Shown piece by piece: positions 1 to 64,000 of a stretch of DNA of 64,000 nucleotides. The stretch lies in contig CAVVLO010000002.1 of NCBI GenBank assembly GCA_963749155.1, positions 32,001 through 96,000 of the forward strand, in the 5' to 3' direction. The notes beneath the pieces are model-generated. The model did not search any database, was not told the DNA's origin, and was given only the letters and a program-made list of their open reading frames with translations. This stretch comes from an uncultured Armatimonadia bacterium (GTDB taxonomy: Bacteria > Armatimonadota > Zipacnadia > CAVVLO01). Within the stretch, counting starts at the first letter, position 1, and every line of letters starts with the position of its first letter. The position numbers and the translations under genes are program-made.

Positions 1-100
1 CGTCTCGACAGTCTAGGTTGTACTTTCGAAGCCTTCTCGCGTTATATGCCTTCGGCCTTGGGGCAGGCTTTGGTGTCCCTCTTGCGAACACTGGTATGAG

Positions 101-583
101 GTGAGTTTTGTGAATGGAATAATCGTAATTCTAATCTTGTTGCTTCTAGTCAGCAGTTGCTCGGCTGATTTTGTTCCCCGGCTGCTTGCCTTTCGCGCTG
201 AGAGGGCCACCTTCGAGCCAGGACAAAATATAAGGCTCGAATGGGCCTTCACCAATACAGGCGATTCCCCTGCTTTAAAGCCTTATAAGATATTCGTCCA
301 TGTTCGTCCCGCAGGCCAGCCAGATGGTACCCCTCCGATGCTTGGAGCCGATTTCGAGCCCCTTGCCGCAACCTGCTGGTGGGAACCGAACGCGCTAATA
401 CGTGAGAGCTGCAACCTGGGGATCCCGGCTGACTGTCCAGAGGGCGACTTCTCCTTATTCATTGGATTCTACGATCCCGCCACCGGCGACAGGCTGTTAC
501 TGGACAATCCGGAGCTCGAGAGAGAACCTTCCCGGACCCTGGTAGCCACTCTGCATGTCTCGAAGACCCCTGCTAATGCTTGA
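101..583 (+). CDS. Secreted Ig-like/accessory domain; probably the N-terminus of the next gene, split by a frameshift near 580
   Basis: Signal peptide (IIVILILLLLVSSCSA); beta-rich YKIFVHV..W.P...IGFYDPATGDRL pattern; the downstream ORF overlaps and has no signal peptide or clear RBS. Confidence 0.6.
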   Translation: MSFVNGIIVILILLLLVSSCSADFVPRLLAFRAERATFEPGQNIRLEWAFTNTGDSPALKPYKIFVHVRPAGQPDGTPPMLGADFEPLAATCWWEPNALIRESCNLGIPADCPEGDFSLFIGFYDPATGDRLLLDNPELEREPSRTLVATLHVSKTPANA

Positions 584-2669
584 TCCTCTAGAACTAAACA
601 TCGGCGAACTCGCCTCTCATCCCCCTCTTGCAGAATTAATCAGAGAGCGGCTTGCTGGAAAAACCCGCGTAGAACTGCCTGGGCAGCACTTGACAGCGAG
701 TTTTGCCCAGAGAGCGCCCTACCCGCTTAAGCTGACTTTTGGCGACCTGAGCTTTGACGGCTGGCGCGGCTTTGCGCCCTGGGCAGTGAAATTTAGAACT
801 GCCCCCGATGGGCCAGTACAGTCGGCGGTTGATGGAGGAGGCTTGTCTTTTGAGCCAGCCGAGCGAGCTAACGGCGCCTTGCGTTGGCAGGCTAGTGCCC
901 AGTCCGCTGGGGAGGAAGTCCTGCGTTTCGTGGTGGAAGCAAGCCTGGCCGAAGACGAGTTACTGCTCCGCATAAAAGATGTGTCCGAGGCGCCGGGCTA
1001 CCTGCTGCTCAGCTTGCAACTGCCCGAACTGGCCTCGGTTGCCGGCCCTGAGGCAGCTTTGGTGCTGCCTGATTTTAGTGGCAGGCTGGTGAAGGTCGAG
1101 GACGCCACGCCTGGGACTCACAGGCTCGCGATGACTCCTCAGACCATCTGGCCTCTTGTGATCGCAGCGACCGCAGAGGGGGCAGCCGTTGTCAGAGTCG
1201 ATTCTCCAGATAGCGAACTGGGCGCCGAAATCGATGAAGAGAAGCAAGGTAATCGAGGCGCTGCACGGGCGGTACTGAACTACAGGCCGGTCACCCAGCC
1301 TCCGGCCGCGCCTATCCGGCTGGATGAGGAACTCACCGCTCGCATCACTCTTGTGCCCTCGGAGCACGGCACGCTGGACTCGGCCTGGGTGAGCGCGGCC
1401 AAACGACTGAGGGACGAGCTTGCGGCCACACCCAACCCGCTCTACCACGGCGCTTATATCTACAAGATCTTCTGCACGGCGCCGGGCGAGCCTGCCGAGA
1501 ACGCCACAACCTTCCCCGAGGCGCTCGAGCTGATCCGACGCGTTGCCGAGGTGACTGGCGGGGCCAAACAGGTCGTCTACCTTGTCGGCTGGCAGTACGA
1601 TGGACATGACTCGAAGTACCCGGCGATCTCGGAGGTCTGCGAGCGGCTGGGCGGACGCGAGGCACTGCTTGCACTGATTGAGGACGCCAAGGCCTACAAC
1701 GCGACGGTTTCCTTCCACGACAACTACGACGACGCCTATATGGACAGCCCCGACTGGGATCCCAATCTTGTCGCCTGGGACTGGCAGGGCAATCTGCAGA
1801 AGGGCGGCATCTGGGGCGGCGGGCAGTCTTATGTCCTTGCCAATGCCAAGTATGCGGCAGAAGCAGGGCTCCAGCGCGTTCAGCGCACCTGCGCGCTGTA
1901 TCCGGTGGAGGACAGCTACCATATCGATGTCTTGTCGGCAGTACCCTTTCACCACGATTTCCGCCCCGAGGCCCCCGAGAACGCCTCAGCCAGCATCAAA
2001 GGCAAACTCGCCATCGTGGACGAGTTCCGCCGCCACGGGCTGGACGTAACAAGCGAGTTCCTGACTCAGCCTTTTGTCGAGAGCATCAACCATTACTGGC
2101 ACTTGCCACGTGTGGGCGGTACAGGGCTGGGTGGAGAGTCGATACCACTACTTTCGGCGCTGCTGCACGGCAAGGTGACCTGGGGAGGTGGCAACCAGGG
2201 AGAAGACCATTACCTGGCCAACGTTGCCCTCTATGGGGCCACCTTCTCGGCCGACTGGCGCAAGCAGACAAACGAGTGGTCTATCGCTGAGACATACTAT
2301 TTCTGCACGGTGCCCTGGGCGGCTTTCTCGGACAGGCTAATCAGCGACATAACGCATGAAGGCAGCCTCTGGCGCGTGACCTATGACGAGGCAAACTACG
2401 TCGAAGAAGATACCCAAACCGGCGAATATCGAGTTGTGCAAGAGGGCTGGCCTCTAATCGAGAACGGAGTGTGCAGACTGCGCCAGGAGGGCAGAGCGCT
2501 CGTATGTGCCAGGCAAGAAGGAGTGGTTACCCTTCCCCCTTGCTGGCCTGAAGGGGCTGTGCTAAACGTCCGGCATCTTGGAGACGGGACTCAGATTCCC
2601 TTTGAGATAACAACTGAAGGGCTGCGGTTCGAGGTAGATACGCTTGTACCCATCGAGGTTATCTGGTAG
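555..2669 (+). CDS. GH101-like glycoside hydrolase (endo-alpha-N-acetylgalactosaminidase-like)
   Basis: Motifs GWQYDGHDSKYP, SFHDNYDDAY, YHIDV (putative nucleophile Asp) and VTSEF (putative acid/base Glu). Confidence 0.65.
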   Translation: MSRRPLLMLDPLELNIGELASHPPLAELIRERLAGKTRVELPGQHLTASFAQRAPYPLKLTFGDLSFDGWRGFAPWAVKFRTAPDGPVQSAVDGGGLSFEPAERANGALRWQASAQSAGEEVLRFVVEASLAEDELLLRIKDVSEAPGYLLLSLQLPELASVAGPEAALVLPDFSGRLVKVEDATPGTHRLAMTPQTIWPLVIAATAEGAAVVRVDSPDSELGAEIDEEKQGNRGAARAVLNYRPVTQPPAAPIRLDEELTARITLVPSEHGTLDSAWVSAAKRLRDELAATPNPLYHGAYIYKIFCTAPGEPAENATTFPEALELIRRVAEVTGGAKQVVYLVGWQYDGHDSKYPAISEVCERLGGREALLALIEDAKAYNATVSFHDNYDDAYMDSPDWDPNLVAWDWQGNLQKGGIWGGGQSYVLANAKYAAEAGLQRVQRTCALYPVEDSYHIDVLSAVPFHHDFRPEAPENASASIKGKLAIVDEFRRHGLDVTSEFLTQPFVESINHYWHLPRVGGTGLGGESIPLLSALLHGKVTWGGGNQGEDHYLANVALYGATFSADWRKQTNEWSIAETYYFCTVPWAAFSDRLISDITHEGSLWRVTYDEANYVEEDTQTGEYRVVQEGWPLIENGVCRLRQEGRALVCARQEGVVTLPPCWPEGAVLNVRHLGDGTQIPFEITTEGLRFEVDTLVPIEVIW

Positions 2670-4056
2670 CGGCATACTGTTAGGCTTGCTCTTCTTGCTG
2701 GCTGGATCTTGCTTGGCCCAGCCGCAAGAAGAAGCTCCGGCCTGGCGTTTTGGCGCTTTTCCCGCTACGCCAGATCCAAGACTCGGCGCGGCTGGCTTCA
2801 CGTTTGCCACCGAACTTGGCCTGACCTGGCACCGCAACCAGGTCGCAGCTTTCTGGACGCTGGCCCAGCCCTCTGGAGAGGCGAGAGAGAAAGGCAATTT
2901 CGACTGGACCTTGCTTGATCTTTATTGCGGTCTTCCGAATCCAGGCCTCGACGTCCTTTGGTCTCTGGCTCCCTGGAATCCCCTGGAGCGACCTGATCCC
3001 TCTACCTTCGATGAGCCCGCCTGGCGGAAGTTCGTCACCGCCCTTATTGAGCGCTACGATGGCGATGGCAAGGATGATGCGCCTGGCAGTCCGAGAGTTG
3101 AAGCCTGGCAGGTCGTAAATCGGCCTAACCAGCTTGGCCTGTCTGCTTCTTTCTATGGGCAACTTGTGAAAGCAACACGCGAAGCGGCAAGAGAAGCCGA
3201 TCCGGCAGCCAAACTGGTCCTGGGCGCCTGGGGCGGCTCTGACCTGGCGCCCGAACAAGCGATGCAGGGCTGGCCAACCTACTTCAGCCAGGTGCTGAAG
3301 GTGCTCTCTGACGAGGACTTCGACGCTGTGGCGCTAGAGTGGTTTGGCGACGCCAGGGTGGCCTCCGTCAGCTTTGCCGACTATATCCAACTGGTCAGGA
3401 CGCAACTGGATACCGCAGGCTTCGCGGACAAACCTCTATGGGTCACTTGCACAGGCACTTTTACTGGGCAAGTTGAAGGCCTGCGCGGCAGCCAGTCGGA
3501 ACAGGAACAGGCCACTGCCCTCTGCAAGCGGTTGGTGACTGCCCTGGCACTTGGGTGCGAGCGATTCGCCTGGGGCTATGGCCTGGCAGAAAACTCCGAA
3601 GCCAATACGCCTCTCCTCAGACAGACTGGCCTGGTCTTCGATGGCAAGGGTGAAGCTGACAGAGGCCCTCTTCGCCGCAAGCTGGCCTTCTACACCTACG
3701 GCCTGTTGATCTCCGAGCTTGCCTCTGCCTCGCCTGAGGGCATCTTGCGACAGCAGCTTGCTCCGGCAAGCGCCTGGGTTGTAGCTTTCGACCGGCCAGA
3801 GGGCCAACTCCTTATCGTTTGGTGGGACTGGTGGAAAGACGGCGCAACCGAACGTGCCAGGCTGACTAGCGAGCTGGAAGTAAACGTGCCTGAAGTGCTG
3901 GTGACCCCTGTGCTGGCTGATCAGCGGGGCAGGTTCTCCTCCGAGCGAATCGAGACTGACACTGGGTTGCTCACCCTCGAGCTTGGTCCTGTGCCGCTGC
4001 TAATCGAGCTACCGCCTCCCCGCTCGCAGGATACTAGCCCTCAGGCGAGAAATTAG
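2644..4056 (+). CDS. Secreted GH39/GH5-like (clan GH-A) TIM-barrel protein with catalytic residues substituted
   Basis: TTG start with GAGGT RBS; signal peptide; FDWT.LD, ERYDGDG.DD, WQVVNRPN, LWVTCTG, SEQEQA, KLAFY patterns. Confidence 0.65.
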   Translation: MYPSRLSGSGILLGLLFLLAGSCLAQPQEEAPAWRFGAFPATPDPRLGAAGFTFATELGLTWHRNQVAAFWTLAQPSGEAREKGNFDWTLLDLYCGLPNPGLDVLWSLAPWNPLERPDPSTFDEPAWRKFVTALIERYDGDGKDDAPGSPRVEAWQVVNRPNQLGLSASFYGQLVKATREAAREADPAAKLVLGAWGGSDLAPEQAMQGWPTYFSQVLKVLSDEDFDAVALEWFGDARVASVSFADYIQLVRTQLDTAGFADKPLWVTCTGTFTGQVEGLRGSQSEQEQATALCKRLVTALALGCERFAWGYGLAENSEANTPLLRQTGLVFDGKGEADRGPLRRKLAFYTYGLLISELASASPEGILRQQLAPASAWVVAFDRPEGQLLIVWWDWWKDGATERARLTSELEVNVPEVLVTPVLADQRGRFSSERIETDTGLLTLELGPVPLLIELPPPRSQDTSPQARN

Positions 4057-4146
4057 GAGAGCGCGCCGCTGACGCAAGGCGCCCGCTTGTGTTACGATTG
4101 AGCACCTCGGAGAGCCTCACCGATGGCTTTGAAGGAGTGGTCGCCA

Positions 4147-6062
4147 TGCGTAAAATCGTCGCTCTAAGCCTACTAACGCTGGTTCTGGTTTTGGTGATTA
4201 CCAGCCTCATCCAGGCCGAACCTGTGCGTTTTGGAGTCGCCGTGAGGGCCTGGCCTACTGCCGATGTGCCCGCGACACCGCTCTTTACTGAAGCCAAAAC
4301 GCTTGGCGCCGAACTCTGCCGGGTGCTGGTGCCCTGGTCGCTGGTTCAACCGACCCCCGATACCTATGACTGGGCTAGCCTGGATTTGATGGTGGCCCAG
4401 GCCGCCGAGGCAGGCATCCAGTTGGTACCAGTGGTCGCTGCCGCCCCCGCCTGGGCACTGCCTCTCAAAGACGCCTCGCTGCCTTTCGCCGAGTTTATGC
4501 GCGAGGCAACCACCAGATACAAGGGCCAGATTGCCTACTGGCAGGTTTGGACCAACGAGAACCTGGGCGTCTACTGGGATGGCGAGCCAAATCCCACCAG
4601 TTATGCCAAGCTCCTGCGCGCAGGCTATCTGGCCGCCCACAGGGGCGATTCCGCAGCAAGTGTCGTGCTTGGTTCTCCCTGGGGCGCTGACACCGGTTAT
4701 CTGACTGGCCTGTATGAAGCAGGCGCAGGCCCTTATTTTGACATCGCCTCGCTCAACTTGTTCACCTATCCTAACGCTCCCGAGGCTGACTTGCCCGAGT
4801 CGCCGGCGATGCCTGGCCAGCTTGCGACTTTCCGCGATGTGATGACCGCCCAGGGTGATGAAGCCAAGCCGCTCTGGGTAACTAGCCTGGGTTGGCCTAC
4901 CAGTGAAGTCGCCACTCTGGAGCGCCTCTCGGCCATCTTGCCTCCGATGCTGCCGCTGGCCCTGGCCGAGTTGGTAACCGAACCTCACGTCCAGCAGGTT
5001 GCTGTTTTTCACGAGCCTGAGCTGCCTGGCTCCGAGGACAGGCGACTTGAATATGTCACCCGCTGGGTCCAGGAAAGCGGTCTGCGCTGCAAGGTCGTCG
5101 ACACTACCGAACTGACTCTTGCCGCGCCGACTGATTATGCGGCCTGGATTTTCCCGCAGGGGCAAGTCTTCCCCACTGTGCTAAAAGAACCCCTGCTTGC
5201 TTTCCTGCGCAGTGGCGGCCTGGTTGTCTGTGCCTTTGACCGGCCTTTCGCCAAGCTCGCAGTCAAGACGAAAAAGGGCGACTGGGTCGTTACTCCCAAC
5301 GAGCAACTGCCCGAATGGGAAGCCTTGCTGCGGTACCAGACCAGCCCGGTGCCCGAGGGAGAAGGCCTGATTACTGCCGAAACCGATCCCGAGCTTGGTA
5401 TGCAGCTTCCCGACCCGCATCTGGCAAGCCCCTGGGTGGTCCAACCAGGCCAGCTTGGCTCTGGAGATATGTTTATCCCGCTGATTTGGTCGAAACGAGA
5501 AGAGCAGTCACTTGGTATACAAGCGGCCTTCATCCGATATGACAGCGACCTGAAGGGTGGGCTTACCTTGTTGCTGACCCAGGTAGCTGGTGGCGGCGTC
5601 TCGGAGGAACTGCAGGCCGATTACCTGCAGCGCGCCCTGACCCTGGCCTTCGCCAAAGGCGCAACGGGAGCCTTCTGGTACGAGTTGCAAGAGCCCCTTG
5701 TGGCGGGTGAAGCCGAGACACTTCACTTCGGCCTGCTGCGCGCTGATGGCTCTCGTAAACCTGCTTACGGTGCTTATCAGGTGATGTCAAAAGCACTGAC
5801 GGGACGGCATTTCATCGGCGCAGTCGAGTTGGCCAAGGGCGTTTTCGGTTACAACTTCGCCACCGAGGACGATCTGGATGTCACCAGTGTGCTTTGGACC
5901 AATGGCACGCCGACTGAAATCACTGTCAATGTCTCAGGTCACCAGGTGGATGTGCTCGATGAAAGGCTGCGTCCAAGGGAATTTTATCGCCAGGGCGACA
6001 AGCTGACCTTCACCGCCAACGGCAAGGTCACCTTCCTCGTCAGCGCCAAGAAAGTAAACTGA
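4147..6062 (+). CDS. Secreted GH39/GH5-like protein with inserted GATase-like domain; nucleophile position is Ser
   Basis: GAAGGAG RBS before ATG 4147; signal peptide; YDWASLD, WQVWTNEN, LWVTSLGWPT, GVSEELQADYL, FGLLRADGSRKPAY. Confidence 0.7.
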
Positions 6063-6086
6063 GCCTGCCTGACAGCTGACACTGAG

Positions 6087-6116
6087 AAAAGGTGAGTCTT
6101 CGGACTCACCTTTTTT
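6087..6116. terminator. Bidirectional intrinsic terminator
   Basis: AAAA-GGTGAGTC-TTCG-GACTCACC-TTTTTT between convergent genes. Confidence 0.9.
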
Positions 6117-7872
6117 AGTTACGCCCGAGCCACTTGGCCAGGTCGCTTGCACTACGAGTATTGAGAATAGCTTTTGCCTCAGCCCACCCTCGCCGGGCCG
6201 TCCATACGCCGTATTCCATAAGTTGAAGCTGGGAAGCATGATGAGCATCCGTGCCCAAAGCCAGCAAGCACCCTTGTTCGATGGCGCGCCGACAGTGCGT
6301 ATCTGACAGGTCTAACCGCTTCGGCTGAGCGTTCACTTCGAGCGCCTTGCCTTCTTCGGCAGCGACTTTGAAAACTTCTTCCAGATCCACGAGATACGGT
6401 TCTCGCTCGTTGATTAGCCGGCCCGTGGGATGGGCGAGAATCCTCACCAGGGGGTGCTGCAAGCCTTTCACCAGACGCGCTGTCTGCTGCGGCTCGGGCA
6501 GGTTGAACCGGCTGTGTACGGTCGCAAGGACGAGGTCGAGGCGCTCCAGCACTATATCCGGCAGGTCCAGGGTGCCATCCGGATGCAGGTCCACCTCACA
6601 GCCGGAAAAAAGGGTGAGGTCAGGAAACTGCTTGCGCGCCTTTTCAATTGCCTCAAGCTGTCCTAGCAAGCCTTCGGCGTCCAGTCCACCGGCCTGATGC
6701 TGGGAGACCGAGTGATCAGTAATAGCCAGGTATTCATAGCCTCGGGCCAAGGCTGCCTCACAGAGTGCTTCCAGACTGGACTGCCCATCGCTTGCCGTGG
6801 TGTGAAGGTGCAGGTCGCCGCGTATCTCTTCCAGCTCAACAAGCTTCGGCAGCCTGCCTTCTTCGGCCGCTTCGAACTCCCCCGTCGCCTGGCGTAGCTC
6901 AGGCGCAAAGCAAGGCAATCCCAACACTTCATAAACGCTCTCTTCGGTCTCGCCGGCCACTCGTGCATCGTCCTCCTCGCGGAAGACTCCATATTCGTTC
7001 ACTTTGAGACCTAGCTGCTTCGCTATATGGCGCACTCGAACATTATGGTCCTTGTTGCCGGTGAAATACTGCAGCGCAGCCCCGAAACTCTCCTCGGGCA
7101 CAGCTCGCAAGTCGACCTGCAAGCCGTTGCCCAGTATGACACTGGACCGGGTTGGCCCATGAGAAAGCACTCTGTCGACTCGAGGATGCCCAACAAAGGC
7201 TTCCATTACAGGCCCAGAGTCCTCACAGGTGACCAGCATATCCACATCGCCGATGGTTTCCTGGCGCCGGCGAAGACTGCCTCCGATGATTGCCTGCTGG
7301 ACGCCTTTAACCCCGCGTATACGTCTCAGCAAGTTTTCTGCGTGCTCTCTGGCCTCATCAAGTCGGAATCGCTGGCTGTGCCTGGCGGCCTGTTCAATGG
7401 CCATAAGGACGTTCTGCTCCAGCTTCTCACCAAAACCGGCAAGCTGGCGCAACTCTCCGTTAGCAGCAGCGGCCTGCAGTTGCTCGATGGTGGTGATACC
7501 GAGTTCCTGATAAATCTGGGCGGCGCGTTTCGGGCCAAATCCCTGCAGACTTGCAATCTCAAGCAACCCTGGGGGGAACTCTGCCCGCAGCTTCTCGAGG
7601 TAATCCAGCTTGCCCGTGGTGATGAGTTCGGTCAGCTTCTGCCCAATCGCCTCCCCGACGCCAGGCAGAGCTTCCAGAATGCCCTCGGCCAGCAGTTTAC
7701 TGGCCGGCTCGCTCAGGGTCTGAAGCGCCCGCGCAGCTCGCTCATACGCGCGCAGCTTGAAAGGGTTCTCCTTCTTCAACGCCAGCAGTACAGCGATATC
7801 TTCCATCGCCCTGGCCAGTTCGAGGTTGGTAAGTTCGTGGCTTTCTTGGAAATAATCGTCATCCGGTGGCAT
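6115..7872 (-). CDS. polX: DNA polymerase X / PHP-domain 3'-5' exonuclease
   Basis: ENPFKLRAY, Hh[35 protein letters not shown] motifs GDLHLHT, ITDHS and LAHPTGR; GGAGG RBS before ATG 7872. Confidence 0.95.
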
Positions 7873-7894
7873 AGTCTTTCCTCCTCCGGTGGTA

Positions 7895-9547
7895 TCAGGG
7901 AGCAAGTACCAACTGACTGAAATCTTCTTCGGGCAGCCTGCCTGCCTGGAGCAGTCCCCCTGTGACCTGATCCCAAAGCCAACTGAGCGAAGCGGCTGGT
8001 CGCTCTGACTTGAGCCGCTGGACCAGTTGCCTGATTTCCTCAGGTGTCGCGGCAACTGGTCTGGGCAACGCCTCTTCTGTTTTACGGAAATGGAAGACCA
8101 GATCATGCTTGTTTGGCTTGCCCGTGTTTATCTGATTATACGACCGTTGCCCGACTACCACCCGGGTTGGCGCCCCTCCCGCGAAAGCGAAGCCTGCCTG
8201 CCGCACAGCTTCCTGCAAGGCCCAGAGAGCATCCCACCGGCTGTTCTGGTAACAGAGGGAGAGCCACCGGCCTGGCTTCAGCACCCGCCGGCACTCAGCC
8301 AGGGCGGCGGTCAGCCCCTTTTGCCAATCCTCAAGGTGCTTGCCTTGAAACCGGTTTACGACCAGCTCGCTCCTGTCCCAGTCAGCAGGTAGACCAAGCC
8401 AGGCTTCAAAGAGGAAGTTAAGCTCGGAATATTGCACACTGTCTGCATAGGGCGGGTCGGTCAGCACATAATCTACCGACTCATCTGCAAGCTGTGAAAG
8501 GTCTCTGGCGTCTGCCTGAGCCAGCAGGGCCGGAGGTTGACCGGCAAGCTCCTGCTTAGCCAGTGCGAGCGCCCTGGCGACACTTTCGGCTTTGCCGAGG
8601 AACAGATTCCAGACATTGTTTTCACGCTGCACGGGAGGCACATAATAGGTGCCTCTGAGAGTGTTGCCATTGCTCAAGGTGCACATCCGCGTGCAGCCCA
8701 GCAGGTTGCCGGAAAAGGCCAGCAGCAAGGGACGCCTTTGGGCCTCTGGCAGCGCCTCTATGCCAGCTTTCAGCTTTCCAAGCACTGCCAGAGCGCGTCC
8801 AGTGAAGAGCTGCGCAAGCTCAGCTATTCCTGCTCTATGCAGTCTTGCGGTCTCCTTCCCTACCGGAAAACGCGCCTTGGGTACACTCTCCGGTACCGGT
8901 AAAGCCTCTGTTGCGCGCCACAGGGCAAGGTCTGCCTGGAAAGCCGGGGCGGTTAAGCCCCGTGAGGCAAGCTTTGGCTTGCATCCTGCCAGGCACTCAT
9001 ATCGCAGCCCAACTGGCTCTGTGTCGCCCACAGGAAGGGCCTGGCCCAACTTCGCGCCACAGCTCTCACAGCCCTCTTGCCTCTGTTCAAGCAACTGGCT
9101 ATGTCCACATTTGGCGCACTGGAAACGGGTGGCGTGGACATAATAACGAGCGCTGGCCTGGCCTCCACAGCGGTCGCAGGTGGTGGCATACAACTCTTGA
9201 AACTGCGCGACAAGCTCTGCCTTGAGGTGCTCCAGTCCGAGTCTCAGGTCGCTTGCGCTGGCGGGATCAACAAGCTGCCTGGTCAGCCAGACAGCGAGGG
9301 GTGAGAGATCATAGGCCACAGCTTGCCTGCCAAGTGAACGTGCCGCAAAAGCGGTGCCCCCAGCCCCGCACATAGGATCAAGCACTACTTCGCCCGGATC
9401 CGTGAAATACTCGATGAGCTGCCTGAGCGCCTGGTGAGGTTTTTTCGAAGGATAAACGTGCAGGTCGTAAAGGGGCGAACGCCGATTGCTCACGCTAATC
9501 TCGGCGGGAGGTGAAAGGTGCTCTCCGCGCTTGTCAGCGGAGGCCAT
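7895..9547 (-). CDS. Orphan N6-adenine/N4-cytosine DNA methyltransferase with Cys-rich insert
   Basis: Motif I VLDPMCGAGGT, catalytic TDPPY, RVLKPG, several CxxC pairs. Confidence 0.85.
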   Translation of the reverse strand: MASADKRGEHLSPPAEISVSNRRSPLYDLHVYPSKKPHQALRQLIEYFTDPGEVVLDPMCGAGGTAFAARSLGRQAVAYDLSPLAVWLTRQLVDPASASDLRLGLEHLKAELVAQFQELYATTCDRCGGQASARYYVHATRFQCAKCGHSQLLEQRQEGCESCGAKLGQALPVGDTEPVGLRYECLAGCKPKLASRGLTAPAFQADLALWRATEALPVPESVPKARFPVGKETARLHRAGIAELAQLFTGRALAVLGKLKAGIEALPEAQRRPLLLAFSGNLLGCTRMCTLSNGNTLRGTYYVPPVQRENNVWNLFLGKAESVARALALAKQELAGQPPALLAQADARDLSQLADESVDYVLTDPPYADSVQYSELNFLFEAWLGLPADWDRSELVVNRFQGKHLEDWQKGLTAALAECRRVLKPGRWLSLCYQNSRWDALWALQEAVRQAGFAFAGGAPTRVVVGQRSYNQINTGKPNKHDLVFHFRKTEEALPRPVAATPEEIRQLVQRLKSERPAASLSWLWDQVTGGLLQAGRLPEEDFSQLVLAP

Positions 9548-9561
9548 ATGCCACTCGGAGG

Positions 9562-9771
9562 CTAGCTTGCGCCTTCGGTTTGGGTGTTCCGGCGCAATTC
9601 CTCAAGGAGTTTATCGGCCTTCTTCAAAGCGGAGTCGATTTTGCGCTCCACATTGCCGGCACTCTTACCGCGGCGCTTGAAGTACTCTACCAGGCTAGCG
9701 ATGGCGAGTGCCGAGGCCACCAGCACCACAAGCCAGGCGAGTAGATTCATACCCTTGCCGCTACGGCTCAT
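9562..9771 (-). CDS. Small single-TM protein with coiled-coil-like C-terminus
   Basis: Hydrophobic helix LLAWLVVLVASALAIASLV followed by KIDSALKKADKLLEELRR; GGAGGG RBS. Confidence 0.65.
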   Translation of the reverse strand: MSRSGKGMNLLAWLVVLVASALAIASLVEYFKRRGKSAGNVERKIDSALKKADKLLEELRRNTQTEGAS

Positions 9772-9839
9772 AGGACCCTCCAACCAGTGAGAACAACGAA
9801 TAAGCGCTGAGTTAGTATAGCCGCTTGATGCCCCTGTGG

Positions 9840-10718
9840 TCAACGCGCAGCGGGCGCTTTCCTTGTCATGGGAGCAAAAATACAGGCGCGCGGGGCTTCT
9901 GACTTCGCCAGGTTATTTACGCCAACCAGTAGATCGCTACGATTCAGTCCCAAAGGTTCGGCAGCTTGCCTTACAGCCTGGTCAGTCTGACCAAGGGAAG
10001 CGGTGCGGGCAAGCAGCAAATGGAGCATCATCCGGGTCGGCGAGACCGATAAAGACCGCCGCTCGAGGTCGGTCACTGCGCTCCTGGCCGCTTTGGAGGC
10101 GTCGCTGGCCTCTTCATCACTTAGTCCGGCTAGCATAATCCTGCTGCCTTCAGCGGCCCACTTCAGGTCAGCAGGCTGGGTAGGCAGTGCCCCTTCCTGG
10201 GAGCAGAAGGCTGTCAGGTGCTCGAGCAGCCTGGCTGCCCGATGACCGCGCTGGGCGAACAGCTCCTGGATGGGTGTGACTTTGAGTTGCTCGGAGGGGG
10301 GCAACTGGTCCCATATCACGAGGTCGAAGCAACCTTTTGCAAACTCGACGAGTTCGGCCGAGAGCCCTTCGAGGTTAGCCGAACCAGGGCGCATCGGATC
10401 AGCCATCAGAATCAGCACCGAAAGCTCCGAAGAGACTTTCCCCACCTCGGCGGCAAGTGCTGTCCCGCCTCCGCGCTGCCATTCTTCGACTCCCGCAAGC
10501 GCTATCACGTGAGTGACTCCAGCCAGTTCGCGCTTCAACTCGCGACGCCAGCCAGCTTCACTGCGCAGCAACAGGAAATCAGCGTTGCGGACGAGTCCTG
10601 GCCGGTCCGAAGTAATAAGCACCGAGCGCGCGCCGGGCAGCACCACTTCGCTACTCAGCACCCATTCGCCGAGTTGCTCCATCGCCAGTATCAGCGTCTT
10701 GTTTGAATCCGGCATCAT
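9840..10718 (-). CDS. Highly divergent FtsZ/tubulin-fold protein with degenerate GTPase motifs
   Basis: Colinear by-eye similarity to FtsZ over the whole length (see findings); start placed downstream of a TGnTATACT element at 10751-10759. Confidence 0.6.
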   Translation of the reverse strand: MMPDSNKTLILAMEQLGEWVLSSEVVLPGARSVLITSDRPGLVRNADFLLLRSEAGWRRELKRELAGVTHVIALAGVEEWQRGGGTALAAEVGKVSSELSVLILMADPMRPGSANLEGLSAELVEFAKGCFDLVIWDQLPPSEQLKVTPIQELFAQRGHRAARLLEHLTAFCSQEGALPTQPADLKWAAEGSRIMLAGLSDEEASDASKAARSAVTDLERRSLSVSPTRMMLHLLLARTASLGQTDQAVRQAAEPLGLNRSDLLVGVNNLAKSEAPRACIFAPMTRKAPAAR

Positions 10719-10750
10719 CCACGCCTGCCCTGCAAAACTCTCTTGCCGGC

Positions 10751-10812
10751 AGTATAGCACGCCTTCTGTTCCAGTCGACTTGTTTGACACATAAGAGGCC
10801 CTCTCCTAAGAT
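10751..10812. promoter_or_regulatory. Back-to-back divergent sigma70-type promoters
   Basis: Plus strand: TTGACA 10784-89, 17 bp, TAAGAT 10807-12. Minus strand: extended -10 TGCTATACT at 10751-59. Confidence 0.6.
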
Positions 10813-10819
10813 GCCGCCG

Positions 10820-12137
10820 ATGAGTGAATATCTCGAAACCGCCGCACTTGCCGATTCCTTCGCGCGTTCGCTCAGACCTCGTGGCAGGCTGACTGTGCCG
10901 GGCGGTCTGTTGCGCGCGCTTTGGCGCTATCTGGCCGAGCAACTGGGAGAGGACTGGCAAGAGCACCGGAAGCCCCAGCTCGCGGCCAGGGTGCAGGCGC
11001 TTTCGTCCTGGTATGCGGATCGCTCTCAGCCCTTACCGCCCGATCCGGATTATCACGCGGCGGCTTATGCAGCCTATTTCGTGCCGATGAACTTCCCCAA
11101 GCTGGAGGTCCTGCTGCCTGACTTGCTGCGCGCCAATCTGCTGAAGCCAACTCTGCGAGTGCTGGATCTGGGCTCTGGCCCCGGCACGATTGGATTATCG
11201 CTTATTGATGCGCTAGCGCGCCTGCGGCAGCTCTGGCCAACCGAACAACAAGTGCCCGAGTTGACTCTCGACCTGCAACAGGTCGACCTGGATGCCGAAT
11301 TTGTTGAGGCTGCCCATTGGCTTATTAACTATTACTCAAATCAGTTTGAAGGCGTAAATTGCTGCCTCCACCCTACAGTGACAGGCTCACTTCTGGATGA
11401 GGCAGTGTGGCAGTCAAGTCCAGGGCAAGCAATACGACCTGATAGTCTTCTGCAATGTACTAAATGAGTTATCGACGCTTTCCTGGCCTGAGAGGGCCGA
11501 ACTGGTGCAACGGTACAGTGAAGCACTGGCTCCCGATGGCACACTGGTGCTTATCGAACCTGCGGTAGAAGAAGCTTCGCTAGGAGTGAGAGAGGTACAG
11601 ACAAGCTTGATAGAAGCAGGCTGGACGCTTTTTGCTCCCTGTTATATAACCGCTGAGACCTTCACGCCTGAGGCCTGCCGAAAGTGCTGGTGGGTCGATG
11701 GAGAAGGAGTTGCCCCGATTCGGTTGATCCAGGAGCTAGGCCTCATGCGGCTTAACACTCGTTTTACCTGGGCGCTGCTGCGCAAGGATGGGCGCAGCCG
11801 ACATGAAGCCCTGCTGCAGCAAGGCTTCGAGATACCTGCTTTCGAACCCGGAAGAGAAGAACTGGTGGGTTTCTGCGCGGGCAGCAACCTTTACCGGGAC
11901 AAACACTTCAGGTACAAACTCTGCGATGCCAGGCATGGCGCCAATTATGTCCATCTGCTTGGATATAAACAATTGATTAGTGACTCTAATCAGCAACTCC
12001 GTGCTCTTCGCCCAGGAGACCTGGTATGCGTGCATCCCGCCGAATTCACGACGCGCGATGATGGCACACCGGTCAGCAGTGATTGGGTAGTCCACGTTGG
12101 GCGCACAAGCGAATTGGCAAAGCTGGAGTCACGCTAG
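10820..12137 (+). CDS. Rsm22-like class I SAM-dependent methyltransferase (frameshift near 11415)
   Basis: AAAYAAYFVP.N, RVLDLGSGPGT; second frame continues YDLIVFCNVLNEL, GTLVLIEPA, FAPC..C..CW. Confidence 0.75.
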
Positions 12138-12284
12138 ACGCATTACGTTTCATTTCTGTAAACAACCTCAATCCTTCTGTTACATCTGATACCCTTTGAA
12201 CACTTGGACAGGCGCCTTGGCTGCCTGACTCTTCCTTGGATTCCTTTTTCGCCGAAAAACTTGTAACAATTCGTCTCGCTACAG

Positions 12285-12312
12285 TTGACAAACTGTAACA
12301 GACTGCTATGAT
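12285..12312 (+). promoter_or_regulatory. sigma70-type promoter
   Basis: TTGACA 12285-90, 16 bp, TGc-TATGAT 12307-12. Confidence 0.7.
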
Positions 12313-12582
12313 GATAATAGTTTAATGAATGTGGCTCGAAGGCGCCGGCCCTTACTGCCCAAACACCAAGGCTTGCCAGTCGAGTGATCGCAGCACTTCA
12401 TCGCAGCAACCATCGCAGTCCTTCTACACAGCCTTGGCCAACGGTTCGCCCGGTTTCATTAGCTGGGCAATTTACTGTAATGGTGGCCCTTCCACAGCCA
12501 AACGCCCAGCTTTGCTGTACCTGCAGTTTATCAGCCAAACAAGGGCTTGGAGGCCCTGATTAATCTTAGGGAGAGTGGAAAG

Positions 12583-13623
12583 ATGAAACTCGGTTATCTC
12601 TTATTTGTTGTGTTGTTTGTTCTGTCGCTTGCTTTTGTAGCAGGCGCCCAGACGCTTGATTGCTCCGGTCGCCCAGGCGGCAGTGGTGGAGGCTGCGGCG
12701 GAGGCTGCGGTGGAGGTTGTGGGCAGCCTTGCGATGGCCTGGTAACGGTCATAAGCGATGATGCTTGTGTCGTGACTGATGACAACGTTAACTGGAACCA
12801 TGCGGTCGAGATCGACTTTCCTATCTGGCCAAATGAACTGACGGACACCTACGGCGCGCAGTACATTTGGGCCTGCCAGCTTCCGGTACCGCTGTCTTAC
12901 TTCGGCCCTTACCGATTCACCAAAGTATTCTACCTGCCGCGCAGTCGCAGTTATGACGGCTGGATCAAGGCGACCGCCGACAACTGCTACATGATGTATG
13001 TGAATGGTCAGTTCATTGGCGGCACTTGTCAGTCAGAGCTTCCTAGTGGCGATCCACTGGAATATATGACCAACGCAGGTGGAGTCGAGGTTGACCCGCG
13101 TCAGTGGGCCATTCCCGAGGAATTCGTGCTGGATGAGACCGTCCTGCATCCTGGCTGGAACTGCATTGACTGTTATGGGACCAACTGGCTGACCTTCTGG
13201 CTCAACGGCAGACAGATGAACGTAAATCCAGGCGAGGGCAATCCCGCAGGCGTCATCTTTGCTGCTCAGATCCATCACGATTGCTATACCTCAATCAAGA
13301 TGACTCCCCAGGCGCTCAACAACACCAGCAGCGGCAAGTATGTGAAACTTCATATTGCGAAGGCGCCCGAATCTTGGCACACCGGTTGGCAGAATCTTCT
13401 GCTTAACGGCGAGATAGCTCCTCTGGAGGCCAAGAGCCTGGGCGGAGCAGCTTGCGCTGGCGCGCTGCAGGTCGTCTACTCGCGTCAGGCTGTCGAGGAA
13501 TGGCTTGCTGCTAATGTCTACAACGCTGGCACCTGGGAAGGGCGTTATACCTTCTGGGTGGAATATGATGGTTTCTTCGGCGAGGACAATATCAAGATAA
13601 TGGATCCGCCGAAATTCAAGTAA
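12583..13623 (+). CDS. Secreted Cys-rich protein with galactose-binding-like beta-sandwich domain
   Basis: Signal peptide; GGGC x3 linker; AQYIW..YRFTKVF..ATADN...YVNG..LHPGWN..NPAGVIF pattern. Confidence 0.65.
   Translation: MKLGYLLFVVLFVLSLAFVAGAQTLDCSGRPGGSGGGCGGGCGGGCGQPCDGLVTVISDDACVVTDDNVNWNHAVEIDFPIWPNELTDTYGAQYIWACQLPVPLSYFGPYRFTKVFYLPRSRSYDGWIKATADNCYMMYVNGQFIGGTCQSELPSGDPLEYMTNAGGVEVDPRQWAIPEEFVLDETVLHPGWNCIDCYGTNWLTFWLNGRQMNVNPGEGNPAGVIFAAQIHHDCYTSIKMTPQALNNTSSGKYVKLHIAKAPESWHTGWQNLLLNGEIAPLEAKSLGGAACAGALQVVYSRQAVEEWLAANVYNAGTWEGRYTFWVEYDGFFGEDNIKIMDPPKFK
12685..12720 (+). repeat. Three 12-nt tandem repeats encoding (GGGC)3
   Basis: ggtggaggctgc ggcggaggctgc ggtggaggttgt. Confidence 0.85.
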
Positions 13624-13649
13624 GTGATAACTGGCCCTGGGTAATATCA

Positions 13650-13684
13650 AGACGGCGGGCTCCAAGCCCGCCGTCTCTCTTTTT
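13650..13684 (+). terminator. Intrinsic terminator
   Basis: AGACGGCGGGCT-cca-AGCCCGCCGTCT followed by CTCTTTTT. Confidence 0.85.
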
Positions 13685-13735
13685 GTCAGCCCTATGTATA
13701 ATAAAGGTATTCTCTTGGAGAAGGAGCCTGCGCAT

Positions 13736-14629
13736 ATGCCGTGGACTGGAGTCATACCTGCTGTCGTAACTCCCTTTAACTCAGCGGGAGAACTCGAACC
13801 TGCACTGCTGGAAGGGGTAATTGAATATCTATTGGAGGCAGGTTGCTCTGGCCTGTTCGTTGCGGGCACTCGTGGAGAGGCAATTACCCTGTCAGCCGAA
13901 GAGCGCGCAACCGTCTTGCGGACTACAGTCGCCAGGACGGCTGGCGCGGTGCCTGTCTTCTTTGGGATAGGCATGGCTAGCACCAGAGAGACCCTGCAAT
14001 ATGCGGCAATGGGGGCTGAATACGGCGCTGATGTGCTTGTAGTGGTAGAGCCTTACTTTTTCAAATACTCGCAAGAAGAACTCCAGGCTCATTATGCCAC
14101 GATTGCAGAGGGCGCTACCCGCCCAGTTATGGCCTACCATCTGCCTCAATTGACAGGCAACTCGCTTGCGCCCCAAACCCTGGCCAGGCTGGCTCTCCAT
14201 CGCAACCTGGTCGGCGTGAAGGACAGCGGGCCCGACCTGCTCAACACAAGAGCATATCTGGAGCAGACCCCGGATGACTTCACTGTGCTGGTAGGGAATG
14301 ATATCGCCATACCCGCGGCCCTGCTAATGGGCGCCCATGGTATCATCTCGGGCCCCTCCAATGTGTTGCCTCGGCTCTATGTAGCGCTCTTTGAAGCTTG
14401 CCAGAGTGGCAACCTGACCGAGCAACAGCGCCTTTATGGGCTGGAACTTGAATTGCTTCAGGCCTTGACTGGATATGGCAGTCAGGGGGCTACTACCAAG
14501 GAAGCAATGCGCTCACTAGGTATCGATGCAGGGTTGGCCAGGCGCCCTTCCCTGCCCTCATCGCCTGAAAACCAGGCCAGGCTAGCCCAGCGTGTGCTTG
14601 ACCTCGAACGGAGGCTGGCTGGCAATTGA
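13736..14629 (+). CDS. Dihydrodipicolinate synthase/N-acetylneuraminate lyase family aldolase
   Basis: GVIPAVVTPF, GTRGE, YHLP, Schiff-base Lys in GVKDS; AAGGAG RBS. Confidence 0.9.
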   Translation: MPWTGVIPAVVTPFNSAGELEPALLEGVIEYLLEAGCSGLFVAGTRGEAITLSAEERATVLRTTVARTAGAVPVFFGIGMASTRETLQYAAMGAEYGADVLVVVEPYFFKYSQEELQAHYATIAEGATRPVMAYHLPQLTGNSLAPQTLARLALHRNLVGVKDSGPDLLNTRAYLEQTPDDFTVLVGNDIAIPAALLMGAHGIISGPSNVLPRLYVALFEACQSGNLTEQQRLYGLELELLQALTGYGSQGATTKEAMRSLGIDAGLARRPSLPSSPENQARLAQRVLDLERRLAGN

Positions 14630-15691
14630 AGCGTAGCCTCTCCAGGCAAGAATCCCAAAGCCTGCGCTGGTATTTACAGCCAAGACTCGCCGGCAGTCTG
14701 TTGTTTTCCTGGGGCGCCCTGGTCTGGTACCTGCAGGTAAATACTCTGGTACTCGACCTTGCGCGCATAAAAGCCCTTCTGGCCTACATAATCCTGTTGC
14801 TCTTTGCCTGGCTTGCCCTTGCTTCGGCGCAGCATACTCGGGAACTGACTGGCCAGGGGAGGCCTTTGCTGATAGTCGCCTCGTCTCTGGCTACGCTACC
14901 TAGCCCTTGGAGTGATTTATGCCAAGCTGACCGTGCTACCAGAGACCGTTCCCTTTGTCCACAAGTTCGAGCAGGTGGAACTGCCCGCCGAGGGGGGCAC
15001 TGTCTCAGGTTTCTACTTCTCACCCAAAGCCCCCAAGTCGGCAGTATTGCTTGTGCATGACCTGGGCGCCCAGTCCCATACGCCGGCGATGGCAACTCTG
15101 GCCGACCAACTGGCTCAACAGCACGCGGTGTTGACTCTCGACCTGCCAGGCCACGGCCGGAGCGGAGGGCAAGCGGGAGGAGACGTAACTGGGCTATTAT
15201 TTGAGGCAGTCAGTTTACTGAAGCAACGCGCCTTGGGCGCTCCGGTAGTTGGCCTTGGGGTTGGATTTGGGGCTATCTACCTCCTTGCTGCCGAGAAAAA
15301 GGAACCTGCCTTCCAGTCCTTGGTGCTGGTAAGTCCTGCCTATTCTGATGCGCTAGTTCAGCAATTCTGTACTCGTTCGGAGGGCCCGGTAGTGCGCTAT
15401 ATGTATCGGGTAGCAGGCATCAGACTGGCGCGCAAGGTGACCTGCACGGCGCCCGAGACTCTGCTTGCCTCGACAAAGGCCTTCCCTCGCACTCTGCTGA
15501 TTGCTGGCAAGAGCGACGGCGTGTTCCCTCCGGATGAAGCCGAACAAATCCAAAAACAGCTTCCCGCAGGCTCAGCCAAATTGGAGTTGCTGCCTGGCTC
15601 TCATGGGGAGGCCCTGTATGCAGACCAGCCAGACGAGTTCTACACACTGATTGAGAAGTGGCTTGCAGAAACAAGCTCTGGCCCTGACTAA
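14626..15691 (+). CDS. Membrane-anchored alpha/beta-hydrolase-fold protein (frameshift near 14900)
   Basis: N-terminal TM helices in the first frame; LDLPGHGRS, LIAGKSD and GSH in the second frame. Confidence 0.7.
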
Positions 15692-15722
15692 CTGGCCAGG
15701 CCTGCAAAGCCTGCCTCTCTCC

Positions 15723-15731
15723 TGCTATAAT
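15723..15731 (+). promoter_or_regulatory. Extended -10 element upstream of murJ
   Basis: TGCTATAAT. Confidence 0.55.
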
Positions 15732-15784
15732 CCATCGCCGGCGCGAAGTCCACACCTCGCTTGCCAAACCACAAAGGGCATCTG

Positions 15785-17428
15785 ATGACTGATACACCTG
15801 ACAAAGAATTGCTTGCCGAGGCTGAACAGGCCCCCAAGCTTATGGCTACAACCGGCCGCGCAATGGCCGGCGCGGCTGCCATTATGATGATTACGATATT
15901 CCTTGCGCGCATATTGGGCGTGGTGAGGGAGAGCGTAACTGTCTATGTCTTCGGTAGCGCCTCAATGGAGATGGCCGCTATCGAAGCCGCGCTTACTGTG
16001 CCCAATCTTATTTTTTACCTGGTTGCAGGAGGGGCGGTACGCAGCGGCTTTGTGCCCGTTTTCACTGGCTTTGTCGCCAAGAAGCAATATCGTGAGGCCT
16101 GGGGACTATTCAGCAACTACACTACTTTCCTGGTAGTAGTCGGAGGCCTAGTCCTGACGCTATGCGTGGTGTTCGCAAGGCCTCTGGTGCATATCGCGGC
16201 GCCTGGCTTTGAAGGCTCTCAGCTTGATATGGCCGTCCAGCTTACCCGGTGGATGCTTCCAGTGCAGCTCTTCTTGCTGCTTGGAGGCCTTTTTGGAGGC
16301 CTGCTTAATACTCTGGGGGTCTTCTGGACACCGGCTCTTGCGCCCATTCTTTACAATGCTGGCATAATTGGCTGCGTGCTGGTGCTTAGCCCCAGCCTGG
16401 GGGCACTCAGCTTTGCGGTCGGGATGCTGGTTGGCGCAGTAGGTGGTCATTTCCTGATCCAGTTGCCCTCCCTTTTCATCCACAAGATCCGTTTCTGGCC
16501 TAACTTCCATTGGAGCGATGAAGGCTTCAAGACCGTACTAAAAATAGCAGTACCTATTATCGTGGGACTGACGGCTGTTGAGATAAATGGCCGCGTCAAT
16601 ATCGCTCTTGCTTCCTGGATTTCGAATGAAGCGGTCGTCGCGCTGGGCCGGGCTTTCAGAGTCGCAAGGCTTCCTGATGGCATATTCGCCATGGGAGTAG
16701 GCATTGCAATGTTGCCAGCGCTTTCTCATATTGGCGCGATGGCCGAGATGCAGCGTTTTAGAGATACTCTGGCAACTGCCTTGCGGGCCATTATCGTGGC
16801 AACGGTCCCTTCGGCGGCCTTGTTGTTAGTGCTTAGAGAACCAGTAATGGCTTTGATTTATCAGCATGGCGACAAGGTAAGGCCAGAGGACATCCGCCTG
16901 ATGGCGATAATCCTGGCCTTTTACGCCTTGGGCATCGTACCGCTGTCACTTCGGGTAGTGCTGACACGTGCCTTCTATGCGCTCAAGAATAGCTGGGTTC
17001 CTGCAGTGGTAGGCTGTATCGAAGTAGTGCTTTGCATAACGCTCAACTTTCTTACAGTGAAACATTTCGGCGCCTGGGGACTTGCCCTGGGCACCTCTAT
17101 CGCCAGCCTTGTCGCCATGGTTATAATGTTTTGGGCTTTTTACAAGAAGGTCGGCCCGCTTGGCGCCCGCAGGATGGGCAGTGGGCTCATCAAGACTGGG
17201 ATGGCCGCTGTCGGGATGAGCGTTGTAGCCAGTTTCACCTATGAGGGCCTGTTTGCCGTACTTCCCCAGGGGCTGATGGGGATGGCTCTCTCGTTTTTGG
17301 TGGCGACCTGTCTTTCGGTTGCCAGCTACCTGGCCTTTTGCAAAGGCCTGGGCGTTGAAGAAATCAATCTGGTACTTTCCGGCCTGACGCGTCGGTTCAG
17401 GCCAAAATCAAGCACTACCCAAGGTTAG
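15785..17428 (+). CDS. murJ: Lipid II flippase MurJ (MviN)
   Basis: ARILGVVRE, PNL..LVAGG..GFVP.F, RLP.GIF, TRAFYALK; many TM helices. Confidence 0.92.
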   Translation: MTDTPDKELLAEAEQAPKLMATTGRAMAGAAAIMMITIFLARILGVVRESVTVYVFGSASMEMAAIEAALTVPNLIFYLVAGGAVRSGFVPVFTGFVAKKQYREAWGLFSNYTTFLVVVGGLVLTLCVVFARPLVHIAAPGFEGSQLDMAVQLTRWMLPVQLFLLLGGLFGGLLNTLGVFWTPALAPILYNAGIIGCVLVLSPSLGALSFAVGMLVGAVGGHFLIQLPSLFIHKIRFWPNFHWSDEGFKTVLKIAVPIIVGLTAVEINGRVNIALASWISNEAVVALGRAFRVARLPDGIFAMGVGIAMLPALSHIGAMAEMQRFRDTLATALRAIIVATVPSAALLLVLREPVMALIYQHGDKVRPEDIRLMAIILAFYALGIVPLSLRVVLTRAFYALKNSWVPAVVGCIEVVLCITLNFLTVKHFGAWGLALGTSIASLVAMVIMFWAFYKKVGPLGARRMGSGLIKTGMAAVGMSVVASFTYEGLFAVLPQGLMGMALSFLVATCLSVASYLAFCKGLGVEEINLVLSGLTRRFRPKSSTTQG

Positions 17429-17431
17429 GTA

Positions 17432-19243
17432 ATGGAACAAGAGCTTACCCATATTCGTAACTTCTGCATCGTGGCGCATATCGACCACGGCAAGTCGACG
17501 CTGGCTGACCGGCTGCTCGAATACTGCGGCAATATCAATGCGCGCGAGCGGCGCGACCAGTTGCTTGATCAGATGGACCTGGAGCGCGAACGCGGTATAA
17601 CAATCAAGGCCAGCGCCGCTACCCTGCAATATCAGGCTGATGATGGTCTCACCTATGAACTCAACCTTATCGACACTCCCGGCCACGTAGATTTTTCCTA
17701 CGAGGTATCGCGCAGTATGGCGGCCTGTGAGGGCGCTTTATTGCTGGTGGATGCCGTGCATGGTATCCAGGCCCAGACCGTGGCCAACTGCTATCTTGCC
17801 CTCGAGAACAACCTCGAGATAGTGCCTGTCATCAACAAGATAGATATGTCTTTTGCAGACATTGCGCGGGTCTCTGAAGAACTGAAGGAATTCCTGGGAT
17901 TCCGGCCTGACGAAATTGTCCTGGCAAGCGCTAAAGAAGGCATTGGCACCAAAGAGGTGCTGGAAGCCATTGTCAAACGCCTGCCAGCCCCCAAAGGAGA
18001 TCCGGACGCTCCTCTAAAAGCTTTGATCTTTGATAGCGCTTATGACTCCTATGTTGGGGCAGTTGCGCATATCCGCCTGGTTGACGGAAAAGTCCGCAAA
18101 CGCGATATGTTGAAGATAATGTCCACTGGCAAGCAGTTCGAAGTGGACGAGGTGGGCATCTTCACCCCCAGGCTTCAGCTTGGCGAACAGCTTTCCGCGG
18201 GCCAGGTCGGCTATGTAGTAGCAGGCATCAAGGAAGTGCGAGACACTCGCAGTGGTGACACCATCACTTCAGCGGTCAATCCTGCCGAAACACCTCTGCC
18301 TGGCTATAATGACGTGAAGCCGATGGTCTTCTGTGGGCTATATCCGGTCAACGGAGAAGACTATCCAGTGCTTGCAGATGCAATTGAGAAGCTCAAGCTT
18401 AACGATGCCTCCTTCTCCTTCGAGCCAGAAAGCTCGGTCGCTCTGGGATTTGGTTACAGGTGCGGCTTTTTGGGCTTGCTGCATATGGAGATCTCGGTCG
18501 AGCGGTTGAGGCGCGAATTCGACCTCGAGCTAATAGCCACGGCGCCGAGCGTTGTATATCGCGTTTACCTGACGTCTGGAGAAATGCACGAGATAGACAG
18601 CCCAGCCAAGTTTCCGGTGGCCGAGCGCCTGGCTGCGCTTGAAGAACCAATCGTGCTAATGAAGATCTTCACCCCAGAGGAATATATAGGCTCCTGTATG
18701 GAACTTGCTCAGGACAGGCGGGGCCTCTTCCAGGATATGCACTTCGATACCCGCGACCGGGTGACCTTGACCTACAAGCTGCCCCTGGCCGAGATGCTGA
18801 TGGAGTTTATGGATCAACTCAAGAGCCGCACTCGCGGTTATGCCAGCTTCGATTATGACTTCTGCGAATACACCAAAGCAGAATTGTCCAAGGTCGACGT
18901 GATGATTAACCACGAAGTGGTTGACGCGCTTTCCTTCATCACCCACAAGAGCCTGGCCGAACGGCGTGGCCGGGCCCTGGTGGACAAGCTGAAGGAAGTC
19001 ATAGACCGGCAGCTCTTCGAGGTGCGTATACAGGCGGCGATCGGCTCGCGTATCATCGCCTCGGCCAAACTGACTGCTTACCGTAAAGACGTAATAGCCA
19101 AATGCTACGGGGGCGATATTACCCGCAAGCGGAAGCTGCTGGACAAGCAGAAAGAAGGCAAGAAGCGGATGAAGCAGATAGGCAAGGTGGAGGTGCCGCA
19201 AGAGGCCTTCCTCAGCGTGCTCAGGCTCGAGCGGGAGCAATGA
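17432..19243 (+). CDS. lepA: Elongation factor 4
   Basis: [41 protein letters not shown]. Confidence 0.99.
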
Positions 19244-20369
19244 GCGCCGGACTTTACGTCCACTTCCCCTTTTGTCGGCGCAAGTGCCCCTATTGCTCCT
19301 TCTACTCGGTAGAATCGCCAAACCTTGGAGCGAGCGAAGCCTGGGCCTGGGCCCTCAGTCGCGAAGCCCTGCTCAGGGCGCCTGGATGGGGCAGTTTCGA
19401 CACTTTTTATCTCGGAGGTGGCACGCCTTCACTGCTGTCTCCAGCCCAGCTCGAACTGCTGGTAAGGCAGCTTGCAGGCAGGCTTGACCTTTCGGTTTTA
19501 ACTGAGGCGACCCTTGAGGCTAATCCCGACAGCCTGAGTCAGGAGTTACTGCAAGCAGCCAGAGAGTCAGGTTTCACGAGGATCAGCCTTGGCGTACAGT
19601 CGCTTTCGGATGACCACCTTCGAAGGCTTGGCCGGTTGCATAACGCAGGCAGCGCCAGGCGCGCTGCCAGTATGGTAACCGAAGCAGGCCTCGATTTGAG
19701 CCTGGACCTGATTTTCGGCTTCAAAGGGCTCTCCCTCGGCGAATGGGAGCAGACCCTGGACGAGGCACTCAGGCTCGAGCCAGCGCATATCTCCTGTTAT
19801 GCCTTCAGCCAGGGACCCTCCCCTGCCTCTCCCCATCCAGCCAGCGACAAGGCCCAGGTAGATCAATATGAACTGGCCTGCGAGCGACTGGGTAAAGCAG
19901 GCTTGCTTCCGTACGAGCTCAGCAATTTTTCAAAGCCCGGCAGCGAAAGTCGCCACAACCAGAAATACTGGTCTGGAGAGCCCTATTTGGGACTGGGGCC
20001 GGCAGCCCATTCTTATGATGGAAAAGCCCGCTGGTCGAATTCGGCAAGTCTTGCCAGTTGGCATAAGGCCCTCGGAGAATGGATACTGCCCACAGTCGAA
20101 AGAGAACAACTGACCGGAGCAAGACGCCTGCCGGAGTTGATTTCTCCGGCCTGAGAGCGCGCGAGGGGCTGGATCTGGTCCAGTTAGAAGAAGCTTGTGG
20201 GCTAGCCCTTGGCCAACAGGCAAGCACGGAACTTGCCCTGCTTGCCGCTGAAGGGCTGCTTGTCAGCACCGGCGCAGGCAGACTTGCCTGCACTGCCAAA
20301 GGCCGCCTGTACAGCGATGCGCTTGCTTTAAGGCTGGTTCAGGCAGCTCGAAAGGAGGAAACAACGTGA
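19240..20369 (+). CDS. hemW: Radical SAM heme chaperone HemW (frameshift near 20141)
   Basis: [40 protein letters not shown]-terminus [10 protein letters not shown] in another frame; follows lepA. Confidence 0.88.
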
Positions 20370-21511
20370 TAAAAGGCCTGACACTCAGCCGGATTTCACT
20401 CGATGCCTTCAATAAAGACAGGCTTTGGAGCTTCCTCCTGGGAGGCAGTCTGATCGCCCTGGCCCAACTCTGGGGCTGGCTGGTGAGACTTGCTCCGAAT
20501 AGTGTCGCTCACTGGATTTTTGAGTCTATCGGAGCGACCCTCTTCCTCACCGGACTGGTCTGGTTACTCGCCCTCAGAGCCCGTCTGACCTGGCAGCGTT
20601 TGGGAGTCAGTTTGCTCATCTGCCTGTTTGTTGGCCTGGCTTACAGCGCTTTCTCGATGGTGGTCGATCCCCTGACTATCAAGCGAGCCCCTATTGACAC
20701 GCTGGATCCTGAGGTCAGAGTACATCGAATATTATTTTGGGTTATATCAGGCGCAATGGCCTTGCTGCTGATTGTGCTGGGCAGCTATCAGGTGGCAAAA
20801 AGCGACCTGATCTCGCCTTTCCGCAACAAGCTGATAGCAGCTCTGGGGCTGAACGTGATGGCCGCGAGTTATGTAACTGGTGAATATGTGGGCCTTATCA
20901 CTCCAAGTCGGGCGTTTTATCTGCGAGAGACCTGGTTGCTGGCAATGGATGTTTGGGTCTTGCCCCTGCTGGCTGGAGCGATGCTGCTTGGCTCTACTTT
21001 CGGCACGAAATACGACACGCGCCAACTGCTGCGCAGTCTGATTGGCTGGATATGGCTGCCCATACTGGCCTTCCTGGCGCCCAGAATTCACCTCTATCAG
21101 CCCTTCTGGTTCCTATTGTCAGCCTTGATTGCGATGGAACTTATCCGTAATGGCCAGCCACTGCCTGGGCATGGTTCGACCAAGCGCCTCGGCGGGGCAG
21201 GTGGCGTAGCGATAGGAATTGCTCTGCTTGCGCAGGGCTCAAGCCAGGTACCTGTGCCTCAGCTTGGCATATTGTTGTTGTTATCAGGCCTTACTCTGCT
21301 GTTATTTGCACGGACCAGTGACGAATTTCACGGGCGCAAAGGAGTCGCCCTTCATCCGCTTGGCAAGCAGAAGGGCGGACTTGTGATTGTGGCAGGTAGA
21401 GAACTGGAAGTTGCAACCGCCAAAGACAGGTTCGACCCAGGAGACGGGCTGGCTGTGGGCGCCTTGCCAGAAGGCGATTTTGTAGCAATACCTTTGGACT
21501 TCAAAGGCTAG
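20366..21511 (+). CDS. Polytopic membrane protein with possible NfeD-like C-terminal OB domain
   Basis: About 9-10 TM helices; C-terminus KGVALHPL..GLVIVAGRELEV....FDPGDGLAV. Confidence 0.55.
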   Translation: MIKGLTLSRISLDAFNKDRLWSFLLGGSLIALAQLWGWLVRLAPNSVAHWIFESIGATLFLTGLVWLLALRARLTWQRLGVSLLICLFVGLAYSAFSMVVDPLTIKRAPIDTLDPEVRVHRILFWVISGAMALLLIVLGSYQVAKSDLISPFRNKLIAALGLNVMAASYVTGEYVGLITPSRAFYLRETWLLAMDVWVLPLLAGAMLLGSTFGTKYDTRQLLRSLIGWIWLPILAFLAPRIHLYQPFWFLLSALIAMELIRNGQPLPGHGSTKRLGGAGGVAIGIALLAQGSSQVPVPQLGILLLLSGLTLLLFARTSDEFHGRKGVALHPLGKQKGGLVIVAGRELEVATAKDRFDPGDGLAVGALPEGDFVAIPLDFKG

Positions 21512-23435
21512 CTGTCACCAAGCTCAGGCACTAGCTCTCGGACTTCTCCCTCGAGCGCCTGCAACACGCGTCTTCCGGCATCGGGGATGCCGTGCAAGCC
21601 CCAAAGCCCTTTTTGGGGAAGGGGCGCCTGGGTCATCAGATGGGTGGCCTGACTATGCTGTCGCACCGCGTCCTGAAGCTCTGCAAGCGCCCTGGTCCTG
21701 AGCGTCCCCTGAGCCTCGGGGTCTTCTTCCAGCTTCAGTTCTGCCTTCATCACCAGCGCTTTGGTATGGTGATATACCCCATGCAGGAGTAACTCCGTGA
21801 ACTTTACCGCGTTCAGTTCTGCCGCTAGTCGCAGGCTCCCGCGCTTGGGGGACCTGGCGCTAAAGACAGCAGCAAGCTCAAGAGCCTCTTGTAACAATTG
21901 GCGAGATTCGCGTAACTCCGCTAAGCAGTTGCTGGCCTTCCTCAAGTGAAGTGAAGCGCGGCACTTTTATGTCGTGATGCCTGGCAACCCCGGCCATCGC
22001 TCGCTCCAGCCCAAAGTAGAACGCTTCGAGTTGCTCGGAAGGTTCGCCGTAGAGTCCAAGGACATAGTCTTTAACCAGCTCTTCTGGCGCCGAGGAGACC
22101 TTCCAGAGGCAGCGCGAGAAAGCATAAAGATTGAGCCCGTAAGCGATACTCGAGTATTCGCCAAAGATAAGGCAGTACAATCCTGTGATCGCCATCCTGC
22201 GGTACACTTCCGCATCCTCAACTATAACGCTGGTAAGAGGAATCGCCTGGCTGCCAAACAGGATAGCGTCTCCATAATATTCGAGCAGGCAGGCGCGTCC
22301 TTCAAAAGAGGGCAGCAAGCCTTCCAGCGCCTGGACATAGCCCTGATTCGGTTCTCCACACTCGCCAGCCAGACTCTCGCCATAGCTGCGTTCTCGCGGC
22401 GCATATGCCAGCAAGGTCCTGGACGAGGGAACCGAGCTAAAATCAGGTTTCAACGTGTCATGATAGGCCAGATAATCTACGGCAAGGGCTAGCTGTTGAT
22501 TATCCAGTTCCTGGGCTACTGCGTTCACGACACGCAGATATTGCTCCGAGGGGGATAGAGAAGAACAATCTGGGCAGAAGCACCAGCTCCCCCCCATAAC
22601 GTCTTCGCCCCAGAGATGCAAAACATTGGCCAGTGGAAACTGTTTTACGTGCTCGCAAGCAGCCTTGGCTACTAGCTGAAGAGCCTCGGGGGAGGAAACA
22701 CAAAGGTTGCCAGTGGGGGTGCGGTTGCCCTGCTTGTCGGCGCGAAAATACTCGGGATGCTGCTCGAACAATTCGCGAGGCAGCAAAGTTGGGATGATAT
22801 GCCCGCCCACCTCGTGGGCGATGCCTCGACTGCGCATATCGCCAGCCAGCTCACAACAGACTTCTGGCGTCCTGGCAGACAGAAACTGATTGAGACCGCG
22901 TTTGCCCATCCAGTCGAGCCAGGCGCGCTCGGAGTCGAGATGACGTTTACGCTCGGCCGGTCGGTCGAAATGGACATGATGGGTGTCTTCCCACAGTCCT
23001 CGCAGTAGAAATTCGGGATTTTCTTCCGTCTCGCCGATTGGCAGATGAAAGCTCCGGCGTATCCGGCACAAACTCGCCTTCTGGCCCAGGCAGGATGAAC
23101 CGACAGCCTGCCAGCTCCAACAGGCGATAAGCGGCCCGGAGCACGCCTTGCCTGCCTCCGCCTCCAACCATTATCCGGTTCGCCATCACGGTTACCGTGT
23201 TGCGGTCTGGAGCCAGCTGCCAGCCTGGTTCTGGTTCGCCATCGCCTACCACTAAAACTGGCCCGCGATAATCTTCTCCGACCAGTGGCAAAGGCGCGCC
23301 GGTCATCTGCTTCAGATAGCGCTGCAGTTCGCTTGCCGCGAAGTGCGCAACTTCACTTGAGCCTTCTGGCACGAGCAGGCTGAAGCGGCTTTTGCCTCCA
23401 CTGGCAACAAGACACTGGTCCGAGGCCACCCTCAA
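21508..23435 (-). CDS. DUF4838-type glycoside hydrolase-like protein (frameshifts near 23045 and 21943)
   Basis: FAASELQRYLKQMTGA.LP N-terminal domain, AAYRLLE.AGCRF..PG, LFEQHPEYF, NLCVSSP, CFCPDC, YLAYH.T, LEYY. Confidence 0.7.
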
Positions 23436-24448
23436 TCCTCCATCACGATAAGCGATTTGACCGAATCAGGTTCTTTGAGGGAGAAGAGCGCCTGAGGCCC
23501 TTCATCCAGCGAGAAGCGCTTCTTGATTAGAGGCGCAACCTGGACGCGCCCGGAGGCGATAAGGCGCAAGGAACGACTATTGGTGAAGGGATTTGTGAAG
23601 GAACCCCGGATTGTCAGCTCTCTCAGATAGACATCATACGGGCTGAGGGGGATGGTGGCCTTGGGATCTCCGACGCCGAAGAACAGCACCAAACCCCGGT
23701 TGCGCACGAGTTCCAGCGCCTGAGCTGCAGTCTGAGTGCGACCGACTGCCTCAATGATGACTTCAGCCCCCTGAGGCGCATGCGAATAGACCACCTGCTT
23801 CAAGTCCTCAGTGGTTGGATCTACAACGATGTCCACCCCCAGCTGGAGGGCCAGCGCGCGCTTCTCGGGCAGCGGATCGCTGACGATGACAGTCGAAGCG
23901 CCGGCGCTACGAGCAAGCTGCGCCAGGATAAGCCCTATTGTGCCTCCCCCCAGGATAACTACCCTCTGGCCTGGCTGTATCTCGGCCTGGTCAATGCCAT
24001 GCACACAGCAAGCCACCGGCTCGGCGAAAGCCGCTTCAGCATAAGACAGCCCCTCAGGCACTGGCACCAGTTGATTCTCCGGTACGGCGCAGTATTCGGC
24101 ATGGCCCCCATCGCGAGTAACCCCGATAGAGATACGGTTGAGGCAGTGTTGCTTTATGTGTTCCCAGCAAAACTCGCATTGATTACACTGGATATTGGGA
24201 TCTACTGCTACCCGTTGGCCAACTCTCCAGTTTGTCACCGCCTGGCCAATCTCGACAATCTCACCGGCAAACTCGTGGCCAGGTATCACGGGGAACGAAC
24301 CCCAGAATTCGCCTTCATACATATGCATATCGGTGCCACAGATACCCGAAGCGTGAACCTTTACCAGCACTTCATTGGGTAACAGCCTGGGGTCGGGCGC
24401 CTCGGTCACAATCGCAGAACGCGCCTGGGGAAATACCATCGCTTTCAT
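23432..24448 (-). CDS. Zn-dependent alcohol/polyol dehydrogenase (MDR family)
   Basis: GICGTD, GHEFAG, CNQCEFC..C, GGGTIG. Confidence 0.93.
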   Translation of the reverse strand: MKAMVFPQARSAIVTEAPDPRLLPNEVLVKVHASGICGTDMHMYEGEFWGSFPVIPGHEFAGEIVEIGQAVTNWRVGQRVAVDPNIQCNQCEFCWEHIKQHCLNRISIGVTRDGGHAEYCAVPENQLVPVPEGLSYAEAAFAEPVACCVHGIDQAEIQPGQRVVILGGGTIGLILAQLARSAGASTVIVSDPLPEKRALALQLGVDIVVDPTTEDLKQVVYSHAPQGAEVIIEAVGRTQTAAQALELVRNRGLVLFFGVGDPKATIPLSPYDVYLRELTIRGSFTNPFTNSRSLRLIASGRVQVAPLIKKRFSLDEGPQALFSLKEPDSVKSLIVMED

Positions 24449-24594
24449 TATTGCATCACTCCCTGAAAGGACAGGCCGACCCTTGCTGAGCCTGGGCTGG
24501 TTTCTTCTGCTCTGGAGCCGAGTCCTCCTGCCAGGGCAGGGCTTTACTCTCTCGGCGCGAAAAGTCTTCTATCCACGGGGGGGAGGCAAGCCTT

Positions 24595-27500
24595 ATGAGC
24601 AATTTCCTGACATCAGGCCAGGCCTTGGTAGTAAGTATTGCCCTGGTCTTATTTCTAACTACCATCTCCAATGCCCAGACAGACGCCGAGTGACGAGTGG
24701 CTGGCTGGCAATGTTGCCCTCGGTGCGCTATACACTTACAGCTTCGATCCGCCTCCCGCCAACGACGTGGCGCTAAACAGACTGACCGACGGGGTGCCAC
24801 GCACTCCATATGCGGCCAATCTTCCTGCGGGCCAGTCAGTCACCCTTGACCTGGGCAGACCTCTGGACAGGCTGCAACCGGGTTGCCCTGCACTCCTGGG
24901 CGGATGCCGAACACGGTGTGGCTGCCAGTGGGTTTCTCCTTGAGGCAAGTTTGGACGGCGCGGTCTTCGTGGAGGTAGGCAGACTGCCCAAAGCAACAGC
25001 TCTTGGGTGGACTCTTGCCGAGGCTGACCTGCCCGCCGTTTACTGCCCGGTATGTGCGCATCACGGCCTTGCAATATGAATCGGCAAGCCAGTCCACGGT
25101 AGACGAGATCCAGGTCTTCAGGGCCAGGCCCCCGGTTAGTGGCCCCAGGCCAGAGCGAGTAGCAATCTTTAAGGATGCCTCCTTGAAAGCTGGGCCTGGC
25201 GCTTCCAGTCCAGACTTCCTCGCCAGCCTGCTCGAGGAGGCCGGACTCGAACCTGTCTTGCTAGGTGCTGCGGAGCTTGCAAGTCCGGCCTCGCTAAATC
25301 CGGCTTCTTGTCCTGTGCTGGTATTGCCTTATGGAGAGTACTTCCCTGTCACGGCGGTAGAAAATCTGCGCCGCTATCTGATGAATGGGGGCAGCTTCTT
25401 CTCGACTGGAGGTTACGCCTTCAACGAGTCCTATGTGCCAGAGGGGCAGAAGAACGAGCTGACAGCTACGAACTGGGATCTGGAGCAGGGACAAGCTGGC
25501 AGCGAACCTGAAGGCTGGCATATTGCTGGCATCTCCGCACTTGACACTGAGGTCTTCCACACTGGCCAGCAATCGCTGCGGGTCGAGAATCCAACCGAGC
25601 CGATGGGAGGCTCGCAGGCCGCGCTGGAATTGCCAGGCCTTGAGCGAGGCAAGCAGCAAAGCTTCAGGATGAAACTCTGGACAAAAACCGAAGCCATCCA
25701 GGGGCAGGGATTTGCCTATATCGCCGTCTACCAGCTGGATCAACAGGACAATATCGTCGCCTGGCGTGATTATGTGACACTAAGAGGCGGAGATCAGTGG
25801 AGTGGTGTCGCGCCTGAGGCAAGAGACAAGGACTGGCGCGAGTTTAGCTTCGTAGTGGACAAGGCGCCTGCTGCAGAACGCGCGGAGCTCCGGGTGGGCC
25901 TCTACCAGGCCAAAGGCAAGCTCTGGGTGGACGACATCAGCCTGGAGCCTTTCTATCAGATAAACACAGCAGATGGCCGGGTGCAGGATGGGCTGCATTT
26001 TAGCGATCTGCAGATCGGTGTTTTCGATCCTGCCTTCGCCTTGAAGCGCGTAACTGAAGCCCGAGCGCTGCCTGGCCAAAACTTGCTGCCGCCGGATTTC
26101 AGACTGGAAGGGCCTCTGGAAGGATTCGCGGCGGTGGGATACACGGGGGGTGATGGTCCGGCTGGAATCAGGGCGCGCTGGATTCCGCTGGTTGAAACTT
26201 ATGACAGATATGGCCGAGTGCGAGGTCCGCTGATCTCAATGATGCATATGTACGCTGGGCTTTACAAGGATTCGACCTGGGCCTTCTCGGGAGTGACGAA
26301 CCAGGACCTTTTCACCGCCCAGCAACCAGAGCTTTGCGAGGCTTTCGTCAGTGTTGTGCGCCATATGCTGAGGGGCCTGTTCCTCAGCCGGGTTTTGCCT
26401 GAGCCTGCCTGCGTGCGTCAGGGCCAGGAAGCAAGCTTCAAGGTGCTTGTCACCAACTCATCCTGGGATGAACACGCAGTCGATGTGGAGCTGGAACTGG
26501 CAAACTCGGCCGGAAAGAGAATAGAGCTTCAAAATCAATCAGTTACGCTAGCCCCTCAGTCGGAACAGGAGCTGACTTTCAACTGGGCACCCGAGCGTTA
26601 TGAGGAAGATTTTTACATCGCCGAGGTGCGATTGTTGTCAGGAAGCCAATCCCTCGACCAGGCATCAAGCGGGTTAACTGTATGGGATCCAGCAACACTT
26701 GCCAAAGGGCTCAAGCTGGATTATCAGGACAACTATTTCGAGATCGAAGGCCGGCCCCAGTTCCTTGAAGGCTGCAAGACCGCGAGCTTCTACCTCGACG
26801 AGATACCCCAAGAGAATCCTGGCTATTGGGAATATATGTTTTCGAAGATGAGCGACAATGGCCTCAACCTTTATGGAGTGGTAGGCACAGATCGCACCTA
26901 CGACAACTTCCGAGATCCGGCTCCCAAAGCGCTTGGTCGCCTGGATAGTCTTGTTCAGACTATGGTCAAACACGGAGTAACGCCGGTCTTCCACCTGGGT
27001 TACGGCCCAACGACGACCGGCGACTGGAAGGCAAATGCCGAATATGACCGGAAACTGGCTGAACGTTATAGTGAAGTCCCCACTTTGCTTGCGCACTTGT
27101 CAGGCGACATACCCCTTGAGGTAGCAGACAACGAGGTTATGAACGAAGCTTTCAGGGCCTTCCTCAAAGCGAGCTATGCCACTGATGAGGCGCTCCAGCA
27201 GGCCTGGGACTCGGCAGAGGCAACCTTGGCAACCGCTTCACTGGAAGGTTACACCTACAACACCTGGCCCTGGAACAAGGCCTGGGACGATGTAAAAGCC
27301 CGCGACGTGCTGCTCTTTGCGATGGGCTGGTGCCGCGCCTGGCACGAGGAGATGGCTGCCGGAGCGCGAGAAGGCAACCCTGACAAGAATTTGTTGCTGA
27401 CCTCCGAATTCTGGTTCCAGCAGATACTGGACCAGCGCAACTGCGGAGATATGCTGGATTTCTCGGTCACCAATGTTGGACTTGGTGACAGAGAGACAGT

Positions 27501-29010
27501 GTTCGCCTATTCGCCTGCTTACCTGGCCTTCAGCGATCTGCGCAATGAAGGCAAGAGCTTCACCATCGGCGAGTTCGGCGCCCAGGTGCATCCGGCCTTC
27601 GAGGGGCGCGGTTATAGCTGGGAGACGGAGACAGGGGCAAGCCAGCGCTATCATCTCATCGCCCACCATATGTTCGTGATGGGGGGGTCGATGATAAACG
27701 ACTGGGACTGGCAGGACCTGGACTACTATACCTTCCCCTGGGGTGTGGTCCACGAAGGCGATCTGGCCGACAAAGACCTGCTTTACACGTATCGCAACCT
27801 GGGCGTCCTGTATCGCTATTTCCAGCCCGCCTGGCAGCCTCCAAAAGTCTGGTGTCTGCTTGAAGACGATCACCGGTATGGAGGGCAGTACTTCAAGGTC
27901 ACGCAGCATCTGATGGACGCGTTGGACCTGCTCTCGCGCTCGCACGTGGATTTCGCCGTGGCCAATAGCTGGAAACTGGATACTGTGCCCAAAGACGCCG
28001 AAGTGTTGTTCTGGCCCATACCGTATTCGCCTTCGGATGAGACGGTTGCCAGGCTCAAAGAGCGAGTCGAGGCAGGGGCTACGCTTATCGTAACTGGCGA
28101 TCTGAGTTTTGGTCCAGAGAAGCGGCGCACCCGCCAGTCGCGGCTGGAAGAACTGTGCGGGGTGCGTTTCGAGGCAGAAGCCTGGCCTGCGCTGCAGTAC
28201 CCGCGCGATGCGGAGCAGCAGATTACGGCAAGTGACGGCTTTACCTGGCAAGGCGCCCCAGCGATCCGCATAAGCCTGGCAGGAGCGAAGGCGCTCGCTA
28301 GCGATGAAGAAGGCCGGCCTGTTGTCACCGAGTTCGCTCTCGGGCAGGGCAAGGTGCTCTTCTCGGCCGATCCCCTCTGCCTGCATTCCACTGCCAAAGA
28401 AAAAACCCGGCAAGCTGAAGGGGCAAAGGTCTATTCCTGGTTGCTGAGGCAAGCTGGCGCACCTCGGTTGGCCTTAAGCCCTGACGACCCCGATGTGCGC
28501 GTTAGCACTCTGCCGACAAAGGACGGCACCGAGGTCGTGGGCCTCTATAACGCCTCGGACGACCGCACCATCACCGTGAGGGTTGACGCTTTCGGCCACC
28601 AGGCCAGCCTTACGCTGCCGCCGCTCTTCCCCGCTCTGATAGCCTACAAAGAAGGAAAACTTGTAGCGCTTGAAGCTCATGGCGAGGTTACGGTGGACGG
28701 AGTCCAGGTGAAGCAGGGCGAAGCTTTCGCTGGATTGCTCTCGCTGGATGGGAAAGCGCTTTCGGCCAGCCAGGCCGTGTTGGTGTTGCCCTTCTCCTCG
28801 GGGCACCTGCAAATGGCTGGCAGTTGTTCTGGCTGGATTGCCGGGGAGCTACAGGCAGGCAAATTCGCCGAATATGACAGGGGAAGTCTGGGTTCGTCAC
28901 TCTTGCTGGACGAGAATCTGGCTACCTGCCTGGTAATATTGGCAAACCCCGAGACTGAAGCCCAGGCCAAACAGGCTGTGGAAGCTCTTTTCCCAAGGGT
29001 ATCAAAGTGA
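24595..29010 (+). CDS. Large secreted multidomain glycoside hydrolase: discoidin-like, GATase-like, CBM-like, Ig-like, GH42/GH-A-like barrel, trimerisation-like domain (about 3 N-terminal frameshifts)
   Basis: GGAGG RBS and signal peptide at 24595; NVALG..Y..LTDG..V.LDLG..ARYVRI..DEIQVF discoidin pieces across frames; FRAFLK..Y....LQQAW, FTIGEFG, PWGVV. Confidence 0.65.
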
Positions 29011-29029
29011 CACAAAAGGAGAGTATCGC

Positions 29030-29863
29030 TTGAGAGCTTTCTCGATGCCGCTTGGGCTTGCCAGTTATAGCCTGCATTGTCATCTGGGACGTCACCCAGA
29101 CTCAGCCTGGGCCTCGCCTTATGACGCCTTCTGGGTACTGGAACAAGCCAGCCAGCTTGACCTGCACGGTGTCCAGTTCAGCCCGAAGCATTTCGAGCTG
29201 GATTTCCACCTCCTGGAACGTCTGGGGCAACGAGCACGAGAACTTGGGCTCTATCTGGAGCTAGGGGCTAACGGTATCGAACCGCGCAGGCTGACCAAAT
29301 TGCTCGAAGGTGCTTCAGTCGCTGGTGCTCAGGTGGTGAGAGTGACTCTTGACGTCGACCTGAGCGCGCCCTTGCCTCCCCAACTGGAGACCGCCCTTGA
29401 AATTTTGCGCCAGGTCAGCCGTTCAGCCTGTCAGTATGGGGTATTTCTGGCGATTGAGAACCACCAGGACTTGACCAGTGAGGAACTGTTAAGGCTGCTG
29501 GAGCAGGTAGACAGCCCCTATGTTGGCGTTTGCCTGGACTTCGGCAACAACCTGGAACTGGGCGAAGCGCCGGAAGATACCGTACTGCAGCTTGCCCCCC
29601 ATACGGTTAGCGTGCACCTTAAGGACTGCCAGCTTCCCCCTGGGCGTGATCCTGAACGCGCTGGCCGGCTGGCGCTTGGAGAAGGCGACCTGCCCCTGCG
29701 GAAGCTAATCGAGTTGCTGGTCGAGAATTCCGAGGTGGACAGGTTGTTAATCGAGACACCTTTCACGCCCTATGAGGGCGACCTGGAGCGCAGCCTGAGG
29801 GAGGAGCAGGCGCAACTTGCGCGCAGTGTAGAATACTCTCGCAAGCATCTGCATCTTGGCTAG
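29030..29863 (+). CDS. Sugar phosphate isomerase/epimerase (xylose isomerase-like TIM barrel)
   Basis: LAIENHQD, CLDFGN, VHLKD, LGEG, LIE metal-ligand motifs. Confidence 0.85.
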   Translation: MRAFSMPLGLASYSLHCHLGRHPDSAWASPYDAFWVLEQASQLDLHGVQFSPKHFELDFHLLERLGQRARELGLYLELGANGIEPRRLTKLLEGASVAGAQVVRVTLDVDLSAPLPPQLETALEILRQVSRSACQYGVFLAIENHQDLTSEELLRLLEQVDSPYVGVCLDFGNNLELGEAPEDTVLQLAPHTVSVHLKDCQLPPGRDPERAGRLALGEGDLPLRKLIELLVENSEVDRLLIETPFTPYEGDLERSLREEQAQLARSVEYSRKHLHLG

Positions 29864-29866
29864 AAC

Positions 29867-30762
29867 CTATTTCGGCTTGGTACCAGGCGCATGCGAGCCA
29901 TAAAGTGCTTTCGAGTTCATTCGCGCATAGTGGTAGAGATACTGCTGAGCGTATCCCGCGTTAGGTCCAAACTTGTCCCTTGCATAGCCTGCCAGCTTGC
30001 CGTAATTGCTGGTGTCAGGGGCGTCGTAATGCGTAACAAGCAACCGTTTTATCCAGGTGTCCACGGGAAGGCTTCGTATTGCGCCAGGGCAAACAGGCAG
30101 ACGCAGTCAGCGACTTTTTCTCCTACACCAGGCAAAGTGGTCATCAACTGCTGGCTAGCGGGATAAGGCAGTTGCGCGAGCTCGGTCAGGTCTAGCCTGC
30201 CACTGGCTGCGATTTCGGCCACCTGGGCGACAAACTTCGCGCGGAAGCCCATCCTGGTCGTGCGCAGCAGGGGCTCCCCCATTGCCGCCAGTTCGGCTGG
30301 GGTTGGGAAGCAGCAGAAGGGTTGCTGGCCTTTTTCGATAGCCTGGCCCCCGAGGTCGCACATCGAGTCGATGTTAATCATTATCTTGGGTATGTTGCTG
30401 GCCGCCGAAACTATGAAGGAGATCAAGCATTCGAACAAGGGTTGCCTGACCAGGCGCAGCCCCCAAAACTGCTCCTTTGCCGCTTCCAGCAGGGGATCCT
30501 GGGGGAAAGTGCTTGCTATATCGGCAAGAGAAGCCTCCAGGCCGAGATAACGATTAAGTGTTTTCGGGTCGGCCAAGCCAGCCAGAGGCTTTGCAAACAA
30601 CCGCTCTCCCTGCTGAGAGAGCCGATAAAGAGTACTACCGGCAGGGCCAATCCAGGCGCCATCAGGCTCCGGACGCCACCTGAAGGTCTGGCCTGAACCC
30701 AGAGTATGGGCGAGGTTGAAGTCGCGGGCTTCCAGTTCGAAAGTTTTGGTAGACTTGCTCAT
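29867..30762 (-). CDS. ogg: 8-oxoguanine DNA glycosylase (frameshift at GGG run 30065-67)
   Basis: TLGSGQTFRW, ECLISFI.S, FPT, HhH LPGVGEKVADCVCLF; FP(V)DTW and AGYAQQYL in the next frame. Confidence 0.88.
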
Positions 30763-30869
30763 CGTCCGCCTATTATACGGGAAGTACTGTCCCAGAAAAG
30801 GGTCCGGTGGTGACATTAGGGCGAGGCATCGTGTAAACTGCCAGTCTAGTCCCAGGGGAGGGAAAGCAA

Positions 30870-31439
30870 GTGCATCCAAGGAAACCAGAGGTCAAAGTCC
30901 AGGTGCTCAGGCGCTTTGAAGTGTCGCCTGTGCTAAGGCTAGCTATAGGTATCCCGACCTTCGCGGCGCTGACCGCGCTGGCAGCTCATGTGCGTTTACC
31001 CCTGCCCTTCACTCCGGTGCCAGTAACGCTGCAGGTATTTACGGTTCTACTGGCTGGAGGAATGCTTGGCGGTTTTGGTGGCGCAGCTTCGATGGCGCTT
31101 TATCTGGCGCTTGGAGTACTCGGATTGCCTCTCTTCGCCGGCCCTGCAGGGCTTGCCGTGCTGTCCGGCCCAACAGGGGGCTATATACTGGCCTTCCCCG
31201 CTGCGGCCGCGCTGGTTGGTTTACTGACAGAGCGCTATTCCGGTTTCGCCAGAACGAGCCTTGTGACTTTCGCTGGAGTTGGCGTTATCTATCTGGGAGG
31301 CACCCTCTGGATGGGCTGCGTGCTTGGCGTCGGTATTGGGAAAGCCCTTCAGCTTGGGGTCCTTCCGTTCATCGGAGTAGATATTCTGAAGGCGCTTGCC
31401 GCTGCCGGTCTTGGCTGCTGGTACAAGAAATCGACCTGA
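30870..31439 (+). CDS. bioY: Biotin transporter S-component BioY
   Basis: PFTPVPVTLQ, YLALG.LGLPLFA, GPTGGY, PFIGVDILK. Confidence 0.92.
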   Translation: MHPRKPEVKVQVLRRFEVSPVLRLAIGIPTFAALTALAAHVRLPLPFTPVPVTLQVFTVLLAGGMLGGFGGAASMALYLALGVLGLPLFAGPAGLAVLSGPTGGYILAFPAAAALVGLLTERYSGFARTSLVTFAGVGVIYLGGTLWMGCVLGVGIGKALQLGVLPFIGVDILKALAAAGLGCWYKKST

Positions 31440-31514
31440 TTCTTCAACTGGATTGAAACTTTTTGCCACCCAGAAGCTCTTTATACACGTGACACTCTAT
31501 CAAGGTGCAAGTCG

Positions 31515-31781
31515 ATGAAAAGGTCCTCTCTGATAATTGGGATAGCTGTGATAGCACTGTTCGTGGTGCTCTTTGCCGTTGGTGGCAAGAAGCAACCCGC
31601 TGCGAACGGGCCTGACTCGGGTATGAAAGTGTGCAATGAGATGGCTCTTTCAAATCAGGATTCCAGCGCAGCTCCAGTCGACGATGATCTTTGCATCAAG
31701 CAGGACATGAAGCGAGCCGAACAGAAGACCGAGACAGAGACTCAGACTAACCAGGCGGTAAGCAAGAAGCGCTCGGTCTAG
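31515..31781 (+). CDS. Small exported or membrane-anchored hypothetical protein
   Basis: N-terminal hydrophobic helix, two Cys, own downstream terminator. Confidence 0.6.
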   Translation: MKRSSLIIGIAVIALFVVLFAVGGKKQPAANGPDSGMKVCNEMALSNQDSSAAPVDDDLCIKQDMKRAEQKTETETQTNQAVSKKRSV

Positions 31782-31831
31782 AGTGTCTTGCTCCATCAAG
31801 CCATAAAGCATATACCTGCCCTGTCCTCTTG

Positions 31832-31866
31832 GCGAGTCGATCTCAAGATCGGCTCGCTTTTCCTTT
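31832..31866 (+). terminator. Intrinsic terminator
   Basis: GCGAGTCGATC-tcaa-GATCGGCTCGC-TTTTCCTTT. Confidence 0.75.
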
Positions 31867-31894
31867 CAAGCCCAGTTTGAACGAGAGACAATCC

Positions 31895-31933
31895 AAAAAG
31901 AAAGACCGCCGCGCCTTTTGAGCGCGACGGCCT
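31895..31933 (-). terminator. Intrinsic terminator of the GH50-like gene
   Basis: Minus strand GCCGTCGCGC-loop-GCGCGGCGGT-CTTTCTTTTT. Confidence 0.7.
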
Positions 31934-31955
31934 GATGAATCACTTGCCAGCTGGA

Positions 31956-34202
31956 CTACTGGACTTCCAGCTTGAAGAAGCCTGTTGGGGCTCCCACCAG
32001 GAAGGCGTTGAAGTTGGCTACCTGGAGAGTACGCGCCGCGAACGGCTGCATAGTGTCCTTCACATCGGTAATACCGACGCCAGCATCTCGCCCCTGGACA
32101 TCGGCAGTCTTCGGATAGTCGATATACCCATCCCAGGCAATCCCGACGACATAAGGCTGTTGCAGACCCTTGTACAGGAAGCGCTGATAGACAAGCGCCC
32201 GCTGAACCTGGTCGGCAACCTGGAAGGAAGCACCCTTCCCATTGGGCAGGCCCGAATCACTGGAAGCCAGGGCGAAACCTGTGATGATCATTGGCTTCTG
32301 GCCAGCGGCATAAAGCTCGCCGAAACGCTCCCAGGGGAATTCCAGCATATCGCAGTTTATCTGCAGGAGATCAACCTGGGCTGCTACAGCCTGCACCAGC
32401 GCATCAGAAGAGCCCAGGGTAAGCCTTGGACCGACCAGCAGATGCCTGGTGTCAGTTGCGCGGATAGCGGCGACGAAGGGGGTCAGATACCTGGTCGCCA
32501 AGGCCGCAGCGAACTCACCTTTGTCGAGTCTTGCCCTTGCATTGTCAGCCCCGAGCAGCGCGCTCGAAGCCGCCTCTCCGATTGCCGATACTTGCGCTCC
32601 CCAGGCGGTACCCAGGGCGCTCGCATTGCCATACTTGCTGTTCAGCAAATCGAACAGGGCCTGCTTGGCAGGCGCGCCAGCTGGCAGTTTGAGCACTGCA
32701 TCCGCAAGGAAGGTATCTCCCCGGCCTTGTAGATGAGCCGGCGCGAGGTCTCCAAGGTCATAGCCGACCAGCAAGGCGTCTTTGGCCAGTTCCTCAATCT
32801 TGGCCGCTACCGCTGCCTGGACTGCCGCATCGAATCCGGGAGCGAAAGGATCATAGATACCCGGTGCAAGAACCGGAGCGCCTTCGGGCAATTCAAAGCG
32901 AGCCAGGTAGGGAACCAGTTTCTGCCCTACGACGGCGGTGTCGGTACCACGTCCCAGCAGGTTGAAGTTCATTGACCTGATGCGGTCCAGAGTATTGTCA
33001 GCCCAACCTGATTTCCAGTTGGTGCCATTCTCATCGCCATATTTGGTGATGACGTTGTAGAGGTAAGGCGAATAGCAATCTTCGCCTGCGATGGTTCGGA
33101 AGGCTTCGGCATACTTCACCCGGACATCAACTGCATCAAGCTCGGGGAAGGCTGTGGTATCGGCAGTAAGCGGGGTGAAAGTACTGTCGAAGCCGGCTCC
33201 ATCAAGGCCCATACCGAACCAGATGCCTCCGATGGGGTCAACAAGCGTCCATTTGCCTTCTACCTGATTGAGGTAGAAATGACCTTTCACGTCATACTCG
33301 CGCGCGCCGAAGCCGCCGTAGCGGTCAGCAAGAAGAGGAGAGGCGGGACGCGATGCAGTTGGCACAGCGCCTGCGATATTGCTGAGGCCTGCTCCGATGC
33401 GACCATATTTATCGACTGGCACCAGTTGATAAGTGTATTCGGCGCCATTCTCGACAGCGGGGTCGAACAGATAACTGAGGGTCGTGAGACCCAGCAGTTG
33501 GGTGCTCTTTAACTGCTGTGCGATAGTGGTGCTTTTTACCACGTTGTAGTATTCGGTGCTGGGTACGCCAGTCCAGGTAAGCACTACATACCCATTGCCC
33601 GAAATGCTGCGCAGGTCCGTGACAGCGGGCAAGACAGCGCGCTGACCGAGTTCGAGGTCATCCAGCACCAGCGTCACCGGGCTTTCAAGCCCGACCGCGA
33701 CGAGGCGCACACTAACCACCGAGCTGATGTCTATGCGGTCATTGCACCAGCCGCGTGGCGAGAAGCCTTCAAGCATCCAGAGGGTAGGCAGCTCAATTGG
33801 ACGGGCGTTGGGGGTAAACTCGAGTTCAGGGAGATATTCTGCCCCATTGCTGTCCATAACGCCCAGTCTGAATTTGGCTGTGCCAGTGCCTTTCACTTTT
33901 CCAAAAAGCGAGAAAGCCGCATAATCCATCCAACTGCCTTTGGGCAGCTTGGAGAAGACAATCTCGGCGACTTCCTGACCAGGCTTGAAGGTGATCTCGA
34001 GGCTCTGGGTTCCCGCAAGCACATCGCTCTTGGTTAAACTGAGCTCGGCGTTAGTTGCTGTTACGTTCTTGAGAGGTTCGTTTCCCTCAAAATCGTTGAT
34101 GCCGAGTACAGGCTTCGGCTCATCGGCGGCGAAAGCCGCAAAGGGGGCTGAGAGCAGCAGGCAGCCGCATAGCAGCGCCCACAGGTAGCGCTTGGTCGTC
34201 AT
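31956..34202 (-). CDS. Secreted GH50 (beta-agarase)-like protein with CBM-like and Fn3 domains; catalytic Glu apparently absent
   Basis: Signal peptide; DRYGG, GHFY...EGKWTLVDP.G, RIRSMNFN.LG, IRA.D..HLLVG.R, PYVVG..W..YID; GGAGG RBS. Confidence 0.7.
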   Translation of the reverse strand: MTTKRYLWALLCGCLLLSAPFAAFAADEPKPVLGINDFEGNEPLKNVTATNAELSLTKSDVLAGTQSLEITFKPGQEVAEIVFSKLPKGSWMDYAAFSLFGKVKGTGTAKFRLGVMDSNGAEYLPELEFTPNARPIELPTLWMLEGFSPRGWCNDRIDISSVVSVRLVAVGLESPVTLVLDDLELGQRAVLPAVTDLRSISGNGYVVLTWTGVPSTEYYNVVKSTTIAQQLKSTQLLGLTTLSYLFDPAVENGAEYTYQLVPVDKYGRIGAGLSNIAGAVPTASRPASPLLADRYGGFGAREYDVKGHFYLNQVEGKWTLVDPIGGIWFGMGLDGAGFDSTFTPLTADTTAFPELDAVDVRVKYAEAFRTIAGEDCYSPYLYNVITKYGDENGTNWKSGWADNTLDRIRSMNFNLLGRGTDTAVVGQKLVPYLARFELPEGAPVLAPGIYDPFAPGFDAAVQAAVAAKIEELAKDALLVGYDLGDLAPAHLQGRGDTFLADAVLKLPAGAPAKQALFDLLNSKYGNASALGTAWGAQVSAIGEAASSALLGADNARARLDKGEFAAALATRYLTPFVAAIRATDTRHLLVGPRLTLGSSDALVQAVAAQVDLLQINCDMLEFPWERFGELYAAGQKPMIITGFALASSDSGLPNGKGASFQVADQVQRALVYQRFLYKGLQQPYVVGIAWDGYIDYPKTADVQGRDAGVGITDVKDTMQPFAARTLQVANFNAFLVGAPTGFFKLEVQ

Positions 34203-34266
34203 AGAGACGGGCCTCCTGGTTCTGACATGCTTGCGAGAATCGGTCCACTCGAATGAGGTGACTGCA

Positions 34267-34277
34267 AGTATAGCACA
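34267..34277 (-). promoter_or_regulatory. Extended -10 element for the GH50-like gene
   Basis: Minus strand TGTGCTATACT. Confidence 0.5.
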
Positions 34278-34470
34278 CACAGCCCTCAAGAGATTATTGA
34301 CTGCAAACACGGGAGCAGGTTTCACACTCGCCTAAACGAAGATGCCGATACTAGCACCAAAGGGAGTCTTTAATGAAGCTGGCACGCCCCTCAGGCGACT
34401 GGCCTGGCGCGAAAAAAGTATCAGTTTATTATACCACCTGGCGCCTGGCGCTTAGTTAAGGAGCCTCCGG

Positions 34471-36432
34471 TTGGCGGACCAGTCTTCACTAGCAAACCAG
34501 GGCCTTGCCCATACCTCTCATCCCAAAGTGCGCCCTGGCGCTGTGGTTCTCGGCTTGCTGTTGCTTCCGCTTAACGCCTGGTTGCTCTATACCTGCGAAC
34601 TTGTGAATTATTCTTTCCCAACCTATGCCGCACCTTTCTACAATGCAATTTTTTGGCTTTTCCTGTTAACTCTTGCCAATCTGCCCCTGCGGCGCTATCT
34701 GCCCAAACTGGCCCTTTCTGGCGCCGAGCTTGCCCTGCTTTATGTGATGCTGTCGGTAGCCTCGGCACTCTTCTCCACCAATATGATGGAGATCCTGGCC
34801 AACCTGATAACCTATCCTCATCAGTACACCACCCCCTCCAACCACTGGGATGCGCTTTTCTTCGAGTATCTGCCAAACCACCTGGTATTGAGCGATCAGC
34901 AGGTCATCAGAGATTACTATTTTGGCAATTCGACTCTGTGGACAGCCGATACACTGCGCCTCTGGATGCGGCCACTCCTCGCCTGGTGCGGTTTCACTTT
35001 CGTGTTGCTGTCGACGCAACTTGCCCTTAACGTCATCCTGCGCAAACAATGGGTCGAACACGAGCGTCTGACCTATCCAGTCGTGCAGCTTCCTGCAGAG
35101 CTTGCCCACAACGCCTCGGGGCTTTTTCATCAGAAGTTGCTGTGGTATGGCTTTGCGCTTGCGGGAGCGGTAACTCTGATAAATGGGCTGAGCTTTTTCT
35201 GGCCGGCCATCCCCTACATCCCAGTCCGCAGGCAGAGGCTGATAGATGGCCTCTCCTCTCTTGGCTGGAGGCAGCTTAACGGGGTGACGCTATCGCTGTA
35301 TTTTTTCTCGCTGGCAATCGGCTTTCTGATGCCGGTCGAATTATCCACTTCCTGCTGGGTGTTTTTCTGGCTCGGTCGGATGCAGCTTGTGGTTGGCGAT
35401 GCCACTGGCTGGAGCGGCGGAGCTGGCTTCCCCTGGCCGGACGATCAGTCTTTTGGAGCTTACCTGGCGATGTTCGTGGCTGGCTGCTGGAGTGGCCGAA
35501 AATATTTCGGGCAGGTACTGAGAGCCGTCGCAGGCGATCGCAAGGCTCTTCCACCAGAGGAAGGCAGGACAGTCCAGAGAGCTGCCCTTGTGGTAGTGGT
35601 CGGTGTGGTACTGCTCATCGGCTTTGCAATGGCGGCTGGGCTGGCTTTCCGCCTTGCGGTGGCCTTTTTCGTGCTCTACTTCATAATGGCCCTTATGGTC
35701 GTGCGCATCAGAGCCGAGTTTGGTTTCCCAGTTCACGATATGCATCATATGGGCCCGCATGAGTCACTCGTGCGGCTCTTCAGCCCTCGCTCTTTTGCGG
35801 CAAGAGACCTTACGGTCTTCTCTCTATTCCACTGGTTTAACCGTACTTATGCCTCCCACCCGATGCCGCATCAGCTTGAAGGTTTCAAACTGGCTGAACG
35901 CACCCAGGTCGATTATCGAAGGTTCATCTGGCCCCTGGTTCTCACAGGGCTGGTGGCGCCCTTCGTGACAATGCTCACCCTGGGCACCGCGATGATGAGG
36001 AACGGCGCGGCGACGGCCAAGGTGAACCAGTGGGGGGCCCAGTTCGGCGCCGAGACTTTCGGTCGCCTGGCAGGCTGGCTGCAGACTCGCGAAAACTTCG
36101 AGCCTGTACACTTCCTCATCACCGGGATTGCCTTCTGTATGACCCTGGTGATGTTCGCGGCCAGATTGCGCTTCCAGTGGATGTTCCTCCACCCGCTGGC
36201 TTATGCGGTCAGTTTCAGTTGGGGGATGCACCAGTTGTGGGCGCCCATCCTGCTTGGTGGCCTCACGAAGGCGCTGCTGCTCAGGTATGGTTCGTTGCGT
36301 GTCTACAGGAAGGTGCTCCCTTTTGTTCTGGGACTGATGCTGGGAGAATTCGTCATCGGCGCTTTATGGGCTGTCTTTGGGCTGGTGACAGGCTTGAAAG
36401 TATATGACGTATGGCCCGGGCCTATGGTCTAG
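34471..36432 (+). CDS. DUF6785/DUF6784-type polytopic membrane protein (putative transporter)
   Basis: ELALLYVML, W..PLLAW, LRKQWVEHERLTYP..QLP, RIRAE.G.P, LHPLAY, LRYG, GLMLGEF; AAGGAG RBS. Confidence 0.75.
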   Translation: MADQSSLANQGLAHTSHPKVRPGAVVLGLLLLPLNAWLLYTCELVNYSFPTYAAPFYNAIFWLFLLTLANLPLRRYLPKLALSGAELALLYVMLSVASALFSTNMMEILANLITYPHQYTTPSNHWDALFFEYLPNHLVLSDQQVIRDYYFGNSTLWTADTLRLWMRPLLAWCGFTFVLLSTQLALNVILRKQWVEHERLTYPVVQLPAELAHNASGLFHQKLLWYGFALAGAVTLINGLSFFWPAIPYIPVRRQRLIDGLSSLGWRQLNGVTLSLYFFSLAIGFLMPVELSTSCWVFFWLGRMQLVVGDATGWSGGAGFPWPDDQSFGAYLAMFVAGCWSGRKYFGQVLRAVAGDRKALPPEEGRTVQRAALVVVVGVVLLIGFAMAAGLAFRLAVAFFVLYFIMALMVVRIRAEFGFPVHDMHHMGPHESLVRLFSPRSFAARDLTVFSLFHWFNRTYASHPMPHQLEGFKLAERTQVDYRRFIWPLVLTGLVAPFVTMLTLGTAMMRNGAATAKVNQWGAQFGAETFGRLAGWLQTRENFEPVHFLITGIAFCMTLVMFAARLRFQWMFLHPLAYAVSFSWGMHQLWAPILLGGLTKALLLRYGSLRVYRKVLPFVLGLMLGEFVIGALWAVFGLVTGLKVYDVWPGPMV

Positions 36433-36436
36433 CCAA

Positions 36437-36466
36437 TTGAGAGGCCCTCTGGGCCTGTGCTATACT
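36437..36466 (+). promoter_or_regulatory. sigma70-type promoter for the arg operon
   Basis: TTGAGA 36437-42, 18 bp, TGc-TATACT 36461-66. Confidence 0.55.
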
Positions 36467-36493
36467 GGCGCAAGTCTCCAGGGGGTGTTTACC

Positions 36494-37540
36494 GTGATCA
36501 AAGCGGGCATTATCGGCGCTACTGGCTACTTCGGACTGGAGCTCGTGCGGCTCCTGGCCCGTCACCCTGACGTGACTCTTGCTGGAGTCTATTCTCGCAC
36601 CTATGCCGGACAGCGGTTCTCGGACGTTTATCCCCACCTTGCGGGGCAGTTCGACCAGGACATCGTGGCCTTCGAGCCGGAGCTTGCCGAAGGGCTGGAC
36701 GTGCTCTTCCTCTGCACGCCTCACGGGGTCGCTGCGCGAACCGTCCCTCAGGCGATAGAATATGGCACGGTATGTATCGACGTCAGCGCTGACTTCCGGC
36801 TGAAAGATGCCGCTGTCTATGAGAAGTGGTACAAGACCGAGCACGCCAGTCCCGAACTGCTGGCGCAAGCGGTTTACGGCCTGCCAGAGCTTTACGGTGA
36901 GCAGATCAAGAGTGCGAACATAATAGGCAACCCAGGCTGCTATCCAACCTCGGTGCTGCTTGCGCTCTTGCCGGCTTTACAGGCCGGTCTGGTCGACCTT
37001 GAAGCCATCGTGGTAGACAGCAAGTCAGGGGTGTCAGGGGCAGGACGGACGAAACTCGACCTGATGTATCACTTCCCCGAGTGCAACGACAACCTCACTC
37101 CATATGGCGTAAAGGGACACCGGCATGTCTCCGAGATAAATCAGACGCTCTCCGAAGTGGCTGGCTCTGACATCAAGATAAGCTTTACGCCTCATCTCAT
37201 ACCGATGACACGCGGGATTCTTAGCAGCATCTATCTCTTCCCGACCAGCGAACTTACCACTGAGAGCGCCCAGGGGCTGTATGAAGATTACTACACGGAC
37301 AAGCCCTTTGTGCGGGTGATGCCTGCGGGCAAGCTGCCTTGCACAAAACAGGTTCAGGGCACCAACTTCTGCGACCTGGGACTGACTGTTACTGGTTATG
37401 CGGCCAGGCCAATGCTGGTTGTGCACTCAGCAATCGATAATCTGGTAAAGGGCGCGGCTGGCCAGGCAGTCCAGAACATGAATCTGCGGTTTGGGCTGCC
37501 CGAGACGGCAGGGCTGGACCAGCTTGGGCTCTATCCCTAA
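36494..37540 (+). CDS. argC: N-acetyl-gamma-glutamyl-phosphate reductase
   Basis: GATGY, SADFRL, NPGCYPT, SGVSGAG, IDNLVKGAAGQAVQNMN. Confidence 0.97.
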   Translation: MIKAGIIGATGYFGLELVRLLARHPDVTLAGVYSRTYAGQRFSDVYPHLAGQFDQDIVAFEPELAEGLDVLFLCTPHGVAARTVPQAIEYGTVCIDVSADFRLKDAAVYEKWYKTEHASPELLAQAVYGLPELYGEQIKSANIIGNPGCYPTSVLLALLPALQAGLVDLEAIVVDSKSGVSGAGRTKLDLMYHFPECNDNLTPYGVKGHRHVSEINQTLSEVAGSDIKISFTPHLIPMTRGILSSIYLFPTSELTTESAQGLYEDYYTDKPFVRVMPAGKLPCTKQVQGTNFCDLGLTVTGYAARPMLVVHSAIDNLVKGAAGQAVQNMNLRFGLPETAGLDQLGLYP

Positions 37541-37550
37541 GGAGGCTACG

Positions 37551-38732
37551 ATGACTCCCAAAGGTTTTCAGTTTTCAGCAGTACGGTGCGGTATCAAGAG
37601 CAAGGGCAACGATGTGGCGGTAATCGCCTCAATGCAGCCTGCGAACGCAGCGGCCGTCTTTACCACCAACAAAGTATTCGCGGCGCCCATCCAGGTCAGC
37701 AGGGAGCATCTGGCCGCCGGCAAAGGCATCCAGGCCATCGTCGTGAACAGCGGCAATGCCAATGCCTGCACTGGCGAAGAAGGCGTTGCCAATGCGCGGA
37801 AGGCTTGCGCGCTCGCAGCCGAGCGTCTGGCCATCTCGCCCGAGCAGGTAATGGTTGCATCTACCGGCATAATCGGCCGGCAGATGCCGATGGACAAGCT
37901 CGAGGTTGGCATAATGGCCGCCTTCGACAGTATGGCGCCGGATGACTTCGCCCAGGTTGCCGATGCGATAATGACCACCGACACCTTTATGAAGAACACG
38001 AGCCGCCCTGTCGAGTTGGCAGAGGGCTGCGAGGCCATTATCGCCGGGGTGACCAAAGGCGCCGGGATGATCTCGCCCAAGATGGCGACGATGCTTTGCT
38101 TTATCGTGACGGACGCTGCCATCGAGCCAGAGTGCGCTCAGCTGATGCTCGGCAAAGCGGTCGAGGCCTCCTTCAACCATGTAGTCATAGACGGCGATAT
38201 GAGCACCAACGACTGCTGCATGCTGCTCTACAACGGCGCGGCCGGCAACGAGCAGATTACGCCCGAGCATCCGCGCTACAAGGCCTTCGAGTGGAGCCTG
38301 ACCGAGGTCTGCAGCACTCTTGCCAAGATGATGGCGCGCGATGGAGAGGGCGCAACCAAGCTGGTCGAGGTGCGCGTGAAGGGCGCGGTCTCGAAGGAAG
38401 ACGCCGAACTCTGCGCGCGGGCGGTGGCTACCTCGCCGCTATGCAAGACTGCCTTCTTTGGGTCTGACCCCAACTGGGGACGGCTCTGCGCAGCCGCCGG
38501 CAGGTCGGGCGCCGAGGTCGACCGAGACAAGCTGGACTTGTATTTCAACGAGACGAAGATTGTAGAGGATGGTCGCGAGGTCGAAGGCAGTTATGGCGCG
38601 GCCAAACAGATAGTTTTGCAGGATGAGTATATCGTTACAATTGACTTGAACCTGGGCGAAGCCGAAACCTGGATCTGGACTTGCGATCTCAGCTACGACT
38701 ACGTTCAGGTAAACGCCGAATACCATACCTGA
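37551..38732 (+). CDS. argJ: Ornithine acetyltransferase/N-acetylglutamate synthase
   Basis: NSGNANACTG, IMTTDT, KGAGMI.P.MATML, DGEGATK, DPNWGR. Confidence 0.97.
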   Translation: MTPKGFQFSAVRCGIKSKGNDVAVIASMQPANAAAVFTTNKVFAAPIQVSREHLAAGKGIQAIVVNSGNANACTGEEGVANARKACALAAERLAISPEQVMVASTGIIGRQMPMDKLEVGIMAAFDSMAPDDFAQVADAIMTTDTFMKNTSRPVELAEGCEAIIAGVTKGAGMISPKMATMLCFIVTDAAIEPECAQLMLGKAVEASFNHVVIDGDMSTNDCCMLLYNGAAGNEQITPEHPRYKAFEWSLTEVCSTLAKMMARDGEGATKLVEVRVKGAVSKEDAELCARAVATSPLCKTAFFGSDPNWGRLCAAAGRSGAEVDRDKLDLYFNETKIVEDGREVEGSYGAAKQIVLQDEYIVTIDLNLGEAETWIWTCDLSYDYVQVNAEYHT

Positions 38733-38752
38733 CGGGCCGGAGGGCGCCTCAG

Positions 38753-39637
38753 ATGGAAAATATCGAACTGCAGACACGGGTAGAAGTGCTGACCGAGGCC
38801 TTGCCGTATATCCAGCAACTACGTGGCGCGATGATCGTTGTGAAATATGGCGGCGCCGCGATGGTGGACGAAAACCTCAAAGCCCAGGTGTTGTCTGACC
38901 TGTCGCTGCTTCATTATGTGGGGCTGAAGCTGGTACTCGTGCATGGAGGCGGCAGAGAGATAAGCGCCCTGATGAAGCGGGTCGGCAAGGAGCCTCTGAT
39001 GGTCGCCGGCCGGCGCGTGACCGACAGCGAGACGATGGAGCTGACCGAGATGGTGCTGTCCGGCACCATCAACAAGGAGCTCGTGGCGGGCCTCAACACA
39101 CGCGGTCTCAAAGCCGTCGGGATAAGCGGGCGCGACGCCGATATGATGCGCGCAGCCAAGTTCATCAGCGAGGATGACCCAGAGGTAGATTATGGCCGGG
39201 TTGGGGTCATCGAACAGGTCAACGCCGAGTTGCTCGAGTCGCTGACTTACCACGGCTATGTGCCAGTGGTGTCGCCTGTCTCCGATGATGAGCAGGGTGA
39301 AAGCCTGAATGTTAACGCCGATGACGCGGCAAGCGCGCTGGCCCAGGGGCTCAAGGCCGACAAGCTGCTGCTGCTTTCGGATGTGCCCGGGGTGCTGGCT
39401 GATGCAAGCGACCCGAGTACGCTCCTTTCCGTCATCAAGACGAAAGAAGTCGAGCAATTGATTGCCCAGGGTACGATCACCGGAGGTATGGTGCCCAAGG
39501 TCAGGGCGCTCAGGCAAGCTGTCGAAAACGGGGTAGGCAAGGTGCATCTGATAGATGGCCGTGTCCCCCACAGCCTGCTGATGGAGCTGTTCACCGACAA
39601 GGGCATAGGCACCCTGATCGAGCCTGGAGAGGAATAA
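38753..39637 (+). CDS. argB: Acetylglutamate kinase
   Basis: VVKYGGAAM, VHGGG, NVNAD, GGMVPK, ELFTDKGIGT. Confidence 0.97.
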   Translation: MENIELQTRVEVLTEALPYIQQLRGAMIVVKYGGAAMVDENLKAQVLSDLSLLHYVGLKLVLVHGGGREISALMKRVGKEPLMVAGRRVTDSETMELTEMVLSGTINKELVAGLNTRGLKAVGISGRDADMMRAAKFISEDDPEVDYGRVGVIEQVNAELLESLTYHGYVPVVSPVSDDEQGESLNVNADDAASALAQGLKADKLLLLSDVPGVLADASDPSTLLSVIKTKEVEQLIAQGTITGGMVPKVRALRQAVENGVGKVHLIDGRVPHSLLMELFTDKGIGTLIEPGEE

Positions 39638-39638
39638 G

Positions 39639-40832
39639 ATGGAATTCGAGCAAATCAAATCACTAACTGATGAACATATAATGACCACCTACGGTCGGCT
39701 GCCGGTTGCTTTTGACCATGGCAAGGGGGTGCATCTCTGGGACACCACCGGCAAGCAATATCTTAACCTGCTGGCCGGCATTGCCGTGTGCAATCTGGGG
39801 CACTCTCATCCCCGGATTACCCTGGCTATCTGTGAGCAAGCCAGCAGACTGATACACACTTCGAACCTCTATCATATTGGCAATCAAGCTCGGCTTGCGA
39901 AGTTGCTTTGCGACAACTCATGTTTCGATAAGGCTTTCTTTTGCAATAGCGGCGCAGAGGCTAATGAGGCAGCTATAAAACTGGCGCGCAAGTGGGCCAA
40001 GGTCCAGGGCCATCCCGAAAAGTTTGAAGTAGTGACAGCGCTAAACAGTTTCCATGGCCGGACTCTGGTCACAATCACAGCTACAGGGCAGGAGAAATAC
40101 CAGAAATGGTTCACCCCGCTGCCCGCGGGATTCCGCTATGTGCCCTTGAACGACCTGGCAGCGCTTGAGGCCGCCGTTACCGACGCAACCTGCGCGATAA
40201 TGCTGGAGCCAATCCAGGGCGAATCAGGCGTGCGGCCGGCCAGTGCAACGTATCTTGCTGCAGCCCGGCGCCTGGCGGATGAGCGCGGCGCGCTGCTTAT
40301 CTTTGATGAAGTGCAGACAGGCAATGGTCGGACAGGCAAGCTGTGGGGTTATGAGCTGAGTGGCATCGAGCCGGATGTCGCGACCCTCGCAAAAGGGCTT
40401 GCCAACGGGCTGCCGATTGGCGCCTGCCTTGCCAAAGACAGCGCCTGCGTTTTCGAGCCAGGAGACCATGCTTCAACCTTCGGGGGCAATCCGCTGGTCT
40501 GCGCCGCCGCCCTGGCCGTGTGGGAGGAATTCATTTACGGCGAAGTGCTGCAGAATTGCCAGCGCACGGGTGCCTATTTCAAGCAGCAACTCGAGCTGCT
40601 GGCCGAACAGACTGGCCTGGTGGAGGAAGTCCGGGGTTGGGGCCTGATGCTGGGCTGCGAGTTCAAGCGCGAAATTGCCGGCGAGGTGAACGCCAAACTG
40701 CTTGAGCATGGCATCCTTGCCAATGCCATCGCGAACAAGACCTTGCGTTTTGTGCCCCCGCTCATCCTGCAGCAGGAGCATGTCGACCAGGCAGTAGAAG
40801 CCTTAAGGGAGATACTAACCGAGTATGTGTGA
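39639..40832 (+). CDS. argD: Acetylornithine aminotransferase
   Basis: NSGAEANE, SFHGRT, EPIQGE, FDEVQTG, AKGLANG, STFGGNP. Confidence 0.95.
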   Translation: MEFEQIKSLTDEHIMTTYGRLPVAFDHGKGVHLWDTTGKQYLNLLAGIAVCNLGHSHPRITLAICEQASRLIHTSNLYHIGNQARLAKLLCDNSCFDKAFFCNSGAEANEAAIKLARKWAKVQGHPEKFEVVTALNSFHGRTLVTITATGQEKYQKWFTPLPAGFRYVPLNDLAALEAAVTDATCAIMLEPIQGESGVRPASATYLAAARRLADERGALLIFDEVQTGNGRTGKLWGYELSGIEPDVATLAKGLANGLPIGACLAKDSACVFEPGDHASTFGGNPLVCAAALAVWEEFIYGEVLQNCQRTGAYFKQQLELLAEQTGLVEEVRGWGLMLGCEFKREIAGEVNAKLLEHGILANAIANKTLRFVPPLILQQEHVDQAVEALREILTEYV

Positions 40833-40962
40833 GCAGTCAGCCGAGGATTTTGCTTTCATCAGACGCCAGCTAGCCCTTGAGGATGGCCGGTACCTGGTGC
40901 TGTATGATTTTCCAAATCTGGCCGCTCCAGATGAGGAGCAGGTTGATGAGGCGAAGGACTGA
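40825..40962 (+). CDS. Small 45-aa ORF (MCEQSAEDFAFIRRQLALEDGRYLVLYDFPNLAAPDEEQVDEAKD), possibly GalT-associated
   Basis: Translated by hand; overlaps the argD stop and fills the gap to galT; L.DGR.L..YD motif. Confidence 0.6.
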   Translation: MCEQSAEDFAFIRRQLALEDGRYLVLYDFPNLAAPDEEQVDEAKD

Positions 40963-40977
40963 AGAAGGTGAGGCCAG

Positions 40978-41982
40978 GTGAGTGAACTCCGCTGGCATCC
41001 CTTCCTCCAGCAGTGGGTGATTACGGCTACGCATCGGCAGGACAGGACCTTCCTGCCGCCGGCAGACTTCTGCCCGCTTTGCCCAACCAGGCCGGGCGCC
41101 TTCCCTACCGAGATCCCCGAGCCGACCTATGATCTAGCTGTGTTCCAGAACAAGTTCCCTTCGCTTCAACACCCGGCCCCTGGCCCGGCTGTGAGCGGTA
41201 ATGACCTGCACCCAGTCGATCTGGCCGAGGGCATCTGCGAGGTCGTCGTATACACCCCGCGCCACGCGGGTACCCTTGCCGACCAGCCCCTCAGCCAGAT
41301 TGAGAAGCTGGTACATGTCTGGACAGATCGCTATGAACAACTCGGAGCCAAGGACTTCATCGATTATGTCTTTATCTTCGAGAACAAGGGCAGAGCCATA
41401 GGGGTTACGCTGGACCACCCGCATGGGCAGATTTACGCCTTCCCCTACATACCGCCCTATATCCAGACAGAACTGGCAAGTGAGCAAGCTCACCTCGACC
41501 GCACCGGCAACTGCCTGATGTGCGATGTGCTGGCTGATGAGTATTCTGATGTTGGTGAAGCAGGTCAGCCCAGGCGAGTAGTGGCCGAAAACGATTCTTT
41601 CGTGGCCTTCATACCCTTCTTTGCGCGCTGGCCATATGAAACCTACCTTGCGCCGAAGAGCCACAGAGCGAGCCTGGCCGAACTGGATTCAGTCGAGAAA
41701 CATGAGCTGGCAGTGCTGCTCAAACGTTTACTGCTCGGTTATGACAGGCTGTTTGGATTCTCTCTGCCCTACATAATGGTGATGCATCAGGCGCCAGTGG
41801 ATGGCGGAGCCTGGCCTGGCTCCCATCTGCATATCGAATTCTATCCTCCCAACCGCACAGCCCAGAAGCTCAAGTATCTGGCCGGCTGCGAATCGGGGGC
41901 CGGAAGCTATATCAACGACACGCTGGCGGAAGAGAAAGCCGCAGACCTGCGGGCAGTTGTGCCGATGGAGGCTGAATTATGA
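40978..41982 (+). CDS. galT: Galactose-1-phosphate uridylyltransferase
   Basis: ELRWHP, CPLCP, NKFPSL, FENKG..IG.TL.HPHGQ. Confidence 0.96.
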   Translation: MSELRWHPFLQQWVITATHRQDRTFLPPADFCPLCPTRPGAFPTEIPEPTYDLAVFQNKFPSLQHPAPGPAVSGNDLHPVDLAEGICEVVVYTPRHAGTLADQPLSQIEKLVHVWTDRYEQLGAKDFIDYVFIFENKGRAIGVTLDHPHGQIYAFPYIPPYIQTELASEQAHLDRTGNCLMCDVLADEYSDVGEAGQPRRVVAENDSFVAFIPFFARWPYETYLAPKSHRASLAELDSVEKHELAVLLKRLLLGYDRLFGFSLPYIMVMHQAPVDGGAWPGSHLHIEFYPPNRTAQKLKYLAGCESGAGSYINDTLAEEKAADLRAVVPMEAEL

Positions 41983-43187
41983 GGCCAGATGGGCTTGAAG
42001 GTATCCCTCCTCTTTCTTTCCACGACCTGGCTCTCCAGCTGGAAAGCAAACTGGGAAGCAAGGCAACCAAGGCGGCCCGGGCGCCAGGCCGAGTGAATCT
42101 CATAGGCGAGCATACCGACTACAATGCCGGCTATGTGTTGCCCGCCGCACTGCAGTTTGAAGTCAGGGCAGTTGGGGAGGCGCGCGATGACGGGCTCGTG
42201 CGGGCTTACTCGACCAACTTCGATGAAGTAGCCGAATTCTCTCTCGAAGAGCCTCTGGAGCGCTCTACCGAACATACCTGGATCAATTACATCAAGGGAG
42301 TAGCCTGGGCCCTTCGGAAGCATGGTTATCCTGTGCTTGGACTTGATCTGGCTACCTGGGGTAATGTGCCCCTCAGCTCTGGGCTCTCTTCTTCGGCTGC
42401 GATGGAAGTCTGCATTGCGACCCTCTTCGAAGGGGCTATGGGCGTTGGTATAGAGGGCAAAGACAAAGCCCTTGCCTGCCAGGAAGCCGAAAATGGTTTC
42501 GTTGGCGTAAATTGCGGGATTATGGACCAGTTCATCTCCGCGCTCGGAGAGGCAGGTCATGCCCTTTTCATAGACACCCGCACTCTGGATTATCGTTCTG
42601 TTCCCCTTTGGGAGACAGGCTACAAGCTGCTGATTGTAAACACCAACAAGCCCAGGCAGCTAGTAGATTCGGAGTACAACACCCGGCGCGCGCAGTGCGA
42701 GCAGGCCGTAGCGCTGCTTGGCAAGGAAGGCATAAAGTGTGAAGCGCTCCGAGATGTCAGCAGTCAGCAACTGGAAGAACACCAGGCGGCACTTCCCGAG
42801 GTCGTGTACCGGCGAGCCCGGCATGTCATAACCGAAGACGAACGCGTCCTTGAAGCTATGGAAGTGCTTGGTCAGCAGGATTTGGAAGCTTTCGGCGAAC
42901 TAATGAATCAGTCGCATAATAGCCTGCGCGACGATTACGAAGTGAGCTCGGTCGAACTCGACCTGCTGGTTGAGCTTGCTCGTCGAGTGCCTGGCGTGCT
43001 TGGCAGCAGGATGACCGGGGCAGGTTTCGGTGGTTGCACGGTTACTTTGATTGACGAAGGCCACGGAACAGACTTCGCTGCCCAGGTGCTGCCCGAATAC
43101 CAGCGCAAGACCGGGCTTGTGCCCGAGCTATGGGTGTGTAACGCCTCAGATGGGGCGGAGCTAGTTGAGCTTGAGGAGGTTTTGTAA
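41979..43187 (+). CDS. galK: Galactokinase
   Basis: APGRVNLIGEHTDYN, GLSSSAA, CGIMDQ, GSRMTGAGFGG. Confidence 0.97.
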   Translation: MRPDGLEGIPPLSFHDLALQLESKLGSKATKAARAPGRVNLIGEHTDYNAGYVLPAALQFEVRAVGEARDDGLVRAYSTNFDEVAEFSLEEPLERSTEHTWINYIKGVAWALRKHGYPVLGLDLATWGNVPLSSGLSSSAAMEVCIATLFEGAMGVGIEGKDKALACQEAENGFVGVNCGIMDQFISALGEAGHALFIDTRTLDYRSVPLWETGYKLLIVNTNKPRQLVDSEYNTRRAQCEQAVALLGKEGIKCEALRDVSSQQLEEHQAALPEVVYRRARHVITEDERVLEAMEVLGQQDLEAFGELMNQSHNSLRDDYEVSSVELDLLVELARRVPGVLGSRMTGAGFGGCTVTLIDEGHGTDFAAQVLPEYQRKTGLVPELWVCNASDGAELVELEEVL

Positions 43188-43188
43188 G

Positions 43189-44337
43189 ATGTCAGATATG
43201 GATTGGGAAGCCCTGGAGCCCGCAGCAGCGCGCGAGGCCGAGTTCGCTATCAAACTGGCGCGAGTCAGGCAGTTCCTGGCCGAGAAAGACCTGGGCGGCC
43301 TGTTGCTTTCACGTATCGATAACTTCGCCTGGATAACCTGTGGCGGGGACAGTTATGTACCTGTAAATGCGGAGGGAGGCGTGGCTTCCTTCCTCATCAC
43401 TCAGGATAACCAATATCTGGTAACCAATAATATCGAGCTGCCTCGCATCACCGATGAAGAGCTGGGGTCGCTCCCCTGCGAGAAGCTGACCGGCTACTGG
43501 TTCGAAGACGAGCCAATCCAGCAGGTCAAGCAACTTGCCAAGGGTAAACTGGCAACAGATGCAGCTCTTGAGGGCGCTACCAGTGTCGGGGCTGATATGT
43601 GGAAGCTGCGCGCCGAACTCACTCCCCCAGAGGTAGAGCGGTTCCAGGAACTCGGCGAGCTGGCTGCCTCGGCGATGACCGAGACTATCCTCGAAGCTGC
43701 GCGCGGTGATACCGAATGGGAACTGGCTGCCGTGCTCTCGGGGATGCTGATGGCTGACGGGGTGCTCCCTGTCGTGACCCTTGTGGCCTCGGATGAACGC
43801 ATCAACAAATATCGCCATCCCCTGCCCGCCATGAAAGAAGTCGAGCACTATGCGATGCTGGTGCTGTGCGCGAAATGGCGCGGACTGATCGCCTCGATGA
43901 CGCGTTTCGTGGCCTTCGACAGACTGCCAGCCGCACTTGAAAAGAAAAATCAGGCTGTTGCCAACATCGATGCGACCTTCATCCTTAATACGCGGCCAGG
44001 GGCAAGCGCCGGCGACATCTTCGCCCGGGCGGTTGAGGTCTACGAAGCCACTGGTTACGCGGAAGAATGGAAGTTGCATCACCAGGGCGGCGCCTGCGGG
44101 TATGCAGGACGCGACTGGAAAGCCACGCCGGGCTGTGATTTCGAAGTGCTGCCCAACCAGGCTTATGCCTGGAATCCGTCCATCACAGGCACCAAGTCTG
44201 AGGACACTATCATCACCGGCGCAACACCTGACAGCAAGCCGATTGTAATCACGGCAACTCCCGAGCTGCCTACTGTTAAAGTGGAAACCCCCTGGGGCAG
44301 CCTTGAGCGGCCTGCTTTCTATTTCGCCGAGGCTTAG
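43189..44337 (+). CDS. M24 family (Xaa-Pro peptidase-like) protein
   Basis: NFAWITCGG, YRHP, SMTR, HHQGG..GY, WNPSITGTKSEDT. Confidence 0.8.
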   Translation: MSDMDWEALEPAAAREAEFAIKLARVRQFLAEKDLGGLLLSRIDNFAWITCGGDSYVPVNAEGGVASFLITQDNQYLVTNNIELPRITDEELGSLPCEKLTGYWFEDEPIQQVKQLAKGKLATDAALEGATSVGADMWKLRAELTPPEVERFQELGELAASAMTETILEAARGDTEWELAAVLSGMLMADGVLPVVTLVASDERINKYRHPLPAMKEVEHYAMLVLCAKWRGLIASMTRFVAFDRLPAALEKKNQAVANIDATFILNTRPGASAGDIFARAVEVYEATGYAEEWKLHHQGGACGYAGRDWKATPGCDFEVLPNQAYAWNPSITGTKSEDTIITGATPDSKPIVITATPELPTVKVETPWGSLERPAFYFAEA

Positions 44338-44438
44338 GCCTGGCAGAGTAGTCTCGAACACCGAGTTAGCTGACCGGGTCGCACGAAGGTGTGGCTCGGT
44401 CAGTTTTCGCCGAAACCAGCCAAGGACAGGAACAGCCT

Positions 44439-47400
44439 GTGCGCTTAAAGCGACTCGAAATCAAAGGCTTCAAAAGTTTTATGGACAAGGCGGCCCTGGA
44501 ATTTGCCCCTGGGCTTTCAGCCCTGGTGGGGCCTAACGGGTCGGGGAAATCCAATCTGCTGGATGCGCTTGTCTGGGTGCTGGGTGAACAAAAAGCCAGC
44601 GCCATGCGCGCTGAGGCGGGCGCCGAAGTCATTTTCGGGGGCGCCTCGGGGGCCAGGGCGGCTGGCCTTGCTGAAGTCACGCTCGTCGTTGACAACACTG
44701 ACCGCAAACTGACCCTCCCCCATGACGAGGTAGAAGTCACCAGGCGACTTTTCCGGAGTGGTGACTCGGAGTACTGGCTGGGCGGCAAGAAGGCCCGCCT
44801 GCGCGACATCCGCGATCTGTTCCTCGATACGGGCGCGGGCAAAGAAGCCTACTCCCTGGTCAACCAGCAGCAAGTAGATGCCGTGCTTTCGCTGCGCGGA
44901 GATGACAGGCGCAGGCTGATAGAGGAAGCCGCTCACGTCTCGCGCTATCGGGCCAGGCGTCAGGAAGCCTGGCAGAAGCTCCAGCGGACTGAACAGAATC
45001 TGCTGCGCGCCGGAGACCTGCAAGCAGAGCTTTCCGAGCGTATCGAATCTTTGCGCGAACCCGCGGTGACCGCCCGCAGTTACCGGGATCTAAAACGTCA
45101 ACTGGATGCAGTCGAACAGGCCGTTATCGTAGCCCAGATGCTCGGCAGGCAGCAGAATCTGCGAGAGTTGGACACAGAACTCGCTGGCAGGGCTAGCGAT
45201 CTCACCAAACTGCAGGCCGAACGACTCGAGCTTGATGAGCGCGCCGCAAAACTGGCCCAGGAAGGCCGCGAGGCGGAGGAGCAGCTGACCTCTGAGCAGG
45301 AACGCCTTAGGCGGCTGTCAAGTGAACAATCGCGGCTGGACACCGAGATTGCCCTGGCCGAACAACAGAAGGAGTTCGCCGAAAGGCGTCTCCAGGAGAC
45401 AGCCACTCGCCAGGACGAACCCGAGCACCGGCTGGCAGAGCTGGAAGAACGCGGCCGCAAGGAACAGCAGGAGCTGGACGAGGCTGAGCGCAAGGCTCAA
45501 ATCGCTGGCGAACGTCATGAGACCGCTCTTGAAGCCGAGCGCAGCGCCCTTGGCCTGCTTGCGCGCAAGCGGGCGGCGTTACTCGAATTGCAGCAACAAC
45601 GCGCAGGACTGCTTTCCAAACAGGCTTCACTTGAGGGCCAGGTAGAGCGCACTTCGGCAGAGGTAGAAGCGCTGGAACGCGAGTCTGCAGGGCTTGAAGA
45701 GCGCCTCCGCACCCTTACCGCCGAACTGGCTGAAGCCAAGGAGCAGACCAAACAGGCCCAGCGAGACAAGGCCGAGGCCGCAGAAGCAGTTCGTAAACAG
45801 GAAGCGCAGGTCTCCACCTTGGAGGCAAGCGAGAAAACTGCCTCCCTGGCTAACTCCGAAGCGAACGCTGCCCTGACTCGACTTGAGCGAGAGCTTATAG
45901 AGCTGCGCGCCAGGCTGACAGCGCTTGAGGAGCTGGACGCCTCTCACGAGGGCGTTGCGCGCCCTGCCCGCGAGTTGATCAGCGCTCTCGATGGCGAGTT
46001 AAGCGGCAAACTGAGATTGCTTGTAGACCTTTTTGAGCTGCCTGCAGAGGCCCCTGAGTGGCTAATTGCGTTACTTGCTTCGCTTGAATCCGTGGTTGTC
46101 GCGGAGGATGCCCCAGTCGCAGCGCTCGCTCACACTTTGCTTGCCGAGCGTCAGGTAGGCCTGGCTACTTTGGTGTGGAGTGGCGGAGCCTCTGCTGGAC
46201 CGGCTGGGCAAACCCTGGCGGAGCTTGTTACACCTGGCAAGGATGCGCTTGCTTTGCTTAAGGCGATCCCTGTGGTCGAGACCGCCGCAGAAGCCGGCAA
46301 GCTAGCCGCCGAGGGCGCCTGGCCCCTGGTGCTTGCGAGGCAAGGAGGGGTATTCTTCTCCCCGCGCGCCGCAGCAGTTGGCGCCGGCAAGTTGCAACCG
46401 ACTTCTCCAATGGCGCGGAAAGCTGAGGCCGGCAGGCTGAAGCAAGCCGGCCAGGCTCTGGAAGGCCGCGTTGAAGAGGCTCGCAAGATGCAGGTTGAAA
46501 GTCTGGAGCGACTCGAAACCGCGCGAGGCGAACTGGCTAACGCCAGAGCAAGCCTTGGAGAGCAGCGGACACTTGCCAGGGAGACCGAGCGCGCCTTGCA
46601 ACAGGCGGAGCAAGATTACGCCCGAAGCGAGCGCGAGCTTAAGGCGCTTAAACAGCGGTCGGTCGAGATGGCCACCTCGCTTGGGCGCAAGCGGGAAGAG
46701 CTGGCCCGCCATAGCGAGGCAAGAGAGAAGACTCAACACACCCTGGATGAACTAATCAAACAGGAGCCAGTCCGCTCCCAGGCGATTGAACGAGCCGAGG
46801 AAGAAGCCGAAGTTGCTCAGACCGCAACTGGGGAAGCCAGGCTCGTGCTTGAGAGGGCCAAAATGGCTCACCGCACCGTAGAGCAGGACGCCCAGCGCAC
46901 CGCTGGCACACTTCAGAGGCTGCGCGACCAGATCGCGCGCGAGAAGCAGCTTCACCTGGAGACCGCGGCTGAACTGGCCAGTCTGACCCAGCAACTTTCT
47001 GTATTGGAGCCACAACGCAAGGGCCTGGCTGCGCAGCTCGAAACTCAGGAACACCGAGTTGAGCAGCTTATCACCGTCCGAGGTGAAGCCAGAGCCAGGC
47101 TCGCTGAGCAGGAGAGTGGCCGGCGTCTGGTGGGGCAGCAACTCGCCGAGGTTGAGGCCGAAGTTCATAAGCTGGAGATGAACAGGCTGCGTCTCGAGAG
47201 CCAGCTCGAAGCGCTTGACCAGCGGCTTTATGAACGGTTCGAAATCACTTTGGCCCAGCTTCCCAACCCCGAACAGGTTGCCGATGAGCGCCAGGCCACC
47301 ATCTCCGAAGTTGACCGTTTGCGGAAGGAACTGCGAAGCCTAGGCGAGGTAAACCTGGGCGCTATACAGGAGCTTGACGAGTGCGAGGCCCATTATAACT

Positions 47401-47957
47401 CCAGGCAGAAGCAGATAGATGACCTGCTCGAAGCCAAGCAAAGCCTCGCCCAGATGATAAACGAGATAGACGAAACGAGCGCCAGGCAGTTTGCTGAGAC
47501 ACTGGAGCTGGTCGCAAGCGCCTTCCAGCGTCGGTTCGAAGACGTCTTTGGGGGCGGCAAGGCCGAGTTGGTTCTGGAAGAGCCGGACAATCTGCTGGAG
47601 TCAGGTGTCACGCTCAAAGCCCAGCCCCCAGGCAAGCGTATGCAGAGCCTGGAATTGCTGTCAGGGGGCGAAAGAGCCCTGGTAGCGCTGGCCTTCCTGT
47701 TCGCGCTGCTCGAAGTCAATCCAGCGCCTTTCTGCCTGCTGGACGAAGTGGACGCGCCTCTTGATGAAGTCAACGTGAAGAAGTTCCTTGCGCTGCTGGA
47801 CAGGTTCAAGGAAGACACCCAGTTTATGGTTGTGACTCATAATCCAGTCACGATGAAAGCGGCGGATGCTCTGTATGGGGTTGCTATGGAGGACCCAGGG
47901 CGCAGCAAGTTGCTCTCATATCGGATGCCCAAACGCGAGCTAGCCGCGCAAGACTAG
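44439..47957 (+). CDS. smc: Chromosome segregation ATPase SMC
   Basis: GFKSF, Walker A GPNGSGKSN, long coiled coils around a hinge, LSGGE, LLDEVDAPLD; upstream of ftsY. Confidence 0.95.
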   Translation: MRLKRLEIKGFKSFMDKAALEFAPGLSALVGPNGSGKSNLLDALVWVLGEQKASAMRAEAGAEVIFGGASGARAAGLAEVTLVVDNTDRKLTLPHDEVEVTRRLFRSGDSEYWLGGKKARLRDIRDLFLDTGAGKEAYSLVNQQQVDAVLSLRGDDRRRLIEEAAHVSRYRARRQEAWQKLQRTEQNLLRAGDLQAELSERIESLREPAVTARSYRDLKRQLDAVEQAVIVAQMLGRQQNLRELDTELAGRASDLTKLQAERLELDERAAKLAQEGREAEEQLTSEQERLRRLSSEQSRLDTEIALAEQQKEFAERRLQETATRQDEPEHRLAELEERGRKEQQELDEAERKAQIAGERHETALEAERSALGLLARKRAALLELQQQRAGLLSKQASLEGQVERTSAEVEALERESAGLEERLRTLTAELAEAKEQTKQAQRDKAEAAEAVRKQEAQVSTLEASEKTASLANSEANAALTRLERELIELRARLTALEELDASHEGVARPARELISALDGELSGKLRLLVDLFELPAEAPEWLIALLASLESVVVAEDAPVAALAHTLLAERQVGLATLVWSGGASAGPAGQTLAELVTPGKDALALLKAIPVVETAAEAGKLAAEGAWPLVLARQGGVFFSPRAAAVGAGKLQPTSPMARKAEAGRLKQAGQALEGRVEEARKMQVESLERLETARGELANARASLGEQRTLARETERALQQAEQDYARSERELKALKQRSVEMATSLGRKREELARHSEAREKTQHTLDELIKQEPVRSQAIERAEEEAEVAQTATGEARLVLERAKMAHRTVEQDAQRTAGTLQRLRDQIAREKQLHLETAAELASLTQQLSVLEPQRKGLAAQLETQEHRVEQLITVRGEARARLAEQESGRRLVGQQLAEVEAEVHKLEMNRLRLESQLEALDQRLYERFEITLAQLPNPEQVADERQATISEVDRLRKELRSLGEVNLGAIQELDECEAHYNSRQKQIDDLLEAKQSLAQMINEIDETSARQFAETLELVASAFQRRFEDVFGGGKAELVLEEPDNLLESGVTLKAQPPGKRMQSLELLSGGERALVALAFLFALLEVNPAPFCLLDEVDAPLDEVNVKKFLALLDRFKEDTQFMVVTHNPVTMKAADALYGVAMEDPGRSKLLSYRMPKRELAAQD

Positions 47958-47974
47958 CCAAGGAGTCTCACACG

Positions 47975-48850
47975 ATGTTCGGAGGAATCTTCAAGCAACT
48001 CGGCGGCCTGCTGCTGGGAGCTAGCAAGGTGGATGACACGCTGCTCGATGAGCTCGAGGAGTTGCTCGTGCGGGGTGATGTAGGCGGAGAGCTTGCCATG
48101 CAGCTTACGGACGAGGTGCGTGAACAAGTCGAAAAGCGTAATCTGCAAAATGGCGAGCAGGTGCGCGACTATCTCAAACTCAGAGTCAAGCGCCTGGTAC
48201 AGTCTCTCGAAGGGGAGCTCAAGGTAGGCCCAACCTCCCCAACTGTCTACTTGTTTGTCGGCGTAAATGGCACAGGCAAGACTACGACCATCGGCAAACT
48301 CGCTTACAGACTGACCAGTCAGGGCAAGAAGGTATTGCTTGCAGCCGGAGACACCTTCAGAGCAGCCGCCATCGAGCAGCTCGAGATTTGGGCAAACAGG
48401 GCGGGAGCCGATATCGTCAAGCACAAAGAAGGCGCTGATCCGGGCGCAGTGCTCTTCGATGCCATCCAGGCAGCCAAAGCCCGCGGCTCGGACTATGTAA
48501 TCGCCGACACGGCAGGACGCCTCCACACCAAGCAGAATCTGATGACCGAGCTTGCCAAAGTAGAACGGATTTGCGAACGCGAGCTTGGTCGTAAACCAGA
48601 TGAAGTAGTGCTTGTACTCGACGCCACTACAGGGCAGAATGCAATACAACAAGCCAAGCAATTTCGGCAAGCAGTGGAGGTTACCGCGCTGGTGCTTGCC
48701 AAACTTGATAGCAGCGCCAAAGCGGGAGCTGTGCTCTCGATAGCGAAAGAATTACAACTGCCAGTGAAATTGGTCGGCCTGGGAGAGGGTATCGAAAAAC
48801 TCGAACCCTTTGATCCGGAGCTTTATGCGTCCGGACTCTTCGAGGTCTAA
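47975..48850 (+). CDS. ftsY: Signal recognition particle receptor
   Basis: [30 protein letters not shown]. Confidence 0.96.
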
Positions 48851-48865
48851 CGGAGGGATTACAAA

Positions 48866-50050
48866 ATGATATCCAAACGTCTACAGCAAGTTCAGCCTTC
48901 GGTCACCCTGGCTGTCACTCAGAAGGAGAAGGAGTTGAAAGATCAGGGTATCGCCGTGATAGGTTTTGGCGCGGGCGAGCCTGATTTCGATGCTCCTGAA
49001 CACGTGAAGGAGGCCGTCGCGCTTTCACTGGAGGAGAACTCGACCTCCAAATATACCGCTGCTGCTGGCACCCCAAGCCTCAAACGAGCCATCCAGGTAA
49101 ACATCAAGGCCCATTATGGGCTTACTTATGAGCCGGCTCAGGTCGTTGTGGGCTGCGGCGCCAAGCATGTCCTGTATAACATCATCCAGGTCATCTGTGA
49201 CGTAGGCGATGAGATCATCATTCCTGCGCCTTACTGGGTCAGCTATCCCGAGATGGTCAGGCTTGCCGGTGGCACGCCTGTCTTCGTCGAGACAAGCGCG
49301 GAGCAGAACTATGTGCCTTCGGTAGAGGCGATTATGGCAGCGGTAACGCCGCGCACGAGGGCTGTGGTGGTAAACTCGCCCTCCAATCCGACTGGCGCGC
49401 TGTGGCCTGTACAGGTGATGCGCGACCTGCTGGAGGCGCTGAGGCCTCACGAGCAAGTTATGATTATCTCGGACGACATCTACGACCAGCTTGTTTACGA
49501 TGGCGGCAAGGCGACCAATATTGCCACTCTCGATCCGGACTGGATAGAGCGAATCTTCCTCGTAAACGGGGTTTCGAAGAGTTATGCGATGACCGGCTGG
49601 CGTATTGGCTGGGTCGCTGGCCCGAAGCCCGAGATGAAGGCTATCGCCAACCTGCAGAGTCATAGCACATCCAATCCGACCACCATAGCTCAGATCGCAG
49701 CGGAAGCAGCCTTGATGGGGCCCCAGCAAGGGGTAAGCGAAATGCGCGGTGCTTTCGAGCAGCGGCGCAATCTGATGTGCGCGATGTTTGACAAGATACC
49801 AGGCATCACCTATGTCAAGCCCGATGGCGCTTTCTACGTGTTTGCGGATTTCTCGGCCTATTATGGCAAGCGCGAAGGTATCAACGACTCGCTAACAATG
49901 GCCGATTATCTGCTGACCGAAGGGCATGTCGCTATCGTGCCGGGTATCGCTTTTGGAGATGACCGGTGCCAGCGGTTGTCCTTCGCCTGCAGTGAGCAAC
50001 GCATCGAACAGGGTCTGGCCAAGATCGGAGTAACACTGGCCAAGCTATAA
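48866..50050 (+). CDS. aspC: Class I PLP-dependent (aspartate-type) aminotransferase
   Basis: GEPDF, PYWVSY, NSPSNPTG, DDIY, SKSYAMTGWRIG. Confidence 0.88.
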   Translation: MISKRLQQVQPSVTLAVTQKEKELKDQGIAVIGFGAGEPDFDAPEHVKEAVALSLEENSTSKYTAAAGTPSLKRAIQVNIKAHYGLTYEPAQVVVGCGAKHVLYNIIQVICDVGDEIIIPAPYWVSYPEMVRLAGGTPVFVETSAEQNYVPSVEAIMAAVTPRTRAVVVNSPSNPTGALWPVQVMRDLLEALRPHEQVMIISDDIYDQLVYDGGKATNIATLDPDWIERIFLVNGVSKSYAMTGWRIGWVAGPKPEMKAIANLQSHSTSNPTTIAQIAAEAALMGPQQGVSEMRGAFEQRRNLMCAMFDKIPGITYVKPDGAFYVFADFSAYYGKREGINDSLTMADYLLTEGHVAIVPGIAFGDDRCQRLSFACSEQRIEQGLAKIGVTLAKL

Positions 50051-50069
50051 GTTATCGGGAGGGGTGGCA

Positions 50070-51429
50070 ATGAGACTTGCTGGAGTCGTGTTCTGTCTCT
50101 TGCTGGTCGCGGCACTGCTTGGTGGGTGCGGCGAAGGTGGCGGCACAGGAAGCAGCCTGGACCATCAGACAGCCAGTGCCCGACCGCAGTTGGCCACTCC
50201 ATCTCCTGAGGGCGCGGTAGCTGTGGGCCGGTCGATAAAATATGAAGGTTGGGACGCTCTGGAGCTTTCCAACCAGATCGTTCGACTCGTCTGCGTGCCA
50301 AGTATCGGCGGACGCCTGATCGAGTTTTCGCTGGATGGGGAGAATGCCTTCTGGGTCAATCACGAAGAACTCGGTAAGCTATATCCCCCACCCACCTCTG
50401 AAGCGGAGCGCGTGTGGCACAATTATGGTGGCTCCAAGACCTGGCCTTCGCCCCAGGACCGGTGGGGTGGGCCACGCCGATCCCCTGGGCAGCCTGCTAG
50501 ACGGGGGCATCCATCAAGGCAAACTGCTGCGCGAACGCGGGCCTGTTGCCAGTCTCGAAGCGGTCTCTCCAAGCGATGAAGCAGTGACCGGAGTCAGATT
50601 CTATCGCGAGGCGCAACTCTTCGCGGGGGAAGCGCATGTCCGGTTTATCCAGCGGATGGAAAATGTCAGCGAAGCGCCAGTGCGCTGGAGCATCTGGGAT
50701 GTGACCCAGGTCGTTGCTGAAGAGAAGCCTGGCAAAGGCCCAAGTGGGAAATGCCAGCTCTTTGTGCCTGCCGCAGCCGATGGGAAGATATTCCATATGG
50801 TCGGCCCCGAGGAGGGCGCCCAGTGGATACCTGAAATCGCCCCCGGCATCATCGGGGTCAGCTATACAGGTGAGACAGGCAAGATTGGGGTACACTCGCT
50901 TGCTGGATGGGGCGCTTACCATAACGGCCATACCAACTTGACGTATGTTAAGCGTTTCGAGGTGTTTCCAGAGTTGGAGTACCCCGAGCAGAACTCGAGT
51001 GTCGAGGTCTGGACCAATCCGGCGCCCCCCAGTCTTATGGAACTGGAAGTATTGAGCCCACTGGTCGATTTGCGTCCAGGCGAGGATTATACCTTCGTCC
51101 AGGACTGGTACCTGACACGCTCCGAGGCGCCCATCATCGACACCAACGAGGCTGGCGTGCTTGTAAAGCGGCTTGCCCTGGAAGAGAAAGAAGGCAAGCT
51201 CAAAGTTAAGGGCAGCTATGGAGTATATCGGGCCGCCACCTGGGAGCTTACAGCGCTTGATGGCGACGCGAAGCCCCTTGCCTCCGCGAAGGGAGAATGC
51301 TCTCCGAGCAAACCTTTCGTCCTGGAAGCGACTCTGGAGACCCCTCAGAGCGGTGTTACCAAGCTAGTTTTGCGCCTTCTGGATGCAAGTGGCAGGGCCA
51401 TCGGCAGTCTGGATGAACTGAACCTGTAG
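50070..51429 (+). CDS. DUF4380-type lipoprotein, aldose-epimerase-like fold (frameshift near 50475)
   Basis: Lipobox LLGGC; VPSIGGRL, NYGGSKTWPSPQ; second frame WSIWDVTQ, YPEQ.SSVEV, ELEVLSP. Confidence 0.7.
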
Positions 51430-51486
51430 CTTTCCAGGCTCTAATCGAAGGAGCTTGATGGCGGGAGCCTTGCTCCCGCCTGTCTT

Positions 51487-52714
51487 ATGTCGGTCACAAA
51501 TTCGAGAACCACAGCTCACCTGCAGCCGCTTTTCTTTGCTGCCGCGGTTGTATCAATGGCCAATCTGGGCGTTGCGATCGTCGCGGCGCCGCTGAAGGCT
51601 ATTGCCCTTGGCGCAGAGCCTGTCCACCTGGGATTAATGGGAGGCATCGGTTCTGGGCTTTATCTGCTGGCGACAGTCCCCTGTGGCAGTCTTGCGGATA
51701 GATACGGCGCCTGGCGGATGGCAGTCTGGGGAGCGCTTGTTATGGCCGCTGGACTTGCTCTGCTTGCGGCAGCGCCAACCGTCTGGTGGATGATGGGTTT
51801 CCTCTGGTTCAACTGTATCGGCCAGGCGCTCTTCTGGCCTGCCGTGCAGGGGTGGGTAGCCTCTCTTGGCCAGCCAGGCAAGCTTGGCAAGACAATGGGC
51901 AGCTTCAACCTTTCCTGGTCCACTGGAGGAGCCTTTGGCGCTCTACTGGCAGGGCCTGCCTATTCACTGGATGAGCGTCTGCCTTTCTTCGGCGCTGTTG
52001 TGCTGCTTATAACTTCAGGTTGCCTGGCTTTTGTTCAGCATCTGCTGGTTGGCCAGACCAAGTCTTAGGGAAGCTTCTCGAGAAGAGCCAGATATCGTCC
52101 TGCCTTCCGCTCTGGAAACCAGGCAAGCGGGTTTGTGGCTGTTGTTCGCGCGCCTGTCAAACTTCGCCGTCTGGTTCGTAATCGTGGCCAGTTTTACACT
52201 TTTTCCGAAATACGCAGACAATCGCGGGCTTACGCCGTTCGAGGTTTCTCTAATCATTTTCGGCACCAGGCTTGGACTTTGGCCTGGCTTCCTGCTACTC
52301 CGCAACAGTGCCAAATGGCATTTTAACGCCTGGTTCGCCCAGGGGGCTCTTTTGTTATGCGCCTTGTGTACATTATTGCTGTGGGCTTTCACAAGAGAAT
52401 TTGTCAGCCTTTGGCCCATCGTGATTGTTATGGGAGTGCTGGGATTAGTGGGCAGTGCCACCTACGCCGAGAGCCTGCTTTATGGCTGGCTGGGTAGCTC
52501 GGGCAAGAGCCGCTCTTCAGGCGTACACGAGATGGTATTAGGCTCGAGTTCGTTCTTTGGCCCGCTAATAAGCGGCGCCGTAGCACAGGTAACCAACATC
52601 CCCCTGATGCTGCTCCTCAGCGGGATATTTCCCTTGATCGTTTTGGTATGGTTCAATTTGCCAGGCCCCAGAGCGTTACAACGCTCTGATATGGCAAAAG
52701 GAGAGGCCAAATGA
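51487..52714 (+). CDS. MFS transporter (frameshift near 52060)
   Basis: GSLADRYG MFS motif; two halves of about 6 TM each in different frames. Confidence 0.75.
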
Positions 52715-53472
52715 CAGAACGTCCTGTGACCTTTACCGTTAACGGAGAACAGCTTGTGGGGATGCTGCATATACCTGAGCACCTGCCAGCCCCTGGTGTG
52801 GTCCTGTTCCACGGTTTCACAGGTCATAAAGGTGAATCTCATCGGCTTTTCGTGACCTGTGCGCGAGCGCTTGCAGAGGCAGGACTTGTAGCTTTGCGCT
52901 TCGATTTTCGAGGCTCGGGTGATAGCGCGGGCGAGTTTGAAGAGATGACCGTGACCCGCGAGGTAGAAGACGCCCAGGCTGCGGTAACCTTCCTGGCAGA
53001 GCAGCAAGGCGTCTTTCCCCACAAGCTTGGGATACTTGGGCTGAGTCTAGGCGGGGCAGTCGCAGCGCTTGTCGCTGGATTGCGCCCAAGTCTGCGCGCG
53101 ACTGTACTCTGGGCAGCTGTGGCAGACCCGGGCGAACGACTTGCCAGGATAGCAATCCAGCCCAGGACAACAGCCGAGGGCTTTTACGACCTGGGCGGCA
53201 ACCTGGTAAGCCCGGAGTTCCTTGCCGACTTGCCCAGTCATAAACCGCTCGAGGCCATCGCCGGTTACCCAGGCGCGCTGCTTGTAGTTCACGGCACCAA
53301 CGACGAATCAGTGCTCTTTTCTGATAGTGAAGATTTCGTTGCTGCGCATGCCCAGGGGGTCACGGAGCATCTGGCTATCCAGGATTCGGACCATGTGTTC
53401 TCCTCCGAGCCCTGGACCCAGGAAGCAGTGACGGCTTCGGTTGCCTTCCTCACCCGGTATCTGAACGCCTAG
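52711..53472 (+). CDS. Alpha/beta hydrolase (serine hydrolase)
   Basis: HGFTG, RFDFRGSGDS, GLSLGG nucleophile, HGTND, DHVF. Confidence 0.9.
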   Translation: MTERPVTFTVNGEQLVGMLHIPEHLPAPGVVLFHGFTGHKGESHRLFVTCARALAEAGLVALRFDFRGSGDSAGEFEEMTVTREVEDAQAAVTFLAEQQGVFPHKLGILGLSLGGAVAALVAGLRPSLRATVLWAAVADPGERLARIAIQPRTTAEGFYDLGGNLVSPEFLADLPSHKPLEAIAGYPGALLVVHGTNDESVLFSDSEDFVAAHAQGVTEHLAIQDSDHVFSSEPWTQEAVTASVAFLTRYLNA

Positions 53473-53494
53473 CTCTGGATAGCTTGCAAAACAG

Positions 53495-53523
53495 AAAGGG
53501 GAGCCTGAACAGGCTCCCCTTTT
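53495..53523. terminator. Bidirectional intrinsic terminator
   Basis: AAAGGGGAGCCTG-aa-CAGGCTCCCCTTTT between convergent genes. Confidence 0.85.
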
Positions 53524-53544
53524 CATTGCTCACAAGTTTTCAGA

Positions 53545-56500
53545 CTACTCAAGCTCTGGTTCGATGCCACCATCTATCAAGCCATCCGAGATAGCCACCT
53601 GGACTTTCTCCTCAAGCTTGGTCTCGTTACCTGCGCCATCAATTGCAAAAAGCTTGATGGTGTGTTCGCCAGAGACGAGATCCGGCAGCACCAATTCGAA
53701 GAGCCTGACTTTCTGCGAGTATGAGCCTTCCGCTGCCGAGACAGCAAAACGCTCCTGGTCATCCACCTGATACTCAAGTGCTACGATGCCACTTCCTTCA
53801 TCGCGGGCAAAACCTGCCAGGGTAACTGCGCCAAAGTCATCAACTGAAGGACTGCCTCGCTTCAGAAGCAATTCCGGCAGTGTGGTGTCGATGAGTACTG
53901 GGCCAACGATTAGCGTACCTTCCCGAGCCTGGTCAGCCCGAGAACGGACATCCGAAGCCACGAACTTGACGAAGTATTCGCCTGCTTCGAGACCGGCGAC
54001 ATCCCATTCTACGTTATCAGCAGTGATGTTCTCTTTGATTACTCGCCAGTCAGTCCCATCGGTTTTACGGTAATACACGGTGGTCAGGAGAGGATCTCCA
54101 TCGGGATCTTCAGGCTTCAACTTGATGGTAAGTTTGTGACCAATCTGATCACCAGTCGCAAGCCCCTCAATCTTGACTACAGGTTGCTTGTTGGGCGTGC
54201 TGAGCAGGAGCTTAAGATACGCCAGCTCGGGCGCGCCTTGATCACCAGCCTTCAGACTGATGCGGTATTTGATGTAGCGGCCTGCTGGGCTGTTGACGGG
54301 TGAACCCTGGGCCTCGCCACTGAGTCCGCTCCAGGGGCTCCAGCTTCCATCAGCGCGAGGGCTGTTGCCAGTGCGAGTCTCAACAGTTACATTGCCATCA
54401 ATATTGTAACCACCCCAGAAGGCTTCGCCCCAGGTCACGGCAGCTTCCGCATCTTTTACGTTCGAGACGAAGGTGCCTTCGGTTGCAGAGGTTGGCTCAA
54501 TCTCAAGCGCAGCGGCATTGTTGGCTACACCGATATACGCAGCGCCATTGGCGCCTGTCGCGCCTCTGGTGCAAACCAGGTCATCCTTGCGGTAGACCAA
54601 AGTCCAGCGCCCATCCGCTTCAGCCTTGATGATGCGCCCCATTGTTGGCCCCGCAATATAACAGCCCCCTTCGGTAGCGACCAGGGCGGTCACCGGATCG
54701 GCGTTCTCATTGGCGTAAAACTCGGACAGGGCGCCTGTTGAGCTGATCTCATAGACTTTGCCACTTGGGAAGCTGGCAGCGTAGAGGCCCCCTTCAGGGC
54801 TTGCGGCCAGAGCCGGAGTCTCACTGCCATCCAGAGAGGCCAGCACCGAATCCAGTCCAGTAGTCGGATTGAACTGCATAACCAGCGCATGAGGCGCAGT
54901 GCCCAGATACAGCAGGTCATCTGTGCCCTTAACCAGGCTGAGCAGATGGCTCTCATCAGTGTCCAGCACAAGCTCGGACTTGCCATCCGGCGCGCAGTGG
55001 AAGAGTTGGCCTTCTGGCCCTGTTGCAGCCCAGCTTCCTCCCTGACCATCCGGAAGCAGAGCCCAGATATACTGAGCTTTCGGCAAGGTAGTCATCGGCT
55101 TGACCTGACCTGAGGCCACTTCAAGGGTCACAAGCTTGCCACCAGGAGCAAGTCCCGCACACAGAGTGCCCGGGGTGAGTTCACAAAGGGCAGTAATAGC
55201 ACTGGCGCCAGTTGCGGCGATCTCTTTCACATCTCCGCCATTAGCGGCGAACAGCAGCTTGCCTCCATTGCCAGTGCCAAGATAAAGCCCTTCAGTTGTC
55301 GAGAGCATACTCCAGGCGTAGTGTTCAGTTTCTAGCTGGCATACCTCGGCTACTTTGGGCACAAGCGCCAGATGGCCTTCACTGGTAACTCCAACCCCAT
55401 CGAAGAGGCCATCTTCGAAGTCAGTCAGAGCGACCTCTATAAAGTAAGTTGCTGGCGAAATAGGCGCAGTCTTGCCAACTGGTTCTTCGTCTCCCTTGGC
55501 GTCTTCTTCCAGGTCACCTTCATCCGGTGGCACAGGCACACCTGGAGGAGGCAGCTCGCCGTTATAACGCAGTGCCCCTGAGGTTAGCCGGTGACTGGTG
55601 CGAGGCTCCAGTTGGCCAAGCAAGTTGGTAGCCCGATAAGCGCGAGGCAAAAGGCCAGGCGCAAGTTCGGCACTCGCCAGCAACATTTTGCCGGTTGGAG
55701 TACTCGCCAGCTCGGCTGTGAAATCTCCAGGCATTGGGGGCAGAGGCATGGCTTCCTCGCCCTCTGGCAGTGGGGGCGCGGTTGGGGGGTGCGCTGTGGT
55801 TCTGCTACCAACTTCGGAGCTGACCACATCAAGCGTGATGGTCATCATCCCGCCCAGCATCCAGGGCATCTGGGTGCGCTGTTCGATAAGATCCGGACCG
55901 GCCATTATCTCGGTGGTGTTGCTCTGGGCCAGGATCGCCAGCATCGATTCTGGCATCCTGGGGAAGGTCGTCGGACCAACCATCACTTGCAGGCTGGGCA
56001 TCGAAGCCACCACAGTGAGTTCATCAGCCCGAGGAGGCTTGATGAAGTACTCCTCGAGCAGGTCGTCGAGGTCATAAGGCCAGATAGGAGGTGCGCCTAC
56101 CTGCCTTTTAAGAACACTCCAGTCAGCCCCGCCACCTACGGCGATGCGCAGAGTGCCATCGGGACATTCCGGCGGCACGGTAAAGTTGACCGTCTTGTTT
56201 TCGGGTTTACCATTATATGGCGTAATCGTGACCACAAGGGGCACGGTCTCGCCTGGCTTGGCCTGGGTGCGAGGGCAGTAGAGGTCCGCAAGCGAGGCCA
56301 CGAGTTCCTTGCCGGATGACTTGACAGATACCGCAACAGACTCCAGCTCCGGCTTTTCAAACGGATTACTCTGCAGCAGATAGAGCAGGTTGTCCATCTC
56401 CATCATCAAAGCATAAGCAGGCCAGGACGAGTCATACATCATATTGGACCGCTTGAGCAGTCCATGCCCCTTTACCTCAGCCTCAACGCTCAGTTCCAGT

Positions 56501-57639
56501 GTAGCCGGTGAGGTGTCAGGTACCATACTGCCGACAAGCGTCATTGCGGCGCTCTCTGCCAGGGAGGCGGTGTATTGGGGATGCGAAGCCAGTGTCACCT
56601 GGAAATCCTGAGCCAGATTACGGTCTTGATCCTCGATGTGCAGCTTCATCGGGACGGTGGGAGCTTTACCTCCAAGCGTACCGCCGATAGACCAGGGCCT
56701 GTCCTGCTCGACAGCGCCCAACACCTTCATCCCAACCCCAAACTTGTTGGAGCGAGCGATGCTGGAGTTTATGCCCATCACGTAGACATTGCACATTGGC
56801 AGATTGACGACACCGAAGCCATCCATAGGATGGCCAAAGGCGATAACCTTGTCGCCGTCCACCCAGGTAACGGTGCCAAAGCCTACCGCCGAGACGTCGC
56901 CTTCCATCATCATTATTCCGACGGCCGAGCCTGGCACAAGCTTTGTGTTGTTTGCCTCGGAGGGATAGCCACTGGAGCCACCACCCTGGACAATCTCGAT
57001 GCCGCTGCCCCTGAAGGCCGCCTGCATAAGCTGCATGCCGCGCGGCGACATGCCACTTACCGCAACTGGCATCGAAAGGGGCTGCATCGAGAGCGTAGTG
57101 TCGTTGTAGAAGCCTCCACCTGGCTCTTCTCCAAACTTTGCCAGCCTGGCGCTTGTCACCATATGGCCCTGAACAAAGGCCGGAGCGGCAGCCATGTTGG
57201 ACGACTTGTGACCCAGCGTGGGGGCAGAAGCCTCGAGCATTGGTCTGATGGGAGTAACCCCGCAAATTGGATCTTTGGGGTACGACCAGCCATAGGCTAT
57301 CGCGCCGATTATTTTGCCATCAATATAGACTGGGCTACCGCTCATCCCGCCGATGATGTTGTAGCCCTTTTCAACCGACGGCCCATCAAGCATCCGTATC
57401 AGGATCATATCTTGTCCTGATATGTCAGTTGGCAGGATGCCCATTATTTCGATATTGAACTCGGTGATATCTACGCCTTGATAGACGGTCCGGCAGATAC
57501 CTTTCATGCCTATCTGCAAATCGGAGACATCCATCATTTTGGCAGGATCGAAGGCGATCTGGCCTTCGACGTGATTAGCCTGGGCCGCCAGTCCCAGCAC
57601 TCCTACAACTAACAGCAACAGCAAGGCTACTGGCTTCAT
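53545..57639 (-). CDS. Secreted SpoIVB-type peptidase S55 fused to beta-propeller and Ig/Fn3-like domains
   Basis: Signal peptide; GMKG..RTV.QG, IIGGMSGSPVY.DGK.IGA, AFGHP; repeated LY.GT propeller blades; ETRTGN, DGAGN. Confidence 0.85.
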   Translation of the reverse strand: MKPVALLLLLVVGVLGLAAQANHVEGQIAFDPAKMMDVSDLQIGMKGICRTVYQGVDITEFNIEIMGILPTDISGQDMILIRMLDGPSVEKGYNIIGGMSGSPVYIDGKIIGAIAYGWSYPKDPICGVTPIRPMLEASAPTLGHKSSNMAAAPAFVQGHMVTSARLAKFGEEPGGGFYNDTTLSMQPLSMPVAVSGMSPRGMQLMQAAFRGSGIEIVQGGGSSGYPSEANNTKLVPGSAVGIMMMEGDVSAVGFGTVTWVDGDKVIAFGHPMDGFGVVNLPMCNVYVMGINSSIARSNKFGVGMKVLGAVEQDRPWSIGGTLGGKAPTVPMKLHIEDQDRNLAQDFQVTLASHPQYTASLAESAAMTLVGSMVPDTSPATLELSVEAEVKGHGLLKRSNMMYDSSWPAYALMMEMDNLLYLLQSNPFEKPELESVAVSVKSSGKELVASLADLYCPRTQAKPGETVPLVVTITPYNGKPENKTVNFTVPPECPDGTLRIAVGGGADWSVLKRQVGAPPIWPYDLDDLLEEYFIKPPRADELTVVASMPSLQVMVGPTTFPRMPESMLAILAQSNTTEIMAGPDLIEQRTQMPWMLGGMMTITLDVVSSEVGSRTTAHPPTAPPLPEGEEAMPLPPMPGDFTAELASTPTGKMLLASAELAPGLLPRAYRATNLLGQLEPRTSHRLTSGALRYNGELPPPGVPVPPDEGDLEEDAKGDEEPVGKTAPISPATYFIEVALTDFEDGLFDGVGVTSEGHLALVPKVAEVCQLETEHYAWSMLSTTEGLYLGTGNGGKLLFAANGGDVKEIAATGASAITALCELTPGTLCAGLAPGGKLVTLEVASGQVKPMTTLPKAQYIWALLPDGQGGSWAATGPEGQLFHCAPDGKSELVLDTDESHLLSLVKGTDDLLYLGTAPHALVMQFNPTTGLDSVLASLDGSETPALAASPEGGLYAASFPSGKVYEISSTGALSEFYANENADPVTALVATEGGCYIAGPTMGRIIKAEADGRWTLVYRKDDLVCTRGATGANGAAYIGVANNAAALEIEPTSATEGTFVSNVKDAEAAVTWGEAFWGGYNIDGNVTVETRTGNSPRADGSWSPWSGLSGEAQGSPVNSPAGRYIKYRISLKAGDQGAPELAYLKLLLSTPNKQPVVKIEGLATGDQIGHKLTIKLKPEDPDGDPLLTTVYYRKTDGTDWRVIKENITADNVEWDVAGLEAGEYFVKFVASDVRSRADQAREGTLIVGPVLIDTTLPELLLKRGSPSVDDFGAVTLAGFARDEGSGIVALEYQVDDQERFAVSAAEGSYSQKVRLFELVLPDLVSGEHTIKLFAIDGAGNETKLEEKVQVAISDGLIDGGIEPELE

Positions 57640-57675
57640 GATATGCACCTTACTCAAAGAGAACACCTCCGAGGG

Positions 57676-58977
57676 CTAGGAGCTCAGCAGTCTGCTGAGG
57701 CTCTCACGTACCTTGGCACGAATTTCATCCAGATCGAGAGTGACTAGCTGACGGTTTTGAACCAGGGCACATCCCGCCACAAACACGTCCCTGACATCCG
57801 AATCAATCGCACTATAAACCAGGTGAGATACAACGTTGTGAACCGGAAAAAGATGCGGCCCTTCAAGTCCAACCACAATCAGGTCGGCTTGCTTGCCTGG
57901 CTCCAGAGAACCAATCAAAGCCTCGAGGCCAAGAGCTCGCGCGCCTCCAAGCGTAGCGAGTTTCAAGGCTTCATAAGCTGGCAACGCTTCAGGGCGCCGA
58001 TTGATTCCCTTTGCAAGAAGCGCTGCGAGCCGAGTTTCTTCCAGCATGCTCAGATTGTTGTTTGAGGCCGCCCCGTCAGTACCAAGGCCAACTCTCACTC
58101 CAGCTCCCAAATGGGCTTCTATTGGAGGTACGCCGGAGCCCAGCTTAAGGTTGCTCCCGATATTCAAACTCACACCAGTTTGCTTCGCCGCAAGGGTAGC
58201 CATATCCTGCTCGTCCACCCAAACAGCATGAGCGGCCAGCACAGGCTGATCCAGCAAGCCCAGAGAAGCAATATGCTGGACAGGAGATTCGCCATAAAGG
58301 TCAAGTGAACGCCGGCGATGAGCCTCGGTCTCGGAGAGATGGATGTGCATTGGCACGCCAAGTTCGCGCGCTGCCTCGCCAACCTCCAGCAGCAATTCGT
58401 CGGGGCAGGTATAGAGGGCATGCGGCCCAAAGAAGGGATGGACACGCCCCTCGCCTGCTCCTTTCCAGTCAGCGACGAAGCGTTTGGCATCAGAGAGCAT
58501 CTGATTCGCCCAGGGCACGATTCCGAGGAGCACTCCCGAAGGGCAACCGCGGATCCCGCTTTCTACGATGGCATGCGCCGTCGCTTCAAAAAAATGATAC
58601 ATATCGTTGAAGCAGGTCGTGCCGCCAAGCAGCATCTCGGCGATGCCCAGGAGCGAGCTCCAATATACGTCGTCAGCTTCCAGGTGGCTTTCAAAAGGCC
58701 AAATCTTCTGCTCGAGCCATTCCTGCACAGGCATATCGTCCGCATAGCCGCGCATCAGGGTCATAGCGACATGGGTGTGGGCGTTTACGAAGCCAGGCAT
58801 CACCACGCAGCCGGATGCGTCCAGCACCTCGAAGCCTTCCAGCCCGGAAGATGGAGGATTGCCTTCGCCCACCTGGGTGATTTGGCCCTCTTCCACAAGT
58901 ACGAAGCCCGGCGCCAGGATTCGGTCGCCGGGGTCCATCGTAATTACACTACCCCCCGTAAGGGCTAGTCTACCCAA
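57676..58977 (-). CDS. mtaD: 5'-methylthioadenosine/S-adenosylhomocysteine deaminase
   Basis: PGFVNAHTH, DMY, PHALYTC, HIHLSET, SNLKLGSG, GTDGAASNN; adjacent to mtnA and mtnP. Confidence 0.85.
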   Translation of the reverse strand: MGRLALTGGSVITMDPGDRILAPGFVLVEEGQITQVGEGNPPSSGLEGFEVLDASGCVVMPGFVNAHTHVAMTLMRGYADDMPVQEWLEQKIWPFESHLEADDVYWSSLLGIAEMLLGGTTCFNDMYHFFEATAHAIVESGIRGCPSGVLLGIVPWANQMLSDAKRFVADWKGAGEGRVHPFFGPHALYTCPDELLLEVGEAARELGVPMHIHLSETEAHRRRSLDLYGESPVQHIASLGLLDQPVLAAHAVWVDEQDMATLAAKQTGVSLNIGSNLKLGSGVPPIEAHLGAGVRVGLGTDGAASNNNLSMLEETRLAALLAKGINRRPEALPAYEALKLATLGGARALGLEALIGSLEPGKQADLIVVGLEGPHLFPVHNVVSHLVYSAIDSDVRDVFVAGCALVQNRQLVTLDLDEIRAKVRESLSRLLSS

Positions 58978-60032
58978 GGAAGCGTCTCCTCTTTGCTATC
59001 AGAGATCAGTCGCGCGATACTGGCATGAGAGGGCTTCAGTATCACACCATGCTCGGTAATAAGTCCGGCAATCAGCCGGGCCGGGGTTACGTCGAAGGCA
59101 GGATTGAAAACTCCAACCCCCTCGGGAGCTGTTTTTATCCCGCCCCAGTCGGTCACTTCTCGCGGGTCACGTTCTTCTATCGGTATTTCCGCGCCGGACT
59201 TTAGGGTAAGGTCGAAGGTCGTAAGAGGAGCTGCCACATAAAAGGGCACCCCGTGAGCTTTGGCAACCAGAGCAAGCTGATAGGTGCCTATCTTGTTGGC
59301 CACATCACCATTGGCAGCGATGCGGTCGGCGCCCACGATGACAGCGTCTACCCCTCGCGTGGCCATCACCCAGGCTGCCATATTGTCACAAAGCAGCGTG
59401 CAGGGCAGCCCGTCCTCGAGCAGTTCCCAGGCAGTGAGCCTTGCGCCCTGAAGCACAGGGCGAGTCTCGTCCGCATAAACATGAGCCAGCTTGCCAGCTT
59501 CGGCCAGAGCGCGCACTACTCCAAGCGCGGTACCATACCCGCAAGTAGCGAGCGCGCCAGCGTTGCAGTGCGTGAGTATTGTCACTGGCCCAGGAAACAT
59601 TTCCGCGCCGTATTTGCCGATCTGCTTGTTGGCCGCAACGTCCTCTTCAAGCAACAAGACTGCTCGGGCCTCAAGACGCAGCAGATTCTCTTCCAGGGGG
59701 GCTTCGGGAGCTATTTCGGCAAGCAAGGTATCCAGAGCCCAGACCAGATTAACTGCCGTTGGTCTGGTAGCAGCAAGCAGAGTTTTGGCTCTATTAAGAG
59801 TGACCAGGAGTTCGACTGTAGTTGAAGGCTTGGCCTGTTTGGCGGCTAACACCAGACCAAAAGCAGCAGCAGCGCCAATTGCCGGCGCGCCACGCACCAT
59901 CAAAGTGCGGATAGCGTCAGCTACCTCATCTACCGTGGTGATTTCGACCAATACAGAACGCAGGGGAAGCTGGCGCTGGTCAAGTAGTCTGACCACCTGG
60001 CCATCATACTCAATTGTCGGCGGAAGAGGCAC
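58965..60032 (-). CDS. mtnA: S-methyl-5-thioribose-1-phosphate isomerase
   Basis: LLDQR.LP, VRGAPAIG, RPTAVNL, THCNAGALAT, DETRP.LQGARLT, ANKIGTY. Confidence 0.96.
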   Translation of the reverse strand: MPLPPTIEYDGQVVRLLDQRQLPLRSVLVEITTVDEVADAIRTLMVRGAPAIGAAAAFGLVLAAKQAKPSTTVELLVTLNRAKTLLAATRPTAVNLVWALDTLLAEIAPEAPLEENLLRLEARAVLLLEEDVAANKQIGKYGAEMFPGPVTILTHCNAGALATCGYGTALGVVRALAEAGKLAHVYADETRPVLQGARLTAWELLEDGLPCTLLCDNMAAWVMATRGVDAVIVGADRIAANGDVANKIGTYQLALVAKAHGVPFYVAAPLTTFDLTLKSGAEIPIEERDPREVTDWGGIKTAPEGVGVFNPAFDVTPARLIAGLITEHGVILKPSHASIARLISDSKEETLPWVD

Positions 60033-60057
60033 TCTGACTCACCTCGCTAGAGCCTGA

Positions 60058-60834
60058 CTATCTGTATTCGAAGAGGGCATACTGGCACTCGCAGACCAGT
60101 TCTTCTTCGGCCAGCAGTGCAGCCCTGATTACCGAAGAAAGCGCCTCGCGCTGCTCGGAAAGCACCTGGTCTATGGAAGCATGACTCAGCACCTCGCCAG
60201 GCCGGCGCCCAGCAGCCAGGTTGGTTACCAACCCAACTGCAGCGTAGCAGAACTCCAGTTCGCGCGCCATTACTACCTCGGGCACCTGGGTCATCCCCAC
60301 CACATCAGCTCCCAGCCTGCGCAGCATCTGGATTTCGGCTGCGGTCTCGAACCGGGGGCCTTCCATACAGGCGTATATGGCATCTCGCTTCAGGCTGACA
60401 CCGACTTCGGAGGCTTCCCTGGCCACCAGTGAAGAGAGCCGGTGGCAATAAGGATTGGTCAAGTCTATATGGATTGGCCGACTGGTCTGATCAAGTACTG
60501 AGAGGGGCCGCTGTTTGGTGAAATCCAGGAACTGGGTCAACATCATCATATCGCCCACTTCGTAAAGCTCGCTGATAGCCCCCACCGCCGCTGTAGCGAT
60601 TACACGGGTCACTCCCAGTTGCTTCAGAGCCATCATATTGGCGCGATAGTTGACCAGATGGGGTGCTACAGTGTGGTCGGCCATATGTCTGGAGAGCAGA
60701 TAAACGGTGCGATCACCAAGTTGCAGCTCGTTGAGAGCTACCTCGCCGAAGGGGGTCTCCACCGATAAGGGGCTTGTTTCGCCGAGAATATCAGGCTTGC
60801 CGAATCCAGTTCCACCGATAACTGCAAGCTTCAT
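60058..60834 (-). CDS. mtnP: MTA/MTI phosphorylase (MTAP family)
   Basis: IGGTG, TPFG, RH..H..PH.VNYRAN, EGPRFET.AE, VGMT..PE, VTNLAAG. Confidence 0.88.
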   Translation of the reverse strand: MKLAVIGGTGFGKPDILGETSPLSVETPFGEVALNELQLGDRTVYLLSRHMADHTVAPHLVNYRANMMALKQLGVTRVIATAAVGAISELYEVGDMMMLTQFLDFTKQRPLSVLDQTSRPIHIDLTNPYCHRLSSLVAREASEVGVSLKRDAIYACMEGPRFETAAEIQMLRRLGADVVGMTQVPEVVMARELEFCYAAVGLVTNLAAGRRPGEVLSHASIDQVLSEQREALSSVIRAALLAEEELVCECQYALFEYR

Positions 60835-60870
60835 TAACTGCTCCTCCTTGCTTCTCGGCGGTAGCCGCCT

Positions 60871-60899
60871 TTGACTTGCATGGGATGGCTGCTTAGAAT
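60871..60899 (+). promoter_or_regulatory. sigma70-type promoter
   Basis: TTGACT 60871-76, 17 bp, TAGAAT 60894-99. Confidence 0.65.
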
Positions 60900-60959
60900 C
60901 GGGTTGTGCGCAGAAGCCAGATTAGAATGACTTTAGGATACTAAGCGGGAGTGAACACC

Positions 60960-62070
60960 GTGTTCAAGCAAAGTATGGTTCGTCAGCGCCTATAGTGACT
61001 CCTCGGCAAGCAACCTTCCCACAAAGCTTAGGCGGCTTTGGAAAGCGACAGGTTTCGCCGAGATGCTTTCTCCTGGTCAGTTGATAGCGATCAAGATGCA
61101 CTTCGGCGAAGAAGGCAATACTACTTACCTCAGGCCCGAGTTCGCGGCGCTCTATGCAGACGCAGTAAAGGAAACCGGTGCCAAGCCCTTCGTTACCGAC
61201 TCCCAGACGCTTTATCGCGGCCAGCGTTCCAATGCGGTAGATCACTTCAACCTCGCCACCAGGCATGGCTTCTCTTACGCGACTCTCGGTTGCCCGCTTA
61301 TCTTCGGAGACGGGTTGCTGGGGCGTGACAGCGTAGATGTGGAGATAGGCCAGAAGCACTTCCAGACCATCCGTATGGGCTCTGCTTACTACTATATGGA
61401 CGGCGCGGTGGTGTTGAGCCATGTAAAGGGTCACATACTGGCCGGTATAGGAGCCGCACTTAAAAATATCTCTATGGGGATGGCCTCGCGCGCCCAGAAG
61501 CAGGCCTTGCACAGCCAGCAACGTCCCACAGTAAACCGCGAAAAGTGTGTCGCCTGTGGCGCCTGCATCAAGTGGTGCCCGGAAGATGCCATTTCTCTTG
61601 TTGAGGGGAAAGCCTCCATCGATCATGAACTCTGCATCGGGTGCGGCGAATGCGTGTCGGTGTGCCGGTTCGACGCCGTGAACATCAACTTCCAGACCGA
61701 AGTCAAGCCAATGCTGGAGCGGATGGCAGAGTTCTGTTATGGTTATCACCAGCTCAAGGGAGACCGCACCCTGTACATCAACTTCCTGCTTGATATTACT
61801 CCGGATTGTGATTGCGCTGGCTGGAGCGATACGCCAATGGTGCCTGATATCGGAGTGTTGGCTTCTTTCGATCCAGTGGCGATAGATCGCGCTTCCGCCG
61901 ACCTGGTCAACGAGCAGCAGGGCCTGGCAGAGACTCGGTTGCACAGCAACCTGGAGCCCGGCGGAGACAAATTTGAAGGGCTGACTGGCTCGCCCTGGTA
62001 TTACCTGCTCGAATACGCCGAGCAGCTTGGGGTCGGCAGTCGCGAATACGAACTGGTAAAACTCGGCTAG
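60960..62070 (+). CDS. DUF362 Fe-S protein with a two-cluster ferredoxin domain (probable 1-nt insertion just after the GTG start)
   Basis: Frame open upstream of 61063 (SSKVWFVSA..); KMHFGE.GN, SHVKGH..AG.GAALKN..MG, two CxxCxxCxxxC motifs, PDCDC. Confidence 0.85.
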
Positions 62071-62082
62071 GCGGAGGGCGCT

Positions 62083-62949
62083 TTGCGCTGGCGGCTAATC
62101 GTAGATGGACCACTTCCGGGCGCTTACAATATGGCGCTGGATGAAGAGCTGGCCAGTACCGCCTCGAGGGAGGAAGTGGCGACGCTAAGGTTTTACCAGT
62201 GGCAGCGCCCGACTCTGTCCCTTGGTCGCCACGAACCTGCTGAAGAGCTGCCCCTGGCCGAGTGCGAAGCGGCAGGCCTGGATCTGGTGCGTCGCCCAAC
62301 AGGGGGACGTGCCGTATTGCACCATCAGGAACTGACTTACAGCTTCACTGCGCCTGCCTCTTTGCTGGGAGGGCCGAAACGGGTGCGGGAAGCGTTTACA
62401 CCTATTACTGAAGCTCTGGCACGAGGACTTGCTTTGCTTGGGATTACTGCTTCGGCCGGTGCTGATTCGCTCCGCCTGGGAGGGCATATGTGCTTCGGCC
62501 TGAAGGCAGGCTGCGACCTCGAAGTCGGCGGGCGTAAAATCGCAGGCAGCGCGCTCAGGCGTTATGAAGGCTCAGTGCTGCAACATGGCGCCCTCCCTCT
62601 GGAACTGGACCTTTCAAAGCAATACGTGGCTTTCGGGGAAAAGGGCGAAAACGAGCTGGAGTTCGCACGGCGATTGCTGGCCGCTGTCATACCTCTTTCA
62701 GAGTTGCTTGGACGCAAGGTCCAACCAGACGAATTGATAGAACCGCTGACCAGAGGTTTCGAAGAGAGCTTCGGTGCGGTATTTGAGATCGCACGAGCTT
62801 CTGATCTGGAAATCGCCCGAGCACAAGAGAACTTGGGCCAATTCGGCAAGGTAAGAAGGAAGTCTTTCTGCCAAGGGCGAATTACCTGTTTGACTAGCGG
62901 TAGCTGGCAGGGACGGGTTGCTGGTTGCCGAATCAGAAACAAGAGTTAG
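62083..62949 (+). CDS. Lipoate-protein ligase/octanoyltransferase family (LplA/LipM-like)
   Basis: NMALDE, LRFY.W..PTLSLG, VRRPTGGRAVLH..ELTYS, GRKIAGSA, LQHG. Confidence 0.88.
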   Translation: MRWRLIVDGPLPGAYNMALDEELASTASREEVATLRFYQWQRPTLSLGRHEPAEELPLAECEAAGLDLVRRPTGGRAVLHHQELTYSFTAPASLLGGPKRVREAFTPITEALARGLALLGITASAGADSLRLGGHMCFGLKAGCDLEVGGRKIAGSALRRYEGSVLQHGALPLELDLSKQYVAFGEKGENELEFARRLLAAVIPLSELLGRKVQPDELIEPLTRGFEESFGAVFEIARASDLEIARAQENLGQFGKVRRKSFCQGRITCLTSGSWQGRVAGCRIRNKS

Positions 62950-63009
62950 TCTGGCGTGTATTGTGCCCACCCAGCCGGTTCGTAAGGCCTTGGGATGTGG
63001 CGCGTTAAA

Positions 63010-63039
63010 TTGTGCGTGCCGGCGCATCTGTGCTATACT
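63010..63039 (+). promoter_or_regulatory. Promoter with extended -10
   Basis: TTGTGC 63010-15, 18 bp, TGc-TATACT 63034-39. Confidence 0.5.
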
Positions 63040-63097
63040 TTGCGCCTGCAATCACCGTGCCCCGTGCCTTGCCGGGGTTTGTTGGGAGTGAGTCCGG

Positions 63098-64000
63098 TTG
63101 TCGAGTAGAGCTAAGCGGACCCTGATCCTTATTATCGCTGTCCTCATTGCGCTCTTCGTCTACGTGAAGGTCCAGAAGTGGCTTGATGGCCATTACGCAG
63201 AGCAGTTCAAAGAGCTTTCTGAGGAAAAGCGCATCTCGGCTGCGGCCAAACTGGTTAACCGCGAGAAGTTTGCCGAAGCCCTGGCAGCCAAGCCTTATGC
63301 TCGCCAGGAGAACGGCTTGCTGGCTTGCGCCAAACTGGCTGAGACCAAACCTGAGGCGTTTGAGGCAATGATACGCCTTTTCGGTTTCGTCGAACTGGAT
63401 TCTCCAGTCGTAGAAACGAGCCGGGAAACTCCTTGTCCAGAAAGGCAACGCAGCAACCCAGGCAGTTATTGAAGGGCTCAACCAGCCACGTAACGATAAC
63501 GATCCTGCTGATGAGCTGAAGATCCGCCTAAACTGTGCCAGTATCTTGGGCGATCTGGGCGATGAGGCAGCTATCCAGCCTTTGATTGACACCCTGAACA
63601 AGAAAGATATGCGTGAGGCAGTTGGTACGCGCAAGCGTTATGACTACACGCTTTATGAAGACTGGCCAGTTAAATACGCAGCCTGCGGCGCCCTGCTCAA
63701 GCTTGGAGGCGATAAAGCCATTGCGGCTGTAAGCAACATCTCCAGGGAACTGGTTGCCACTCTGGTGAATACCGAGGCTGACGAGACCGAGCGCGTAACT
63801 GCTGCTACTGCTTTGAAAGACATTGCCGATCCTACCAGTGTAACCACACTGACCCGGGTAGCCACCACTGACAGCAACTGGATAATCCGAAAACTGACCG
63901 TCCAGGCTTTGGCCGCGGTTGGAGACACTGCTTCAGAGCAGGCCCTGGTGAAAGTTGCAACTCTTGGTGAAACCAGCGAGCTTGCTCAGCCCGCCACTTA
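63098..64000 (+). CDS. Membrane-anchored HEAT-repeat protein (frameshift near 63420; runs off the window end)
   Basis: N-terminal TM; shifted frame reads IRLNCASILGDLGDEAAIQPLIDTL, VKYAACGALLKLG, RVTAATALKDIAD, IRKLTVQALAAVG. Confidence 0.75.

Follow-up and report, generated by a model that had tools for sequence, protein, structure and literature searches.

A selected, highly diverged FtsZ-fold protein without GTP-site motifs, encoded head-to-head with an Rsm22-family methyltransferase in two uncultured bacterial lineages

Assembly driven by GTP is the defining property of FtsZ and tubulin. The tubulin signature motif, which forms the T4 loop, reads [SAG]GGTG[SA]G, and the T7 loop, NxDxxD/E, completes the active site of the neighbouring FtsZ subunit. 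Truncated FtsZ paralogues of Agrobacterium are pseudo-GTPase-type subunits of a cytoskeletal polymer. Septin pseudoGTPases (PMC10731463) show that a nucleotide-dependent filament family can yield members without a working nucleotide site. Among prokaryotic branches, the passages of Makarova and Koonin (2010, PMC2875224) devoted to FtsZl1 describe a Tubulin_2 protein (PF13809) with a coiled-coil and helical C-terminal extension, encoded in operons that hold vWA, OmpA and GTPase genes. FtsZl2 is described in the same passages as proteobacterial and as having conserved nucleotide-binding core elements (PMC2875224).

Here we analyse a protein encoded in a 64,000-nucleotide stretch of DNA (the window; positions 32,001 to 96,000 of contig CAVVLO010000002.1, assembly GCA_963749155.1) from an uncultured Armatimonadia bacterium. 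A reading of the sequence alone had recognized an FtsZ-fold protein at 9840..10718, an observation that we confirmed by the intactness of the gene and by profile, structural and ESM evidence. The locus contains the following features.

9562..9771, minus strand: downstream 69-aa gene, whose product has a single transmembrane helix and, after it, a charged helix
9840..10718, minus strand: 292-aa FtsZ-fold protein that lacks GTP-binding motifs (gene defined by open reading frame and translation)
10719..10819, no strand: divergent intergenic region of ~100 bp, common to the FtsZ-fold and methyltransferase genes
10751..10778, minus strand: sigma-70-like match to a promoter consensus (TCGACT-16-TATACT, with TG) lying 33 bases before ATG 10718
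10784..10812, plus strand: promoter-like site in the divergent intergenic region (consensus match)
10820..11413, plus strand: N-terminal part of an Rsm22-family class I SAM methyltransferase, with the motif VLDLGSGPGT
11418..12137, plus strand: C-terminal part of the methyltransferase, with the Cys-rich FAPC..PEAC.KCWW and a C-terminal domain

The FtsZ-fold gene is intact and comprises 292 codons on the minus strand of window 9840-10718, starting at ATG 10718 and ending with a stop codon at 9840-9842. A longer minus-strand frame, 9840..10790, would give 316 aa from a GTG. The ATG is the better-supported start, because the homologue P0003 (42% identical) begins at the equivalent Met, because the in-frame stretch upstream is not conserved in locus L028, which carries a P0003-type gene, and because the promoter-like site at 10778..10751 falls within the 316-aa version. 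The same site, a consensus match, agrees with the earlier suggestion that the gene has its own promoter; between 9400 and 11000 there are 3 promoter-like sites, as judged by consensus match only, compared to 0.4 expected from shuffles. The equivalent spacer of L028 measures 87 bases (1541-1627). The downstream 69-aa gene carries GGAGGG 5 bases ahead of the ATG, with a promoter-like site at 9843..9814, and its product had no family match in Pfam or NCBIfam and no PADLOC or PHROG match. A metatranscriptome contig of 232 bases, from one run, spans 9541-9772, which is no proof of transcription, and stays outside the FtsZ-fold gene. An Rfam search of the whole window gave 0 matches.

Searches with curated family models did not detect the relationship to FtsZ. 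The FtsZ-fold protein had no match in Pfam, NCBIfam, PADLOC or PHROG, and Pfam Tubulin and FtsZ_C returned nothing at E up to 10 (0 families), compared to 145 and 95-97 bits (PF00091, PF12327) for the canonical ftsZ of the same genome. Searching the PDB by sequence, with the protein or with A1, the HMM profile of the FtsZ-fold family, gave 0 matches at E up to 10. At E up to 10, searches of the organism's own genome with FtsZ_C and with A2, the profile of FtsZ, found only the canonical ftsZ and missed the FtsZ-fold gene. When A1 was searched against 400 other genomes of the phylum, 376 gave no match and 24 gave weak ones (E 1.1e-4 to 7.6e-3 per genome). Nine of these 24 loci were inspected and all nine were canonical FtsZ, the matches being marginal; among the matches outside the nine inspected loci, three span another query range (165-259).

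Profiles were also compared with hhalign. A1 aligned to 18 FtsZ cores with a probability of 47-56% and scores of 37-38 (best 38.3), over 228-229 collinear columns that run from H3 to S10 and cover both domains in order. Since all controls scored 20.6 or less (100 column shuffles at most 20.6; the reversed profile 13.6; unrelated profiles 9.8 to 10.9 for two LepA and 18.9 for a methyltransferase), the best score is, by sequence comparison, above chance. The alignment pairs HVIALAGVEEWQRGG with MVFxTxGMGGGTGTG at the T4 region, SVLILMADPM with TVGVV-TxPF, DLVIWDQLP with DxLIVIPND, IQELFA with LEEAFR, GALPTQPADLK with GLINLDFADVR, RIMLAGLS with TxLMGIG, and MMLHLL..LGQTDQAV..DLLVGV with the strands and helix of FtsZ_C. 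From H3 onward it is almost column for column the same as the alignment that the sequence-only reading had made by eye. That reading had also aligned the T1-T3 region. Here no sequence alignment of the N-terminal part (the T1, T2 and T3 equivalents) to FtsZ is possible, and global hhalign did not place the N-terminal 50 residues sensibly; the equivalence holds by the predicted order of strands and helices and by structural superposition of the model. In the ESM Atlas, the first cluster for P0001 (0.90, 193 shared features) and for P0003 (0.92, 202 shared features) carried FtsZ_C on 40% of its members in both cases.

We read the loss of motifs from the family alignment, the hhalign alignment and the predicted secondary structure. 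In place of the FtsZ T1 motif GGGGxN the family has A-[MI]-E-x-L-G-E (AMEQLGEW in the window, AIEGLGEG in P0003), T3 is seemingly deleted, the T4 motif GGGTGTG has become E-E-W-x-R (EEWQRGG and EEWRRAH, respectively), and the Asn-Asp of T6 is absent. At T7, NLDFAD of FtsZ corresponds to PTQPAD in the window and to TSSAVE in P0003, with the last acidic residue alone kept. These replacements suggest that the protein would neither bind nor hydrolyse GTP. The sequence-only reading had called the loops eroded; the GTP-binding and T7 motifs are indeed gone, but because the replacements EEWxR (T4) and ADPMR (T5) are themselves invariant between lineages at ~41-42% identity, the term is inexact, and the invariant motifs could bind some other ligand. 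As that reading had also stated, there is no C-terminal tail to bind FtsA or SepF: only 8 residues follow the last strand in the window protein and 2 in P0003, leaving neither linker nor C-terminal peptide, whereas the genome's own FtsZ terminates in ...DLPPFLRQ.

A role at the Z-ring had been proposed for such a protein: a longitudinal face that it has retained would let it attach to one end or to the side of protofilaments of native FtsZ and, for lack of both a GTP site and a working T7 loop, cap or stabilize them. Consistent with this proposal, the fold is nearer to FtsZ (Z 13.8-14.6) than to tubulin, TubZ or CetZ (12.6 and below), A1 picks out FtsZ of the same phylum, and the genome has one canonical ftsZ as a possible target. 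However, that single copy lies on the same contig ~1.46 Mb from the FtsZ-fold gene, which has no genomic link to ftsZ or the dcw cluster; the genes around it encode methyltransferases, a small membrane protein and PolX, and no dcw gene was found among the neighbouring genes scanned, in keeping with the earlier placement outside any dcw cluster. Every top-face loop is rewritten, and the conserved neighbour is a methyltransferase. The equivalent of the T7 loop and start of H8, on which a longitudinal contact would draw, is among the stretches least conserved between the two lineages (5/16 identical). We therefore find the capping or modulating of Z-rings neither supported nor refuted, and consider it unlikely. 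If it still bound FtsZ, the protein would amount to a naturally occurring, genetically encoded cap or regulator of filaments.

The FtsZ-fold gene lies head-to-head with the Rsm22-family methyltransferase gene in both known lineages, that of P0003 being represented by 1.8 kb of context. In L028, the P0003-type gene is divergently preceded by a methyltransferase gene whose 454-aa product shares 56-64% identity with the methyltransferase of the window. The methyltransferase frame of this assembly breaks near 11411-11414, and related-strain contigs lack one base at 11411 (X4) or 11414 (X2), so that the break seems to be an error of assembly; this assembly shows frame breaks in two genes other than the FtsZ-fold gene. 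The canonical ftsZ has a frame break at about 1505119-1505126 of the contig. Intact versions of 441 aa (P0009, from a strain) and 454 aa (L028) exist, and the C-terminal part in the window shares 64% identity with the L028 protein over residues 217-452 of the latter. The family assignment is marginal for P0009, at 23.3 bits with Rsm22 (PF09243; cut-off 23) and 29.6 bits with Methyltransf_23 (cut-off 27), and the L028 protein scores 18.6 bits with Rsm22, under the cut-off; more distant relatives carry the Rsm22 family name at source. Close relatives of the methyltransferase occur in two lineages only among 5.8 billion clusters, the next best being 27% identical, and searches of 78 further genomes from the class and 400 from the phylum detected neither it nor the FtsZ-fold gene. 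The literature searched describes neither this family nor a pairing of an FtsZ-like protein with an Rsm22-type methyltransferase, and the divergent pairing is new here. The two genes are divergent and not co-transcribed, and the link between them, which rests on two lineages, may simply reflect ancestral gene order. Conservation of the FtsZ-fold protein between the two lineages is spread fairly evenly, with no single surface standing out.

One extension of this link would take the FtsZ fold out of the cytoskeleton altogether. The protein would be a nucleotide-free, dedicated partner of the methyltransferase, its one-time GTP pocket (EEWxR, ADPMR) would have turned into a new binding site, and it might, for example, present or gate the RNA or protein substrate of the enzyme. 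The two genes would then form a module peculiar to a few uncultured bacterial lineages of sediments and digesters. We regard this proposal as speculative and unlikely.

A further possibility concerns the fold itself: the protein might be a Rossmann-type or flavodoxin-like alpha/beta protein, or have a new fold, and AlphaFold might have drifted to FtsZ by chance. The model, built from 3 sequences, is of low confidence (mean pLDDT 48.5, pTM 0.42), and structural matches from such a model can mislead; a single-sequence model (pLDDT 38.4) was set aside. Among the matches listed by Foldseek for the AlphaFold model, 40/43 were FtsZ and 1/43 TubZ (best E 2.3e-5). When the top 968 Foldseek chains were realigned with VIA-align, the best 50 comprised 49 FtsZ and 1 CetZ, with Z of 14.6 to 11.9 over 165-210 aligned residues, and when all 48,161 representative chains were compared, ranks 1-9 all belonged to the FtsZ/tubulin superfamily. 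FtsZ 2vaw gave Z 13.8 and rmsd 3.9 over 200 aligned residues (model 1-268), and superposition placed model residues 1-269 on FtsZ 7-316. The model, at pLDDT 48.5, shows the two-domain architecture of the superfamily, with a Rossmann-type N-domain, core helix H7 and a C-terminal beta-alpha domain. Rossmann-type chains do attain Z 9-10 on the N-terminal half, P0003 has a SIS_2 match below threshold (E 0.047), no curated family model matches, and the reverse HMM searches were negative. Against this, Rossmann-type folds rank after FtsZ/tubulin, at Z 10 or less, and their alignments are confined to model residues 4 to ~176, beyond which FtsZ/tubulin chains alone match among the 48,161, with ~200 aligned residues. 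In addition, evidence independent of the model leads to FtsZ, in the A1 matches and in hhalign scores far above those of shuffles and unrelated alpha/beta profiles; the hhalign alignment covers both domains in order, and the ESM features agree with FtsZ. An artefact of modelling is therefore distinctly improbable. Both domains of the FtsZ/tubulin fold, as the sequence-only reading had claimed, are recovered in agreement by Foldseek, VIA-align and hhalign, within the limits of a model of pLDDT 48.5.

We also considered a methylation-linked defence or epigenetic module, formed with the upstream methyltransferase and a downstream 550-aa N6/N4 DNA methylase. This DNA methylase is recognized by PADLOC PglXI (7.9e-64) and by models of type II methyltransferases, weak mad2 matches come from both methyltransferases (1.3e-13; 1.7e-5 and 6.9e-4), and the DNA methylase, the FtsZ-fold gene and the methyltransferase all lie within 6 kb. 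However, such mad2 matches are what a common methyltransferase domain would give, the FtsZ-fold and small downstream proteins match nothing in PADLOC or PHROG, and there is no plasmid or phage match. The neighbours scanned include no nuclease or other effector, and base composition is even across the region around the FtsZ-fold gene. On balance, a defence module is very improbable.

Finally, we determined how widely the gene occurs and whether it is maintained. A full HMMER search of 1.84 billion representatives returned 3 matches. The third, P0004, a repeat protein of secreted type (816 aa; E 7.2e-10 in 5 stretches), was dismissed as spurious because only residues 48-110 of the 316-aa query were matched, once per repeat. 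With the single sequence, a word-indexed search of 5.8 billion clusters yielded P0002 alone; with the profile it yielded P0002 and P0003 and no others. Scanning genome contigs with the A1 pattern gave 124 pattern matches, none of which was confirmed, the scan of metagenome contigs gave L028 only, and tblastn against plasmid and phage sequences found no relative of the FtsZ-fold protein. The family is rare, with two uncultured lineages known.

Within this narrow range the gene is conserved. The 40 substitutions listed from strain contigs comprise 30 synonymous and 10 non-synonymous changes, with 28/40 at third codon positions (binomial p 2.4e-6); in the five remaining frames the same substitutions count as synonymous in 3 to 21 cases. 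Contigs from three runs, representing three strains, align across the gene with 0 gaps, and P0003 is full-length and collinear at 42% identity. Because of this ratio of changes, the lack of indels and the homologue, we conclude that the gene is kept under purifying selection and is not a relic. That it is what an ftsZ duplication left behind, now decaying or without function, in line with the loss of all catalytic motifs, the very narrow distribution (3 matches, one spurious) and the two other frame-broken genes of this assembly, is scarcely credible against the third-position bias, the three strains without indels, the collinear homologue with its invariant replacement motifs and the promoter-like site upstream. 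The sequence-only reading would have fallen without an FtsZ match or without conserved homologues; a match by profile (hhalign 38.3) and by structure (FtsZ at the top in Foldseek and VIA-align) and a conserved homologue under purifying selection were both found.

Taken together, our results identify a gene of FtsZ fold and homology that has lost its nucleotide motifs, is maintained by selection and is paired with a methyltransferase gene. It is best explained as encoding a two-domain protein of the FtsZ/tubulin superfamily that has diverged strongly, stands nearest to bacterial FtsZ and has probably ceased to act as a division filament. We favour, as fairly probable, a selected superfamily member that has lost its nucleotide site and serves as a static scaffold. 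From the losses of motifs and tail, GTP binding and hydrolysis would be gone, hydrolysis in an adjoining FtsZ could not be activated, and the usual membrane tethering would be absent for want of a C-terminal peptide for FtsA, ZipA or SepF; the protein would therefore act as a static scaffold and not as a dynamic filament former. A weaker part of this explanation is that it may cooperate with the Rsm22-family SAM methyltransferase as partner, adaptor or regulator, as the conserved head-to-head pairing and the identical narrow distribution suggest, with both genes expressed from the common intergenic region of ~90-100 bp. The family is tiny (two uncultured lineages), has no cultured host and is represented by a weak structural model. 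A selected member without the GTP-contacting loops or the catalytic T7 loop nevertheless raises the question of what else this fold can do, and partnership with a methyltransferase would mean that the FtsZ fold has been reused outside the cytoskeleton.

Compared to known systems, the best structural match is canonical FtsZ (PF00091 and PF12327; PDB 2vaw, 1ofu, 1w5f), with the same order of secondary structure, both domains, and Z 13.8-14.6 over 165-200 aligned residues at ~10-14% identity in structural alignments. Unlike canonical FtsZ, the FtsZ-fold protein has T1, T4, T6 and T7 replaced and T3 missing, a core ~25-30 residues shorter, no linker or C-terminal peptide, and no dcw context. CetZ, TubZ/PhuZ and tubulins share the superfamily fold at lower Z, although the gap to the 13.8-14.6 of FtsZ is small (VIA-align: CetZ2 12.6, OdinTubulin 11.6, PhuZ 11.3, tubulin 11.1, TubZ 8.8-9.7). 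These are GTP-binding filament formers, whereas our protein has no GTP motifs, and the context of CetZ, TubZ and PhuZ is archaeal, plasmid or phage, whereas ours has no plasmid, phage or PHROG match. For the septin pseudoGTPases and the truncated Agrobacterium proteins, co-assembly with active paralogues is established or presumed, a link not seen here. By the features compared (lower Z, no Tubulin_2 match, no extension) the protein is not FtsZl1 and probably neither CetZ nor TubZ, as had been suspected, and in place of the operon partners given in the FtsZl1 passages it has methyltransferase, membrane-protein and PolX neighbours. Its lack of nucleotide motifs would set it apart from FtsZl2 as described in those passages, and it combines an FtsZ-type C-terminal domain with the absence of these motifs. 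Like FtsZl1 and FtsZl2 as there described, it represents a diverged and sparse prokaryotic branch of the FtsZ/tubulin superfamily that standard annotation misses (PMC2875224).

The gene for P0001, the FtsZ-fold protein, lies divergent to a methyltransferase gene and is followed on its own strand by three genes, encoding a small membrane protein, a DNA methylase and a PolX-type polymerase.

Features at the P0001 locus (window positions)
9840..10718, minus strand: P0001 gene, 292 aa, stop 9840-9842, start ATG 10718 (open reading frame and homologue start)
10778..10751, minus strand: sigma-70-like promoter site, TCGACT-16-TATACT with TG (consensus match)
10820-11413 and 11418-12137, plus strand: class I SAM methyltransferase in two frames, upstream of P0001 and divergent
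9771..9562, minus strand: 69-aa protein, N-terminal transmembrane helix and charged helix; strong Shine-Dalgarno GGAGGG and its own promoter-like site
9547..7895, minus strand: 550-aa N6/N4 DNA methylase with a zinc-ribbon-like insert (PADLOC PglXI, DUF1156-type methylases)
12547-13623, plus strand: 358-aa secreted-looking protein with a GGGCGGGCGGGCG stretch past a signal-like helix; no Pfam match (E up to 1e-5)

The longest open frame runs from GTG 10790 to the stop at 9840-9842. We took ATG 10718 as the probable start, since P0003, the sole distant homologue, has its initiator Met at the corresponding position, since the in-frame sequence 5' of that Met at L028, a metagenome locus with a P0003-type gene, resembles nothing in the window's, and since the sigma-70-like site falls within the longer GTG version. 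P0001 matched no family in Pfam or NCBIfam (E up to 10) and none in PADLOC or PHROGs (E up to 0.1), and neither P0001 nor the family profile matched any PDB sequence. A complete HMMER search of 1.84 billion representative proteins returned three matches: P0002, a strain variant (93%); P0003, 280 aa and 42% identical (E 4.8e-57); and P0004, an 816-aa repeat protein that we regard as spurious. Further strain variants (P0005, P0006 and P0007) were found within 90% clusters. The protein was found in none of the 40 relatives and the 78 other genomes of the class that were searched, and 400 further genomes of the phylum yielded no true family member; the known family therefore comprises two lineages.

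The gene is under purifying selection and is not a relic, as follows from its substitution pattern and the collinear 42%-identical homologue. Logan contigs from three metagenome runs (X1, X2 and X4) span it without gaps and differ from it by 27-60 substitutions (90-99% identity). Among the best-supported 40 of 186 substitutions, 30 were synonymous and 10 non-synonymous in the annotated frame, compared with 3-21 synonymous in the other five frames, and 28 of the 40 fell at third codon positions (binomial p 2.4e-6).

Sequence comparisons link P0001 to FtsZ. When an HMM of the three-sequence family alignment (A1) was run against six-frame translations of the 400 other phylum genomes, weak matches arose in 24 (E 1.1e-4 to 7.6e-3 per genome, mainly over query residues 56-216), and nine of nine translated loci among these held canonical FtsZ with GGGTGTG, NDRL and NLDFAD. 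When A1 was aligned by hhalign to A2, a profile built on 18 FtsZ cores encoded by genomes of the window's class, the probability was 47-56% and the score 37-38. The 228-229 aligned columns run collinearly from H3 into the final strands and join the same blocks that the sequence-only reading had paired by eye with the FtsZ consensus. Controls scored far lower: the maximum among 100 column-shuffled alignments was 20.6 (median 13.8), and scores were 13.6 for the reversed alignment, 9.8 and 10.9 for two LepA profiles, and 18.9 over 23 columns for a profile of the neighbouring methyltransferase.

Searches based on structure and on a protein language model were consistent with this relationship. The AlphaFold model built from A1 was poor (mean pLDDT 48.5, pTM 0.42), yet its strands and helices follow one another as in FtsZ. 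A Foldseek search of the PDB returned FtsZ in 40 of 43 rows and TubZ in one (best E 2.3e-5); VIA-align on the Foldseek candidates gave Z-scores of 14.6 to 11.9 for the best 50 entries, 49 FtsZ and one CetZ. Run independently of Foldseek on 48,161 representative chains, VIA-align placed members of the FtsZ/tubulin superfamily at ranks 1-9 (FtsZ 13.8, CetZ2 12.6, OdinTubulin 11.6, PhuZ 11.3, CetZ 11.1, tubulin 11.1, Asgard tubulin 10.5, FtsZ 10.2 and PhuZ 10.1), followed by generic Rossmann-type folds with Z ≤10 that span the N-terminal domain only. In the ESM Atlas, P0001 (score 0.90, 193 shared features) and P0003 (0.92, 202) shared their first match, a cluster of ~271-aa hypothetical proteins with FtsZ_C on 40%. 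Counting against the relationship are the low-confidence model and the failed reverse searches: the Pfam Tubulin and FtsZ_C models do not match P0001, and a search of the source genome with A2 did not recover its gene (E up to 10). Because the evidence from sequence alone and that from structure are concordant and specific, we consider the FtsZ fold very likely.

The motifs for binding and hydrolysing GTP are gone, as read from the A1 and A1/A2 alignments. GGGTGTG of T4 is EEWQRGG in P0001 and EEWRRAH in P0003; TxPF of T5 is ADPM in both; Asn-Asp of T6 is Leu-Pro in P0001; and NLDFAD of T7 is PTQPAD and TSSAVE, respectively. At the T1 position, past strand 1, AMEQLGEW (P0001) and AIEGLGEG (P0003) stand in place of GGGGxN, and strand 3 passes nearly directly into H3 in the alignment and predicted secondary structure, so that the T3 loop appears deleted. 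The T1-T3 assignments depend on predicted secondary structure and superposition, because the first 50 residues are unalignable by sequence. GTP binding is unlikely, because acidic residues replace the phosphate-binding glycines. These loops had been called eroded; since EEWxR and ADPMR are unchanged from one lineage to the other, the loops are better described as rewritten. The chain ends eight residues past the last strand and therefore has no linker or C-terminal peptide, bearing out the earlier remark that it lacks a tail, whereas FtsZ of the same genome terminates in DLPPFLRQ.

In this assembly, that genome's sole canonical ftsZ falls into two frames (G000:C2:1504701-1505622; locus L001, about 1850-2000): a 173-codon frame encodes the Tubulin domain and a 231-codon ORF encodes FtsZ_C. 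The gene reads as though GCAGGAG holds one extra G; like the methyltransferase break described below, this is probably an assembly indel. A second Tubulin-domain gene in another genome of the class (L027, G021:C61:1-2659; E 6.4e-34, T1 region GLGQCG) seems to be a separate FtsZ/tubulin paralogue with no relation to the P0001 family.

The methyltransferase accompanies P0001-type genes in both lineages. At L028 a divergent methyltransferase likewise precedes the P0003-type gene; this copy is intact at 454 aa and shares 56-64% identity with the one in the window. The frame break at 11411-11414 is more likely an assembly error than a strain difference, since one base is missing there from the X2 (at 11414) and X4 (at 11411) contigs and an intact strain version, P0009 (441 aa), exists. 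P0009 barely passed Pfam Rsm22 (23.3, gathering score 23) and matched Methyltransf_23 (29.6, gathering score 27); remoter relatives (25-34% identity) are named at source as Rsm22 family or SAM-dependent methyltransferase. Close relatives occur only in the same two lineages, with none found in the 78 other class genomes or the 400 other phylum genomes, so the two genes lie side by side and are both very narrowly distributed.

Downstream, the 69-aa gene is spanned by a 232-base contig from one metatranscriptome run (9541-9772), and its product matched no family except a weak spanin-like PHROG (E 0.015). Among the best-supported 40 of 186 substitutions, all X1-supported and spanning 9855-10431, the first X1 difference lies at 9855, and 9500-9854, 355 bases with this gene and its promoter-like site, apparently has none; the remaining X1 differences (60 in total) would fall past 10431 if the table order is as it seems. 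The pattern in 9500-9854 versus 9855-10634 could tentatively reflect either a recombination boundary at the P0001 stop or unusual conservation of the small gene. The 550-aa methylase resembles part of PADLOC PglXI (7.9e-64) and DUF1156-type methylases, with no partner restriction or BREX genes among the neighbours scanned.

The observation of an FtsZ-fold protein without GTP loops is confirmed, and the earlier interpretation, a pseudo-GTPase paralogue of FtsZ, is supported in part. Its further proposal, that P0001 caps Z-ring filaments, is possible, but genomic context adds nothing for it, and the stretch equivalent to T7/H8 ranks among the most weakly conserved parts of the protein (5 of 16 residues identical between lineages). 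Because conservation is otherwise evenly spread and only two lineages are available, no particular surface can be distinguished. We infer that P0001 would neither bind GTP, polymerise dynamically nor use the usual membrane tether, and that it may act jointly with the methyltransferase.

P0001 represents a well-supported, selected FtsZ-fold pseudo-GTPase with an unexpected conserved neighbour, in a tiny family from uncultured bacteria, for which a function with that neighbour is suggested. The literature searched described no bacterial FtsZ that lacks the pocket and is paired with an Rsm22-type enzyme. FtsZl1/Tubulin_2, FtsZl2, CetZ, TubZ and divergent FtsZ copies have been described (PMC2875224, Makarova and Koonin 2010; PMC9871819, Santana-Molina et al. 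2023), and, as far as those descriptions extend, P0001 differs from all of them in architecture and context.
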